A stretch of DNA of 63,993 nt, filler included, from Craspedostauros australis (taxonomy: Eukaryota): NCBI GenBank assembly GCA_030167865.1. It is 7 parts of 7 records of this genome, joined end to end, with 100 filler letters (N's around TTAATTAATTAA, not from the genome) between each part and the next. Parts side by side here need not be neighbours in the genome. Positions count along the whole stretch, not along the records: positions 52,768 to 62,171 come from JALAGF010006500.1; 6 more parts are not named here. One strand, 5' to 3'. This document shows positions 1 through 63,993 of this stretch, piece after piece. Made by a program: the position numbers and the translations under genes. The stretch's first letter is position 1; every line of letters starts with the position of its first letter. The notes beneath the pieces are model-generated. The model ran no database searches, had not been told where the DNA came from, and saw only the letters and a program-made list of their open reading frames with translations.

Positions 1-17
1 CCAACAGCATCAACAAC

Positions 18-1788
18 ATGACCGTCAGGACCGTCTCAGTCATCGCACCAGCAACCCTCGGTGAAGGCTACACCTTCGATGCGACCGTCGATGGCACGAC
101 AGTGAGTTACGCGAAGAGCTCTCATGTCGGCAACAGCATGCGAAGCGTGGTGCTGCCAGCCGAGCGTGTACGCTGGACAACAAGACGGCACAATCAACTC
201 GCACCATGTCGGCACCTGTTGTGGGTGCATGCGTGACGCCGTGACATGCAGCAGCAAGAGCACGAAGATCTGCCTCGCGGCTTTGCACTTGATGTGCTGT
301 CAGCGTCTTCCTATTCACCGTCCTTTCGCTGGGTGTCTGCTTGGGATGGTGGCGTTGTGCCTTCGCTGTTCCATCCTTGTTGTCGTTGACACCATCGTCG
401 ACATCATCTCACCATCTCCTCAACAAACGAATTTCCATCCAACACTTCTTCCAACCGTGCCGTCCTCTGCAATCGACACGCGCGCACGCACGCACACACA
501 CACACACATCACCGCAGTTCACCGTCACTGTGCCAGAGGGGGGTGTCAAGGAGGGAGAATCTTTCCAGGTTCCATATCCAGAGGACGATATCATCCCTGT
601 GGCGCATGCGCAGCCGGCCATGGACCAGCCGGTTGCAGTGAGTGCAGGCCCAGTTGTCATCCAACCAATGGAAGTCGGGCAGGCGCCGAAAGGAGATGTT
701 GTGACTGGACGCTGGCGCAATGGTCTTTGCTCCTGTTGCGAGACCTGCTGCTGTCCATTTTGGGTGAGTACTCTTTACTCTAGGTATCATGCCATTGTAT
801 CTGCGGCTGCATCTTCACCTGCACCTATGAGAATGTTATGGGCAGGCAATCCGAAGAACAATCTCGGCGCCGAAATGCACAACCAAACAAGTCGAGACTT
901 CCCCAACTGATCATTTGTCGTGGTGACACCCATTGTTTTTTCTCTCTGTGCACACAACTTTTCTATTCCACAATGTTATATTCCACAATATTTTGTGTCC
1001 ATCCTCCGTTTCGCTCACTCTCTCATCGCTTGCCTTGCTGTTCCCACTGCATTTGCAACTCCAAACCACAAATGGCGGCTGTCCTCGCGGAACAGATGGG
1101 CTATTGCTGCGGTGGAGTTCTTCTGGGGCAAATCATGCAGCGCAACAAGCTCGATCCCATCGCGCGCGAAGGCAGCGAGTACAACAACACGTGCATCATC
1201 GTGTCTGCCATTTCCATCGTCTTCGCCATTCTCCTGGTCATCCTTGCTGGAACGGGGCCAGCCGGAACCGTCGGTAAGTATTCCATTGATCTACTCCATT
1301 TCTCGGAGCTTGACGAAGCTGAAAGAACACAGCAATGTTGTGTATGAAGGAATATTGAGAAATCATGTGCGTAGCCATTCCGTCTCATGTCTCATCCTAA
1401 CCATGCCACATCAATTCGTCCCTTTTCCCAACGCGATACCCACGCTCCGCGTGCGGCGTTCCATTTGCACTGCCATGCATGCACACCCGATGCCTGTGAA
1501 ATCACGTGGGCGCTGCGAACACAAAACATCAATTGACGAGCAGTTTACTTGCCCCTGCTCATCTACGTCGTGTACAACCTCACCATTGTCCGCTCCCTCT
1601 ACCGCCAGCGATACAACATTCGAGGAAGCTGCTGCGGTGAAGGATATGTGGATGATTGCTGCTGCTCGTTCTGGTGCTTCTGTTGCGTGCTATTCCAAGT
1701 GCACCGGCACGACCATGACGAGCTCCAGTACCCATACGATATGACAAGCTTCACTGGCCTTGGGCCCAGTGCTCCCGAGGTCGTGTAA
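18..1788 (+). CDS. PLAC8 (DUF614) Cys-rich membrane protein, 4 exons: 18-101, 518-763, 1096-1273, 1544-1788 (250 aa)
   Basis: All introns are GT-AG (donors GTGAGT, GTGAGT, GTAAGT). The exons sum to 753 nt and stay in frame. PLAC8 motifs: GRWRNGLCSCCETCCCPFW, R..YRQRYNIRGSCC, DDCCCSFWCFCCVLFQVHRH. Confidence 0.88.
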
Positions 1789-3299
1789 GCTCAGTGTGTC
1801 TCTCGACCAACAACCTTTCTTTGGATCGATGTGAAACAACGTGATACGACGCGATACGACAACAAAAGCGGCATGCACGAGCGCACTGACAGGTCTTCCT
1901 GGTGACATCCATCCATTCATCAGAGCCTTTTCCTTTGTTTTCGTTTTCGCGGAGGCGGGTCGATGTTCATGAAGGGCTGCGGGCATGGTGTGGGTGGGCG
2001 CATGCGCATGACACTAATATGCACGTCCAGTATGTATTTTGCCTCTAGTGGCCGACATCAACAGCCGAAAGATGAAGGGTGGGTGCTAATTGTCAGAGCA
2101 GTCTGGTCTGACAGCCTTCAATGTACTTCTTGCCATTTGCTAATTGTACTAATCAAAAATACTGGTTGGAGATTGTCTTCGGACAACTCATAATTAAGAA
2201 CACAAGAGCTTGGACCAGTGCATGCAACAACGGGCCAATACGTCTGTCGGGATGTGCTGGTGTGCACATCGCCCATCCAATCGGTTAGACTAGACTCGAC
2301 CAAGTAGCGTCGAGATTATTCGTGTCCCTAACGTTTCGTGTTTGAGAGCAACAACATAAACCCGGACACACTAAATTATCCAAGAATCCCAGCAGGGGAT
2401 TTGGGACAACCTAACCTGAGAGGATCAGGGCCTTCGTAGGTCCGCCAACCAACATGGCATCAAGGAAGGGTACATGGAGGTTGTGACTTATCTGAGGTGA
2501 TGACATGACCATCTGACCACCATATGATGACAGAATGAGGAATCAGAGAACGTGCGGAATAGAGTAGCTGACGTTGACAGGATGTCATTGTGTCACCACA
2601 TCGACATCTGTCTCAACATCTGGCAGAGAACAAAGAAGATTCAATGACGATCAGTCATTGAGATCTTGGAAGGTCAAGAAGGAGTTTGGAACAAGACAAT
2701 GGCATCTACACGTGCACATAGTAGTATGCTCATGGAGGATGAGATGATGAATGACGAATCGGATGTGTAGAACAGCATAGGAAGACTAGGCGCGAGAGAA
2801 AGACAGAGAGAGAGAGACAATGATGAGCAACATGAGAGGGAGCACCTCTGAAGCTCGCTCATAGTTGGCTCGAATCAACAGACAGAACGTCCAGGAGCAC
2901 TGGAGTCAGCACCAAGAGCATTGGTCACTACATAATGAAATAGCAAGAGAATTGACAACTATCACCACCACCATCTTCATCACAAGCAACTGCAAGGGTA
3001 CCAACTTCGGGACTTGCCAACATACGTCTACAGTAGTCACTTGTGCACTTTGATAGATTAAGAGTCATGGTTTACCACCAAGCTTACAACTTACTGTCAG
3101 GAATCGGGGGTACGACTTTGCAAAGATACCTTGTTATACCGCAGATCCCATGAGGACTGACTGGAACCGGAATGGTAGTATGTGAAAAGATATCCAAGAT
3201 TGCCGCAACCCCCAATAGCATTTCCCAGACAAACCGCAACCTAGCAATCGACCAGTCGCACTCGGACAGCCCAATGGCCTTACCTGTCTTATGCGACAT

Positions 3300-3889
3300 C
3301 CAAGCACCCTCATCCAGTGGCCTACTCGGCCATGTCCCAATAACGGTCGGGAACGGAGAGATCTATGAGGATGGCAACACACCAGCCCATGAGTGAATCG
3401 AGTGAGCGCGACAACCAATATATCTGAACAAGTCGACGCGTCCCTGAGAACCAAATGTGAGAAAGTGAAACAGAGGCGATCCCTATTCACCCAAGACCAC
3501 GATCCAGACGACAATAAGTTCCAAAGATCCAAAGGCAACCATCGAGATGACCGAAGGAAGGAACTGAAATGACGTGAACTGAAGTGGGACCAGTGAGATG
3601 ACAAGAGACCGAAGGAGAGGTACCTACAGGTCTACGAGTATGAACTTGACGAATGTAGGTGGCCTCCAACCTTCAGCTAAGCAGGCGATGAACCACCATG
3701 AACGCAAGATGCAGATGCAGATGCAGATGAAAGGAGCCAAGCTAAAGGGCGTAACCTTGGGTGGCTACTGCAGATCATGCCTGTTGCAGAATTGGAATCG
3801 AAAGGAGATGAACATGTTATGCTCACAGTTCTAAAACGGTACAGACTGATAACAGATTAGTCTACTACTATAACCCCGGATTTCCAACA
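3300..3889 (-). mobile_element. Degenerate LTR-like repeat, minus copy starting TGTTGGAAATCCGGGGTTA at 3889; left boundary approximate
   Basis: The reverse complement aligns for several hundred bp with 5688-6190 and with 4576-4612. Confidence 0.6.
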
Positions 3890-3908
3890 ACTTACTGTCC
3901 AACTTCAC

Positions 3909-4612
3909 CATGGCAAGAGCAACCAACAACCAAGCAGTTACAGCTATCATCAAGGAGCTCGTCAAACTTGATGATTAGGAAAGTTCCTTCTTGACGAACA
4001 CCCTTGGACGAATCTACAGGGCAATCCAAAACCCAGCCAACACCATTGTGGCTGCTCTGACACTCTCTCCCACCCTCACTGCAATCAACATAGCCAACAT
4101 CTTTTGCATCTTCACATACACCAGGTCCAACATGATTGAGGCAACAATGGACTGGCCAGCCATTGATGCATTCATTGAAAGGCAGAAACAATGTCCTGCC
4201 ATAGATCGAAACTCCTGTTGCCAATTGGGCAGCGCAATTGCAAGTGGAGATCACACTCAAGGAAGTGGCACTACTTGAGATGCCAGTGGAGCTGAGTTGC
4301 AAGGTGACAGTGTCATCCCCACAATGCACTGCTCCTCTTGCAAGCTATCTGTCAACACTGGCAGGGTGGTGTTATGACAAGGCCACCATGCCTGACACCC
4401 CCGCATTCTCCAGAGCCAACACCGACTGGTACAATTGGAAAATCAGTTTCACTTGCACAATGGTGACAATGAGATTGGTGGACTATATGAAGGAAGCCAA
4501 GCTGCCAAACTAAAACATGCAGATTGACAACCAATTCTACACCATCCTCAACAGCAAAATGCATAGGGGGACAAGTGTTGGAAATCCAGGGTTATAGTAG
4601 TAATCTAATCTG
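3909..4612 (+). mobile_element. Internally deleted LTR-retrotransposon remnant: gag-like fragment, PPT and truncated LTR
   Basis: Broken ORF containing DWYNWKISF..M...LVDYM (gag N-terminal-like). Purine tract AGGGGGACAAG directly precedes TGTTGGAAATCC at 4576. The LTR stops at a (TA)n run. Confidence 0.5.
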
Positions 4613-4623
4613 TATATATATAT

Positions 4624-4839
4624 GAGCCCATTCAGTCACAAACCAACGAGTCGCGGGGGGAGACATTTTTTGGCCAGTTGGTCCGTCCTTCCGAGGCTCT
4701 CGCAGTGCGCCGTGTTGTAGCAATGCTCCGTCGGTCCGACTTTTTGACGAGAACTGTCAATCTTCCGTCAATGCCGGTTCAACAAAAACGGGTTGCAGCA
4801 AGACTTCGTGTTGAGGGTCCACCCAACATTTCCACCCAA
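4624..4839. mobile_element. Probable terminus of a Sola3-like DNA transposon
   Basis: Starts GAGCCCATTCAGT after (TA)n, matching the terminus GAGCCCGATCAGT at 57016 (minus) and GAGCCATGTGAGT at 28738. Confidence 0.4.
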
Positions 4840-5229
4840 NNNNNNNNNNNNNNNNNNNNNNNNNNNNNNNNNNNNNNNNNNNNNNNNNNNNNNNNNNNNN
4901 NNNNNNNNNNNNNNNNNNNNNNNNNNNNNNNNNNNNNNNNNNNNNNNNNNNNNNNNNNNNNNNNNNNNNNNNNNNNNNNNNNNNNNGCGATTGCTGGTGG
5001 TCGTGTTGACGGACAGACATATATTTTGCGCTTTTTACTGTTGTCGGTGCGAAAGAGTCGTTTTTGCTTCCGGTGTTTTTTTCCGTCCGGTCGGGTAATC
5101 ATGGTGGCCGACAGAGGAGTTTTGCACAACATGCAAAGTCGCCAACGCAGAAAACCAGCCAAACAAAGTGCCGAAGCACACACCAATTTGATTTGTAAGT
5201 GGTATAGTTTACAGTGAAAGCTGGCACGC

Positions 5230-5687
5230 CCCTTCATCTTGAGGATGACTCCCGTCGAACAGAGCAGTGACGAAAGTGGCGAGTGCTGGTCTCGCCAGTG
5301 CTTTTGTGAGCATATCTGCGAAGTTCTGTGCTGGTGGAACGTATACCGGCACTTGCATACTGGCTCACACAGATTCGCGGACTTTGTGAAATGATATCGC
5401 TGCATGCTTCTTTTGTAGCAGGCTCTCTGTGATCGTCGTGTTCGAGATTGCAGCATTGTTGTCACATGATGCGATTACTGGCAACTTGACTTGCACCCTC
5501 AGCAATTGGAGTGCACATTGAAGCACAATGATCTCTTCTGCCACGGATCCCATGACATTGAATTTGGCGCCGTATGTTGAAGTTGCGGCTGATGATTGCC
5601 TCTTGCTTGAGAAGTATACTGGTGTTCTTCCAAGGCATAGAATGATGCCAGTATTGGATCTTCATGTGACTCAATCGTGTGCATGAT
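5230..5687 (-). pseudogene. Ty1/copia RNase H remnant (frameshifted)
   Basis: Minus-strand peptides SCDNNAAI...SLLQKKHAAISFHKVRESV and NFADMLTKAL, the canonical copia RNase H end. Confidence 0.8.
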
Positions 5688-6200
5688 TGTTGGAAATCCG
5701 GGGTTAAGGTAGTAGACTAATCTGTTATCAATCTGTACCAATTTAGAACTGTGAGAACAAACTCCTTGACTCTCCTCAATTCCAATTCAACAGCAAGCGT
5801 AATCCGTAGCAGTTCACCATGATCATGCACTTGTTCATGGTTGCTTTCATCTGCTTCATCATCTTGCTCTCATGCTCTCTTCTGCGGATTCTTCATGCAT
5901 TATCGTGGTGATTTGCATCGTCTACATTCGAGCAGCATCTCTCATAGACGCACAGGTACCTTCAGCATGGGTCTCAGTCTGATTGATCCCACATGGCCCT
6001 CGGTTCCTCAGTATTCCTCCTGCGCCATCATCACATACTCACCGGTCATGTTCAATCCATGTCGCGTTGTCATTCGTGCTCTTGAGCGGATAGGGGGATC
6101 GCCTCCGTTTCTCTTTCTCGGAGAAGCGATCCCTTGTCCGTCGATGCGCGTTGACATGTCTAATATATATCGACGGTGTCGCCCATAGTCTTGGGTCCTG
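5688..6200 (+). mobile_element. LTR-like repeat copy abutting the copia remnant; right boundary approximate
   Basis: Starts TGTTGGAAATCCGGGGTTA and is homologous to 3300-3889 (minus). Confidence 0.55.
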
Positions 6201-6676
6201 TGCGAATACATCCCTAGTGGTCAAACCATAGGTTCGCCCTCATTTCAGCAGTGGTACATGGATAGGCTCCATGGCGGGACATGACTGATGTTGATGTCAT
6301 TCATGGACAGAAGGTTGATGGGGGACAGGCTACAAGGTGGTCCGAGTGTTATCAACAAAGTTGATCTTGTCAAGTTGTGAAGATATTATTGGGAGGTGCG
6401 GCAATCATGGGTATCTTGGTAAAAGCGTACCCCCGATTCCTGACACATGATCGCCATTGACGAATGCATACATTGGCAGTTGTAGGTAGATCAGCTTTGG
6501 CGATCTGTTGTCGATTTCCTCTGATGCTTCCGGGTATTCCTCGTTCATCTGTGAGGCCATTTCTGGATTGGATGGTGTTGCATTGAAGTTGCCAAATATC
6601 ATCGGGCAAGAGTCAATCTGTGTTTGCAATGTGGACTTGTGCTCCAGATATCCCCATACTTTGATGGCTCTCTCAA

Positions 6677-6776
6677 NNNNNNNNNNNNNNNNNNNNNNNN
6701 NNNNNNNNNNNNNNNNNNNNTTAATTAATTAANNNNNNNNNNNNNNNNNNNNNNNNNNNNNNNNNNNNNNNNNNNN
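6677..6776. other. Artificial contig linker N-TTAATTAATTAA-N; the 12-mer also occurs at 27690, 40936, 45247, 52712 and 62216
   Basis: An identical 12-mer with stops in all six frames sits in the centre of a 100-nt N block six times. Confidence 0.97.
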
Positions 6777-8920
6777 GTGATTTCCAGTGGTTGGAAGTAC
6801 AGTTCACCCTTCTTGCGAGAGATTTTCTTGGGATCAGGAAGGTGCTTGTACTTGGTCGGCAAGACCCAAGTTCGCTTGTACGTGGTCTTCTGCGCTCGGA
6901 CCATGCGCCCAACACGTTCGAAGTTCACCTTATACGCCTTTCCTCCTTNCGCAAAACAGTTATNTGTTGGGGCAAATGCTGTTGATGCAATTGCCATGGT
7001 CTTGTCAATGTGACACTTGTGATGCACAGTCTGCTTCACAGGCTTAACTCCCATCTGGGGCACATGTTTCAGATGCTTGCAAGCGACAATGGAGTAGAAC
7101 CACTTTTCGTCCATGTGGACAACAACAACTTGTGTATTCTCAAACTGCTCGGCTGCTTCCCAGAACACACAGAAGTCCTTGGCCCAGATGTTGCGCTTTG
7201 CTGTTGTGGTGCCATTGATCAGAGGGAGTATTGTTGTAGAACAGTACTCACTGCCTTCCAATCCCATGACGAATTTGCGGATACACTTCGGACCAACAAC
7301 TTGCGGGTTTCCGCTGCCTGCCAGTTTCCATGCAATTCTGTCCCACGAGATTGCGCCATTGCACCGTCGCAACACATCCTGGAGCTCAATTTGCAGGAAG
7401 GGACCACGCTCCAACCACAAATCAGCCAGTGCTTTTGCGGATGCCAGCTCTTCCAGCGAAGCAGAGGCATAGGCAGAAGCGATTTCGTCATTCTTCAACT
7501 GTTGCTCTGGATGTCGAAGACGTAGTTGTTTCTCGAAGGCTGCGCGTGGCGTGAAGTACTGTCGTTGCTTGATGNGGCAGGTGAAGATGCTGCTGCCTGC
7601 GTCACTTCGCTTCTTGCATTCGAGCGTCTCCGTTTGGAATTTCACAATGTTGCGCCCTACTGTGGTGCGGTCGATACCCCATGCATGGGCGATCAATTTC
7701 ATGTTGGCTGGAATCCCACCCAAATTGAAATAGAGAACAGTGTAGTTCCGATTGTCTTCTTTGTCAAGGCGCTTGCAAGGATCACCAGGCTTAGCAATAC
7801 TACGCCCTCCATCCTTTCGCAACCATCNTTTTGTTTTCGCGCCTTTCTTCATCTGCTTCGTGAGCTGGGCGATTGCTGTTGCTTTCTGACACCGCGAGAC
7901 CTCGAGAAAAGCGGCGATTTTGGCTTCTTGCGATTCTGTGGTAGTTGGGGATGGTGTGGGGGGCTTAGCCTTGTTGTTGACACGCGTGGCAGCGACGGAG
8001 TGATGCTGGGGAGAAAGGAGGGAAGGTTTAGCAAGGCCTCCAGCAGTGCGAGTCCGTGCGAAGGTAGCGAGGCTGTGTGGTGTGCACAGATCCTCGCGAA
8101 CAACATACATTNNNNNNNNNNNNNNNNNNNNNNNNNNNNNNNNNNNNNNNNNNNNNNNNNNCGGCGTGAAGTACTGTCGTTGCTTGATGGGGCAGGTGAA
8201 GATGCTGCTGCCTGCGTCACTTCGCTTCTTGCATTCGAGCGTCTCTGTTTGGAATTTCAAAATGTTGCGCCCTACTGTGGTGCGGTCGATACCCCATGCA
8301 TGGGCGATCAATTTCGTGTTGGCTGGAATCGCACCCAAATTGAAATAGAGAACAGTGTAGTTCCGATTGTCTTCTTTGTCAAGGCGTTTGCCAGCATCAC
8401 CAGGCTTAGCAATACTACGCCCTCCATCCTTTCGCAACCATCCTTTTGTTTTCGCGCCTTTCTTCATCTGCTTCGTGAGATGAGCGATTGCTGTTGCTTT
8501 CTGACGCCGCGAGACCTCGAGAAAAGCGGCGATTTTGGCTTCTTGCGATTCCGTGGTAGTTGGGGATGGTGTGGGGGGCTTAGCCTTGTTGTTGGCACGC
8601 GTGGCAGCGATGGAGTGATGCTGGGGAGAAAGGAGGGAAGGCTTAGCAAGGCCACCAGCAGTGCGAGTCCGCGCGAAGGTAGCGATGCTGTGTGGTGCGC
8701 ACAGATCCTCACGAACAACATACATTCGGCTCTGCCCCATCACTGGGGTCACCATGACCATTGCCGCCTCTCCTGGTGCAAGAGGCCCATCACGTTTGAT
8801 TGTAGCGCCATCCGTGGTCTGCTTCATTGCAAACTCAACATGGCATACGCCCAGGTCACGGATCCTGTCATTGGAGTCCGTGTGAGGTGCCACCTTCACA
8901 CAATCACCAGCGCGCAGCAT
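6777..8920 (-). mobile_element. Tc1/mariner-superfamily transposase (plant DD39D-like first motif), 3'-truncated by the contig end; internal duplication across an N gap
   Basis: VVHMDEKWFY matches the HIDEKWF first catalytic Asp motif of plant-type mariners. HKCHIDKTM follows, and IAHAWGIDRTTVGRNI is HTH-like. Confidence 0.72.
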
Positions 8921-11894
8921 GTTTGCAAGGTGAAGAGTACAGTGATTGCACGATTGTTTGTACTGTGTTAATGGAGGCTGCAGTGTACTTCAAAGACACA
9001 TCGCGACGCACACCAGAATCACGAGGACAGCAACACAGCGCACCGCATCATCAGCCATCGAAGCACAGCACGGCGCAGCGCGTCACAGGGGGCATGGGCA
9101 ACATTGGATGGTCACAAGGTGCATTGTGTCGTCCGCTCTCTCCCATGTGGACAGTCACAGTCATTCTACATTGTTGTACAATCAGTGGCTACAAGCAACA
9201 GAGAATCAACAGCAGGTCGTCCCAGATGTGCAATGTTTCCGTTGTCCATTTTGTGAGGTCAGTTTTGTTGTTGTGGAATGGAGGCGCAATTNNNNNNNNN
9301 NNNNNNNNNNNNNNNNNNNNNNNNNNNNNNNNNNNNNNNNNCGAACAACATACATTCGGCTCTGCCCCATCACTGGGGTCACCATGATCATCTCCACCTC
9401 TCCTGGTGCAAGAGGCCCATCACGTTTGACAGTAGCGCCCTGAACAGTCAGCTTCATTGCAAACTCAACATGACATACGCCCAGGTCATGGACCCTGCCA
9501 CTTGAGCTCTGGTGGGGTGCCACCTTCACACAGTCGCCAGCGCGCAGCATGCTTGCAAGGTGAAGAGTACAGTGATTGCAGGGTGATGTGTGCTGTGTTG
9601 GTGGAGGCTGCAGTNNNNNNNNNNNNNNNNNNNNNNNNNNNNNNNNNNNNNNNNNNNNNNNNNCACAGCGCACCGCATCATCAGCCATCGAAGCACAGCA
9701 CGGCGCAGCGCGTCACAGGGGGCATGGGCAACATTGGATGGTCACAAGGTGCATTGTGTCGTCCGCTCTCTCCCATGTGGACAGTCACAGTCATTCTACA
9801 TTGTTGTACAATCAGTGGCTACAAGCAACAGAGAATCAACAGCAGGTCGTCCCAGATGTGCAATGTTTCCGTTGTCCATTTTGTGAGGTCAGTTTTGTTG
9901 TTGTGGAATGGAGGCGCAATTTGGGACTCGAAAAGTGTTCCCATTGGTTGCCACATTCGGTAGATTTGTGGTTAATCTCCGTGGCCCCCAACAGCAAAAA
10001 CTGTTTGAGAACACCAAACACAACACAACAACGCGACAATGGAGAAACACAACAAAACTCCTCAAGCGCCGTCGAACGGCATCATCGGCACTGCGACAAC
10101 CAGCGGCCCAGTGTAAGATCCGAGGGAATAGGCGGAACCGCCATGGAAAGATTGGTGGATGAGCGAGAGGGGGATGCCATCGTGGTTGATTTGGGGCCGT
10201 GGCAGGCCCACGCGCACACGACACGATTCGGAGGAACATCAGCTCATTGGATATGGTCTCTGCCTGGAATGCACAGGCCATTCCAACGACTATTGATGGG
10301 CAAGGCGTATCCAAGAGGATACGATGAAGATTCACACGAAGTTTGAGGGTCGGGGGTGGCCTGGAAGGTGCCCTCCGCAAGAAACAAGTTGAGGGCAAGA
10401 GTTTTTTGGTGGGTGGNNNNNNNNNNNNNNNNNNNNNNNNNNNNNNNNNNNNNNNNNNNNNNNNNNTCGTCCCAGATGTGCAATGTTTCCGTTGTCCATT
10501 TTGTGAGGTCAGTTTTGTTGTTGTGGAATGGAGGCGCAATTCGGGACTCGAAAAGTGTTCCCATTGGTTGGCACATTCGGTAGAATTGTGGTTAATCTCC
10601 GTGGCCCCCAACAGCAAAAACTGTTTGAGAACACCAAACACAACACAACAACACGACAATGGAGAAACACAACAAAACTCCTCAAGCGCCGTCGAACGGC
10701 ATCATCGGCACTGCGACAACCAGCGGTCCAGTGTAAGATCCGAGGGAATAGGCGGAACCGCCATGGAAAGATTGGTGGATGAGCGAGAGGGGGATGCCAT
10801 CGTGGTTGATTTGGGGCCGTGGCAGGCCCACGCGCACACGACACGATTCGGAGGAACATCAGCTCATTGGATATGGTCTCTGCCTGGAATGCACAGGCCA
10901 TTCCAACGACTATTGATGGGCAAGACGTATCCAAGAGGATACGATGAAGATGCACACGAAGTTTGAGGGTCGGGAGTGGCCTGGAAGGTGCCCTCCGCAA
11001 GAAACAAGTTGAGGGCAAGAGTTTTTTGGTGGGTGGCGGCGGACCCATCACATGACTTCGGTGGTGATGGGTGCCGTTCACAAGTCANCCAAATCGCCAA
11101 GCCACTCATACAAGATGTGTTCGNAATCAACTCAAGATGGCTATGACGAAGTATCCTGCGCAGATACGGTCTGGAAGAGGCTGCAGCCTGGGATGCACAA
11201 AAAATGGTTTTTTTGGGGTGTCGGAAAAACATCATGATGGCATCATCACATGGAGGTGTACCTTTGGAAGTACGAACTCCCCACCCATTCTGAACACATC
11301 AGTGTGTCGCCAGAGAATGTGGGAACGCATGAGGGGCATGNNNNNNNNNNNNNNNNNNNNNNNNNNNNNNNNNNNNNNNNNNNNNNNNNNCCAGTGTAAG
11401 ATCCGAGGGAATAGGCGGAACCGCCATGGAAAGATTGGTGGATGAGCGAGAGGGGGATGCCATCGTGGTTGATTTGGGGCCGTGGCAGGCCCACGCGCAC
11501 ACGACACGATTCGGAGGAACATCAGCTCATTGGATATGGTCTCTGCCTGGAATGCACAGGCCATTCCAACGACTATTGATGGGCAAGNCGTATCCAAGAG
11601 GATACGATGAAGATNCACACGAAGTTTGAGGGTCGGGNGTGGCCTGGAAGGTGCCCTCCGCAAGAAACAAGTTGAGGGCAAGAGTTTTTTGGTGGGTGGC
11701 GGCGGACCCATCACATGACTTCGGTGGTGATGGGTGCCGTTCACAAGTCACCCAAATCGCCAAGCCACTCATACAAGATGTGTTCGAAATCAACTCAAGA
11801 TGGCTATGACGAAGTATCCTGCGCAGATACGGTCTGGAAGAGGCTGCAGCCTGGGATGCACAAAAAATGGTTTTTTTGGGGTGTCGGAAAAACA
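8921..11894. repeat. Collapsed or overlapping copies of the transposon 5' region, duplicated across 50-N gaps
   Basis: 9033-9291 recurs at 9664-9921, 9847-10416 recurs at 10467-11036, and 10728-11232 recurs at 11391-11894, each with few SNPs. Confidence 0.8.
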
Positions 11895-12565
11895 NNNNNN
11901 NNNNNNNNNNNNNNNNNNNNNNNNNNNNNNNNNNNNNNNNNNNNNNNNNNNNNNNNNNNNNNNNNNNNNNNNNNNNNNNNNNNNNNNNNNNNNNNNNNNN
12001 NNNNNNNNNNNNNNNNNNNNNNNNNNNNNNNNNNNNNNNNNNNNNNNNNNNNNGGCATCAGCATCGAAATCGTGTTTTCAAAAATTCTGCTTTTCAGTGC
12101 AGGGACAGTTTGGAGTATGAGATGAGCCTATCTGCGCAGGATCTTCATGGAGTGGATATATGGGGGGTATCCGGAGCCAGTGTGGTGCGCAGATTGTGAA
12201 AATGCCAGGGATGATAATGATGATCATGGGTGCTGAAGGTAGGNNNNNNNNNNNNNNNNNNNNNNNNNNNNNNNNNNNNNNNNNNNNNNNNNNCATGGTG
12301 GCACCCCGAATTTTTCGCACCCACCACCTGACAGACAGCAAGCCAAAACGACATTAAAAATAAAGTCCATACAAATTCAACTTTGATATTCAGAATAATC
12401 GATAGCCAAGCGTCCGAATGCACTGTCTATTTTTAATTTTAAATGTTGTGGTGTCGAGATATAACATCATAAGCAGTTGTTTGGATGGTTTTGGGTGTGC
12501 TCTATTTTAGTCTACTTTATCACGACTCATCACGAGTAAAACTCAAAAAACACTCCACAACTAGT

Positions 12566-13570
12566 GTTATCGTGAGTGCATCAACTGCGACCTGGAGGTC
12601 GTACGTCACTGCCGGGGCCTGCAATGTGCGGAACTGCAAGAAGGCATACCTGCCCGGAACCATTCTGGCCCCCTTCGCCAGCGTGTACTTCGGCATGCTA
12701 GGACAGATGGGCCGCATGATCGTGGGCAGCGACCTCACCTTCGCAGACCCGAACGTGGTCCTCGCCAACTACGCCTTCGAACCCTTCTTCTGTCCGCTGC
12801 CAGCACCGCCGACATTCCCAGTGCCAGAGGCGTGCATTGGCGGTCCACCGACTTCGGCACCAACGTCGCAGGAGACCTTCGTCTACACCTTCGTTGACAC
12901 CAACGAGCCCGACCCGACTTCCATGCCAACCTCTGGACCGACATCTGGACCGACATCCGCACCCACTTCCGCGCCGACATCTGCTCCAACATCTGGACCG
13001 ACTTCCGCACCAACTTCCGCGCCGACATCTGCTCCAACATCTGGACCAACTTCCGCACCAACATCCGCGCCAACATCTGGCAACGACGATGCGGTGAGAT
13101 TGGCAGCGATGCACGGCAAGACCATGTGGAACAAGACGCCGCTCAACCCTCCATTCCGAGTCCTTGCATCCAACGTTGACACCGTCGAGTTTCAGTTCTT
13201 CAGCTCCGCATGGGGTATGGATGAGGTCCTTCCCTTTGTGTACACTTCGTACAACAAGCCAGCATCCATGCCGGATCAAGAATGCGTGCTGGATGAGAAC
13301 GTCTCATCCGCCGATGTCATCACCCACACTGCGCAGTGCAACTCCGCAACCAACACGGCCATCGTGGATCTGTTCATTGTCGACGGTCCAAACTTCGACC
13401 CCGCCACCGATGATGCCAACATCCCGCGTTGCTGCCATGCGGATGCGGAGTCTGCTCACGACGGTGCCGCGGTCGTGCAGTACGTGTTCGTGATCGACTG
13501 CACTCCATCGGGAGCTGACGGCGCCGAAACTCCCAACCGCGTGCGTGGGTTGAGAGGAAGCAGTGCTTAA
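12566..13570 (+). CDS. 3' part of a secreted adhesion/cell-surface protein: end of a choice-of-anchor-A-like domain, PTSA/PTSG repeats and a Cys-containing diatom C-terminal domain (trailin-like); 5' part missing
   Basis: GTILAPFASV..G..GRMIVGSDL....NYAFEP resembles the CAA domain end. About 13 PTS(A/G) tetrapeptides follow, then a C-terminal TAQC..AIVDLFI..DDANIPRCC..YVFVIDC domain. The upstream sequence is AT-rich and non-coding-like. Confidence 0.7.
   Translation, partial: VIVSASTATWRSYVTAGACNVRNCKKAYLPGTILAPFASVYFGMLGQMGRMIVGSDLTFADPNVVLANYAFEPFFCPLPAPPTFPVPEACIGGPPTSAPTSQETFVYTFVDTNEPDPTSMPTSGPTSGPTSAPTSAPTSAPTSGPTSAPTSAPTSAPTSGPTSAPTSAPTSGNDDAVRLAAMHGKTMWNKTPLNPPFRVLASNVDTVEFQFFSSAWGMDEVLPFVYTSYNKPASMPDQECVLDENVSSADVITHTAQCNSATNTAIVDLFIVDGPNFDPATDDANIPRCCHADAESAHDGAAVVQYVFVIDCTPSGADGAETPNRVRGLRGSSA
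12921..13081 (+). repeat. 12-bp coding tandem repeat (PTSA/PTSG)
   Basis: Repeated CCGACATCTGGA / CCAACTTCCGCA units. Confidence 0.92.
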
Positions 13571-14497
13571 AGCGATGGCGCACGAGCAGAAAAGATGACT
13601 CTGTCGTCATCAAAGCTTCATGAGGAAAGACGCATCGTCGAGCGGAGCATGATGGCGATCACATCACCAACCACTCTAATAATAGCATACACCATACAAT
13701 AGAAAAAGGAAATGCAGTTATAACCAGCCACTAGATCTATGGAGCGCTCTCTGGAGAACATGATAACCTTCCTTGTCGGCTGTTGCAGTGACAGTGATGG
13801 AGAGGCATGCTGATGATCGTCCCTTGTGTGCCAGCGGCAGCGTCATCTCTTCACGCCGCGAGAACACTCTCTGCCTTTGCTACTTCTACTCGCAGCTCAA
13901 CCACGTACATGCAAAGAGTTCCTGGATGTGTGTTCACAATGCGTGGTTAGTAGTTATGAGAGTTAACGCTACTGGGGTGCTGTTGTTGCTGATAGTATTC
14001 GTGTCGCTGACGGCGCTTCGTCGTGTTGGTCGGAGGTGGAGGATCCACTGCGTCCTCTTTTCTTCCACCTCCGGCCAGACTGACCGCGACGATTCGGAGC
14101 GGCGGATGCAATTTGATGGCCTCGACGCGAACTCACTGCCGCGATGCCGCCAAACTGCTTCGGGCGCTCAGTTCTCTCCTTTCGTGCTGTGGCGATATGT
14201 ATTGCGTATTGTGCGTGCATAGACTGTGGTATGTCTTCATGCCCACGGAGCAGCGTCTTGCGCTGGCTGCCTCAAGGGGGCGCCTTGCGTTCTTGCTGTC
14301 GGCGGATGGATCGTGGCCTCTGTGTGGTGCTTCAGGTTCTCACCAGCGTCGTGTGCAGCCAGCCAAGTCGATGACGGCTGTCTGCACAAGAGGCGGTGCC
14401 TCGCAGCGCTTGTCGCGCCGCGGATTGTGCCAAGCGGTAATTCGTCGCTTGTTGGGTCGGGGTGGGTTGGTCTTGTGCGGATGTCACGTGGGGCAGC

Positions 14498-14828
14498 TTA
14501 CGGCGGAGGATTGTGACAATCCTCCGGGGTCTTGCGCAGCGCAACGAGCTTGGGGACGGCATCCACCTCCATCGTGTCAGTGTTGGGGTCGATCCCCATC
14601 GGATTGGGATCAACATCGTTGAGCGTGGGCGCTGCTTTGACGGCGCGCCTCTCGAAAATCCCTTTTTGAGCCAGCGGCACATCCATGTCGATGAACTCCA
14701 CCAAGTTGACACCAGCAGCATCGAACACAGGGAAGTTGTCATCAACAGCATCGAACACAGGGAAGTTGTCAGCTTGCTGTCTGGCGAAGACGGCTCGGCG
14801 AGCATGGAGTTGGGCTTCGTCGGTCATG
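14498..14828 (-). other. Possible short ORF or pseudogene of unknown function
   Basis: Coding-like stretch MTDEAQLHARR... with a 30-bp-period duplication (DNFPVFDA x2). Coding-like sequence continues past the stop. No family recognised. Confidence 0.25.
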
Positions 14829-15664
14829 GTGCAGGTGAGGAGGATGGTTTGTTGCGGTTGTTGGTTACACTGGGGGTGATGTCCGGCTGGATTGTGGTTC
14901 GATTTGGTTTTTGTGTAATTTCGTGTTTTTCCAAAATTCGTTCTCGTTGGTTCCACGACTGCGACAATGCGCGTTTCGAGAGGCGTGTGTGGCGGCGTTC
15001 ATCTGCGAATCCGCGACGACAACTATCGTTGTTTAGTGTTGAGACAAGTATTATTGTTGTAATTCTCGTATTGAAGGCCTACTACAGCACTTGCGTCACG
15101 ATTGATGTCAAGGAACAGAATCTCCAACGAGAGTTTCGTCAGACGAAGATTCGTCTTGAGGGTGATTGGTCCTCTTTCGTCACAACAAGTTCCACAGAAT
15201 CGCCGGAAGATACCTTATCGGTTGCTTCGGACAGAATTCTGCGGACGCGGAAGAGATGACAGATGACGAACACGGCACAACTGCTGGAAGAACACAAATG
15301 CTGACGACAGATGGACAGCGTGAAGGGCCCACGATAATGCCCCACCGTGTGTATCGGTATCACGATTGTGGGTCATTTTTCATCATCCTCCCTCCAAGCT
15401 GCGCGCCTTTGGATCCAACCGTTCATTCCTTCCTCCATCAGAGTTCGGTTTGCCACATCATGCCACATCACAACACCTCACGACGCACCTCTCATTGTGC
15501 CTCACTCATCTCCTTTCCACTCCATTGCATTGGCATTGCCCCTGTTGGTAGAGAGCGATGCAATTGTGGTGCATTGCTCACAAATCCGCCTCGGAAGTGA
15601 ATTCGCCAGAACACGATCGGCCATCACGCTGCTGCAACAATACTGCATAACAGCAGCCACAACA

Positions 15665-17215
15665 ATGCCACCATCCAACAAGACCATGCTGCAAACGCCG
15701 GTGTACGGGTCAGTGGCCGTGGACGGTGATGACAGCGACGATGACAGCATCCACCAGGTGGAGGCCTTGCGGGAGCAGCTGCTGGCCAAGACGCACGCCT
15801 TCAAGCAGCCCTTCAATCCTGACCAGGGCTACAAATCCACGGCCTTCGAGCTGACGGACACCTCGCGCCCTCACATGCGCGCCTTCCACGCCAGTTGGGT
15901 GTGCTTCCTGCTCAGCTGGTTCGTCTGGTTCTCCATGTCCCCCATCCTCACGCACATCCAGGAATCCACCTTCAACAGCGACGGGACGCCCATCACGATA
16001 CAGCAGATCGGGACCACCAACATGTGGAGTATGGTGGGCACCATCGTCCTGCGCATCATCCTCGGGCCGCTCTGCGATCAGTTCGGTGCTCGCGACATCC
16101 TCACGAAGCTGCTGCAGATCTGTGCGCTTGGCCTCGGTCTTTCGGGTCTGCTCATCCACGAGTACTACTCACTCCTCTTCGTGAGGTTCTGGATCGGTTG
16201 CGTGGGTGGCACCCTCGTTCCCGCGCAATACTGGGTCACGTGTCACTTCGTCCGCTCCGTCTGCGGTCGGGCCACCGCCCTGGCCACGGGCTGGGGCGCC
16301 ATGGGAGGTGGGTTGGCGCAGGTCGTCATGGGCACCTTCGTCTACCCCTTCGTGCTCAACCACCTGGCCGACGGCGATGCCAACCTCGCGTGGAGGATCT
16401 CCCTCATCGTGCCCGCCCTCATCGCCATCGTTGTGGCCTGGTGGTTCCGCAACAATTCCGACGACTGTCCGCTGGGCAACTTCAAGGAGGCCCAGCAGGT
16501 AGGCCTCATGGCGGAGCGATCTGCCGTGGCATCCTTCCGATCCGGCGTCCTCCACATCAACGCCTGGATCCTGTGCGTCCAATTCGCGTCGGGACTTGGC
16601 ATCGAGCTCACCATGAACTCCTGCGCAACGGTCCATCTGGTGCACCGCTTCGGTCTCACGGTGTCCACGGCCGCCGCCTACGCATCTCTCTTCGGTCTCA
16701 TGAACATCTTCTCGCGCGGGTTGGGCGGATACCTGTCCGACAAGGCCCAGCAGTACTTCAATCTGCGAGGCCGTCTGGCGGTGCACATGTCCTTCATGCT
16801 GCTGGAGGGATTGCTCATCCTCGTCTTCATCCGCTGCGAGAGCCTCACGATCACGCTGACGGTCATGATGGCCTTCGCCATCTTCGGTCAGATGGGCATG
16901 GGCACCTGCTTCGCGCTCGTCCCCTACGTGCACCCGCCTTCCACGGGCACCATCGCGGGCATCGTCGGTGCCGGCGGCAATCTTGGGGCCGTCTACTTCC
17001 TCAGCGTCATGCGCAACCAGCCGGGGCCAGGCGTCGATGAATTCCCCGCCTTCGTCGTCATGGCCGTCTTCACAGTCGTCGCGGCGTTGCTGACTCCGCT
17101 CGTTGTCATCAAGGGACACAGAGGTCTGATCTTTGGAAGTGACGAATCCTCCGAGAGTTCCGAGCAGAAATCCTTGACGGCTGCGGCTGTCACGACCACC
17201 GGCGTCAACGTGTAG
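15665..17215 (+). CDS. NRT2: High-affinity nitrate transporter, NRT2/NNP family (MFS), 516 aa, intronless
   Basis: Motifs RPHMRAFH.SW, GT..LR..LGPLCD.FG.R, QYW, FGLMNIFSRGLGG, LRGRL and GIVGAGGNLG; about 12 hydrophobic segments. Confidence 0.93.
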   Translation: MPPSNKTMLQTPVYGSVAVDGDDSDDDSIHQVEALREQLLAKTHAFKQPFNPDQGYKSTAFELTDTSRPHMRAFHASWVCFLLSWFVWFSMSPILTHIQESTFNSDGTPITIQQIGTTNMWSMVGTIVLRIILGPLCDQFGARDILTKLLQICALGLGLSGLLIHEYYSLLFVRFWIGCVGGTLVPAQYWVTCHFVRSVCGRATALATGWGAMGGGLAQVVMGTFVYPFVLNHLADGDANLAWRISLIVPALIAIVVAWWFRNNSDDCPLGNFKEAQQVGLMAERSAVASFRSGVLHINAWILCVQFASGLGIELTMNSCATVHLVHRFGLTVSTAAAYASLFGLMNIFSRGLGGYLSDKAQQYFNLRGRLAVHMSFMLLEGLLILVFIRCESLTITLTVMMAFAIFGQMGMGTCFALVPYVHPPSTGTIAGIVGAGGNLGAVYFLSVMRNQPGPGVDEFPAFVVMAVFTVVAALLTPLVVIKGHRGLIFGSDESSESSEQKSLTAAAVTTTGVNV

Positions 17216-17514
17216 AGCGCCTGTACCCTCTGGTACTCTACAACAATTCAGTGCAAGCAACACCAAGCAAACGACGCAGGGCGAAAAGAGAAATGACAAC
17301 GACGAATGGTGTTGCGATTGTATGGTATGGTAATCGGATGCGACAGCGTATCCGAATAAAAGTATAATACAATAATAGGATTTTGATTGAAAGTTTAAAC
17401 CTAATTCATGATGCGTGGTACGTACATGCGCGATGTTGACGGTGCCTCAGACTGCTTCCATCCTTTCACAAGCATGCGTTCCTCTAGAGACACACACACA
17501 CGCACATACACAGA

Positions 17515-18351
17515 TTATTCATCCTTCTTGGATGTAAAACGTTGAGCCCACGTCCCGATGGCATTGAGAATGCGATACTGCCACGACAACCGATACGGCC
17601 TACCTTCGGGAAATGGCAGACCCTGCCCGACACCGTAGAACAGACCAAACAATCCACCCAGACCGCCAGTGTTGCCTTGACGACGATCCACCGAGTACCC
17701 GACCGTCAGCTCCTTCACCTTGCCCTCCTCGTTGAACTTCATGGAAAACACCTGCGGCGGCAACTCGGCGACCCGATTGTTGGGCGCGCGACCGAACAGA
17801 CCGCCCGTGTTCGTGCCCACCAACCGCACGAAGAACCACACGCGGCCCGGTTCCAACGGGTCCACGGTGAAGCCGAAGTACCGATTGTCAAAGTCGGGAA
17901 AGGCCTTGTAGACATCGAATGAACCGGCGGCCGTCAGGAATTCCTCCTTGCCCAGCGGTCCCACGATGGGGGCGCAGAATTCGAAGTCGTCCGCCCACAG
18001 GGTGGGTTCGAGGACGCCCGTGTCCTTCTTCAGGACGTACTTGGCCTTGCGGATGAGTTCGTCGGGGCCAATGGGGAACTTCTGGCGTTGGATCATGGCC
18101 TTCTCATCGAGGATTGTGCCGCCGCGTTCGCATGATTCGCCCACGAGATCGACGATGGGGCTTTTGCAGGTGGCATCGTCTGCATTGGAAGATTTGGCAG
18201 ATTCGGACATGGTCTTGCTGCTGGATAATTGAGGTGATTGAGACGATTGGGATGATGACACTGCAAATGCGACACTGCTGGTGACCACGGCGATCAGAGA
18301 GACTCCGAGAAGGTATAGCTTTCCGTTGCTGCTGGCGCTGGTTCGAAACAT
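17515..18351 (-). CDS. Conserved algal hypothetical protein, SnoaL/NTF2-like fold, with an N-terminal hydrophobic targeting segment (278 aa)
   Basis: Motifs ADDFEFCAPIVGPLGKEEFL, F.VDPLEPGRVWF..R..GT.TG and GY.VDR..GNTGGLGG.FG; ATG to TAA open with GC3 bias. Confidence 0.75.
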   Translation of the reverse strand: MFRTSASSNGKLYLLGVSLIAVVTSSVAFAVSSSQSSQSPQLSSSKTMSESAKSSNADDATCKSPIVDLVGESCERGGTILDEKAMIQRQKFPIGPDELIRKAKYVLKKDTGVLEPTLWADDFEFCAPIVGPLGKEEFLTAAGSFDVYKAFPDFDNRYFGFTVDPLEPGRVWFFVRLVGTNTGGLFGRAPNNRVAELPPQVFSMKFNEEGKVKELTVGYSVDRRQGNTGGLGGLFGLFYGVGQGLPFPEGRPYRLSWQYRILNAIGTWAQRFTSKKDE

Positions 18352-19037
18352 ATCAACACTCTGTTATGGTGTAGTGGTACGATTAGTCTGTTCTACGAGT
18401 GTTGTTGATGCTGCGAGGTGATTTCTGTCGATGCCCTCTCAGTACGCTCCTCGTGCCTCTGTTGTTGTGGGTTGCATAGTCGTACAACACAGACGTAGTC
18501 GTATTTCTCTCCGACGGTGCATCGCGCCATCTCACTATTGGTACCAATAGGTCGTACTCTGCATCGCACGAACATCCAAGTCATCGCTGGTCCTCGCAAT
18601 CTTCGCCGCGATGATCGGCATCATCGTCACCATCTCCATTTCGTTTTTCGGAACGATGATGTGCCGAATCATCGTCAGCATGATGACTCATTCATCACGT
18701 CGGACAAAAAAGATACCTTTCCAAGAAACGGACACCTTCTCATCATGGACACTTGAGTCTAAATGTATGAAGATAGATATACACTGTACCAACATACTCG
18801 TACGTGTACGTGTACGTGTACGTGCGCAAGCACACTCGACGGTGCATCAGAGAATAAAGGCCAAAGATCTTGCCAGTGTCTCGTATCATAGCTCGTACTT
18901 GTATACTAACACATCCCTTCACTGTGCTCTATGATACTCAAGAGTAGTACATGGATATATTTTATGCAATGCCATCCATGCACGCAATCTACTCTACCAC
19001 TCTCTCTCTCTCTCTCTCTCGCCCGCTCGCTCGCTTT

Positions 19038-22000
19038 CTAGAGCAAAAAGAAGTAATGCTTCCTCACCCAGCGGAGGACGATGAAGCACATGATGAACAT
19101 CGGCATCACGAGAGAGTTCACGATGTCGGCGTTGATCAACCTGTGGGAAAGGCCGACGGCGAGGATGTGGAGGTCTCCCACCAACCTCGCCACGATGCAG
19201 AGGAAGGTCATGACCGTGCCGATGCTCGTCATTGCGCCCTTGACATGCGTCGACGGCGGGCTCGACTTTGACAGTAACGATCGCGCCGTGATTTCGGACG
19301 AGACGATGGCAATGAATGTGATGATGCAGCCGATCACGTACTGCATGTGGCCCAGCAGCCAGTCGTAGTGATGCTGCCGCTCGTCTTTCGCGACGGTGAA
19401 CAGAGCTCGCACGTTGATGGTAAGCGCAAACAATGAGCCCCAGTTGATCATGACGAGGAAACCAATGATGACGAAGAGCAAGGAGCGCTGGAATTGAATT
19501 TGGATGGCGGCGAAGCACGCATGTATGCATGATGCGGGTGTTTTGTTTGATGAAGAGAATGGCACGAAGAAGGAAATAAAGAAGGACATGAGGATGGCAT
19601 GTGAGCACAGTGGGACATGATTGCGATACAAACAAAAAGATGACCATCATTGCAGCCAATTTGTGAAGGAACGCCACCTCACTCCACCCCCGCAGCCTTC
19701 TCTCCCCCAGCACATATTGCCACCAGTAATCCCAACTGCAACCGCAACCGCAAACACAAACACCAAGCCAATAGAACTCACCTTCAAGATGGTCCGTTCC
19801 TCGCGCCTTTGCGATATCCTTTGCCCGACCAGTTCGGTTGGCAAGATGAGGAGGAACAGGATTGCCAAGTAGCAGCCCGCGAGGTAACCTGGCCAGGCGA
19901 AATACCGGTTGGTGATCAGCGCGCAGGAGGTGAACAACACCTCCTGACAGTAGGAGGCGTAGAAGATGATGCCAGCTGACACAGAAACGGCCATGTTGCA
20001 TTTCAGGATCTTGATCATGCGACTGAGCGTCGTCTTCAACCGCCGCGATTTCTTTCGATCGGGATTGGAAAGATCCGAGTTCTTGGCACGATTGCGTTGC
20101 TTCTTCTGCATTCGCTGGCGCCGTCGTGATGCCAGCGACCTTTGATCGGCTTCCGACGCTCCTTGCATCCTGGATTGCGATGTGATGGATGGGTCATTCA
20201 CGGTGCTTAACAGCGAGGCTCGTTCGGAACTTTCGTCACTATCATCGTTGAGCTGTTCATCATCATCGTCTTCATCATCTATCATGGAGCCTTGGAGATT
20301 GGTGGAACTACGCGAAGGTCTCATCGAGATAGGTGAGTCCATCCCGCTACCTCTGGACATTCCCATTCCATCGCCCTGATCCAAAAGCAGGGTGCTGTCG
20401 TGTGCGGGCGATTGGCGATGCAGCAAGCTGGCATGGTCAGGGGTGGAGTCTGAGCCCGACGACATCACCGAGCTGCCATCATTGTCGCCACCATCGTCTT
20501 CTTCGTTGTGGTTGGATTTGCTGCTTTCGCCATTGTCAACGTCGTTCTCGACATCGAACCGATCCACAACGAACACGCGATCTGCATTCTCGCCGCTGGC
20601 TGTGTCCGACCTTCCAGACTTGCTATCCAGCTTGCGATCGCTGTCGCCTTGCGCACGGAATGATTGGATGGATCTGGCCTGACCGATGGTCGGCGTCGCA
20701 GCTGCCTGTACGTTCCTCTCGCTAACTTTGCCGTTCGCACGAGACTTGCTGCCGTGGCCACGTGGTCTGAAGTACACCAGCAAACGGAAGAAATGGATGA
20801 ACCATGTCATGGCGAGCACGCAAGACACAGCATTGAATTGGAATCGGATGTATCCAGCCAGATCAATCCGTGCCGGGACCAGCCCATCATCCAACGAACC
20901 GAGCAGCAGGCCAAAGACTGCACCGACCAAGCGGCTGTGCACCAACCCCGCGGACTCGCCCACAAGAAGGCTGGGCGGCACGAACTTGATCGCGAACTGC
21001 CGGTGCACGACCTCGCAGGATCCCAACCCAATCAACAATCTACCGCCGATAATGTACAGAGCGCCTTGGGAGGCAACACCGTAGGCATACAGAGAGTTTC
21101 CGATGACGCACATGCCAGCGCCAAACAGCAGCAGCGCGCGAAATGGTTCGACGACGTTGTCTGTCAGCTGATCATTGTGCTTGGTATGGGCGTGTGTATG
21201 GGCATGTCGTTTCTTCTTCGCACGCGAGCGGGTGTTGGAGTGAGAATCGATCACGGAGCTTTGCATGATGGCACTGATGAGGGCTGCGAAGCTGGCGGAT
21301 CCAATTATCACTGCCGATAATGCTTCTGGAAGTTGCATTCGCCGTACCAGTCCATTCGCAGACGCATGCATTGCATAGTAGTTCGCCTGCAGTGGCATGC
21401 GGAGCAAGAGAAAGAACAAGAGAGGGAGAGAGAGGGAGGGAAAGTAACAATTGGGTCAGGAGGTGGAATGTCGCACCACCGCCACTACCACTACCACTAC
21501 CACCATCATCATTGTCCCACTTCGATCACCTGCAAGACGCATCGTACTCGTAGTATCAAGCCATGTGAGAGATATTTCAACGCGCATCCACTTTTCCAAC
21601 CACACACTTCCCAACTTCGCAGGCATCGTCGACATCGTCACGACCATGTCGCTGCAGGATGCTTACCGAGAACAAGAAATAAGTGAATCGATTGAGACGA
21701 AACCAAACCGGCGATGCGGCCTCTGGCGACAGCCGATACGTGTTCGTGGTCGTTGTTTCGATGGGCGCCATCGCTTCCAACAATGCCACAAGATCAACTC
21801 CGGCTGAACCCAGACCAGTCATGTAGCCGTACCCATACCCGTATCCATGAGTGTTCTTACTTTGTGCCAAGCCTCGCGCCTTGATTTTGGGTCTGGGTTT
21901 AGAGAATGCATGTGAGTGCTGCGTGACGGATTGAGAGCTGTACCCGCACTTGGGCAAAATGCTGAGGCTGTCGACATCGGCATCGATGCCCTCCAACCGC

Positions 22001-25000
22001 GCGTGCTGCGTGTAGGTATAGGCATCGAGATCGTCACGCGTATTGAGTGCGCTCATTGGACGTCGGCTACCGCCTCGTCCCTTCCCATGCTTCGTGAGGA
22101 CCGCGTCCATGGTACTCGTGTCTGCACCCACCGAAAGGGCCGAGCGCATCATGGCCACGATGCTGGCCTCCTTCGTCCAACGGCTGACCCTCAGACTGCT
22201 GTAAAGAGTGTCCGCCTCCAGCAATAGCGCAGCATCTGGATTGTAGGCTACGACAAACTCCAGAGCCTCCCGCGAACACCCATCCAACCCTTCGCCAGCA
22301 ATGCTCCTGCCGGTGTAGGAGACCAACGAACGAGAAACGAAGGCGCCGTAGGAATCTACCTTGTGCCGCGCCGCCTCACGCAGGGCCGCGATCGAAAGCA
22401 CTGTGAATCGCAATCGAGTGATCGGAGCATTCGATGCAGTGGAAGGTGCGTAGCTGGAATCGCCGCAATCTGAATCTGAATGACGATCTGGATCGCTGTC
22501 CACGTCCGCATCGATGCCATTCATCTCGTACTCGTCGCCGTGTGCGTGGGAGAATGCTCCGTACGTGGCAGCATCAGCGTTGTAACCGTAATGGTTGTTG
22601 GCATTGGCGCTGTTGACATTCATATTGCTGCCACCACCATGCTGCTGGTACGATTGGTTGTAGCCCGCTGTGTGGTTCCCCATATCGGCGCTCCTCGCAC
22701 TTGGGCGATGGCTCCGAAAAGCCGAGGGATACCGGGCCGGCATGTGCATATCGGCAGCTGCATTGCGTCCTGAGACGGGATTGAGCTGCGCCATGGCGTC
22801 CGCACGGATCATGGAGACCTCGTACTCGGACAGCGCCATGGACACGCAGGAGAACACGACTTCGACTGTTCTGGAATTGGCCAGATCCTGCAGCTTCTTG
22901 TCGTACACGCCCGCCAGCTTGTAGTGGCTGCGACGTCGCAGTTCGCGATCGTACACCGCGTTGAAGCCCGCTTCACCAATTCCATCGATCGCCCTCGAGA
23001 CCAACCCTCCCAGCGTCTTGTCCTCCTGCGGGCCTTCTTTGAATGCCAGCTTGCGGTAGTAGTACCCTCCGAGCATGCGGTTGGCCAACAGCTGGTCATG
23101 CTTCCTGCAGATCTTGCGCACCGCCATCAGATTGATGCAGATGTAGCGAAGGATGTGCAGCAGCTCGACACCGACGGCGGTGAAGCTATCTGCCTCGTCG
23201 ACGGCGCTGATGAGCAGCAGATCCTCCCCCGTGATGTGGTCATGGCGCTGGAATATGGGACGGTTCCGCCGCAGCTCCGCAAAGTACTCGATCTGCTTGC
23301 GCGTGGTCTCGAAGGTTTCATTTTCCAAATCGTAGGATGGGTTGTGCTGTATGGGGTGCTGCCGACGTGATTGCCTGCCTGTGGCGTTGTACTTGCTGCT
23401 GGACCTGCTCTCCTGCTTCTCGAACGGCCTTGACTGGCTGCGGACCCGCTTCATGGTGCGGCCGTGACCACGCGCGCCGCGTGACGAGGCTGGCCGTGCT
23501 GGCATGGGAGGGCGGCCGCTGGAGACGCTTCCCTTCCCGTCCTCCGATGACGAATCCGTCCACGAGAAATGGCCGTTGCCAATGCCATCCTCATCCATCG
23601 ACGACGATCCTGATCCATGGATGCGGACCCCGGTGTTGGAGAACTGGTAGTCGTCGTACCGATGCGTCGACTCGTTTTCATGCAAGTTGGAAGACGTCTT
23701 GTTGTCGTCGTAGGAGAGATATCGCAGACTTCCGGCCGTGTCCGCCAGCTCCCCGAGACGCGCTTGCGTGAAGAGGATGACCTTCTCGACTTCCGCCTTG
23801 AGCAGACCGAGAAAGCGCTCCGTGATCCCCCGTGCTCTGGAATGCGCGTTGCGGATGTAGTTGGGCACCCTCCGCTTCTTGTCCTTCCTCTTGCGTTTGG
23901 TGCGTGGGGACTTGCGATTCTTCCTGCGCTTGTGTCGCCGGTGCCGAGACGCCTTCCTGGGTCCACGGCGCACGTTGGGCTGCGGTTGATCGCTGGAGTG
24001 GCTGGACGCGGCATGCGCGAGCTGATCAACGTGGGGATGAAAATCCTCCGCGATCGCGTTGTGCGAAGCGTAGGCGTAATTCATGTCATGTGGATGTTCC
24101 TCCACGAAACGATCGTAGATGGGCACGTTGGCCCCGAACGTTGAGAATCCGTGATTCCTGTTGGCATCGGACGCCGCAGTGGAGGATTGGTCCATGCCGT
24201 CGTTGTGGCTCGCCATATCCGTATCGTCGTTCGCATCGAGTTGCGTCGCCACGAATGCGCCCTGAGACAAGCCTCGATCCATGAGCGCTGTGTGGGCCAG
24301 AGATGAGTAGAATTGCGTATTTGGACTTGGCGTTTCCGCGGTCGGAGTGGCATCGCTGACATCGTGGCCGACGCCATGATCGATGGTATGCAGCACGTTG
24401 CCATCGACGGTGGCTGCGTTGCCGTCAAGGGGGACGCCAGTGCCATCATCGCCGTGATCTTCTTCTTCATCGTCATGAAAGAGGTACTGCTGTTGATCGC
24501 TGTTGGTGCTGTCGGCGCGTATCAAGGGACTGTTTTCCGTGTGCACGTTGGAGATGCTGGAGCCGTAGAGCAGGGACGACGCGGATGGAATGGACCAGAT
24601 GGTGCTCGGGTTTCGGTTGTGGGCATCCTGATTGACGCCGGCGCTGTCGCCGGGACTGTTGGCGTCGCCTTGTTTGTTGTAGACCATCTCCTGCGCAAAA
24701 CTGCCGTAGCCAAATTCGCTGTCATCCAAGTAATGCGACCCCGTCTCCGCCCTGTCGGCATCGTCGAGACCAGGCCGATTCAGGATGAATCCCGTGGAGG
24801 TCGTGGTGGCACCACCTCCGGGTGCGAGTCCGGATCCCACGTTGGCGGCCGACGACACGGAGCTCCGATTGTACCTCTTCTGCGAGTTCCGGCTGCGCTT
24901 CCTGCGGGCCTTGGGCTTGCCTGACCACCAGGGGCTGCAGGTGCTGCTGGCCCTGGCCGCGTTCAAGGAATCGTCGCTGGATGAGGAGCCCACGTCGTGC

Positions 25001-25653
25001 GAGTATGCCAGAGAGAAGCGGGGCTGCTCCAGGCTCTGTCTCGACTGCGGCATGAACGCGTTGTTGCCCGGGCCCATGGTGGCATTGTTGTTGCTGCCGT
25101 TGATATTGGCGTTCATGGTGCCGCTGCTGCTCATGTTGATGCTGTGCATGTCGCGATTCGCCATGTTGGGAGGATGCAGCTGACCGTGGTTGTGATTGTA
25201 GCTGTGGTTGTAGTGCATGCCCTCCGGGTGAGAGGCCAGGATGCGGCTGATGCTGATGTTGGAGAAGTCCGCGGAGACGTGCGGCGTGGCGTTGCGCGAG
25301 AAGGAGTCGTCGACGTTGCCGTTGTCGCCGTCGTCCTCATCGTCCTCCTCCTCATCATCGGAGGTGGACGCAAAGGCCTCGTCGGAATCCGAAATGACGA
25401 AGAGCTCATCGCGGAAGTCCTTGGCCTTCTTGGACTTGCTGCCGTTCTGCGCGATGTTCTGCCCTGCGATGCCGGAGCTGATGTCGCCGTACAGCGCCAG
25501 CTCCTGCGTGGCCTCCCACGACAGCCCGTGCGCCTCTTCCTCGTAGACGGCCTCGATCTGGGACAGCAGCAGCTTCAGGGCCTCGTAATCCAGGTAGGCC
25601 TGCTCCCATCCTTTGCGTCGTCCCATGCGCAGAGATGATCCAAACCCCACCAT
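19038..25653 (-). CDS. SPX-domain MFS transporter (vacuolar phosphate transporter-like), ~2013 aa; exons 25653-21667, 21386-19782, 19487-19038
   Basis: SPX segments MVGFG..L......W.QAYLDYEALK, FLGLLKAEVEKVILF and INLMAVRKICRKHD; MFS segment GNSLYAY....YIIGGRLLIGLGSCEVVHRQF. Both introns are phase 0 and GT-AG (GTAAGC, GTGAGT). Confidence 0.85.
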
Positions 25654-26147
25654 GCTGTCATTCACAGTGTACTAGTGGGGTATAGTACAATAATAGTATA
25701 GTCCAATACAATAGAATTGGTTGTGGCTGAGACTGTGAGGGAGAATGCTTTCCTTTCCTTTCCTCTGTCAGTTTCCGTGTCAGGGTGATGGCAACAGATG
25801 TTGTGCTGAATGCCATCATCGAAGATCTCCCAGAGAGACCAGTTCGGGTTTTTGGCGAATTCTGTGGTTGTCACGTGTTGGCGTGGGTCCTCGTGGGCTG
25901 CCTCACCAAGCTAGAGATCAATGGTGACCAAGAAACATACATGCCGGACGTGCACGAGTATGACAATCGTCATCAGCAATAGCAACCATGCGAATAGCAA
26001 TGTAACGACGGTGCGCATCTGTCTTGGTTATTGTATTCCGTGTCCCATTATCCTGAGAGCAGGGCGAGTACTCGTTGTACTGGTAAGGCGACAACCATGT
26101 AATAGTCCATATGAGTACGTACTATGCAAGTACCCACCCACGCATGT

Positions 26148-27281
26148 TCACGGCCTCTCCTTCTGCGCCACAAACTCTGCCAACGATGCCCGCACGAACT
26201 CCAACCGCCGCTGCGTCGATCGCACCCCCAGCCATTTGTGCCGCATCCCGATATCGCTGCGTCCCATCACTAGCTGCAAGATCCAGAAGGAGAATGCCTC
26301 GAGTTCCAATGGCGGGAACATCCCCAGATCCGCAATGTTGGACAGCGGCGTGGCCTGTTGCAGCAGTTCCAAACATTCGGCGCGCAACTGTTGGTCATCG
26401 TCATCGAAGGATATGTCGTGTTCGAACGTGAATCGTGTGGCCACGGCTAACGACGGCGCGATCTCATTCTCCTTGTCGTCCCACACATCCAGCTCGGTCT
26501 CCTCCAGCACCTGCATGCGCGGTCCTCCCATGCATTTGGCAAGGATCTGGTCGCCGCTCACGTCCGTGTGCCGGACGATCTGCGCCAAAGTGGTGATGCT
26601 GCGGGAGTTGGGTGTTGTTGTGTCCTCATCGTCGTGCATGGCGTCCGGCAGGAAGGGACGCGAACGCAGGAGGAAGTAGCCGTTGGGAGCATTCGATGAT
26701 GCACCGCCAGAAGACGCAGTGTACGTCTGATTATCGGTCGACGATGCCGCAGTCAGCATGGAGAGCAGCACGAGCTTGCGGTACCGTGGTTCGAAGAAGA
26801 CGAACTCGGTGCTTTCTCCCATCAGCATGGCGGAGTGCGAGAAATCAAAGATGGGCAGGATATTGGGCAGCTGGTCGGGTTGCCAGATGCTCTTGCGTGC
26901 GTTGACATGGCGCATGACATTGAGCAACTCATCGATGGCGTTGTTGTTACTATTGCTATCGTTGCTGTTGTCGTTGTCATTGCTGTCATTGTTGCTGTCA
27001 TTGTGAATGTTGCCGATACCAAGGTCCTCCATCTTATCCAAGGACAAAGCCGCCCCGCCACTGCGAAACGTCTGCTTCATGATCCGCTTGATCTCCAATT
27101 GCGACGACGCCAGCAGCGGATTGCTCTTGGCATCAGCAGCGTCCAACAGCAACTGCGATCCATATTCCCCGAGCACATGCGGATGCTTGCCATGATCCGA
27201 TGCTCGCAGGACGTTGCGATATACGATGCGTCCGATGCGTCGTCTCGCATTGTCCATCGCGGCCATCTTGGGATTCGTCAT
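26148..27281 (-). CDS. LON-peptidase substrate-binding (N-terminal, PUA-like) domain protein, 377 aa
   Basis: LPIF....MLMGE.....FFEPRYRKLV, G..R..VLE and FSFW......R.KWL...ST..RL, typical of LON_substr_bdg; Asn/Asp-rich linker. Confidence 0.72.
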   Translation of the reverse strand: MTNPKMAAMDNARRRIGRIVYRNVLRASDHGKHPHVLGEYGSQLLLDAADAKSNPLLASSQLEIKRIMKQTFRSGGAALSLDKMEDLGIGNIHNDSNNDSNDNDNSNDSNSNNNAIDELLNVMRHVNARKSIWQPDQLPNILPIFDFSHSAMLMGESTEFVFFEPRYRKLVLLSMLTAASSTDNQTYTASSGGASSNAPNGYFLLRSRPFLPDAMHDDEDTTTPNSRSITTLAQIVRHTDVSGDQILAKCMGGPRMQVLEETELDVWDDKENEIAPSLAVATRFTFEHDISFDDDDQQLRAECLELLQQATPLSNIADLGMFPPLELEAFSFWILQLVMGRSDIGMRHKWLGVRSTQRRLEFVRASLAEFVAQKERP

Positions 27282-27745
27282 GTTTGGGCTGTGTTTGGTA
27301 TTCTATGGCCCCATTCAGGGTACGATCGTACATTCCTGCCGATTTTTTATCGGACAACATGACTTTTTTTGCAAACGATGTAGCGTGTTGTCCAATAGGT
27401 TTAGATATATTTAGCTAGCTCCTACGACGCAAATACCTGGCCGACTTGTCTTCACCGCGGACGAAAATGATGACGTTATTGACGGTCGATATCAGACGGC
27501 GATGACACCCGACGGTGTGGATGGTGACGTTGCGGCAGATTCGATGTTGCGTTGATTTCTTGCGTTGTTGGTGATTTGGCTCGGTTTGGGGTTTCCTCCT
27601 TTGGGCGTGTCGTGCCGGCAGCATCCCTGCGCATCAGCTGCAACANNNNNNNNNNNNNNNNNNNNNNNNNNNNNNNNNNNNNNNNNNNNTTAATTAATTA
27701 ANNNNNNNNNNNNNNNNNNNNNNNNNNNNNNNNNNNNNNNNNNNN

Positions 27746-28220
27746 TTCAGGGACGGCAATAGTCGCTTGAGTGTTGAGTATCGACGGGTGTTCTGCCAAT
27801 CTGTCTGAACGAAACAGTTTGAAATTGATTCTGTTGCGGATGATGACGAAGGACATGGCGGTCTCCTCAGTCTCATTCCGCCCAATCTTTCCCTCCTCCC
27901 AACCAAACACCATCCACCGCCCACCGCCATTTCAGATTCACGTTGGGTCAGTTGATTGGATCAAAGTGCACTGCCCTCCATTCATTCTTTCGACTGATCG
28001 CTGCCTGATGCCGCGGATCGGAATTCCGCGCACTCGATGAAATACCCGTACGCCATGTCGGCTGTCGTCCCAACGGCACCGGCCGCAATCATTGGAATCA
28101 GACCCTTCTTGTATCGCAGAGAGTACGCGGTTCCCAAGCCCACTGCGCCGACGCAGAATCTATATTGCCCCAGGAGACTGTCGTCGGCGTGTTGTATCGT
28201 GTTGTGCCGTGCGGTGGGGG
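27746..28220. repeat. 475-bp direct repeat, identical to 40417-40891; the copies form the two ends of one contig
   Basis: Constant offset of 12671 bp and identical ORF translations. Confidence 0.93.
27982..28190 (-). CDS. Last exon of a small membrane protein; the first exon probably lies near 28300-28345
   Basis: GQYRFCVGAVGLGTAYSLRYKKGLIPMIAAGAVGTTADMAYGYFIECA has two Gly-rich hydrophobic helices. The 5' structure is unresolved. Confidence 0.5.
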
Positions 28221-29395
28221 AATGGACATGGTATTGCAATTGTGTGTGCGAAAACAAACGGTATCATATGTCAGGTAAGGCGTTGGCATGGAACAATGGT
28301 AATTTTGTACGGCTCGAAAGAAGACGAGAGTGCTGCGACATCAGGATTGTGACTAGAGGAGCGTTGCAGGCGGCAATGTAGGATCCTGCATCGCTTACAT
28401 AGCGCAATGCAGTGGCCCACACGCACAATATTTGCATTGCGCTTGTAACAACCAACGCGTGAATTCTTACCATTGCGTCAACTTCTCTTCCTGTGTGCTG
28501 GGCCCTCCTTCGGATGGTGCCGCAGATACCTCGCCAGCTTTTGATTGTTCAGATGCCATCTGTTTCCGAATCTGTAGAAATCTTCAACTTGTGCGATGCG
28601 CTTGCCGTGTGCTCAGGCGTGCAATCGTGCGGTGATCTCATGTGTGTGTCCAAAGATGTCGGCGCAGACTTTGGAAAAGGATACAATTGTAACAAGCTTG
28701 TGGGAGTCTGTGTCAGATGGAGAAACAGAGAATTTATGAGCCATGTGAGTGAGTCGACCAGCCGTTGGTAAAGTAGAGTGGCACTTTTTCTTCGATTACA
28801 AGCAATCTAAGCATACCAATCAACTCATTATAGTGTCCATAGCAACAGGAACATTTCCCAGAAACTTAAAGTTTACAGTTTAAGTTGTATGGACCATCAA
28901 ATATTTGGAATCGTTTGGGTCAAACGTAGTGTTCCACAATGTAGTTTTGTCGAAGGTTCTTTGCTATTCTGAGTTAATAATGGAAGGTGTCCATTCACGT
29001 TAGTGTCTCCAGCTTTTTCCTTCCTCCTCGTTCGTTTGGAACACGTTAAACAACGTTAGCTGCTCCGGAATCGAATGACATTTTCCACTTGTGGACATCA
29101 CACACATCATCACATGCGCACGCACACATCGTCGCCACGCCGACACAAAAACCGTCACATTTTTTGCTTCATTCCAAAGCTTCCTCCGCTGATGCAATGC
29201 TCATTGTATCTGTTTTTGCTGCGGTTGTAGTATGAGTAGTGAGAGCACTAGTGACATTGGCGGTTGTTGTTCTCGCTGCTGCATCCAACACCTCTATCGG
29301 CATCACCTCCTCCACCCGCTTTCATTCAGCGTTCTCCAGTGCCATTCATCGATCAATCAATCAATCAATCAACCTCCTTTGCTACCATCAACATC

Positions 29396-32300
29396 ATGTC
29401 CTCCATCCCCGCCAAAGCAACAATCAAGGGCGAAAGCCCGTCTCCTCGTAAGAAGCCTCGTTCCTGTGCTGCCCCTCTCGATTCTCCTTTTGATTCGGAT
29501 GGCAACTTGGCACCTACTCGTGAGNNNNNNNNNNNNNNNNNNNNNNNNNNNNNNNNNNNNNNNNNNNNNNNNNNTGTGCTGCCCCTCTCGATTCTCCTTT
29601 TGATTCGGATGGCAACTTGGCACCTACTCGTGAGCAGCTGTTGCCTGACAAGCTGTCTACTGGATTGCGGAAGCCCACCGACATCACTCACGCGATCGAG
29701 GTGAAGCCAATGCTTCCAGTGGACAGCAACCTTGTTCCAACTTTGGCACATGTCGATGCCGCTAACTTGCGCGTTGACGTGCGCCTGTCCAGTGCGGCTG
29801 GTGTCATCTTTGATACACCAANGGTCACACTGCGTACGGTTGGACAAGGTGTCGGTGCTATCACAGTGGTAGACATCAGTGTGAACGTGCCACCTCCCAT
29901 TGAGTCTCCTGCCAAACCAACTACCCGCGCAAGCACTGCACAGCACGCAAACGCTGTCGCTGGAGGCGCTTCCGAGCAAGTTGATGTTGACAGCGACGAC
30001 GACTATGTGGATGGCCGTGATCGCAGGAAGAGGCGAACAGGCCGCAACAGAATCACCAAGAAAACGGTGAGAGGATGGCGTCGCGATGCGTTGGCCGGCG
30101 TCGCAGGGTTGGTCAAGTCGGGCCTATCTCCAAAAGTGTTCGACTCTATGCCGAAGACGGGCTTCGTACTCGGCGGAAAACACGATCGGCAAGTNNNNNN
30201 NNNNNNNNNNNNNNNNNNNNNNNNNNNNNNNNNNNNNNNNNNNNNNNNNNNNNNNNNNNNNNNNNNNACACCGACTTGCCAGATGCATGAGGTGGTGCAA
30301 TTTGTCCGAGCTGGTCAACCACTGCCACCAACGACACTTGCACCAAATCTGTACCGCATATGTGTTGGAGGGAGCAAGCTCATGCACCTCTGCGCGAGAG
30401 CTGTTCTCGCGCAGTCTGCGTCTCTAACAACATGCACAGACATTCTCACTGGATATGTCAATGGATTGCCAGAGGAACAACGCGTGCGTGTACATGGTAA
30501 TCGATTAACTGTCACAAAAAGCCAACTTAGCACATTGCATCGTTGCCATGACATGTTGAGCGATGGGGAAACCGTTCCTCCCAAAGTTCTTCAATACCGT
30601 GTGACTGCATGTGCTTTGTCTGGTGTGGTGTCGTTTCTCTGCACTACGACCACGTACAAGGCTGGCTTGTGCCACGCAGTGGAGTGGGAAGGCGTCGTAT
30701 TCGAAAACGTTCCAGTCTTCGATCGTGGAGGCAAAAGCATCATGGCACTATTCGACATGTACAAGACGACGACTACCAACCCAGTGGGCGAACCAGCATT
30801 CAAAGAGATGACGCAGCTACTAACACGACATGGCAAAGCAAACACAGGGCTGTCTTCCTTCGAGAGCCACTTCTTGCTGGCGATGCTCACTCTCAAACGC
30901 ACGATATCGCGCCTTGTCACACTTTTGAAGGCTAAGTATCCCACAACAAACAGCGCTAAGGACGAGAATGACGTGATTTCCCGTCATCTGCGCACAGCCA
31001 AGTCTCTTTTGTACTCATTGGAACTTCTTGTTGTCTTCGTCAAATGGGAATTCACAGCATCACACATGCAGATGGAGTGTGATGACCCACTCCACTCAGC
31101 TCAATTCGCGCTCACGCCCAACGAGAAGAAGAAGACAACGACAAAACAATCCCAACCAACCAGAACATGTACGAACAAGCACAAGCTCAGGAAGAAGATC
31201 ACTGAACAAATGACATGGCTTCTGCCACCAATGACACTCCAACTGTCACAATTGATATTCCAGACATCACTTTTGTGACAGATACTGCTGCCAATGACAC
31301 CACCACTGCCAACAACAAACAGCCTTGCGCCCCCACAGACAAACAGCACACTGGAGTATGTAACCGTTGTGCAGGGGTGATGCGTTTTGTGGATGACCGA
31401 TATGTCCCTTTCATCACGTTGCTTATGGAGGATCACCTTGCAGAACACGTGACAGAATTGGAGTCAATGATCAATGCCGCACCGGGGTTCAACAACGAAA
31501 TACTGTGGTACATGGCACACAAAGTGCACAGCAAGGTTCAATTCGGACAAATTGAGCAGTACCTCAAAAATATCAACAACAGAGAGGATCGTGCGCATGT
31601 GGTGCTCGACCACAAGCAGAAAATTCTTCCAACTGGCCAGGGCGAAGCTCAACAAGAATACTGGGGCAAGAAGGGCATGTCTCTGTTGGGTNNNNNNNNN
31701 NNNNNNNNNNNNNNNNNNNNNNNNNNNNNNNNNNNNNNNNNCACATGTCACAATGACACATTCACTTATCGCTTCATCGATATCATTGTGAAGGGGAGGC
31801 CAACTCAAGACACCCTCCAAGTTGGTGGGCTTCTCGAAATTGTGCAACAACAGGTGAGAAAATTGCTTCCATCAGTCACCAAAACTGTCATCCAATCCGA
31901 TAACGCGTCTTGTTTCGCGAGCCATGAGCACATCCCACTGATCACATCAGTGCTGAACAAGAACCTTGGAACGCGAAATGTCCCCAAGATTGCGGCCTGG
32001 ATCTACACCGAAGACCAAACAGGAAAAGGCTGCCTTGACACACACTTTGCGTATATCACTGTTGTACTGCGAGCCTACGTGCTGGAGGACAATGACATCA
32101 AAACGGAACACCAACTTTTCAACGCATTGGAAGCTGGCAACATCGTGGGAACAACCACGGTTTTGGTGGATGCAGAATGCCTCGAGGGGCGTGTTGTGAG
32201 TTTCCCTGGCATGCCAAAGAAGCGTTTCTGCGCGAAAGGGCAAAAGGTACGCCAAACGCACGAGATCAAGTTTGGAGAAGACGAGGCCAATTTGGTGGTG

Positions 32301-32915
32301 GCATCCGGTGTCACAGACGATGTTCTCATCCAGTGTGCTGAATGGAAAGAATGGGAAATTAACCAGCTGGGTGTCCGCACGATCGCAACGCACACGTCAG
32401 GAAAGGAACCGTTCACCGCCAAATCGCCAAAGAAGAAGAAAAAGACGCGAAAGTGGGGTGCTACCGCGGTGGAGAGCAAAGCGCTCGTCTTTCGCGACGC
32501 ACTGAACATGGGGCAAGGAGAGCTACCACACGACCACACCGCAGAATTGAAAGACCAGACCGCGGAAGCCGAAATCCCCCGACTCGCGGTGAAGGGCTGG
32601 CCAGTGAAAATAACGCGCAGCAACGCGGAGTTACCATGGTACGTACTCCAGAAACTGGACGAGATGAGCATGGTCGCCAAGAAGGACAAAAAACGACCAA
32701 CAGAACACGAAGCGCACCGCCGATTGATGGAGCTGGAGGGAACAGAAACCGATTGGTACATCCAGTTGCACGCAAGTCCAATGCGCGTGAAATCGTACCT
32801 TACCGCAACATACAACAACGCACAGCGCGCAGCCAAGAAAGCAACCGTGGCGCCAAGTGCGACCGACAACAACAAAAAATGGCATCACCATCACCGTCAC
32901 CATCACAATCACCAC

Positions 32916-32955
<40 letters not shown>

Positions 32956-33178
32956 CGCTGCGGAACCAACAGGTACGCAACCATCAGACAAGCAGAAGAG
33001 CCAAGAAGAGGAAGAGATGGAAGAAGAGGAAAGGGAGAATAGGATGTGGTGTGAGGCCAACACCACCAGGAGGCACGTGGAGAACGAAGAGATGGTCCCG
33101 GAAGACGTGAGGGAAGCGATTCGGACGAGGATAAGACGGAGACTGATGGCGAAAATGGATGAACCAAATAAGGACTAA
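29396..33178 (+). CDS. Sola3-type DDD transposase, split by a frameshift or intron near 31169-31263 and by a C-terminal microsatellite frameshift
   Basis: Motifs VLDHKQKILP...QQEYWGKKGMS, IQSDNASCF and EDQTGKGCLDTHF; ATG 29396 gives MSSIPAKA. The superfamily call is from remembered motifs, not a search. Confidence 0.68.
32883..32955 (+). repeat. CAY/(CAGCAA)n microsatellite within the transposase 3' end
   Basis: Direct reading: His-rich run then polyQ in one frame. Confidence 0.9.
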
Positions 33179-34339
33179 ATAATTCAAAATGTGAACAAAT
33201 TCGCCAAAACCAAGAACACCAGTACGTTATTTTGGATCGAACTTGCCGTATGTCTATCGCCCAGTTTAGGAGTAGTCGAAAAATGCGCACATTGACGGGT
33301 CCATAGAACCTAAACTACGGACTTCAAGGCTCTGGGTAATTTTCCTGTTGCTATGGACACCATAATGAGTTGGTTGGTATGCTTAGTTTGGTTGTAATCG
33401 AAGAAAAAGTGCCACTCTACTTTACAAACGGTTGGTCGACTCACTCACATGGGTCTTATAGACACTCAATCCACCATCTCTTCGTATCTACGTAAACTGA
33501 AGAGCCAGGGCTATCCAGACAAGTGATAACATTACAATGTTGTTACTACCATCTCGTCGATCTTAATGTGTTTGTTGACCCCCTTGGTTTGGTTTTTCCG
33601 TCGATCGACGGACAGACTGGTTGCTTTTTGGATATCGTTGGCTACAGTTGGCTACACGTAGAATTCTACAGGAGTGCGGTAGGATCTTGCCTCTTTTTTC
33701 GAGAAATTCGACCCTCCATCTTTGAAGTCTCCGCGCTAAGCATTATCTGGCTCAATCTGTACAATAGATATCATTTAAGAATACTCTCTCCGAGGCGGTC
33801 ACAACTATATGATCTATATTATGTTTGAGTGAGATGGTACGGAGGTATGCTTGCGTTTAGTGCTCCCATTGAGGTCGGAATGATTTTTGACCACTCGGAT
33901 CCCCAATTTCGGTGGCAAGTTTGGAGAAATCTGGTTCCAGCGCTTACGTCATGATGACGTCATGGGCGGTTGGAACACTTCTTTGGAACAACCAGAACAA
34001 GAAAACCTGCCAACCAGAAGCCAAAAAACATCCGTGAATGATGGGGGTACTTGATGGATGGCATCAGTGCTCACCGAGAAAGAGAGCAACAGCCACCAAG
34101 CTTCAGAATGGTATATATAAACGCTATGCAATAATATGAATGCAATATGAGTACAGGATGGACTATACGAGCTGAGTGCGGAGAGTTGGACCGCGGTTGA
34201 TGCTGTTTCTTGCCTGTTTTTGTTCGGGACTTACGTACAAAATGTACCAGCGTCTACGTCAAAACCGACTCATACGACTAATTACCAATTGTTACCAATG
34301 GTTGCCAGAAAAATTGGCCTCCAAGCCAAAAGCCACTGG

Positions 34340-34525
34340 TGTTATCGCTCACTGGCTTGCTGCATTTTACATTCTGTGCAGGTCGTATCGGTGATGGCCA
34401 TGTGCGACTCCGTCCACTCCAACTTGAAGTACGTGAGCCTCGTGGAAGAGCTGGTGCCGTTTACAGATATCGTGCCAACGGCGACAATTGGATGGATCAT
34501 GGAGCGCCACAGCGTTCATTCGTAG
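34340..34525 (+). pseudogene. Fragment of a small conserved membrane protein
   Basis: LVEELVPFTDIVPTATIGWIME resembles the EE.LP.TD.IPT.T..W motif of small algal/bacterial hypotheticals; the upstream frame is broken. Confidence 0.35.
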
Positions 34526-35138
34526 GCCACGGGTCGAAGATGGAGGAAATGAGGTACGCCGCGAGACCCGGTCATGGCCGCCGGTCGTTTGCGTTGCGAC
34601 TCCATGCGGCATGCGCAGACTTGCCGATGCTACCATTCTCCGACACGCAGATGCTGTGGAACCGAGAAGCGATATCTTCTCTCTCTCTCTCTCCAGAGAC
34701 TTCCAACGCTTCCAGTTTCACTCTTTTCTCCTGGTCCAAAATACTATTGTATTATACGAATGCCTGGGTATGAGAATGGATTTCATGCAGTCCTCGTACC
34801 CGAAGCGTATCACCCTGGAATAAACATGAATCCGATCAAAATGGCGTGAAGCACACCTGCCATACGTACAAGAAATATTCTGCGAGCGGTCTGCATACGA
34901 TAATACGAGCTATGCGGACGGAGGAGATTGGTAATGCACGTATGTATGTGCTTCTGTGGAGACGTTATAACATGTATCATATCATGGAGTAGATCGTTCA
35001 TTCTTCAATCCTCGAGCTTCGATGGTATCCCTCATCCCATGGCCAAGGATTGTACCACAGCCTGGTGAGAGACCACCATCTGCCTTCATTGCTGCAACAG
35101 GAGCTGGATGCACGAGTATCCATACTCATTGAGTTGAG

Positions 35139-38100
35139 TCATTTGGGGCTCTTCGGCGACTTGCTTGATTTGGATGACTTGGGAGACTTCGTCTTGCTCT
35201 CCTTTGATGACTTGTCCGATTTGTATGATTTCGCCCCCTTCGTGCTGCGCATGTAAGATGGTTGGGAGGAAGGGAAGGACGACGGCGCGGATGACAGCGT
35301 GGATGACGGTGTGGATGACGGTGTGAACGACGGCGTGGATGACGGCATCTTCGAGTTACCGTTGCAGAATTCCAGTGAACCCATGAAGTACTCAAAGGCA
35401 TTATTATAGAGAGGAGGAGGGTTATCACCGACAACAGCACTCGCCGCTCCCGTAAAGATAGTGAATGGGCAATTGTCGCAATCAATCCAGTCTGAAGGGA
35501 TGGGAATGATGGTGTTCAAGAATTCATCCCCCAAATTCGTTCGTGTATCGATGCGGATGGAGATCACATCGTCGCTTTCGGACACAGCCAAAGGTTGATC
35601 GAATGCAATCACGTCTGTGAATTCACCATCACCTCTGGCCTCGATCGTTCCCGATGCAAGTTCTGTCCAATTCCCGGGTGCATCCCACGTACTTGGGCGA
35701 TAGAAGATTGTGAAATTTTGGTTCCCCATCGATGGCAGGACAAGCCTCATGCCTGTGATGTCGACGCTATCCAGAATCTGAATGTCGTGTCGCAGTGAAG
35801 CGACCGTGTCAGTGAAGAATAATCTTGGGAGACCTGCTGTTTTTGCGTCGCGGCAGGTGTCTGTTGGTGCCTGTGAGGGGCCTGCGGATGGCTGGATTGT
35901 TGGCGATGCTGTCGTAGTGGGGGAAGCAGATCCAGTTGGCATGTCGGTGCCCGAATCCCGACAGAATTCGAGGATGCAGTGAAAGACGGGGAACTTATCG
36001 CTGAAATTGGGCGGTCTGTTTCCAACTTCGAGGCTACCTTGTCCGGAGAATACTTCGAATGGGCAGTCTGGGCACTCGAAGAAGCCCTCTGGGATCACAA
36101 TCGGAGATAATGAGGCCGCAATATCCAACCTGTCAGCCATGTCAATGCGGAAGGATACAATGTCATCATCCGCAGACACCGCCACGGGCTGATCAAATAT
36201 GAGGGAAGGGCTGAAGCCAGACGAGTCCTTGTCTCCGTTGTTTCCTGATGCAATCTGAGTCCAGTTGCCATCGGCATCCCAGGTGCTTGGGCGGAAGAAG
36301 ATCGTGTATGGCATGTTGGTGAGTTCAGGAGCCACGGGGATCTTGATGGCGGTGAATTCGATGCTGTCCAGTATGCGGACATCGAATCTGAATGACTCAA
36401 TGCGCTCATCGAAGCGTAATTCGGTGGACTCTCTGGGCGCCCACGTGCCACAACTTTCGGTTGGGACAGACGAAGGGGTCACACTCGGAGCATTCGATGG
36501 GGCTGATGACATTGATGGTGCCAGAGAAACGGATGGTGCCACACTTGGCGATCGACTGAAATCTCCTTTCACGCTCACCGTCGCACACATGGGTGTGGCC
36601 GAGTCATCATCGATGTTGGATACCGAAATGACGATCCCATCCAGCAAAGACGACTGGGCATCAATTCTGTACGATGGTTGTGTCATGTTCAGGATGGCCT
36701 CCAGATGAGAGAATCGGTCCTCTGTAGTGTTGTTGTCTTGTGCCCTTGTCACGAGGACCTGATCCCTGCCCAGTGGAGAATCGGCGTTGAAGCCAATGGC
36801 TCTGTTGAAGGCGATGTAGTAGTTCAATTCACTCTCAGGATCGTCAATTCGGATGATGACGTCGAAACTGGTGTCAGTGGGGTCATAATCGACCACTCCG
36901 CAGAGCCTTCCCTCGAAGTCGATGTCTTGACCTCCGGTGAGCAATGTGGTCTGATCGGAGTACCACCCCATCACCCAGCTCCCGGCACCTATGTGTGGCG
37001 GAGGGGCAGGCGCATGAGTAATGGTATTGAAGGGGTAGGTTTGTAGCATGAGCATGAGGGTGTGAAATGATTTGGCGCGGACGTAAAGAACAAAACGATG
37101 GAGAAGGGAATGATTGGTGAGACAGCGTACGTGGAGTGTCGCATCGCACCGGATGTGATGAGGTGACACGACTCCTCCTGCAACGGAATCATCTGAACCC
37201 TGGCTCTCCACAAGGCGATGGCGCAGGAGCACTTACCGTTGTACCCTCTCTTATTGGCCAGAGTTTCATTACCGAATGGACCATAAAGTGATCCACCCAT
37301 CGCGCCGCTGCGGAATAATAGTCGATGTTGGGGTCGGAATCCATTGACCGGAGGACGTCAACAACGAGGAAGAGGATACACGAAGACGGGTTAGATGGGC
37401 TTCGAACGATAAACAGGTTTCCTGCAATGTGATGAGGACCAGAACATGGCAGACGTGTCTAATGTGCTCTCTCCAAAGTTCGACTGTGTCCGTTCTTGTG
37501 TCCGGTCGTCCATCCGTCCACAAAGATTGATGCAGAATGTCACAGATCATGTCCAGTCTCTCTCTCTGCTGGCACATTGGCTGCGCTTACCTGGAATCTT
37601 CGTCCAGCACCCCGTTCCGATTGGCAGCGCCAAGCCCGAAGTTGCTACCGAGGCTGCTGATGATGACGGAAGGGTTGGCTGCCCAGTGCGTGCCTGGATA
37701 GTTTCTGATACCGTTGTACATGCTGACCTTTTGGTCGATATAACCGTACGCTGTGAATCAGTGATGTGTCAGTTGCATTGGTGCGCGCGTTGATAATCGG
37801 GAGAGTTTGATTCGCACGGAAGAAAGATGGTATGGCACGATGGAGTGAGATGGGACAGATAGGAGTATGAGCACGGGTCGAGCTCGTCACGATACCAGTG
37901 CGTCATGTTGATAAGGAAGATACGAGTTGTGTGGCCCTTGTCAGCACTTACCGGTCCAATCACGTCCAAAGCGGCTATCCAACGAGAAAGGGACCATGAT
38001 CAAGAAGAAATCAAAGTCATCATAGATCTTGAAGTCCTTCCGTAGAAATTGAAGGACGAGATTATCAACTGTTGTTGCCTGGAGAGCGCCGGGATCAACG

Positions 38101-39035
38101 TTATTTGAAAACCTAATTGTCAAAATCCCATCATCTGCCCCATTCGTCGGCATGGTGGAGAGCCTCAGCTTGTCAAAAGACATGGCCGCGAAATGGTCGG
38201 TGAAGTTGGGCTGAGCGCCGAAGATCCCGTCTTTGATGAGGGACTTGGGAACTGTGAAAATTGTTTGGAAGACGACCTGGATGAGGAGGAACTTCTTGTC
38301 GCCAGAACCACGGACATCAGGGGTGGTCAGAGAACGACCATGTCCATGGCCATGGCTTTGTTCGCTTCGTTGATGATGCTCGATCGTCATGTCATCGATG
38401 ATCTTCAAGTCCGGTAGCTTCAAGGAGAAGTCGGTGACATCGATGATGACATTCTCCAGAAACAACGTGGACTTGGAAGAGGAAAATGGCCATGCATGGT
38501 TGACGGCGGCCCATTCCGGCGTCAGCCCTTCGATGGCCATATGCACAGGCCCATGTGCTTCCTCATCGGATCCTTGGAGCATGCAAAACAAGTCAGTTGC
38601 ATCCGTTCCGTCGGCAGTGCCAATGATACGCGCCGAGACGAGGCATGGCTCCTGTAGGGTACTGTGTTCGTTCGAGGCAGCGTCATGCGTCTGAATTGAG
38701 TTCGATTCAGTTGTTGGTTGTGTGATGAAGGACGTGACGTGAAGTGACGTGATGTAATGCGTTGTGATGTATTGCATAATACAAGGTACAGAATCATGGT
38801 TGAGTTGAGGATGAGGTAATTGAATTGGATGCACGTACGCGTATGTCTGTGGATGCGGATGCGGCAAGGCGAGAATGCCAGCAAAGAAGGAGCCCCCACG
38901 CGTCGAGACAACAGTGACGGTTGCCATCTTGCTCGTACTCACCGTCAACCTTGACGCCGGGGATGCCACTGCCGTAGCGGCAAGCGCCACAAGCACCAGA
39001 GCAGCAAGGATTCGTTGGTAGAAGTGAGAATGCAT
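35139..39035 (-). CDS. Secreted gametolysin (peptidase M11)-like protein lacking zinc ligands, with two repeated C-terminal domains, PS-rich linkers and a KxxK tail; exons 39035-38943, 38690-37952, 37750-37591, 37307-37237, 36988-35139 (970 aa)
   Basis: Signal peptide and RSL pro-site. The spliced product reads DWTAYGY..SMYN...W...S.IISSLGSNFGLGA...DSSGAMG...YN..SWVMGWY...AFNRAIGFN. Four GT-AG introns with compatible phases give 2913 nt in total. Confidence 0.82.
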
Positions 39036-39918
39036 GGCTTTTCGTCATCAACGAGATGAAGGATTTATGAGATGATTTGGAGTCCGAGGAAGGAAGGGAC
39101 GAACAGCAACAGGAACTGCTGCCATTCCTTCGCCAGGGGTGTCTTCATGCTCGGTGGTGGAGCACTTGTATTGGCACGGTATCCATGGAGAAGAGGGGTA
39201 AGTGGATGGGCGGGAAAGCATCTGTCGCAGAATAGTGGAGTAGCCATGCATACACCTGTGGGTTGCTGTGTCTGAGCACGCGTACGACAATGAGTCGCTC
39301 GCTCGCGCATCACGTGTCATGGTGGGTGGTACTGGTGTTGTCTCTGTGGCCGTTCGCTGGAACCTTGTGTGCCGAGGTTGCTCAACTCCATCACGTGATT
39401 GTGTGGAGAAGTCATCCCCGACAGTTCGCTTGGAAAGATCCGGCCAACACCAATTTTGTGGAAGAACAGAACAACGTTGTCGTATTGATGTCGTCGGAAC
39501 GATCCGTTTGTGGATCAACCTCGTGTCACACGGTGTCAACGGAACTCAAATTTGTGAGTGGAACTACCCTGAGCGCACTTGAGAGATGGTGACATCGGAT
39601 TGGTGGCATTTTGCGCCCTTTGGGTCATTGAAGTGACGATCGGGGACAACCGGCAAAATGGGTCGAATTAGTCGATGTTGGAGATGACTGTCCCAGCCAA
39701 TCAGAGCTTTCTGTATTGGCGATGACATCTGTTTTCCCGAGAAGATAGTTCTCGACCCAAACTGGTGTTCTCGGGAACTCTTTGTGGGTCACAGACGACA
39801 ATTTCATTTATGGGACACATGGGGAGAAACTCCGATAATGACCCTCGCTAAGTGTGCCTTGGTTAAATCCCGAGAAATCGTGCCAACACCAAGCCCTTGA
39901 TTGATTTAGACGTCATTA

Positions 39919-40018
39919 GAAATAAATAGTCGTCATTCGAAATAAATAGTCGTCACAAGATTTATTTAGGCATTATTCGAAATTAATAGTCGTCTTTCGA
40001 CTTATTTAGATTTAGGCG
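39919..40018. repeat. Short AT-rich repeat cluster (AAATAAATAGTCGTC x3, TTATTTAG x2)
   Basis: Direct reading. Confidence 0.7.
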
Positions 40019-41774
40019 CTGATTGTCATCGGTATTGACGGGACTCGGTCATTTGGGCCAGCGGCATCGATGCCTTGTTGTATTTGTCCGGTATAGGGCC
40101 AACAGGATGTCTCACTAAGTTCTTCGAAAGGAGGTTCGTTCTTCGCCAATCGCGGAATGTCAATTGCGGCTTTCTTGTGTCTGTTGACAAAATCGGTTTT
40201 GGATGTCGAATTAGTCGTACTAGTCGATTTTCCGTCTCCGCTGCTTTTTGCCAGGTGTCCCTGTCGAAATCTGTCGGTGGGAGACGGAGAAAGATCAAGA
40301 AGCAAGGCCAAACGGAGACCTCAAGGAAAGAGAGATAGACAGATAGGAGTGGATGTGATCCACGGAACTATTATGATATGTTCAATACAAGTTCCTATTA
40401 TACTTGTTGATGGGATTTCAGGGACGGCAATAGTCGCTTGAGTGTTGAGTATCGACGGGTGTTCTGCCAATCTGTCTGAACGAAACAGTTTGAAATTGAT
40501 TCTGTTGCGGATGATGACGAAGGACATGGCGGTCTCCTCAGTCTCATTCCGCCCAATCTTTCCCTCCTCCCAACCAAACACCATCCACCGCCCACCGCCA
40601 TTTCAGATTCACGTTGGGTCAGTTGATTGGATCAAAGTGCACTGCCCTCCATTCATTCTTTCGACTGATCGCTGCCTGATGCCGCGGATCGGAATTCCGC
40701 GCACTCGATGAAATACCCGTACGCCATGTCGGCTGTCGTCCCAACGGCACCGGCCGCAATCATTGGAATCAGACCCTTCTTGTATCGCAGAGAGTACGCG
40801 GTTCCCAAGCCCACTGCGCCGACGCAGAATCTATATTGCCCCAGGAGACTGTCGTCGGCGTGTTGTATCGTGTTGTGCCGTGCGGTGGGGGNNNNNNNNN
40901 NNNNNNNNNNNNNNNNNNNNNNNNNNNNNNNNNNNTTAATTAATTAANNNNNNNNNNNNNNNNNNNNNNNNNNNNNNNNNNNNNNNNNNNNCTGCGTCTC
41001 CTTTTCCTCATCACTCGCGTGTTTCTCACACGTTTCCCATCGTGGAAGATTGACACTTTTGGTTCTGCGTTTGTCCACGGAATTTCGTCAGAATGACATC
41101 TTGAAACGACTCAACTCTGCCGAGCACTCAGGACTCGAATGTGGATAGACTTGCATCCAAGACTAGAAACGTGCTCACTATCGGTTTCGCAGTCATCCGC
41201 CGTTGGCGGTGATCGGCGACAGCAGGAGTGCGAGCATAGCTAGTACACGCTGCAACTTACGAGTTTCACGTACCATATCATTCAAATCTACGCGCAATAC
41301 GAGGAGAATACAACAGATGAAATAGGCCGAGGTCTACCAGTGCGAGTATGTGTGGTACATATGGTAGGCACACGACTCTTCACACTATCGCCCGAAGATA
41401 CATATCTTGGTTGGCAGGCAGTGGAGGGAAGGGAATATAGTGTGATATAATAGATTCGACAGTTTGCATGAGAAATGCAGACGGAGAAGCAGGCTCTTGA
41501 AGAGAGTACTCTGGAATAGAGTAGGGAAGAGGAGAGGAGAGTCCTGTACTTCATTTCATTTTCTTGAAAGTTGGGCCGCTCGATGATCAGAGCACATGGA
41601 CTGAATCAACGATCAAAACTACTTCCGCTCTCTTGAGAGAGGTGGTCGACTGGAGTAGACTACCGGTAACACATGACACTCTTGGTGAACTGAAGTACTC
41701 TGCGACTACTCTTCTCTGCTCTGCTTTGGGCCGCCCTCTTTGGACACAGCATCGCCAAGGCATCGTCGGTGATT

Positions 41775-41776
<2 letters not shown>

Positions 41777-41826
<50 letters not shown>
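41777..41826. repeat. (AGAC)n microsatellite
   Basis: About 12 perfect units. Confidence 0.97.
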
Positions 41827-41828
<2 letters not shown>

Positions 41829-42081
41829 TGCAAACGTGCACAGAACATCATGTACAAAGTTACAAACAGACAGCCACGTGCTTAATGTCCATAGCATCCC
41901 ATCACCCTCTCCTAAAGCAACCGTAGAGTCGGTACTCATGAACTACTACTCTCCAGAGTATTACGACCTCGCGCACGTACATTCTTCCATGGAGTGCACG
42001 GATACGAACACAAGTCTTCGAGAACCATGGTCGCAAAGGTCCCCCCTTCGAACTCTCGCCCATTCTATTTCTGTTCATGTT

Positions 42082-42771
42082 AGTTGAGATTCAATGAGGG
42101 ACAGACCATTACCGAACACGGTATCAACCCGATGGGAGAAATTCTTGTTTTGGCGCGAAATCTTCCGACTTGATCGACCACCAAATCTTTTCTCCTCCTT
42201 CCTCTCCTCCATTCACGAATCCATCACAACTCAAACCTGACCGACCTGACTCACACCCCACCTGGGAACTATATGCTCTTCAGATCCTCCTTACTACAAC
42301 ATACCTCGATTCNNNNNNNNNNNNNNNNNNNNNNNNNNNNNNNNNNNNNNNNNNNNNNNNNNGTATCCAACTTGCTTCAACTCAAGCAATGGAATCCGAG
42401 GGTCAGCTTCAGCCACAGCCACTGCTTCATGACCGTCACTACTGATTGTCATGACCTACACTGCAGTGTAACTACATGTGCGGAGAGCAAAGCACTGTAT
42501 TGATTGTCTACTCTGTTGCACTGAATCAAGTGCATCAGTGCAGGGTCTTGCCAAGTTGTGTGGCATCGTTTCTTCACCCTACTAACACCAATAAGCTAAC
42601 TCATAATAACAGACAAGGATTAGCTACAAAGCACTCTACTTCTCATCGTTACAAGTTATAACTCTTCAAACAGTACACCTCTCTTGAACTGCACCACACG
42701 GCTATCCCGAAGCCGGCAGATTCACGAGGCATTCTCCACCGATTCGTGACGCCTACGCCCGAATCCTAACT
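42082..42771 (+). mobile_element. Solo LTR of the CoDi-like copia family, AGTT...AACT termini, 5-bp TSD ATGTT
   Basis: ATGTT|AGTTGAGATTC ... CCTAACT|ATGTT; near-identical to 49587-50271. A 50-N gap lies inside. Confidence 0.88.
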
Positions 42772-43023
42772 ATGTTCAAGCTTCCAAGTATGCGCATTAA
42801 ACTTCGATGCGGTGAGATGAGCCAGAGATGGCTTTCAGAACAACTGCTGATACTGCGAGGACCCTCTGCTCACTCGGAGATCACCCTCCAGCACACAGCT
42901 ACATGCACGAAGAGCACGATCGCTAACGAGAGCACAAGCCGTGTTGGCCATGGGGATGGTGTGGCGGATTGTTGCAAAGATTGGAGGGAAAATACACAGA
43001 GAGGCTGGACGTTCCGAGAATTA

Positions 43024-45050
43024 TTAGAATTGTAGCTTCACCATGCCGCGTAGCAGCTTCTTTACAGCTGTCGTGAGTCGAGCCTTGTCGTAGACATCTC
43101 CCGACTGCCGCAGGACTTCTGCCGTCATCGGATAAGGATGGATGACGGCGGATAATGCGGTGATGCTTGTGCCAGATTGAATGGCCAGCGTGACTTCGGA
43201 GATCATGTTGCCAGCACCTTCTCCCACAACGGAGGCGCCAAGGATCGTGCCCTTGCTGTCGAGTCGGAACCGAACAAAGCCTGCCGTCTTGTCATCCAGA
43301 ATGGCCCGATCGTTGTCCTTGAAGTGCTTCTCAATGACGGTGTACGGAACCTCACGCTCATCCAGATCCTTTCCGAAGAACAGGGAGTTGCGGATGATGG
43401 CGCGGGGCATGCAGTCGGCGGCGTGGGTGAACTTGAAGTCGGAGCAGCAGTCTCCGACTCCGTACACGCGGCTGTTACTTGTCTGTAGCTTGTCATTGAC
43501 AAGGATGCCCTTCTTGTTGTCGTACTTCACCATTCCAAGTTCCAAGTCCATGCCCGTGACGTTTGGACGACGTCCGGCAGCGACCAGCAATACATCGAAG
43601 ACCAACTCGGTTGTGCCTGCTGACGCCCCCTTCTCCAGCAACGTCACTTTCATCTCGGGTATCCATTGTCCTGGACCTTGCCGGTCAATGCCACCTCCTT
43701 GTACTCCTTGACATTGAAGAGGAATTGGATGCTATCCTTGACCATCTGTTGCTTGACGACCTCTGCCATGTCCTTGTCTTCCTTTGGCAGCACCTTGCCG
43801 GATCGACCCAGCACGGTCACCGAAGTTCCCAACCGCTGCATGGCTTGCGCCAGTTTCATTCCGATCACGCCGGCACCAATGACGATCATGTTCTTCGGTT
43901 GCTTCGTCATGTTGAAGACGGTTTCGTTGGTCATGACGATGGGACGCGACATGGCACCATCGGCAGACGGCGGTGTGTTGGCCTTTTCGTAAAGCTCCTT
44001 GAGTCCCGGCATTGGAATGAGCGTTGGGTATCCGCCGGTCGCAATCGCGGCACGCTTGAATTGAAGGATGTGCGGCCGTTGACTTCGATGGTGCGTTCGG
44101 AGGTGAACTTTCCACGCCCAATGAAGATCTCGACGCCGAGTTCCTTGGAGTGCCGTTCTGCGGAATCGTGGTGACTGATGTTGCTGCGCACCTCGCGTAT
44201 GCGTTCCATGACGCGTTCAAAATCGACGCGCACCGCGGATGGGTCCACGAAGATGCCTGCGTTGTTCAGATGGTCCATGTCGCCGCGGATGGTGTGCGCA
44301 AAGTTCGCCGAATGAATGATGGCCTTCGACAGCACGCAACCAACATTGAGACTGTGGTGTTGCAGTGTGCAATTTACGATGCGTGGGTATGGAATCGTAC
44401 ATTGCGATTGTGCATGCGATTGTGCATGCGATTGTATATGGATTCCGGGGAGGAACGTCAGCAGTGAGGACGGCAACGACGGCAATTCTGAGCATGACGA
44501 CACTTCCAATCATCAAATCCAAGTGCTGCACAGTGATGCGGCACATTCATGCGATAAATCGCAATCTTCGATCATATTGCGTTGGTACCCCCGAACAAAT
44601 AAGTCGCACGTACCAATCACTACCCAACATGTGTTCCTCGATCATCGCGACGCGCGCGCCGACACCTGCCGATCCACCCGCTGTGATGAGACCGGCCGTA
44701 CCACCACCGATGACGACCAGATCGTAGGAATCATCTCCCTTTTCTGAAATAGGATCCTGCCATTCCGGTGGATGGACGTGATTCAACAAAGTGATGTTGT
44801 TTTCATCCAGCGGCCAGACCTTGGATGCCACGTGAATGTCGTTGGTGCGCCCAGCAGAGCCTTGCCCAGAATGACCGTTTCGTCGCGGTTCCGTGCCTGA
44901 CCACTGGTGATCAAGAAGTCCACAGCTTCGGAACCCACGAAGCAATCCTTGTGCATCTTGAGATGGTACTTGCGACCCTCCACCTTGATGTTCTGCTTGA
45001 ATGCTTGGGCGCTTTCATTGAGTTCGTTGTCAAACGTGATAATGGTTGTG
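43024..45050 (-). pseudogene. DEP-domain-fused pyridine nucleotide-disulfide oxidoreductase (MerA/LpdA-like) pseudogene
   Basis: DEP-like RKYHLKMHKDCFVGSEAVDFL; YDLVVIGGGTAGL; intron-split GSDC/LNVGCVLSK; IGAGVIG; GDC; HPYP. Several frameshifts and a deletion after NSLFFGK. Confidence 0.8.
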
Positions 45051-45302
45051 CTGTTGGTTGTCCTGTTGGCAATTGAATGACTGCATGGGTTGGTTGGGTT
45101 GCTGGCGATGTGCTTTGGTTGTTTTGTATGATGGTTGTTGAGGTATGGTGCTTATGAGGAGAGCTTCTGCGATGGCAGAGTCGTTGACGAAGGCAATTGC
45201 TANNNNNNNNNNNNNNNNNNNNNNNNNNNNNNNNNNNNNNNNNNNNTTAATTAATTAANNNNNNNNNNNNNNNNNNNNNNNNNNNNNNNNNNNNNNNNNN
45301 NN

Positions 45303-48300
45303 GGGTCTCTCTACGAAGCATGCTTCAACCGTACCTCTAGTCCTATCACCACGGACAGGTTCAATCACCCCTCAGTTCCACGTCGTATTCGATGACTGGT
45401 TCGCAACGATTGCTACCGACTTGAAGCAACTTCCAAGCTATCAATCGGAAGAATGGACTCGCATGTTTGGTNNNNNNNNNNNNNNNNNNNNNNNNNNNNN
45501 NNNNNNNNNNNNNNCAATGGAGCAGGACGACATCTTCGCATCAGACACGCGAGACCACAACCGGTTACAACGCAACGACGATAATACTCCACCACCGAGA
45601 ATTGATACGCGAAACCAACAAACCATCCGTGAAAGAGCGCCACAGGTATTGGCGAAAGAGTCGCAACAAACGACGCAACAGATCCCCGATCTCATGAGTG
45701 AAGTTCTCGCCCCTCCGATGCCAGTTTCAGAGGGAGCCAACAGGCAAATGTCTTCGACAGAGGGAGCTCCCGACGAGTCCCCGGTACCTGACTCTACTAT
45801 AGAGTCACCGGATCAGCGAACACTTCAACCGCAATTGAGTTCACCTCTCCGAGAGTCGCCAATTTCAGAACCGGCAACTCCATTACCACCTTTAGCTCCG
45901 ACGCCAATTGAGACTAAGTCCACGACAACAACTACGCCGAAGCCCGAGTCAACGCCAACAAGACCTCGAAGCACGAGAAGTCGCAAACAACCAAAGCGAT
46001 TCACGTATGCGCGCATGGGAGGCAAGGCCGCATGGTTGGACGACGAGGACACCGACGATTACTACTTCTGCCCCGCAGTAGCTACCTTGGAAGAAATTGA
46101 ACAGGACGCAACACCCAGGGAACTGCACCCCGACTCGTCATCGATCATCACATTCTCACAAGCTATCGTCGATTGCTTACATACAATCGAACCTCTCCAA
46201 CGCAAAGGTAGCGACTCTCTCTCCATCGATCTACACCAATTCAAGGTGGACGCTCACTACTTGTTGCGCAGACTTCGAGGTCGATTCAACACTTTGAATC
46301 CACAGCCAACCAACGTTGTACTTCCAACGTTCGCCCCAAAGGCAGCTCAAGTAGAAGAAGCAAGCATCAACATGGCTGACTGGTGGCAACCGGACCCCGA
46401 CGACATGACCGAGGAAGGAGCGACTCCATTCCAGGAGACGTACAACAACTTCCACTCGGACATGGAGGATCACTTCGAGAAAGACCTCAACAGCGTCTTT
46501 CTCGACGAAGACCTCCTCCGACTGGCCACCGACCACGCCGTCGAACAGTTCGTGGAGAAGCTGAGTACCTTCATCAGCACAGGCACGATGGAACCCCGCT
46601 TTGACGCTCTCGACTTCATGTCCAAGGCCAAATCAGGGCCATGGTACTACCAAGATCCCGAGCACTTGATGAACCAAGGGTACCTTCCACCCAAATCTGC
46701 GTACAGCGCAGAAGCGTTCGTCCAAAGGACTCGTTCCGTGTGGAACGCGATGATCGAGAATCATCACTACCGTCTTGCATTCGAGCTACTCCGTCGCCAG
46801 GTGACGACGATCCGACCAGGACCGTGGCTACGTCCAAGCGAATATGAGGTTGAGCAGTTCGTCCAAGGCATGATTGAGTCGAACACGGCGCCACTCACTT
46901 CGGCCCCAGCGACTCGCTCTGCCAACCAAGGATTCATGCTCGACATCGACTCATCATCCACGCTCGACATCAATCCGTCATTCATCCTCGACACAGCGAA
47001 GTGCATTCCACCAACCACATGGGCGAACATCGAGCAGCATGCCTACTCCGTCGCAATCATCGAGCCACAGAAGGATGCAACAAACTTCCCCACCTACGTC
47101 GATAATCGCATGATGAGCTACTTCGCCGCAGGTGGCGACTTGGATATCGCCGAACGCACCTCGGTGTATAAGGCATCCAACACCGATCCGGACACCCTCT
47201 CCTTCGACGAAGCCATTCGCGACGACAACAAGGACGAGTGGATGCAAGCCGCCGAAAAGGAGATTCGAGATCTCACGGAAAAAGGCACGTGGGAGGAAGT
47301 GAAGAAGATCGACGTCGTCAACGATCGCATCTTTCCAGGAACCTGGGTCTTTCGCCGCAAGCGCCTTCCCGACGGAACCATCAAGAAATACAAGGGACGC
47401 TGGTGTTGCCGTGGAGACCTCATGCAAGAGGATGCCTCCACCTACGCACCAGTCGTCGCCTGGTCATCCGTCCGCATCTTCCTCAGCACTTCCATAGTCA
47501 TGGGTTAGACAACAACGTCCATCGACTTCACGAACGCTTTCGTGCAAGCATCCATCCACAAGCCAGTTTACCTTCATCTCCCTCGCGGATTCAAGTCAAC
47601 GAAGGGTCCCGACACCTGCCTCAAGCTCCGCAAGAGCCTGTACGGCTTGACGATTGCTCCTCGCCTCTGGTATGAACATCTCATCCGAGCCCTCACAACG
47701 ATCGGCTTCAAGGCCTGCGATCANGAGCAGTGCNTGTTCATCAAGCAGGACATNATGATCGTCCTCTACGTTGACGATGCGGGCATCGCCTCCAAGACCA
47801 AGCAAGCCGCCGNCGACTTCATCAAGTCAATGCGCGACCTCGGCTTTGAGCTCACCCAAGAAGGAAGCTTCACCGAGTTCCTGGGAATCGAGCTCAGCCG
47901 TGATCCAAAAGCAGACACGGTCCATCTCCGCCAGCCAGGATTGATCAAAAAGATCCTCGCAACCACGAAGATGGCGAACTGCAGTCCGTGCCCCGTACCA
48001 ACTACGCAGCTTGCACTGGGACAGTGCAAGCATGAGCCTCCCATGAACGAACCATGGAACTACCGCTCCGTCGTCGGCATGCTGTTGTATCTCACGACCA
48101 ACACTCGCCCCGACCTGGCATTCGCAGTCTCCCAAGTCGCTCGCTTCGGAAGTGANCCTCGCCGCTCACACGCCAAGGCCATCAAGCGCATCATGCGCTA
48201 CCTCAAGCACACTGAGGACAAGGGCACCATCGTGCGTCCCACCGGGCAGCTCGATCTCAAGTGCTACGTGGATGCAGACTTCGCAGGACTCTACAGACGA

Positions 48301-48709
48301 GAGGACAGCAAGGACCCCGTCTCCGTCAAGTCGCGCACTGGTTATCTCATCACATTGGGAGGGTGCCCACTCATTTGGAAGTCCAAACTCCAAACTGAGA
48401 TTGCTCTATCTACGATGGAGTCCGAGTACGCCGCTCTCTCTCTCTCGCAATGCGCACGCTGATTCCNATCCAACAGCTCATCCGCCAAGTCATCAACAAC
48501 GCCGGCACCAACATGCCGCTGCACACCAACCTACAGTGCACTGTGTTTGAGGACAACCAAGCCTGCATTTCCCTCGCTACCAATCATCAACCAACCGCGC
48601 GCACTAAACACTTTCTGACTAAGTGGCACTTCTTTTGGTACTGGGTCAAGGCAGGGTTCATCTACATCCAGCACATCGCAACACCGGAGCAACTGGCCGA
48701 CATCTTCAC
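45303..48709 (+). mobile_element. Ty1/copia (CoDi-like) pol: integrase C-terminus, long spacer, RT and RNase H; in-frame TAG at 47506 and a frameshift near 48440
   Basis: HASTVPLVL...PQFHVVFDDWF; WVFRRKR..KYKGR; DFTNAF; SLYGL; LYVDD; YVDADFAG; EDNQACI; QLADIF. Confidence 0.95.
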
Positions 48710-48844
48710 NNNNNNNNNNNNNNNNNNNNNNNNNNNNNNNNNNNNNNNNNNNNNNNNNNNNNNNNNNNNNNNNNNNNNNNNAACAAACAACAACGAAGGA
48801 TGAAGTTTTCATCGATACCACAACTCCAATCACGACCCAACACT

Positions 48845-49057
48845 GAGAGGGAGAGTTGAGATTCAATGAGGGACAGACTACTACCGAACACGGTATCAAC
48901 CCGATGGGAGAAATTCCTGTTTTGGCGCGAAATCTTCCGACTTGATCAACCACCAAATCTTTTCTCCTCCTTCCTCTCCTCCATTCACGAATCCATCATG
49001 ACCCAAACCTGACCGACCTGACTCACACCCCACCTGGGAACTATATGCTCTTCAGAT
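48845..49057 (+). mobile_element. Polypurine tract and start of the 3' LTR (48854, runs into a gap)
   Basis: GAGAGGGAG followed by AGTTGAGATTCAATGAGGGAC, identical to the LTR at 49587. Confidence 0.88.
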
Positions 49058-49586
49058 NNNNNNNNNNNNNNNNNNNNNNNNNNNNNNNNNNNNNNNNNNN
49101 NNNNNNNAAGCTGTTTGACAGCTTTCGCTGTACTTCTTACTGCTATATCTACTATTCGTATTCAGCGAAATGCTGATCGGAGATTGTCCTCAGACAACTC
49201 ACAATGAAAGACAAGAGGTCCGACCAGGGCACACAACAACGGGCCGATAAGTCTCCAGTATCGTAGTTGCTTGTGCACTTTTGACGCCCAGCCTGCCAAT
49301 TTGCCGCGTTCTTGCGCCTTTTGCCTATTTCGCTGTCGCTGCCTCAAATCAACCACTATCAACGCCCTCTCATCCATCCACCAAGATTTTCATTGTGGTT
49401 ACATCTGCACAGTTGGATGTTGCATTGGACTGATCGTTGGTGCAATACGGACATGGCAGGTGCGGTCCTTGCAGAGTCTGGATTGATTCCCCCATTGTCG
49501 TTTGCAGACTGCGTACGGTGCAGTTGTGCCTGCTCGTCCTCGTGCATTGACTTGGCTTGTCGTGGTGGATGCCGAAAGGTGGATGT

Positions 49587-50271
49587 AGTTGAGATTCAAT
49601 GAGGGACAGACTACTACCGAACACGGTATCAACCCGATGGGAGAAATTCCTGTTTTGGCGCGAAATCTTCCGACTTGATCAACCACCAAATCTTTTCTCC
49701 TCCTTCCTCTCCTCCATTCACGAATCCATCATGACCCAAACCTGACCGACCTGACTCACACCCCACCTGGGAACTATATGCTCTTCAGATCCTCCTTACT
49801 ACAACATACCCCGATTCCTTCATGCTGATGATCACCACACTACTACCGTGGTCTCAACATGAGTATCCAACTTGCTTCAACTCAAGCAATGGAATCCGAG
49901 GGTCAGCTTCAGCCACAGCCACTGCTTTATGACCGTCACTACTGATTGTCATGACCTACACTGCAGTGTAACTACATGTGCGGAGAGCAAAGTACTGTAT
50001 TGATTGTCTACTCTGTTGCACTGAATCAAAGTGCATCAGTGCAGGGTCTCGCCAAGTTGTGTGGCATCGTTTCTTCACCCTACTAACACCAATAAGCTAA
50101 CTCATAATATCAGACAAGGATTAGCTACAAAGCACTCTTCTACTCATCGTTACAATTATAACTCTTCAATCAGTACACCTCTCTTGAACTGCATCACACG
50201 GCTATCCCAAAGCCGGCAGATTCACGAGGCATCCTCCACCGATTCGCGACGCATACGCACGAATCCTAACT
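49587..50271 (+). mobile_element. 5' LTR (685 bp) of a CoDi-like copia element
   Basis: Same ends as the solo LTR; followed by a PBS and gag. Confidence 0.9.
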
Positions 50272-50288
50272 GGTAGCTGCGAGTGGTT
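50271..50288 (+). promoter_or_regulatory. Primer-binding site, probably for initiator tRNA-Met
   Basis: TGGTAGCTGCGAGTGGTT resembles the tRNAi-Met complement TGGTAGCAGAGGATGGTT; its first T is shared with the LTR end. Confidence 0.7.
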
Positions 50289-50699
50289 GCCAAATACTCT
50301 CTTATAAACTCCACCGAGCATCTTCCTCTGCCAACCGATCGCAAGAGTCTCTCTGAGACGAAGCCAAAAGGCACAGCTCGCAAAACCGAGCCTCCATCAA
50401 AGGACCACGTCCTTATCGCATGCATCTGATCTGAAATCAGACCCCAACGCTCGAAAACCGAGCCACTCACGAGGACAAAAGTCCCAGCTGAAGGTAAGCG
50501 ACCCAAGGTCGGACCTCAGTAGCCTCTGCCAAAGCAAGCAATAACCGCACTCGCCGACCGAGTGCCAGCCTCCCCAAGCCTGCATCGAACTTCAGTGCAC
50601 ACCTTCCCAACGAAGTGAAGCCGAGCAAGAGCAAGAGAAGGCAAACAGATCGATCCCCTCGAAGTCCGAAGACCACTCGAGAAGTCCCCGTCATCCATC

Positions 50700-52667
50700 A
50701 TGGCGGAAGAGACAACAACTGCCACGCTGGAAGAGCTGCAAGCGCAGCTCGAAGCGATCACGGTCGAGAACGCTCGCCTNACACAGGCGACGTTGGCGGC
50801 CGAAGCCGCTGCAGAAGCAGCGAACGCGGCCATAGCCACTGCCCAAGCAGCGGCGACAGCCACCACGACCCCAAGCCGTCCCGGTCTCGAGCGCAGCCGC
50901 TCCGCCGGCGACACAAGACCTCGAACGGAACAGTCCTTCCTCGGCGACAGCATCTTCGACATGGAAACTCCCATGCCCAAGAAGAGCAGAAAGTCAGAAG
51001 AGGACAGCGAAGACGACGACCACGACCTCTCCGGGAAACCAACCGTTCCCATCATGGGAGGCATCCTCAAGCAAGGACGCAACTGGGTACCCTGGACCGC
51101 AGGTGCACCAAACGGACATTGGACCGGCCTCCAAGACGAGTCACACACCAGGTGGACCAACTCTCAACAACAGAGAATCCTCCACAATGGTGCTGACTCC
51201 ACCAACCAGTCCAAGCGAGAGCAAGGACTCACCGACAAGTTCAAGAAAGGAGGGAACATCCAGCAGTTCATCNNNNNNNNNNNNNNNNNNNNNNNNNNNN
51301 NNNNNNNNNNNNNNNNNNNNNNNNNNNNNNNNNNNNNNNNNNNNNNNNNNNNNNNNNNNNNNNNNNNNNNNNNNNNNNNNNNNNNNNNNNNNNNNNNNNN
51401 NNNNNNNNNNNNNNNNTTCCATCTGAAGTGGGATCACTACGACGTCCAGAACAACGAGACAGCCTCAGCGTTCTTCCGTGACAGTCTTGATCCAGTCCTC
51501 GAAGATCAGCTCATGAACCGAATCGAGCCAAAGTTCCACGATAATTTCATCACTCTCTTCGTTGAGTTCATGAATAGCAACTCGGCCAACTCCTTGGATG
51601 AACAAGACGCCCTCGCAGCCAAGATCCGCGAAGTCAACTGCAGACGTTTTCCAAACGAGAACGTTGGNNNNNNNNNNNNNNNNNNNNNNNNNNNNNNNNN
51701 NNNNNNNNNNNNNNNNNNNNNNNNNNNNNNNNNNNNNNNNNNNNNNNNNNNNNNNNNNNNNNNNCAGGCTGGAGGACAGATCCGGTCTGGTGAACAGTAC
51801 CGACGTCCTCTCTATGTGATGAAGGATAGCCTTGAGGAAATCCTCATGCGCCTCCCCGTCTTCACGTACGAGTACGCTCGCCCCCAGCTTGCCGCAAAAG
51901 ACCTCACATGGATGGCAATCTGCAACAAGGCCGAGNNNNNNNNNNNNNNNNNNNNNNNNNNNNNNNNNNNNNNNNNNNNNNNNNNCGCAAAAGACCTCAC
52001 ATGGATGGCAATCTGCAACAAGGCCGAGGCGTCGTACGAAAACGAAGTGCGCGGAAATCGCTGGCATGCTATCAGGCGTACCAGAGATAGCAACGTGCCC
52101 AAGTACTCGTACGCCAACAACGTCGTCCAAAATCCAAGCGCCAACGTCCTCGAGCAACACAAGGGTTTCTCCAAGAACGATGGAAAGAGAAACAACTTCA
52201 AGAAGCCCAAGGAACGCGACGCCAAACGCAACNNNNNNNNNNNNNNNNNNNNNNNNNNNNNNNNNNNNNNNNNNNNNNNNNNNNNNNNNNNNNNNNNNNN
52301 NACGTTCATGTGGTGCGCCAAGTGCCGCCGCTGGCGTCTCTCGCACAACACCGAGAGCCACCAGGACAACTTCAAGTTCAAGGCGAAGGCTAAAGGCAAG
52401 CAAGTTCCCAAACAGGACAACCTCTCCATTGACATGGCTGCGTGGACATGCTTCACAGCCGCCTCCAGTCAAGACGAAGACACCTGGTGGTCTCTCGTCT
52501 GGAACCTCTTCACCTCCTTCAACTACTTCGGTAGCATCGCTGGAATGGTTCTCCTCTTCGCCTCACTCCAAGTCATCAGCATTGGAGTAGAGTATGGGTG
52601 GTACATCGCGGCAGCTAATGCCTGGATGCTAATCGCCGTAACTCTACTACTCCTCCACACGAACGTT
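50700..52667 (+). CDS. CoDi-like Gag (gapped, runs off the contig)
   Basis: ATG downstream of the PBS; coiled N-terminus; WCAKCRRWRLSHNTESH zinc knuckle of the diatom copia type. Confidence 0.82.
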
Positions 52668-52767
52668 NNNNNNNNNNNNNNNNNNNNNNNNNNNNNNNNN
52701 NNNNNNNNNNNTTAATTAATTAANNNNNNNNNNNNNNNNNNNNNNNNNNNNNNNNNNNNNNNNNNNN

Positions 52768-54832
52768 CAACCGAGTGCGAATGGGAGGAGTGGATCGCAC
52801 AGAAAGGGGATTCGGCGGGAATGCAAGGGTTCTACCGGTCAGGAGAGAAGGGGCGGCGGCATCAAGTACACGGTAAAGAGGTCAGATTGCGGGAGGCGCG
52901 AGGCAGAGTGTATGTCGTCGAAGCCGGACCCTACGTCGAGGACCGCGCAAGCGTACAAGCGAGCGACCAAGCAGAAGCGGGCATGGCAGAATGGGTGCAA
53001 GCCGTGAAGGAAGGGAATGCTGTGATTAGCACCGATGGCTCCTTCAAACACGGCCGAAGCACAGCCGCGTTTTCACTCAATGTGCGAGGACAGCGAGCAG
53101 GGTGCTTCCAGATGGCCGGGCCAGTAGCAGGGCGAACGGAAGTGCAGAGCGCCTACAGGGCAGAGCTGGGAGGCATATGCAAAGCTGTCGAGACAGCGCG
53201 AAGGGTGCTCCTACAGTATGATCAAGAATGGCCAGAGAGCGCGGCAATCGTGGTCGCGTGTGACAATCGCATGGCAGGAATCCACGCAGTGGAGTTCGAC
53301 AGAGATGTGCCAGTCAAAGTGCAACACTTCGACATACTGCGAGCGATCCGCAGAGAGCAGCGACTCATGCCAGTGAGGCTGGTGTACAAGCATGTGTACG
53401 GGCACCAGCTGGAACGAGCGCGCGGCGTGAAGGTCGACGAATTCTCCTACTGGAATGATGATGTCGACAAGCTGGCAGGAGATGCTCAAGGCAAGACGGC
53501 GCAGGATTATGACGAGGAATGGCATGACAGCGAGTGGTCCGTGTGGGTCGGCGGCAATAAAGTGTGCATGAGCACCAAGGATATGCTGAGGTCGTATGTG
53601 CAGCGACAAAAGACTGAGAGATGGCAAGGCAGCACGGCAAAACTGAAACGTGACGCCATGGACGATTTGGATGGCGACGCAGTTAAAGCGGCAGTGGGCA
53701 GTTTGGGAGCGAACAGAAGACGATGGGTGGTGAAACATGCGGCGCACTTTGGCCCAGTGGGACGGAATATGAAGAAATGGAAGTTCTGGAGCGACAGCTT
53801 GTGCCCTGTGTGTAAGGCTGAAGAGGAGACGACGGCCCATGTGATGCAGTGCCAGCACCCCGCGGCAGTGCAAGTGCGGCGGTCGGCGATGGCAAAATGG
53901 GAAGACGAGATGATGGAGGCCAACGGCGAACCCTATATGGTGCGAGAGATTGTGCGGCAAGTGCGAAAGTGGACGGAACGGCAGGACGTCGAACCTGAAG
54001 GCTGGTCGGAGGTCCATCGAGCAGCAACGGCCCAGCAAAGGATCGGATGGGATAAAATGGTTCTGGGGAGGTGGTCCAGGCAGTGGCGGCAAATACAAGA
54101 GGGCGCCATTCGGAGAGGCAATCATCGCGGCACAGCCAAAGGCTGGATCAGCAAGGCTATCCGAGGGTTGTGGGACGTGCGATGGGCCGCGTGGCAGGCC
54201 AGGAATCAGGCGCTGCACGAGAGTGAGGCATGGGCCAAGCAGACAGAGCGAGCTCGGAAAGCCCGTGAGGATGTGGCTAGGGAGTGGCGGCGAGGCAGCA
54301 GCGGGCTTCTAAGGCCGGATCGCGGTTTACTGACGAACACGTCCGAAGAGCAAGTTCGACGAATGACGGTTGAGGAGCAGCTCGCTTGGGTCAGACACGT
54401 GGTGGCGGCAAGGGTCGGAGCGGCAGCCAGCCGGGACCAGCAGGCGGAGGCCAGAAGTGAGAGGTCGCGTGCGGACGGCGCAGCGAGGATATCGGGAACG
54501 CATGCAATGCGAGACAGTGAGGGACGGAGGTTGAAGAGGAAGCGTGGGCGCGGGTCCAAGTCTCAGGAGGCGACACGCAAACGAGCGAGGAGGAGACGCG
54601 GGAATGCATGATGATTTTAGTGAAGAGCACGGCGGATGTGGAATCGGGTGCCCAGTGCGGTATGTTCTATGTGACCCATGGTGATGGCAAACAGTGGAAG
54701 ATGAGGAAGTGAGATCCTTATAGAAGTCGTTCTTGCGCGGTCGGCCGTTTAGGCTCGCCGTATGCAGGCGACTATAAAGCCTTCGAGGCAACCTTGTGCG
54801 CAAGGGATAGTCAGTGAGTTATTATTATTATA
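52768..54832 (+). mobile_element. 3' portion of a non-LTR retrotransposon (Ambal-like): RNase H, zinc finger, 3' UTR and (TTA)n tail; ORF stop at 54611
   Basis: ISTDGSFK, SAYRAELGG, ACDN, HVYGHQ and NDDVDKLA (RNase H); CPVC..EETTAHVMQC; W..RN..LH; ends TGAGTTATTATTATTA. Confidence 0.87.
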
Positions 54833-57016
54833 ATGGTGGTGAAGGCGGGCCTTCCCACTGGGTTGTTAGTCGTTGACGAGTACATGCCGAATAAGTCTCG
54901 GATGGTGGTGCTTCCACGATCGAACACTGGGACATTTTCAAATTGGACACCACCATACTTTACCGTGTGACTCAACCCTGCCTTGTACGTAGTTGTGTTC
55001 ATGAGGAAGGACACCACACCAGAGAGATTGCAGGCACCCACACGGTACTGAAGAACTCGCGCAGGTACGATTTCGCCGTGACTCAACTTGTCGAAGTAGC
55101 GACGNAAGGTGCTTGCCTGGCTTTGCGTGATGATGTCGCGTTTGGGAAGCATGCGGGCGTTCTGTTCCTCCGACAATCCTTGTGCATGCCTACCCAGGAT
55201 AGCAGTACACAGTGCATGTNGCGCAGACATGNCCAGAGCAGCTCTAACTGTGCGGGATGACGTAGTTTCTCCGAGCAAGCCCACAGTGTAGAGATTGGAT
55301 GCCAACATCGTTGGAGGAAGTTCCACATTGTCGCGTACGTATGCAACCACCTGTTCCATCTGACAAGTTGGCACACCCTCTTCTGGAAGCAGGACACTCC
55401 AAAGTGCACACGATGCGACACTCCACACCTGTTTGATGTAGCTCCAGATGGTCCGATCGNNNNNNNNNNNNNNNNNNNNNNNNNNNNNNNNNNNNNNNNN
55501 NNNNNNNNNGAAGCAGGACAGTCCAAAGTGCACACGATGCGACACTCCACACCTGTTTGATGTAGCTCCAGATGGTCCGATCGTGTCTGCCTGTGAGAAC
55601 AAACCCTTTTTTCGGCATCAGCTGCAACAGTTTTGAATCTAGGTTAGATCCAAGAGCCGCCATCGCACGAACGATGGCATCGCGCCTCCAGCTGCCCTCC
55701 TCTGTCGGGTCACACTCAAACTTGCCGCCCCTCCTGCCCCAGCCGGCGCGCGTCTGTTTTTNNNNNNNNNNNNNNNACGTGCTGTCGCTATCATTGGAGG
55801 TGTCTGCGTAGCGGCCAGCAACAATCGTATTGCATTGGCGGGGAAGCCTAGCTGGCGGGGTAGGCTCGACAGGTGGTGCAACGTCAGGCGCAGCAGGCGG
55901 GGGTGGCGCGTTCACGAAAACGCTCACCACTGTTCCATCGCCAACACCTCGTCCCTCCGAACGCACCTCGACATGGGAGTCGTCAAAGACGCCTCCGTTG
56001 CTGTCTAGGATGTGGACGAACACATGCAGCTCACGAGCATGCGCATGCGTACCGTTCGGGACGAGGCCGCCATCCGCTGCAGACATCGGCTTCACATCAA
56101 TCACTCGTGTGATGGTGCTTGGCNNNNNNNNNNNNNNNNNNNNNNNNNNNNNNNNNNNNNNNNNNNNNNNNNNNNNNNNNNNNNNNNNNNNNNNNNNNNN
56201 NNNNNNNNNNNNNNNNNNNNNNNNNNNNNNNNNNNNNNNNNNNNNNNNNNNNNNNNNNNNNNNNNNNNNNNNNNNNNNNGAGCAGAACGTGGCTTCTTAC
56301 TGGGGGAGGGGTTGGCATCCTTGGGATGGGCCTTGTCAGCAGCAGAGAGAAACATGGTGGAGTTGTTGGTGGAGAGTAGTGTGGTTTGCCGGTTGGATGT
56401 GATGGTGTGCACTGGTTGAGATGAAGTGAGGAAGGAGAGAAAACGATGAATGGTCGACCATTCGTTGACAACAACAACAACNNNNNNNNNNNNNNCTACT
56501 ACTACTACTACTACTACTACTCTGACGAGAACGTGCATTGAGCGAAAGGGCGAGTGTGCATGGCATTGGCGAGCCAAGTTGTGAAATGGAGCGAACGTGT
56601 GGCGCGAATTTGCGAAATGATGGAGATGATGTGTTTTGTGTGATGTGTTTTGTGTCATCTGTTTTGTGACGAGCAGAATGTGGAATCCTGTGGCACATGC
56701 TAACGTGTAATTAACGCGTACCAAACGACTGACACCTTCGGAAGCAAGTGCGTGACTGATCACCTGACGATAAATATCTCAGAACATCATAGAACCTTCG
56801 ACAACTACCAACGATTTTTGTGTGGTTGGATCCACATGACTAGAATGAACACATTGATCGGTGCATAAAACGTAAAATAAGCTTTACTAAGCACTGAAAA
56901 GGTGACATGTACATAAAGAGACTACAAGGATTGCGAATATGTGCTTATTTTAAAAATCCCAGAAATCCGATTAGACTCTTCATTTCAAACGATTGGTCGA
57001 CTCACTGATCGGGCTC
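54833..57016 (-). mobile_element. Left half of a second, diverged Sola3-like transposon, cut off by the LINE
   Basis: Protein homologous to 29396-30830 (VLQYRV.AC.LSGVVSFL..TTTYKAGL.H.V...GV.FENVPVFDRG); terminus GGTCGACTCACTGATCGGGCTC|TTAT at 57016. Confidence 0.85.
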
Positions 57017-57997
57017 TTATAAAAGTTATAAGCATCTAGGCTAACCTCTACACGCCGGCCGGGCCACAAGATACCCTCGCAGTGGCCCGTCTTAAATTAT
57101 TTTAGAGTCGACTCCGATATCGCCCGTCAAGCCAAGGATGTTGTGGGTTTAGAAGACAACATGTGTCCAAACCTGGATGGCTTGGCTTTTGGACGTCGTA
57201 CACATGGTTGGAAGACAGTCTCAGTCGACGTTCTCCAGACGTTGTCCACACACATCTTTCCAGATTCTCGTACCGCGGATAGACGTGGAATTGCCTTCTT
57301 CAATTTCCTGGGCTTCTCGATTTCGCTTCGATCGAAGTCGTCGATGTTCGATTAGCTTCTGGGGAGAACAGGATTCTCCATTTCCGTTTCGGCTTGCGGG
57401 TTGGCATGCTCCTTATTCGGTTGGACGGACGTTAACACATGTCAATGTCCCATCTGTCCACAACTTTCGTTTCATGCTTCCTTAAATGAAGAAATGTCCC
57501 GATGTGACAAATGCATACGTCGTTGACTTTGTTGCCAGAGAGGACGGGTGCCCGATCAAACGAACTGTGTGTCGAATTGATGGCTCTCGACCAGATCGAT
57601 CAAGTGTCGAATTGGATTTTGAGAGGGTCTTCTTGTGTCTCTGGAGGTGGTCTCTTGGGTTCGCAGGCAACACACAACACGTCTTGAAACGCCGAAATCA
57701 CCGGGTCGTGAAGTTTGGAAGAGCCCGCCCACTGGCTGATGACAGATGTTCACACAGAGAAAGCAGACTTGTTCGCCGTCGTTCTTGCTGGGGTGGAAGC
57801 AAATGCGTTTTCGCAGTCATTTGGTCTCGTCGATCTTTTGCTATTCCACACGCAAGCACGATGTCCAACGCACTGCAACGTTCATTGAGGACGAGCGCCC
57901 TGGTGGGCTGTATTCACAACAAAGGAGAGGCATCCAACGCCGCAATACGACTACCATCGAAGCACAGCATCAACGGAACATCCGAAAGTGACATCCG

Positions 57998-58385
57998 AGC
58001 ATGACACCCTAACATGACATCATGGCATGGCATCGCAGAATGGCATCGACGCATGACATCACAGCATGGCATCACAGAATGGCAGATCATCACGGCACGG
58101 TATCGCACCACAAGATGGCATCACAACATGGCATCACAAAATGGCGCAACGGCATGGCGTCGCGGCACAGCGTCACGGCATGGCATCNNNNNNNNNNNNN
58201 NNNNNNNNNNNNNNNNNNNNNNNNNNNNNNNNNNNNNGCATGGCATCGCAGAATGCCATCGCAGCACAGCATCACAACATGTCATCACGGCATGGCATCA
58301 CGGCACAGCATCACACCATAGCATGGCGTCACGACATGGCACCACGGCATGGCATCACAGCATGACATCGCAGCATATCACCACA
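57998..58385. repeat. Minisatellite of ~14-nt GCATGGCATCACAG-like units
   Basis: Many degenerate ATGGCATCRCRG copies. Confidence 0.85.
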
Positions 58386-58599
58386 GCTCTCTTCTGTTGG
58401 ATGATTGACAGACATTGTGGGATACAGTCCTCGCTGTTCAGTCACTTGACATGCAGTCAGATCGCCCTGCCCAATCTGAACCCAGCACGCGATCGCACAA
58501 CACACTTGAGCACACAGGGTGAGAGATGAAGGGATGATGGTGAATGTTGTCCTCGTCACCGAATGAGTCCACTGGCGTTCGAGCACTCAACACAACATC

Positions 58600-61073
58600 A
58601 ACAGAGCTCAGCACATGAAGCATGCTGTGAGAGACGCAGAGGGGCTGTTCGATGTAACCCCCATCGCGAAGTGGATCTGTTACCCAACATCACGACGATC
58701 CTCAGCATGGCACAGCACATGCAAGCACATTTTCAGAGAGGGAGGCAAGGTGTGTGCAATGCCATCTCCAACACAGAACATCACACACCACAACAAGGCC
58801 AGAGATGGGTGGGCGCGGGCGAATGTGATCGTCACAGCAAGATGAATCCGTTGCGGTTGATCACCCTGCACACACATGAACACGGCACATCCAACGTGAG
58901 CACATGGCGAGAGATAGAGGGGCGCTGTGATAGGCGATTCTCTCCTTGGAGCGAGAGAGTCTATCCTGAGTTTGGATCACGTTGCATGTCATCAATGCAG
59001 ACCAGCATAGGCCAATCCATGCAAACCAACCACACGCGACTACTAGGTCAGAGATGGATGGACGCTATTGCATATGATCCTCANNGCACAGCAACTGGAG
59101 ATGCGGTTGGGTCACCCTACGCAGCACCAACATAGCATAGCACAGTTGGCACATCACATTTGAGCACACATGGTCGCGTGTGGAGAGGCGCTCTCTGATA
59201 CAATCACAACTGCGAAGTGGATCACCCTGCATATGGATCACACTGAGCATGGATCACCCAGCACAGGCCGCCACAACACATGACATCAAGTAAAAGGCCA
59301 AGAATGGGGGACACTGTTGGATGCGATCCGCGATGGGCAATGAATGAGTTCATACAGAGGTCGCCACGCAGAGGCCACCATGCATATCACATCCAAGTAC
59401 ATGGTCGGATATGGAGAGGCACTCTTGGATGTCATCACAACTGCACAATGAAGGATCAACCTGTGCACCATCCATGCAGCCCATCACATGCGAGTACATC
59501 ACTCGTGGAAAGATCACAAACGAGCACATGGTCACAGAGGGATGGGTGATGTCGGATGCTACCTTTGCTGCAAAGCGAATTTGCTGTGCTTGGACCACCT
59601 TGCGCAGCGGCAACGCAGCATCAGCATACACGAGCACATGTTCAAAGATGCGGAGACGAGTTCGGATGTGATTGTTGCTGCAAGTGAACCGCGCCGCGGT
59701 TGGAGAACCCGGCGCAACACACTCGAACACATGGTGGGTGGTACATGGAGGGACGCTGTGAGCTGTTGATGTGATCCTCACCGCAAGGCGAATCCAGTGT
59801 GAGTTGGATCACCCAGCGCGCACATCGAGACAGGTCACCACGCACAAGCATTGGGTCGGAGATGCAAGGGCGCTGTCAGATGTGATTGTCACTGCAAAGT
59901 GAATGGCCTTGCGCATAGATCACTGTGCACACTGCCAACAAATGCCATCACACGCGAGAATGCTAGAAACGAGCACATGTTTGGAGGCGGGTGGACACTG
60001 CCAGGTGCCATCTCCGCTGCGAAATGAATCTGCAACGGTTGAATCACCATATGCAACATCAACGCAGCACACCGCACGCGAATGCAGGGTCAGAGACGGG
60101 TGAACGCTGTCGCATGTAATCCTTGCTGCAAAATTAATCATCTGCGGTTGGATCATCTGCGGTTGGATCACCCTTGGTTGGATCACCTGACCCACCACCA
60201 GCACAGGATGTCACGTGTCAACACATCACATGCGAGTGCNNNNNNNNNNNNNNNNNNNNNNNNNNNNNNNNNNNNNNNNNNNNNNNNNNATCACAAACGA
60301 GCACATGGTCACAGAGGGATGGGTGATGTCGGATGCCACCTTCGCTGCAACGTAAATTCGCTGTGCTTGGACCACCTCGCGCAGTGGCAACGCAGCATCA
60401 GCATACACGAGCACATGTTCAAAGATGCGGAGACGAGTTCAGATGTGATTGTTGCTGCAAGTGAACCGCGCCGCGGTTGGAGAACCCGGCGCAACACACT
60501 CGAACACATGGTGGATGGTACATGGAGGGACGCTGCGAGCTGTTGACGTGATCCTCACTGCGAGGTGAATCCAGTGTGAGTTGGATCACCCAGCGCGCAC
60601 ATCGAGACAGGTCACCATGCACAAGCATTGGGTCGGAGATGCAAGGGCGCTGTCAGATGTGATTGTCACTGCAAAGTGAATGGCCTTGCGCATAGATCAC
60701 TGTGCACACTGCCAACAAATGCTATCACACGCGAGAATGCTAGAAACGAGCACATGTTTGGAGGCGGGTGGACACTGCCAGGTGTCATCTCCGCTGCGAA
60801 ATGAATCTGCAACGGTTGAATCACCATATGCAACATCAACGCAGCACACCGCACACGAATGCAGGGTCAGAGACGGGTGAACGCTGTCGCATGTAATCCT
60901 TGCTGCAAAATTAATCATCTGCGGTTGGATCATCTGCGGNNNNNNNNNNNNNNNNNNNNNNNNNNNNNNNNNNNNNNNNNNNNNNNNNNTCTGCGGTTGG
61001 ATCACCCTTGGTTGGATCACCTGACCCACCACCAGCACAGGATGTCACGTGTCAACACATCACATGCGAGTGC
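58600..61073. repeat. Degenerate satellite with a 777-bp higher-order duplication (59513-60239 vs 60290-61073) and a 15-bp TTGGATCATCTGCGG sub-repeat
   Basis: Constant 777-bp offset with SNPs; recurring GAGCACATG and GGATCAC motifs upstream. Confidence 0.75.
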
Positions 61074-61549
61074 TTGGGGAGAGATGGAGGGATGTTGTTG
61101 TATATATATATAACTCATGGATTAGACTGTTACTGTGGCAGTCTGCGCCGTAGGCGCTTTTACGCCGCCCGCTTTATTCTCGTGTGGAGCACGAGGCAGC
61201 ACGGCACTATCAATTCATATGCATGTATGCGCTAACCGGTCGTCGAGTCACCCGTGAGATCCTCCTCGTCGCCCCCGCATCTGATTCGTATGTATCTGCT
61301 TGTGTAGTTCTTTTTCTTGTGTTTTCTGTTTGTCGATGGAACCGGTGGCTTTGTGCCAGCACCTTGATCGGCGAGTGCGTCGCCGTGGCTGCGTCGGAGG
61401 CGTCGGTGAGCCTGGAGCCTCGTGCGACGTAGCACTACGATCATTTGCGGCGTCGTAGCCAGTTGCGTACCTCTGCTGGAGCATGATCTGCCGGCAGTCC
61501 ACGCACGCGCTGCACTTGCCCGATCCACACGGCCACTGTAGCGATATCG

Positions 61550-61999
61550 TGTCAGAACAGGTATTTGTATCTAGACAGTAGCAGTTTCGACTAAGGTGGC
61601 CTGGTAGGCAGAGCGGTTCGATTCCGCAGCACCTTATGTCGTAACATGGTAAGGTCGCGGGTTCGAGTCCTCGAAAACATCATGCCTTGTTGGCGACTGG
61701 GACGAAATGCCGTCTCCCTACAGCGGGAGGATAAACATAGAGTGTGAGCGGTCTGACTACGTAGCCGGAAGGGCTGGTAGGGGCTGAAGGGCTAGTCTAG
61801 TTACCAATAGGAAGGGTGTCAGAACAGGTATTTGTATCTAGACAGTAGCAGTTTCGACTAAGGTGGCCTGGTAGGCAGAGCGGTTCGATTCCGCAGCACA
61901 CTACCATGTCAAAATAGCGCGCTGCGGAATCGAACCACGGAGCCAGTCCACGCCCTGCATGAACACAAGAAATTAACGCTTATAACCCATGTCGCGACA
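61550..61999 (+). mobile_element. TRIM-like non-autonomous LTR element with tRNA-like LTRs and a 6-bp TSD ATATCG
   Basis: TGTC...GACA termini; TSD at 61544-61549 and 62000-62005; 83-bp identical repeats at 61550 and 61817; TGGT after LTR1 (61647); PPT AATAGGAAGGG before LTR2. Confidence 0.8.
61584..61645 (+). ncRNA. Predicted tRNA-mimic structure: acceptor-like stem, short hairpin and T arm, with no anticodon arm
   Basis: GTTTCGACTAAGGTG pairs with CACCTTATGTCGTAAC; GCCT-GGT-AGGC hairpin; GCGG-TTCGATT-CCGC T arm containing a perfect B box. Confidence 0.55.
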
Positions 62000-62271
62000 A
62001 TATCGGTCGCTCCGCGGCCATCTAGAGTCAGCTGCGCCCATTCCGCGTCCTGGTAGCTCTGCTCCTGGCCCTCCTCCTGTAGCCGCTTCGCGTAGTCTCT
62101 CACCATCTGCCGCAGCTCAGCCTCGGGCCCTTGATCACTGTGGTGCATGGCTTGGTTCCTTTGGTACCAGTNNNNNNNNNNNNNNNNNNNNNNNNNNNNN
62201 NNNNNNNNNNNNNNNTTAATTAATTAANNNNNNNNNNNNNNNNNNNNNNNNNNNNNNNNNNNNNNNNNNNN

Positions 62272-63993
62272 ACCCTTCTTGCGAGAGATTTTGTTCTTAT
62301 CATGAATGTACCTGTACTCCGTTGGCGAGACCCAAGTTCGCTTGTACGTAGTCTTCTGCGCTGGGACCATTCGCCCAACACGCTCGAAGTTCACCCGATA
62401 CGCCTTTCCTCCTTGCTCAAAGCAGTTATCTGTTGGGGCAAATGCTGTTGATGCAATTGCCATGGTCTTATCAATGTGGCACTTGTGGTGCACAGCATGG
62501 TCAACAGGCTTAACTCCCATCTGGGGCACATGTTTGAGATGCTTGCGAGTGACAATGGAGTAGAACCACTTTTCGTCCATGTGGACAAGGACAACCTGCA
62601 CTTTCTTGAAGAGCTTAGCCAATTCCCAGAACACACAGAAGTCCTTAGCCCAGATGTTGCGCTTTGCTGTAGTGGTGCCATTGATCATAGGGAGTATTCT
62701 TGTAGAACGGTACTCGCTGCCTTCCAATCCCATGACGAAGTTGCAAATACTCTTCGGACCAACGATTTGCGGGTTTCCGCTGCCTGCCAGTTTCCAAGCA
62801 ATTNCGTCCCACGAGNTTGCGCCATTGCACNGTCGCAACACATCCTGGAGCTCAAATTGCAGNAAGGGACCACGCTCCAACCACAAATCAGCCAGTGCTT
62901 TTGCGGATGCCAGCTCTTGAGGCGAAGCAGAGGCATAGGCAGAAGCGATTTCGTCATTCTCGAACTGTTGGCCTGGATGTTTAAGACGTAGTTGTTTCGC
63001 AAAGGCTGCACGCTGTGTGAAATGCTGTCGTTGTTTGATGGGGCAGGTGAAGATGCTGCTGCCTGCGTCACTTCGCTTCTTGCATTCGAGCGTCTCCGTT
63101 TGGAATGTCACAATGTTGCGTCTCACTGTGGTGCGATTGATACCCCATGCATGGGCGATCAACTCTGCATGTGCTGGAATCCCACCCAAATTGAAATAGA
63201 GAACAGTGTAGTTCCGATTGTCNNNNNNNNNNNNNNNNNNNNNNNNNNNNNNNNNNNNNNNNNNNNNNNNNNTCTTGAGGCGAAGCAGAGGCATAGGCAG
63301 AAGCGATTTCGTCGTTCTTGAACTGTTGGTCTGGATGTTGAAGACGTAGTTGTTTCACAAAGGCTGTACGCTGCGTGAAGTACTGTTGTTGTTTGGTGGG
63401 GCAGGTGAAGATGCTGCTGCCTGTGTTGCTTCGCTTCTTGCATTCGAGCGTCTCCGTTTGGAATTTCACAATGTTGCGCCTTACTGTGGTGCGGTTGATA
63501 CCCCATGCATGGGCGATCAACTTTGCATGTGCTGGAATCCCCCCCCAAATTGAAATAGAGAACAGTGTAGTTCCAATTGTCTTCTTTGTCAAGGCGTTTG
63601 CTAGGATTACCAGGCTTAGCAATACTACGCCCTCCATCCTTTCGCAATCATCCTTTTGTTGTCGCGCCTTTCTTCATCTGCTTCGTGAGCTGGGCGATTG
63701 CTGTTGCTTTCTGACACCGCGAGACCTCGAGAAAATCTGCGATTTTGGCTTCTTGTGATTCCGTGGTAGTTGGGGATGGTGTGCTGGGCTTAGCCTTGTT
63801 GTTGGCACGCGTGGCAGCGACGGAGTGATGCTGGGGAGAAAGGAGGGAAGGCTTAGCAAGGCCACCAGCAGTACGAGTCCGCGCGAAGGTAGCTAGGCTG
63901 TGTGGTGCACACAGATCCTCACGAACAACATACATTCGGCTCTGCCCCATCACTGGGGTCACCATGACCATTGCCACCTCTCCTGGTGCAAGA
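62272..63993 (-). mobile_element. Further copies of the mariner-like transposase (gapped; one copy has a frameshift and a stop)
   Basis: Highly similar to 6777-8920 (VHMDEKWFY); extra Cs at ~63540 and TGA at 63648. Confidence 0.8.

Follow-up and report, generated by a model that had tools for sequence, protein, structure and literature searches.

A short insertion in the genome assembly of Craspedostauros australis carries, in its LTR, a tRNA-like module whose 3′ end is complementary to the primer-binding site (PBS) of the element itself. This complementarity, which was the central claim of an earlier reading made from the sequence alone, survives testing on data that are thin (three lineages). 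The insertion is very probably a TRIM, and as such it is of the Helenus/TRIMp3 kind. We propose, with a probability of about 0.45, that the element supplies its own reverse transcriptase (RT) primer from the LTR module.

The window, that is, the whole stretch of 63,993 nucleotides that was analysed, contains the features collected in Table 1, where R and Y designate two sister families.

Table 1. Features of the insertion and of its borders (positions along the window)
Feature	Positions	Strand	Remarks
Left target-site duplication	61544-61549	.	ATATCG, read directly; matches the right copy
Insertion	61550-61999		450 bp; starts TGTC, ends GACA; direct sequence reading
5′ LTR, family R	61550-61646	+	97 bp, TGTC...AACA; initial 83 bp recur at 100% at 61817-61899
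tRNA-like module of R, without anticodon arm	61593-61636	+	about 44 nt; MFE fold
PBS region	61647-61676	+	TGGTAAGGT pairs with the module 3′ end plus CCA
Second T-arm-like block, after TGGTAAGGT in the PBS region	61660-61670 (B-box match)	+	
Remaining internal region	61677-61808	+	non-coding; degenerate module pieces at 61746-61765 and 61771-61781 (repeat families D2, D3)
Polypurine tract	61809-61816	+	AGGAAGGG; abuts the 3′ repeat
3′ LTR, family R	61817-61899	+	truncated to 83 bp; identity with the 5′ LTR 100%
First 10 post-LTR bases, family Y	61897-61906	-	TGGTAGTGTG on the minus strand; X1 record 3 has the canonical Y continuation
Complete LTR, family Y, inverted	61907-61999	-	93 bp; 66.4 bits, E 1.3e-17 to the family model
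tRNA-like module of Y	61915-61954	-	followed by TTTT
Right target-site duplication	62000-62005	.	ATATCG, read directly

The TG...CA ends with a 6-bp target-site duplication, the PBS (TGGTAAGGTCGCGG, immediately 3′ of the 5′ LTR end and beginning with TGG) and the polypurine tract (PPT), all described in the sequence-only reading, are confirmed, and the TRIM-like layout is real. The two terminal direct repeats are short and in the same orientation (83/84 bp at 100% identity, 61549-61632 and 61816-61899); the PBS adjoins the 5′ repeat and the PPT adjoins the 3′ repeat, a layout that is common to the metagenomic relative L003 described below. The element is small and has no coding capacity, the longest stop-to-stop frame wholly within it being 66 aa (61591-61791, minus strand). 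The duplication had been called atypical for its length; here it is probably nothing unusual, since the window also contains a copia-like solo LTR with 6 bp duplicated at its flanks.

Further copies were found in the contigs of X1, a sequencing run that is only guessed to be RNA, in which 0.43 of the query words are present and which may come from the window's own sample. These contigs match 61617-61899 with 0 differences; two further runs, X2 and X3, gave no contigs here. Positions 61646 and 61999 are true repeat ends: record 2 departs from the window sequence exactly after 61646, and both positions lead into other flanks (records 2, 4 and 5), which indicates several copies at different sites in addition to the target-site duplication. 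Record 1 has the same internal region, followed by a normal 97-bp 3′ LTR with the tail CTTATGTCGTAACA, so that the full form of the repeat is seen at both ends. The computed length of a canonical R element is about 364 bp, versus 450 bp for the window copy. Within the 64-kb window there is no second copy: the strong blastn matches are those of the element with itself, and the family model R1 gives three matches at E ≤ 1e-10, all of them its source sequences or overlaps with these, the other six having E ≥ 2.9.

It had also been argued that excision of the insertion restores the reading frame of a host LINE. This argument fails, because after excision each of the three frames of the minus strand reads through the joint without a stop (105, 142 and 90 aa). 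None of the six flank translations matches any Pfam family at E < 0.01. On the scaffold, only a sub-threshold zf-RVT match (52716-54611, opposite strand) hints at a LINE.

The window copy is an R/Y recombinant, in which the 3′ LTR of R is joined, at the 3′ strand of its module, to a Y PBS and an inverted Y LTR. The second LTR had been thought to extend over 61817-61999; in fact only 61817-61899 is LTR of R, and the rest consists of the inverted start of the Y PBS and the inverted Y LTR. The joint is located within the CAC at 61897-61899, which is where a primer:PBS duplex would end, and the inverted orientation is that which priming predicts. The X1 records that carry the Y LTR (3 to 5) have a higher depth and show two other flanks after 61999; none of the X1 contigs spans the joint (61899/61900). 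The formation of the chimera by nested insertion plus deletion was rejected, because both outer ends bear the same 6-bp duplication.

Two contigs from marine metagenomes, L002 and L003, carry a homologous element with the same layout; they represent one locus (2 of 390 bases differ). In L003, AAGGGAGGG is found at the place of the PPT, there is no target duplication, and none of the seven ORFs in the flanks belongs to a Pfam family. This copy is old: its LTRs differ at approximately 9-10 of 113 positions, counted by eye, and the stem is lost in the second LTR. The scan of the metagenome collection returned three loci, of which L002 and L003 are relevant; the other, L001, was judged unrelated by eye, and ARAGORN calls no tRNA in it. 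Scans of viral collections returned 0, 0, 1 and 0 loci, the single match (L007) being judged unrelated by eye. Three loci were returned from prokaryote genomes: an ARAGORN tmRNA overlies the match in L004, a tRNA-Ile adjoins that in L005, and there is no ARAGORN call in L006.

That the LTR folds as a tRNA without anticodon arm is borne out by the MFE fold. The R module consists of a 6-bp closing stem (AAGGTG/CACCTT), a D-like hairpin, a T arm (GCGG-TTCGATT-CCGC, with TTCGATT as the T loop) and an unpaired A. The closing stem is present in the MFE fold of all three modules (R, Y and L003), the fold energies of the modules on their own being unremarkable (z = -1.7, -0.2 and +0.7). In the alignment A1, which has four rows from three lineages (R, Y and the metagenome relative), 34 of the 34 stem cells pair, versus 29-56% in slid controls, and two of the six acceptor pairs are altered on both sides. 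The three modules are homologous and have in common an identical 15-nt T-arm block and the same missing arm; therefore, they were not separately captured.

Regarding possible promoter elements, the R module has an exact B box at 61615-61625. The B-box motif GGTTCGANTCC occurs four times in the 64-kb window, each time within the element, when 0.18 occurrences are expected and none of 100 shuffles reaches four. The box A of R (TGGCC..TGG) fits the Helenus pattern TRGCY..YGG, and its B box, GGTTCGATTCC, includes GGTTC; box A is one position off in L003 (TGGCA..TGG) and in Y (TGGAC..TGG). The L003 element and the Y LTR each have a T4 run only at 0-1 nt past the unpaired A, and T4 is absent from family R. 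In tRNA genes, the A and B boxes are far wider apart than the approximately 6 nt that separate the A-box-like motif from the B box here, so the use of Pol III is uncertain. The module departs from Helenus in that its anticodon arm is absent and that it is not recognised by a tRNA finder: ARAGORN finds no tRNA in the window, nor in L002 and L003, and none of the six Rfam matches at E ≤ 10 in 61300-62170 is a tRNA. A second tRNA-like unit, made of the LTR tail and of the sequence past the second T arm, may also exist, since a stem is hinted at in the folds of two sequences (R and L003).

With CCA added, the 3′ end of the R module forms nine contiguous pairs with the first nine nucleotides of the PBS, and pairing resumes past bulges, exactly as the sequence-only reading had it. 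Counted from the primer 3′ end, the anchored runs are of 9 (R), 8 (L003) and 10 (Y) pairs. The PBS-complementary site is the best in the whole LTR in R (rank 1 of 91 positions) and Y (1 of 87); in L003, an ungapped 7-mer test places it third. The predicted duplexes between the module plus CCA and the 30 nt after the LTR have energies of -32.8 (R), -30.5 (L003) and -24.0 kcal/mol (Y), to be compared with means of -15.5, -13.2 and -16.1 kcal/mol, respectively, when the PBS is shuffled; 0, 0 and 17 of 1000 shuffles reach the observed value. The CCA contributes approximately 7.4 kcal/mol. The duplex energy cannot tell cognate from foreign, since the R PBS reaches -33.3 kcal/mol with the L003 module, versus -32.8 with the cognate one; on the Y PBS, the same L003 module has an anchored run of 10. 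It is important to note that pairing is perfect over 8-10 nt only, that further pairing requires bulges and G.U pairs, and that the extended pairing owes much to two near-palindromic T-arm blocks which face each other.

Covariation between the stem and the PBS, which had been put forward as a check, is observed in part: both helices, each with two pairs altered on both sides, are kept in two further lineages, but this makes three lineages only. The 3′ strand plus A pairs with nucleotides 4-10 of the PBS in 89% of 28 cells (15-71% in slid controls), and two of the seven pairs of this helix are altered on both sides; the covariation values are reached by 34 of 500 shuffles, the lowest figure attainable with this number of rows. 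R and Y belong to one genome, their PBS starts differ, and each fits its own LTR.

The three bases that follow the unpaired A are TGT, ATT and TTT, and never CCA, so that the TGG of the PBS can pair only with an added CCA. TGGTA is read in all three PBS, although the L002/L003 case is not independent evidence, because ACATGGTA was required by the search pattern. This TGGTA implies a primer with U72 and A73, which is the pattern of initiator tRNAs and not of elongator tRNAs.

In the mechanism that we propose, the module would be released as a small RNA. In the two of three families that have a T4 after the unpaired A, this run would be a signal similar to a Pol III terminator, while family R would have to obtain its module by cleavage of a longer transcript. 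After trimming at the discriminator, the small RNA would receive CCA. The 3′ end of the module would then unfold and anneal to the element's own PBS, by 8-10 contiguous pairs including CCA:TGG, and over most of 30 nt if bulges are allowed, and an RT borrowed from an autonomous element would extend the annealed module. The candidate donor is the copia-like family in the window, which has similar termini and a 6-bp duplication. More tentatively, it may be that a TRIM family of diatoms and other marine protists encodes in its LTR a 3′-processed and CCA-tailed mini-tRNA primer of 40-44 nt, whose stem co-evolves with the PBS in each family, and that the R/Y chimera, with the order module 3′ strand, CCA, inverted sister LTR, is an integrated fossil of priming. 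Besides the limits given above, one observation goes against the self-supplied primer: priming in every cycle should re-copy the PBS from the module and give a match of approximately 18 nt, and the match falls short of this.

The element could instead be an ordinary TRIM of the Helenus type, whose module is the relic of a Pol III promoter and whose PBS binds a host tRNA, the complementarity arising via this same host tRNA; we find this rather unlikely. It is the conclusion of Kojima 2024 for all Helenus families, according to the available portion of the article (PMC10886601). The short length over which the module pairs perfectly (8-10 nt) agrees with it, and the R PBS could fit a hypothetical tRNA ending in ...CCGCGACCTTACCA over approximately 14-15 nt. 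However, the three modules are homologous and yet their stems vary together with their PBS starts, and R and Y, being in one genome, would need two different host tRNAs, both with A1:U72. Moreover, taken as the complementary copy of a canonical tRNA, the R PBS would place A at position 61, which is nearly always C. Another hypothesis, which we hold to be unlikely, is that the complementarity operates in cis and without CCA, either as a U5-PBS hairpin that regulates primer access or in self-priming of the Tf1/Sushi or TAR type, where a cut in the element's RNA yields a 3′ end that is then extended on the PBS. When the module and the PBS are in one RNA, a long imperfect hairpin is indeed predicted with the same topology in R (-40.4 kcal/mol, z -2.5) and L003 (z +0.15). 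For Tf1/Sushi, self-priming by LTR/PBS pairing is an established mechanism, and for the Tcn1 and TAR lineages it is a predicted one (PMC6317226, in its accessible part). Action in cis would give an identical chimeric joint, because TGG would template CCA. On the contrary, while the complementary bases of Tf1 stand at the very start of the transcript, they are here the 3′ end of a tRNA-shaped module located 8-14 nt upstream of the PBS, and a cut there would leave just 8-14 nt of template for strong-stop DNA. A cis hairpin gives no role to the TGG and to the T opposite the unpaired A, which are present independently in R and Y, and the T4 directly after the A in two of the three families suits a separate short transcript.

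Last, the structure may be an artefact of repeat mis-assembly in a fragmented draft, or a chance composite of tRNA-derived debris without any LTR-element biology, and we judge this highly improbable. The contig is just 1.2 kb long, bounded by an N gap and by a scaffold linker, the R/Y joint is not covered in X1 and the window has no second copy; but the 6-bp duplication is exactly at both ends, X1 repeats 61617-61899 with 0 differences and with canonical ends and other flanks, and the LTR-PBS-PPT-LTR element in the metagenome contigs is homologous.

Elements of the Tf1 type prime with the 5′ end of their genomic transcript, which RNase H cuts. In our element, on the contrary, it is the 3′ end of a tRNA-shaped module, and not a known transcript start, that provides the matching bases, and the PBS begins with TGG, which needs an untemplated CCA. 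The mascRNA of MALAT1 is a tRNA-shaped RNA which is not a tRNA and which is matured by RNase P, RNase Z and the CCA-adding enzyme, and the RT of the Mauriceville retroplasmid starts at a 3′ tRNA-like CCA. Neither case involves an LTR element with a PBS that matches the mimic, and the processing of our module is only presumed. What the element would have in common with Tf1/Sushi, Tcn1 and the TAR copia elements (such as Houba/Osr-1) is a PBS that matches an RNA derived from its own LTR and not a host tRNA (PMC6317226, accessible part).

Cassandra is also a TRIM with an LTR sequence derived from a Pol III gene; unlike the present element, its LTR contains 5S rRNA, it is found in plants only, and the available part of the summary describes no link between its small-RNA part and priming (PMC10886601). 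Our element resembles Helenus/TRIMp3 in being short and non-autonomous and in having LTRs that each contain tRNA-derived sequence with a T run and a short tail behind it; like Helenus, it has box A (TRGCY..YGG), box B (GGTTC), a PBS and a PPT, and its LTR start resembles the TGTTAG-type starts of the fungal Helenus consensus sequences (supplement of PMC10886601). The accessible text of the same article gives fungi, animals and plants as hosts of Helenus and 4-5 bp as the length of the duplication, versus 6 bp here, and states that Pol III transcription is unvalidated for Helenus; complementarity between the LTR module and the PBS, which our element has, was sought in Helenus and none was found. 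The supplement, in its available part, has 0 matches for Bacillariophyta, Stramenopiles and Phaeodactylum; a look-up of motifs only, without alignment, finds the 15-nt T-arm block 0 times and a generic B box 15 times. The tRNA-like part of our element also differs from that of Helenus by its size of approximately 44 nt without anticodon arm, and the host is probably a diatom or marine protist.

LTR retroelements prime with a host tRNA or, in a few lineages, with the 5′ end of their own transcript. If our proposal is true, a dedicated gene for a tRNA-shaped primer, located in the LTR, would be a third solution to priming. The tRNA-like sequences of TRIMp3, which the describing paper, in its available text, judges to be without a role in priming (PMC10886601), would likewise acquire a function. 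Even without the primer idea, elements of the Helenus kind are extended to a probable diatom and to a marine organism, and the finding points to a source of tRNA-like debris in the genomes concerned.

The element ends and the 6-bp target site duplication (TSD) put forward in the sequence-only reading hold up: ATATCG is present at both flanks and contigs of X1, a sequencing run, show that 61646 is an LTR end. A direct repeat of 83/84 bp (100% identity) relates 61549–61632 to 61816–61899; beyond the shared part, the first repeat runs on as CTTATGTCGTAACA up to 61646, immediately 3′ of which lies TGGTAAGGTCGCGG. To check the boundaries, five contig pieces of X1, which is the sole run found and may be the window's own sample, were placed on the stretch. 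The first matches 61617–61899 with 0 differences and continues with CTTATGTCGTAACA, which shows that elsewhere the same internal region of this LTR family (R) precedes a normal 97-bp 3′ LTR. The second tracks the tail of the 5′ LTR to 61646 and is unrelated thereafter, so that 61646 is a true LTR end.

The second LTR, previously taken to be 183 bp long, is actually a truncated R LTR fused to the inverted LTR of a sister family, Y, via the start of Y's primer-binding site (PBS). The third X1 record, with deeper coverage, spans 61897–61999 and is preceded by sequence that differs from the window, while records 4 and 5 depart from it beyond 61999, where the consensus of the downstream sequence reaches an agreement of just 0.62, a sign that there are at least two flanks. 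From these records, the final 100 bp are part of another repeat, which is more abundant. In canonical Y, as seen in X1, a T-arm-like block comes after the 10 post-LTR bases; in the window copy, the R LTR in reverse complement stands in its place. The joint, crossed by none of the X1 contigs, lies inside a CAC common to both families (61897–61899), at the start of the 3′ strand of the R module (the tRNA-like LTR segment without anticodon arm) and at the end of Y's 10-nt PBS. Since the identical 6-bp duplication stands at both outer ends, the composite integrated as a single piece. A local hairpin at 61860–61960 (−48.7 kcal/mol, z −6.0) places the T arm of the R module opposite the inverted Y module, and Rfam returns only sub-threshold miRNA-precursor look-alikes for it. 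Degenerate module pieces also occur in the internal region (61746–61785), where GGGCTGGTAGG comes after a block that resembles the T arm at 75% identity; their sequence hints at an origin through module duplication.

The claim that excision restores the frame of a host LINE falls away: once the element is removed in silico, each of the three minus-strand frames reads through the joint without a stop (105, 142 and 90 aa), so that frame restoration proves nothing, and none of the six flank translations has a Pfam match at E<0.01, which leaves a host LINE unsupported.

Coordinates of the composite element and of the copia-like features in the window
Feature	Position	Strand	Description
R/Y composite element	61550–61999		starts TGTC, ends GACA; read in sequence
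6-bp duplication ATATCG	61544–61549 and 62000–62005		both element flanks
Purine run AGGAAGGG	61809–61816		adjoins second repeat
Y LTR	61999–61907	minus	93 bp, TGTCGCGACA...TTTTGACA; family model 66.4 bits
Y module	61954–61915	minus	
TGGTAGTGTG	61906–61897	minus	downstream of Y LTR
Copia-like RVT_2 ORF	47509–48462		
Copia-like solo LTR	42078–42772		TGTTAGTTGAG...CCTAACTA; 6-bp direct repeat TGTTCA on flanks (42072–42778)

All four occurrences of the B-box motif GGTTCGANTCC in the 64-kb window fall within the 450 bp of the element (0.18 expected in the window; 0 of 100 shuffles reach 4). ARAGORN predicts no tRNA gene in the window, and there is no tRNA among the six Rfam matches to 61300–62170 at E≤10.

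In metagenomes, a scan pattern built from the LTR/PBS joint plus the T arm hit three loci. L001 was rejected as unrelated by eye, and ARAGORN finds no tRNA there. L002 and L003 are one locus in two marine metagenomes (2 of 390 bases differ), built on the same plan as the window element: the LTRs (113/114 bp) start with TGTTAGAAGG and end with TCTAACA, the T-arm block is that of R and Y, TGGTAACGATCGTGGGTTCGTATCC lies immediately 3′ of the LTR and AAGGGAGGG ahead of the 3′ LTR. It is important to note that ACATGGTA was imposed by the scan pattern; the remaining resemblance is free of it. The LTRs are about 9–10 positions apart (by eye) and there is no duplication, which makes this an old copy. 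In the second LTR (L003, 2200–2313), the closing stem is lost (GACGTG with TAACTT) and the T arm is altered, as would fit an old, decaying copy. Four viral scans, one prokaryote scan and a family-model search of the window added no further relative.

A closing stem of 6 bp and a single unpaired A are present in the folds of all three modules (R, 44 nt; L003, 42 nt; Y, 40 nt); that of R also has a T stem (GCGG/CCGC) and a small D-like hairpin. Given the composition, the fold energies are ordinary (z = −1.7, −0.2 and +0.7, respectively). In an alignment of four rows from three lineages, the stem cells are paired in 34 cases out of 34, against 29–56% when the partner is slid by 1–3 columns. The lineage stems are AAGGTG/CACCTT, GACGTG/TACGTT and GGCGTG/CGCGCT: one acceptor pair is invariant, three vary on one side and two have changed on both. 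These covariation values are matched by 34 of 500 shuffles, and with three lineages the statistics cannot be strong. The only T4 runs of the L003 element and of the Y LTR sit 0–1 nt past the unpaired A, a place where a tRNA gene would also have one. T4 is absent from family R altogether.

The 3′ strand of the module, with the unpaired A, pairs with post-LTR nucleotides 4–10 in 89% of 28 cells (15–71% in slid controls), and two of the seven pairs have changed on both sides. When the whole LTR is compared with the PBS without gaps, this very site comes first in R (rank 1 of 91) and in Y (rank 1 of 87); it ranks third in L003 because the PBS there has one extra base. The three templated bases after the unpaired A are TGT, ATT and TTT. 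Every PBS begins with TGG, for which a CCA added after the A is hence the sole possible partner. We computed the duplex between the module plus CCA and the first 30 nt past the LTR, with 1000 shuffles of the PBS region as control. The energies are −32.8 kcal/mol for R (shuffled mean −15.5), −30.5 for L003 (−13.2) and −24.0 for Y (−16.1); they are reached by 0, 0 and 17 shuffles, and the runs anchored at the primer 3′ end count 9, 8 and 10 pairs, respectively.

We give a probability of roughly 45% to the proposal that the element supplies its own CCA-tailed primer, judging from sequence comparison. What stands of this earlier proposal is the matched stem/PBS changes in three lineages; what tells against it, with very few sequences at hand, is that past 8–10 nt the match requires bulges, when a PBS re-copied from the module primer at each cycle should match it over about 18 nt. 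Moreover, the foreign pair of L003 module and R PBS (−33.3) is as good as cognate ones, the L003 module gives an anchored run of 10 on the Y PBS (three G.U by hand count), and the long duplex is largely two near-palindromic T-arm blocks face to face. Priming by a host tRNA seems less likely, and the R/Y chimera favours a module 3′ end that can prime over a host tRNA. An R-type module 3′ end would anneal to the Y PBS and then be extended or read through; the inverted orientation of the joint is the one expected from this, and as a whole R element lies upstream, the priming module would belong to a longer R RNA. This single copy is an unexpected hint in favour of the self-supplied primer, although it leaves the complete U3 regions at both ends unexplained.

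The complementarity might otherwise serve in cis, as a U5–PBS hairpin or in Tf1/TAR-style self-priming, which we consider slightly less likely still than a host tRNA. Self-priming lineages are documented in Neumann 2019 (PMC6317226). Module and PBS in one RNA are predicted to form a long imperfect hairpin, of the same topology in R and L003, so that the complementarity could act in cis; the fold reaches −40.4 kcal/mol in R (z −2.5) and has z +0.15 in L003. That the whole pattern is an artefact is very improbable.

The window consists of several scaffolds joined by N44-TTAATTAATTAA-N44 linkers (six sites, e.g. 62172–62271 and 52668–52767), and sequences on either side of these are thus not truly adjacent. 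An 84-bp stretch present twice beside N gaps (60156–60239 and 60990–61073, 100% identity) is probably assembly redundancy. The LTR of the copia-like family starts with TGT(T)AGTTGAG and ends with CCTAAC(T), and downstream of one copy come TGGTAGCTGCGAG and a gag-like ORF. Copia-like pieces occupy 45259–52715, the RVT_2 ORF among them; here an LTR (49585–50271) precedes TGGTAGCTGCGAGTGG, a PBS-like start that is perhaps for initiator tRNA, and a gag-like ORF from 50619; they may be tandem elements with a common LTR or a scaffolding effect. The 6-bp TSD, considered atypical before, is probably normal here, since the solo LTR is flanked by a repeat of the same length. With termini like those of the TRIM, this LTR is a candidate relative of a helper element, and the copia-like family, whose PBS is unlike those of R and Y, a candidate helper.

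According to Kojima 2024 (PMC10886601), Helenus elements are TRIMs of fungi, animals and plants with a tRNA-like sequence in the LTR (box A TRGCY..YGG, box B GGTTC) and duplications of 4–5 bp, for which complementarity between that sequence and the PBS could not be found. A motif search of the supplement gave no diatom or stramenopile name and no occurrence of this family's T-arm block. Full-text literature searches, at listing level, returned no description of an LTR-encoded tRNA-like primer or of such a TRIM in diatoms. The window also has an ORF for an MFS transporter, whose nearest Atlas clusters have Bacillariophyta as commonest phylum; this would agree with a diatom, as a lead and not as proof. 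We conclude that the element is very probably a Helenus-like TRIM, whose tRNA module is unusually reduced compared to Helenus, and that its host is probably a diatom.
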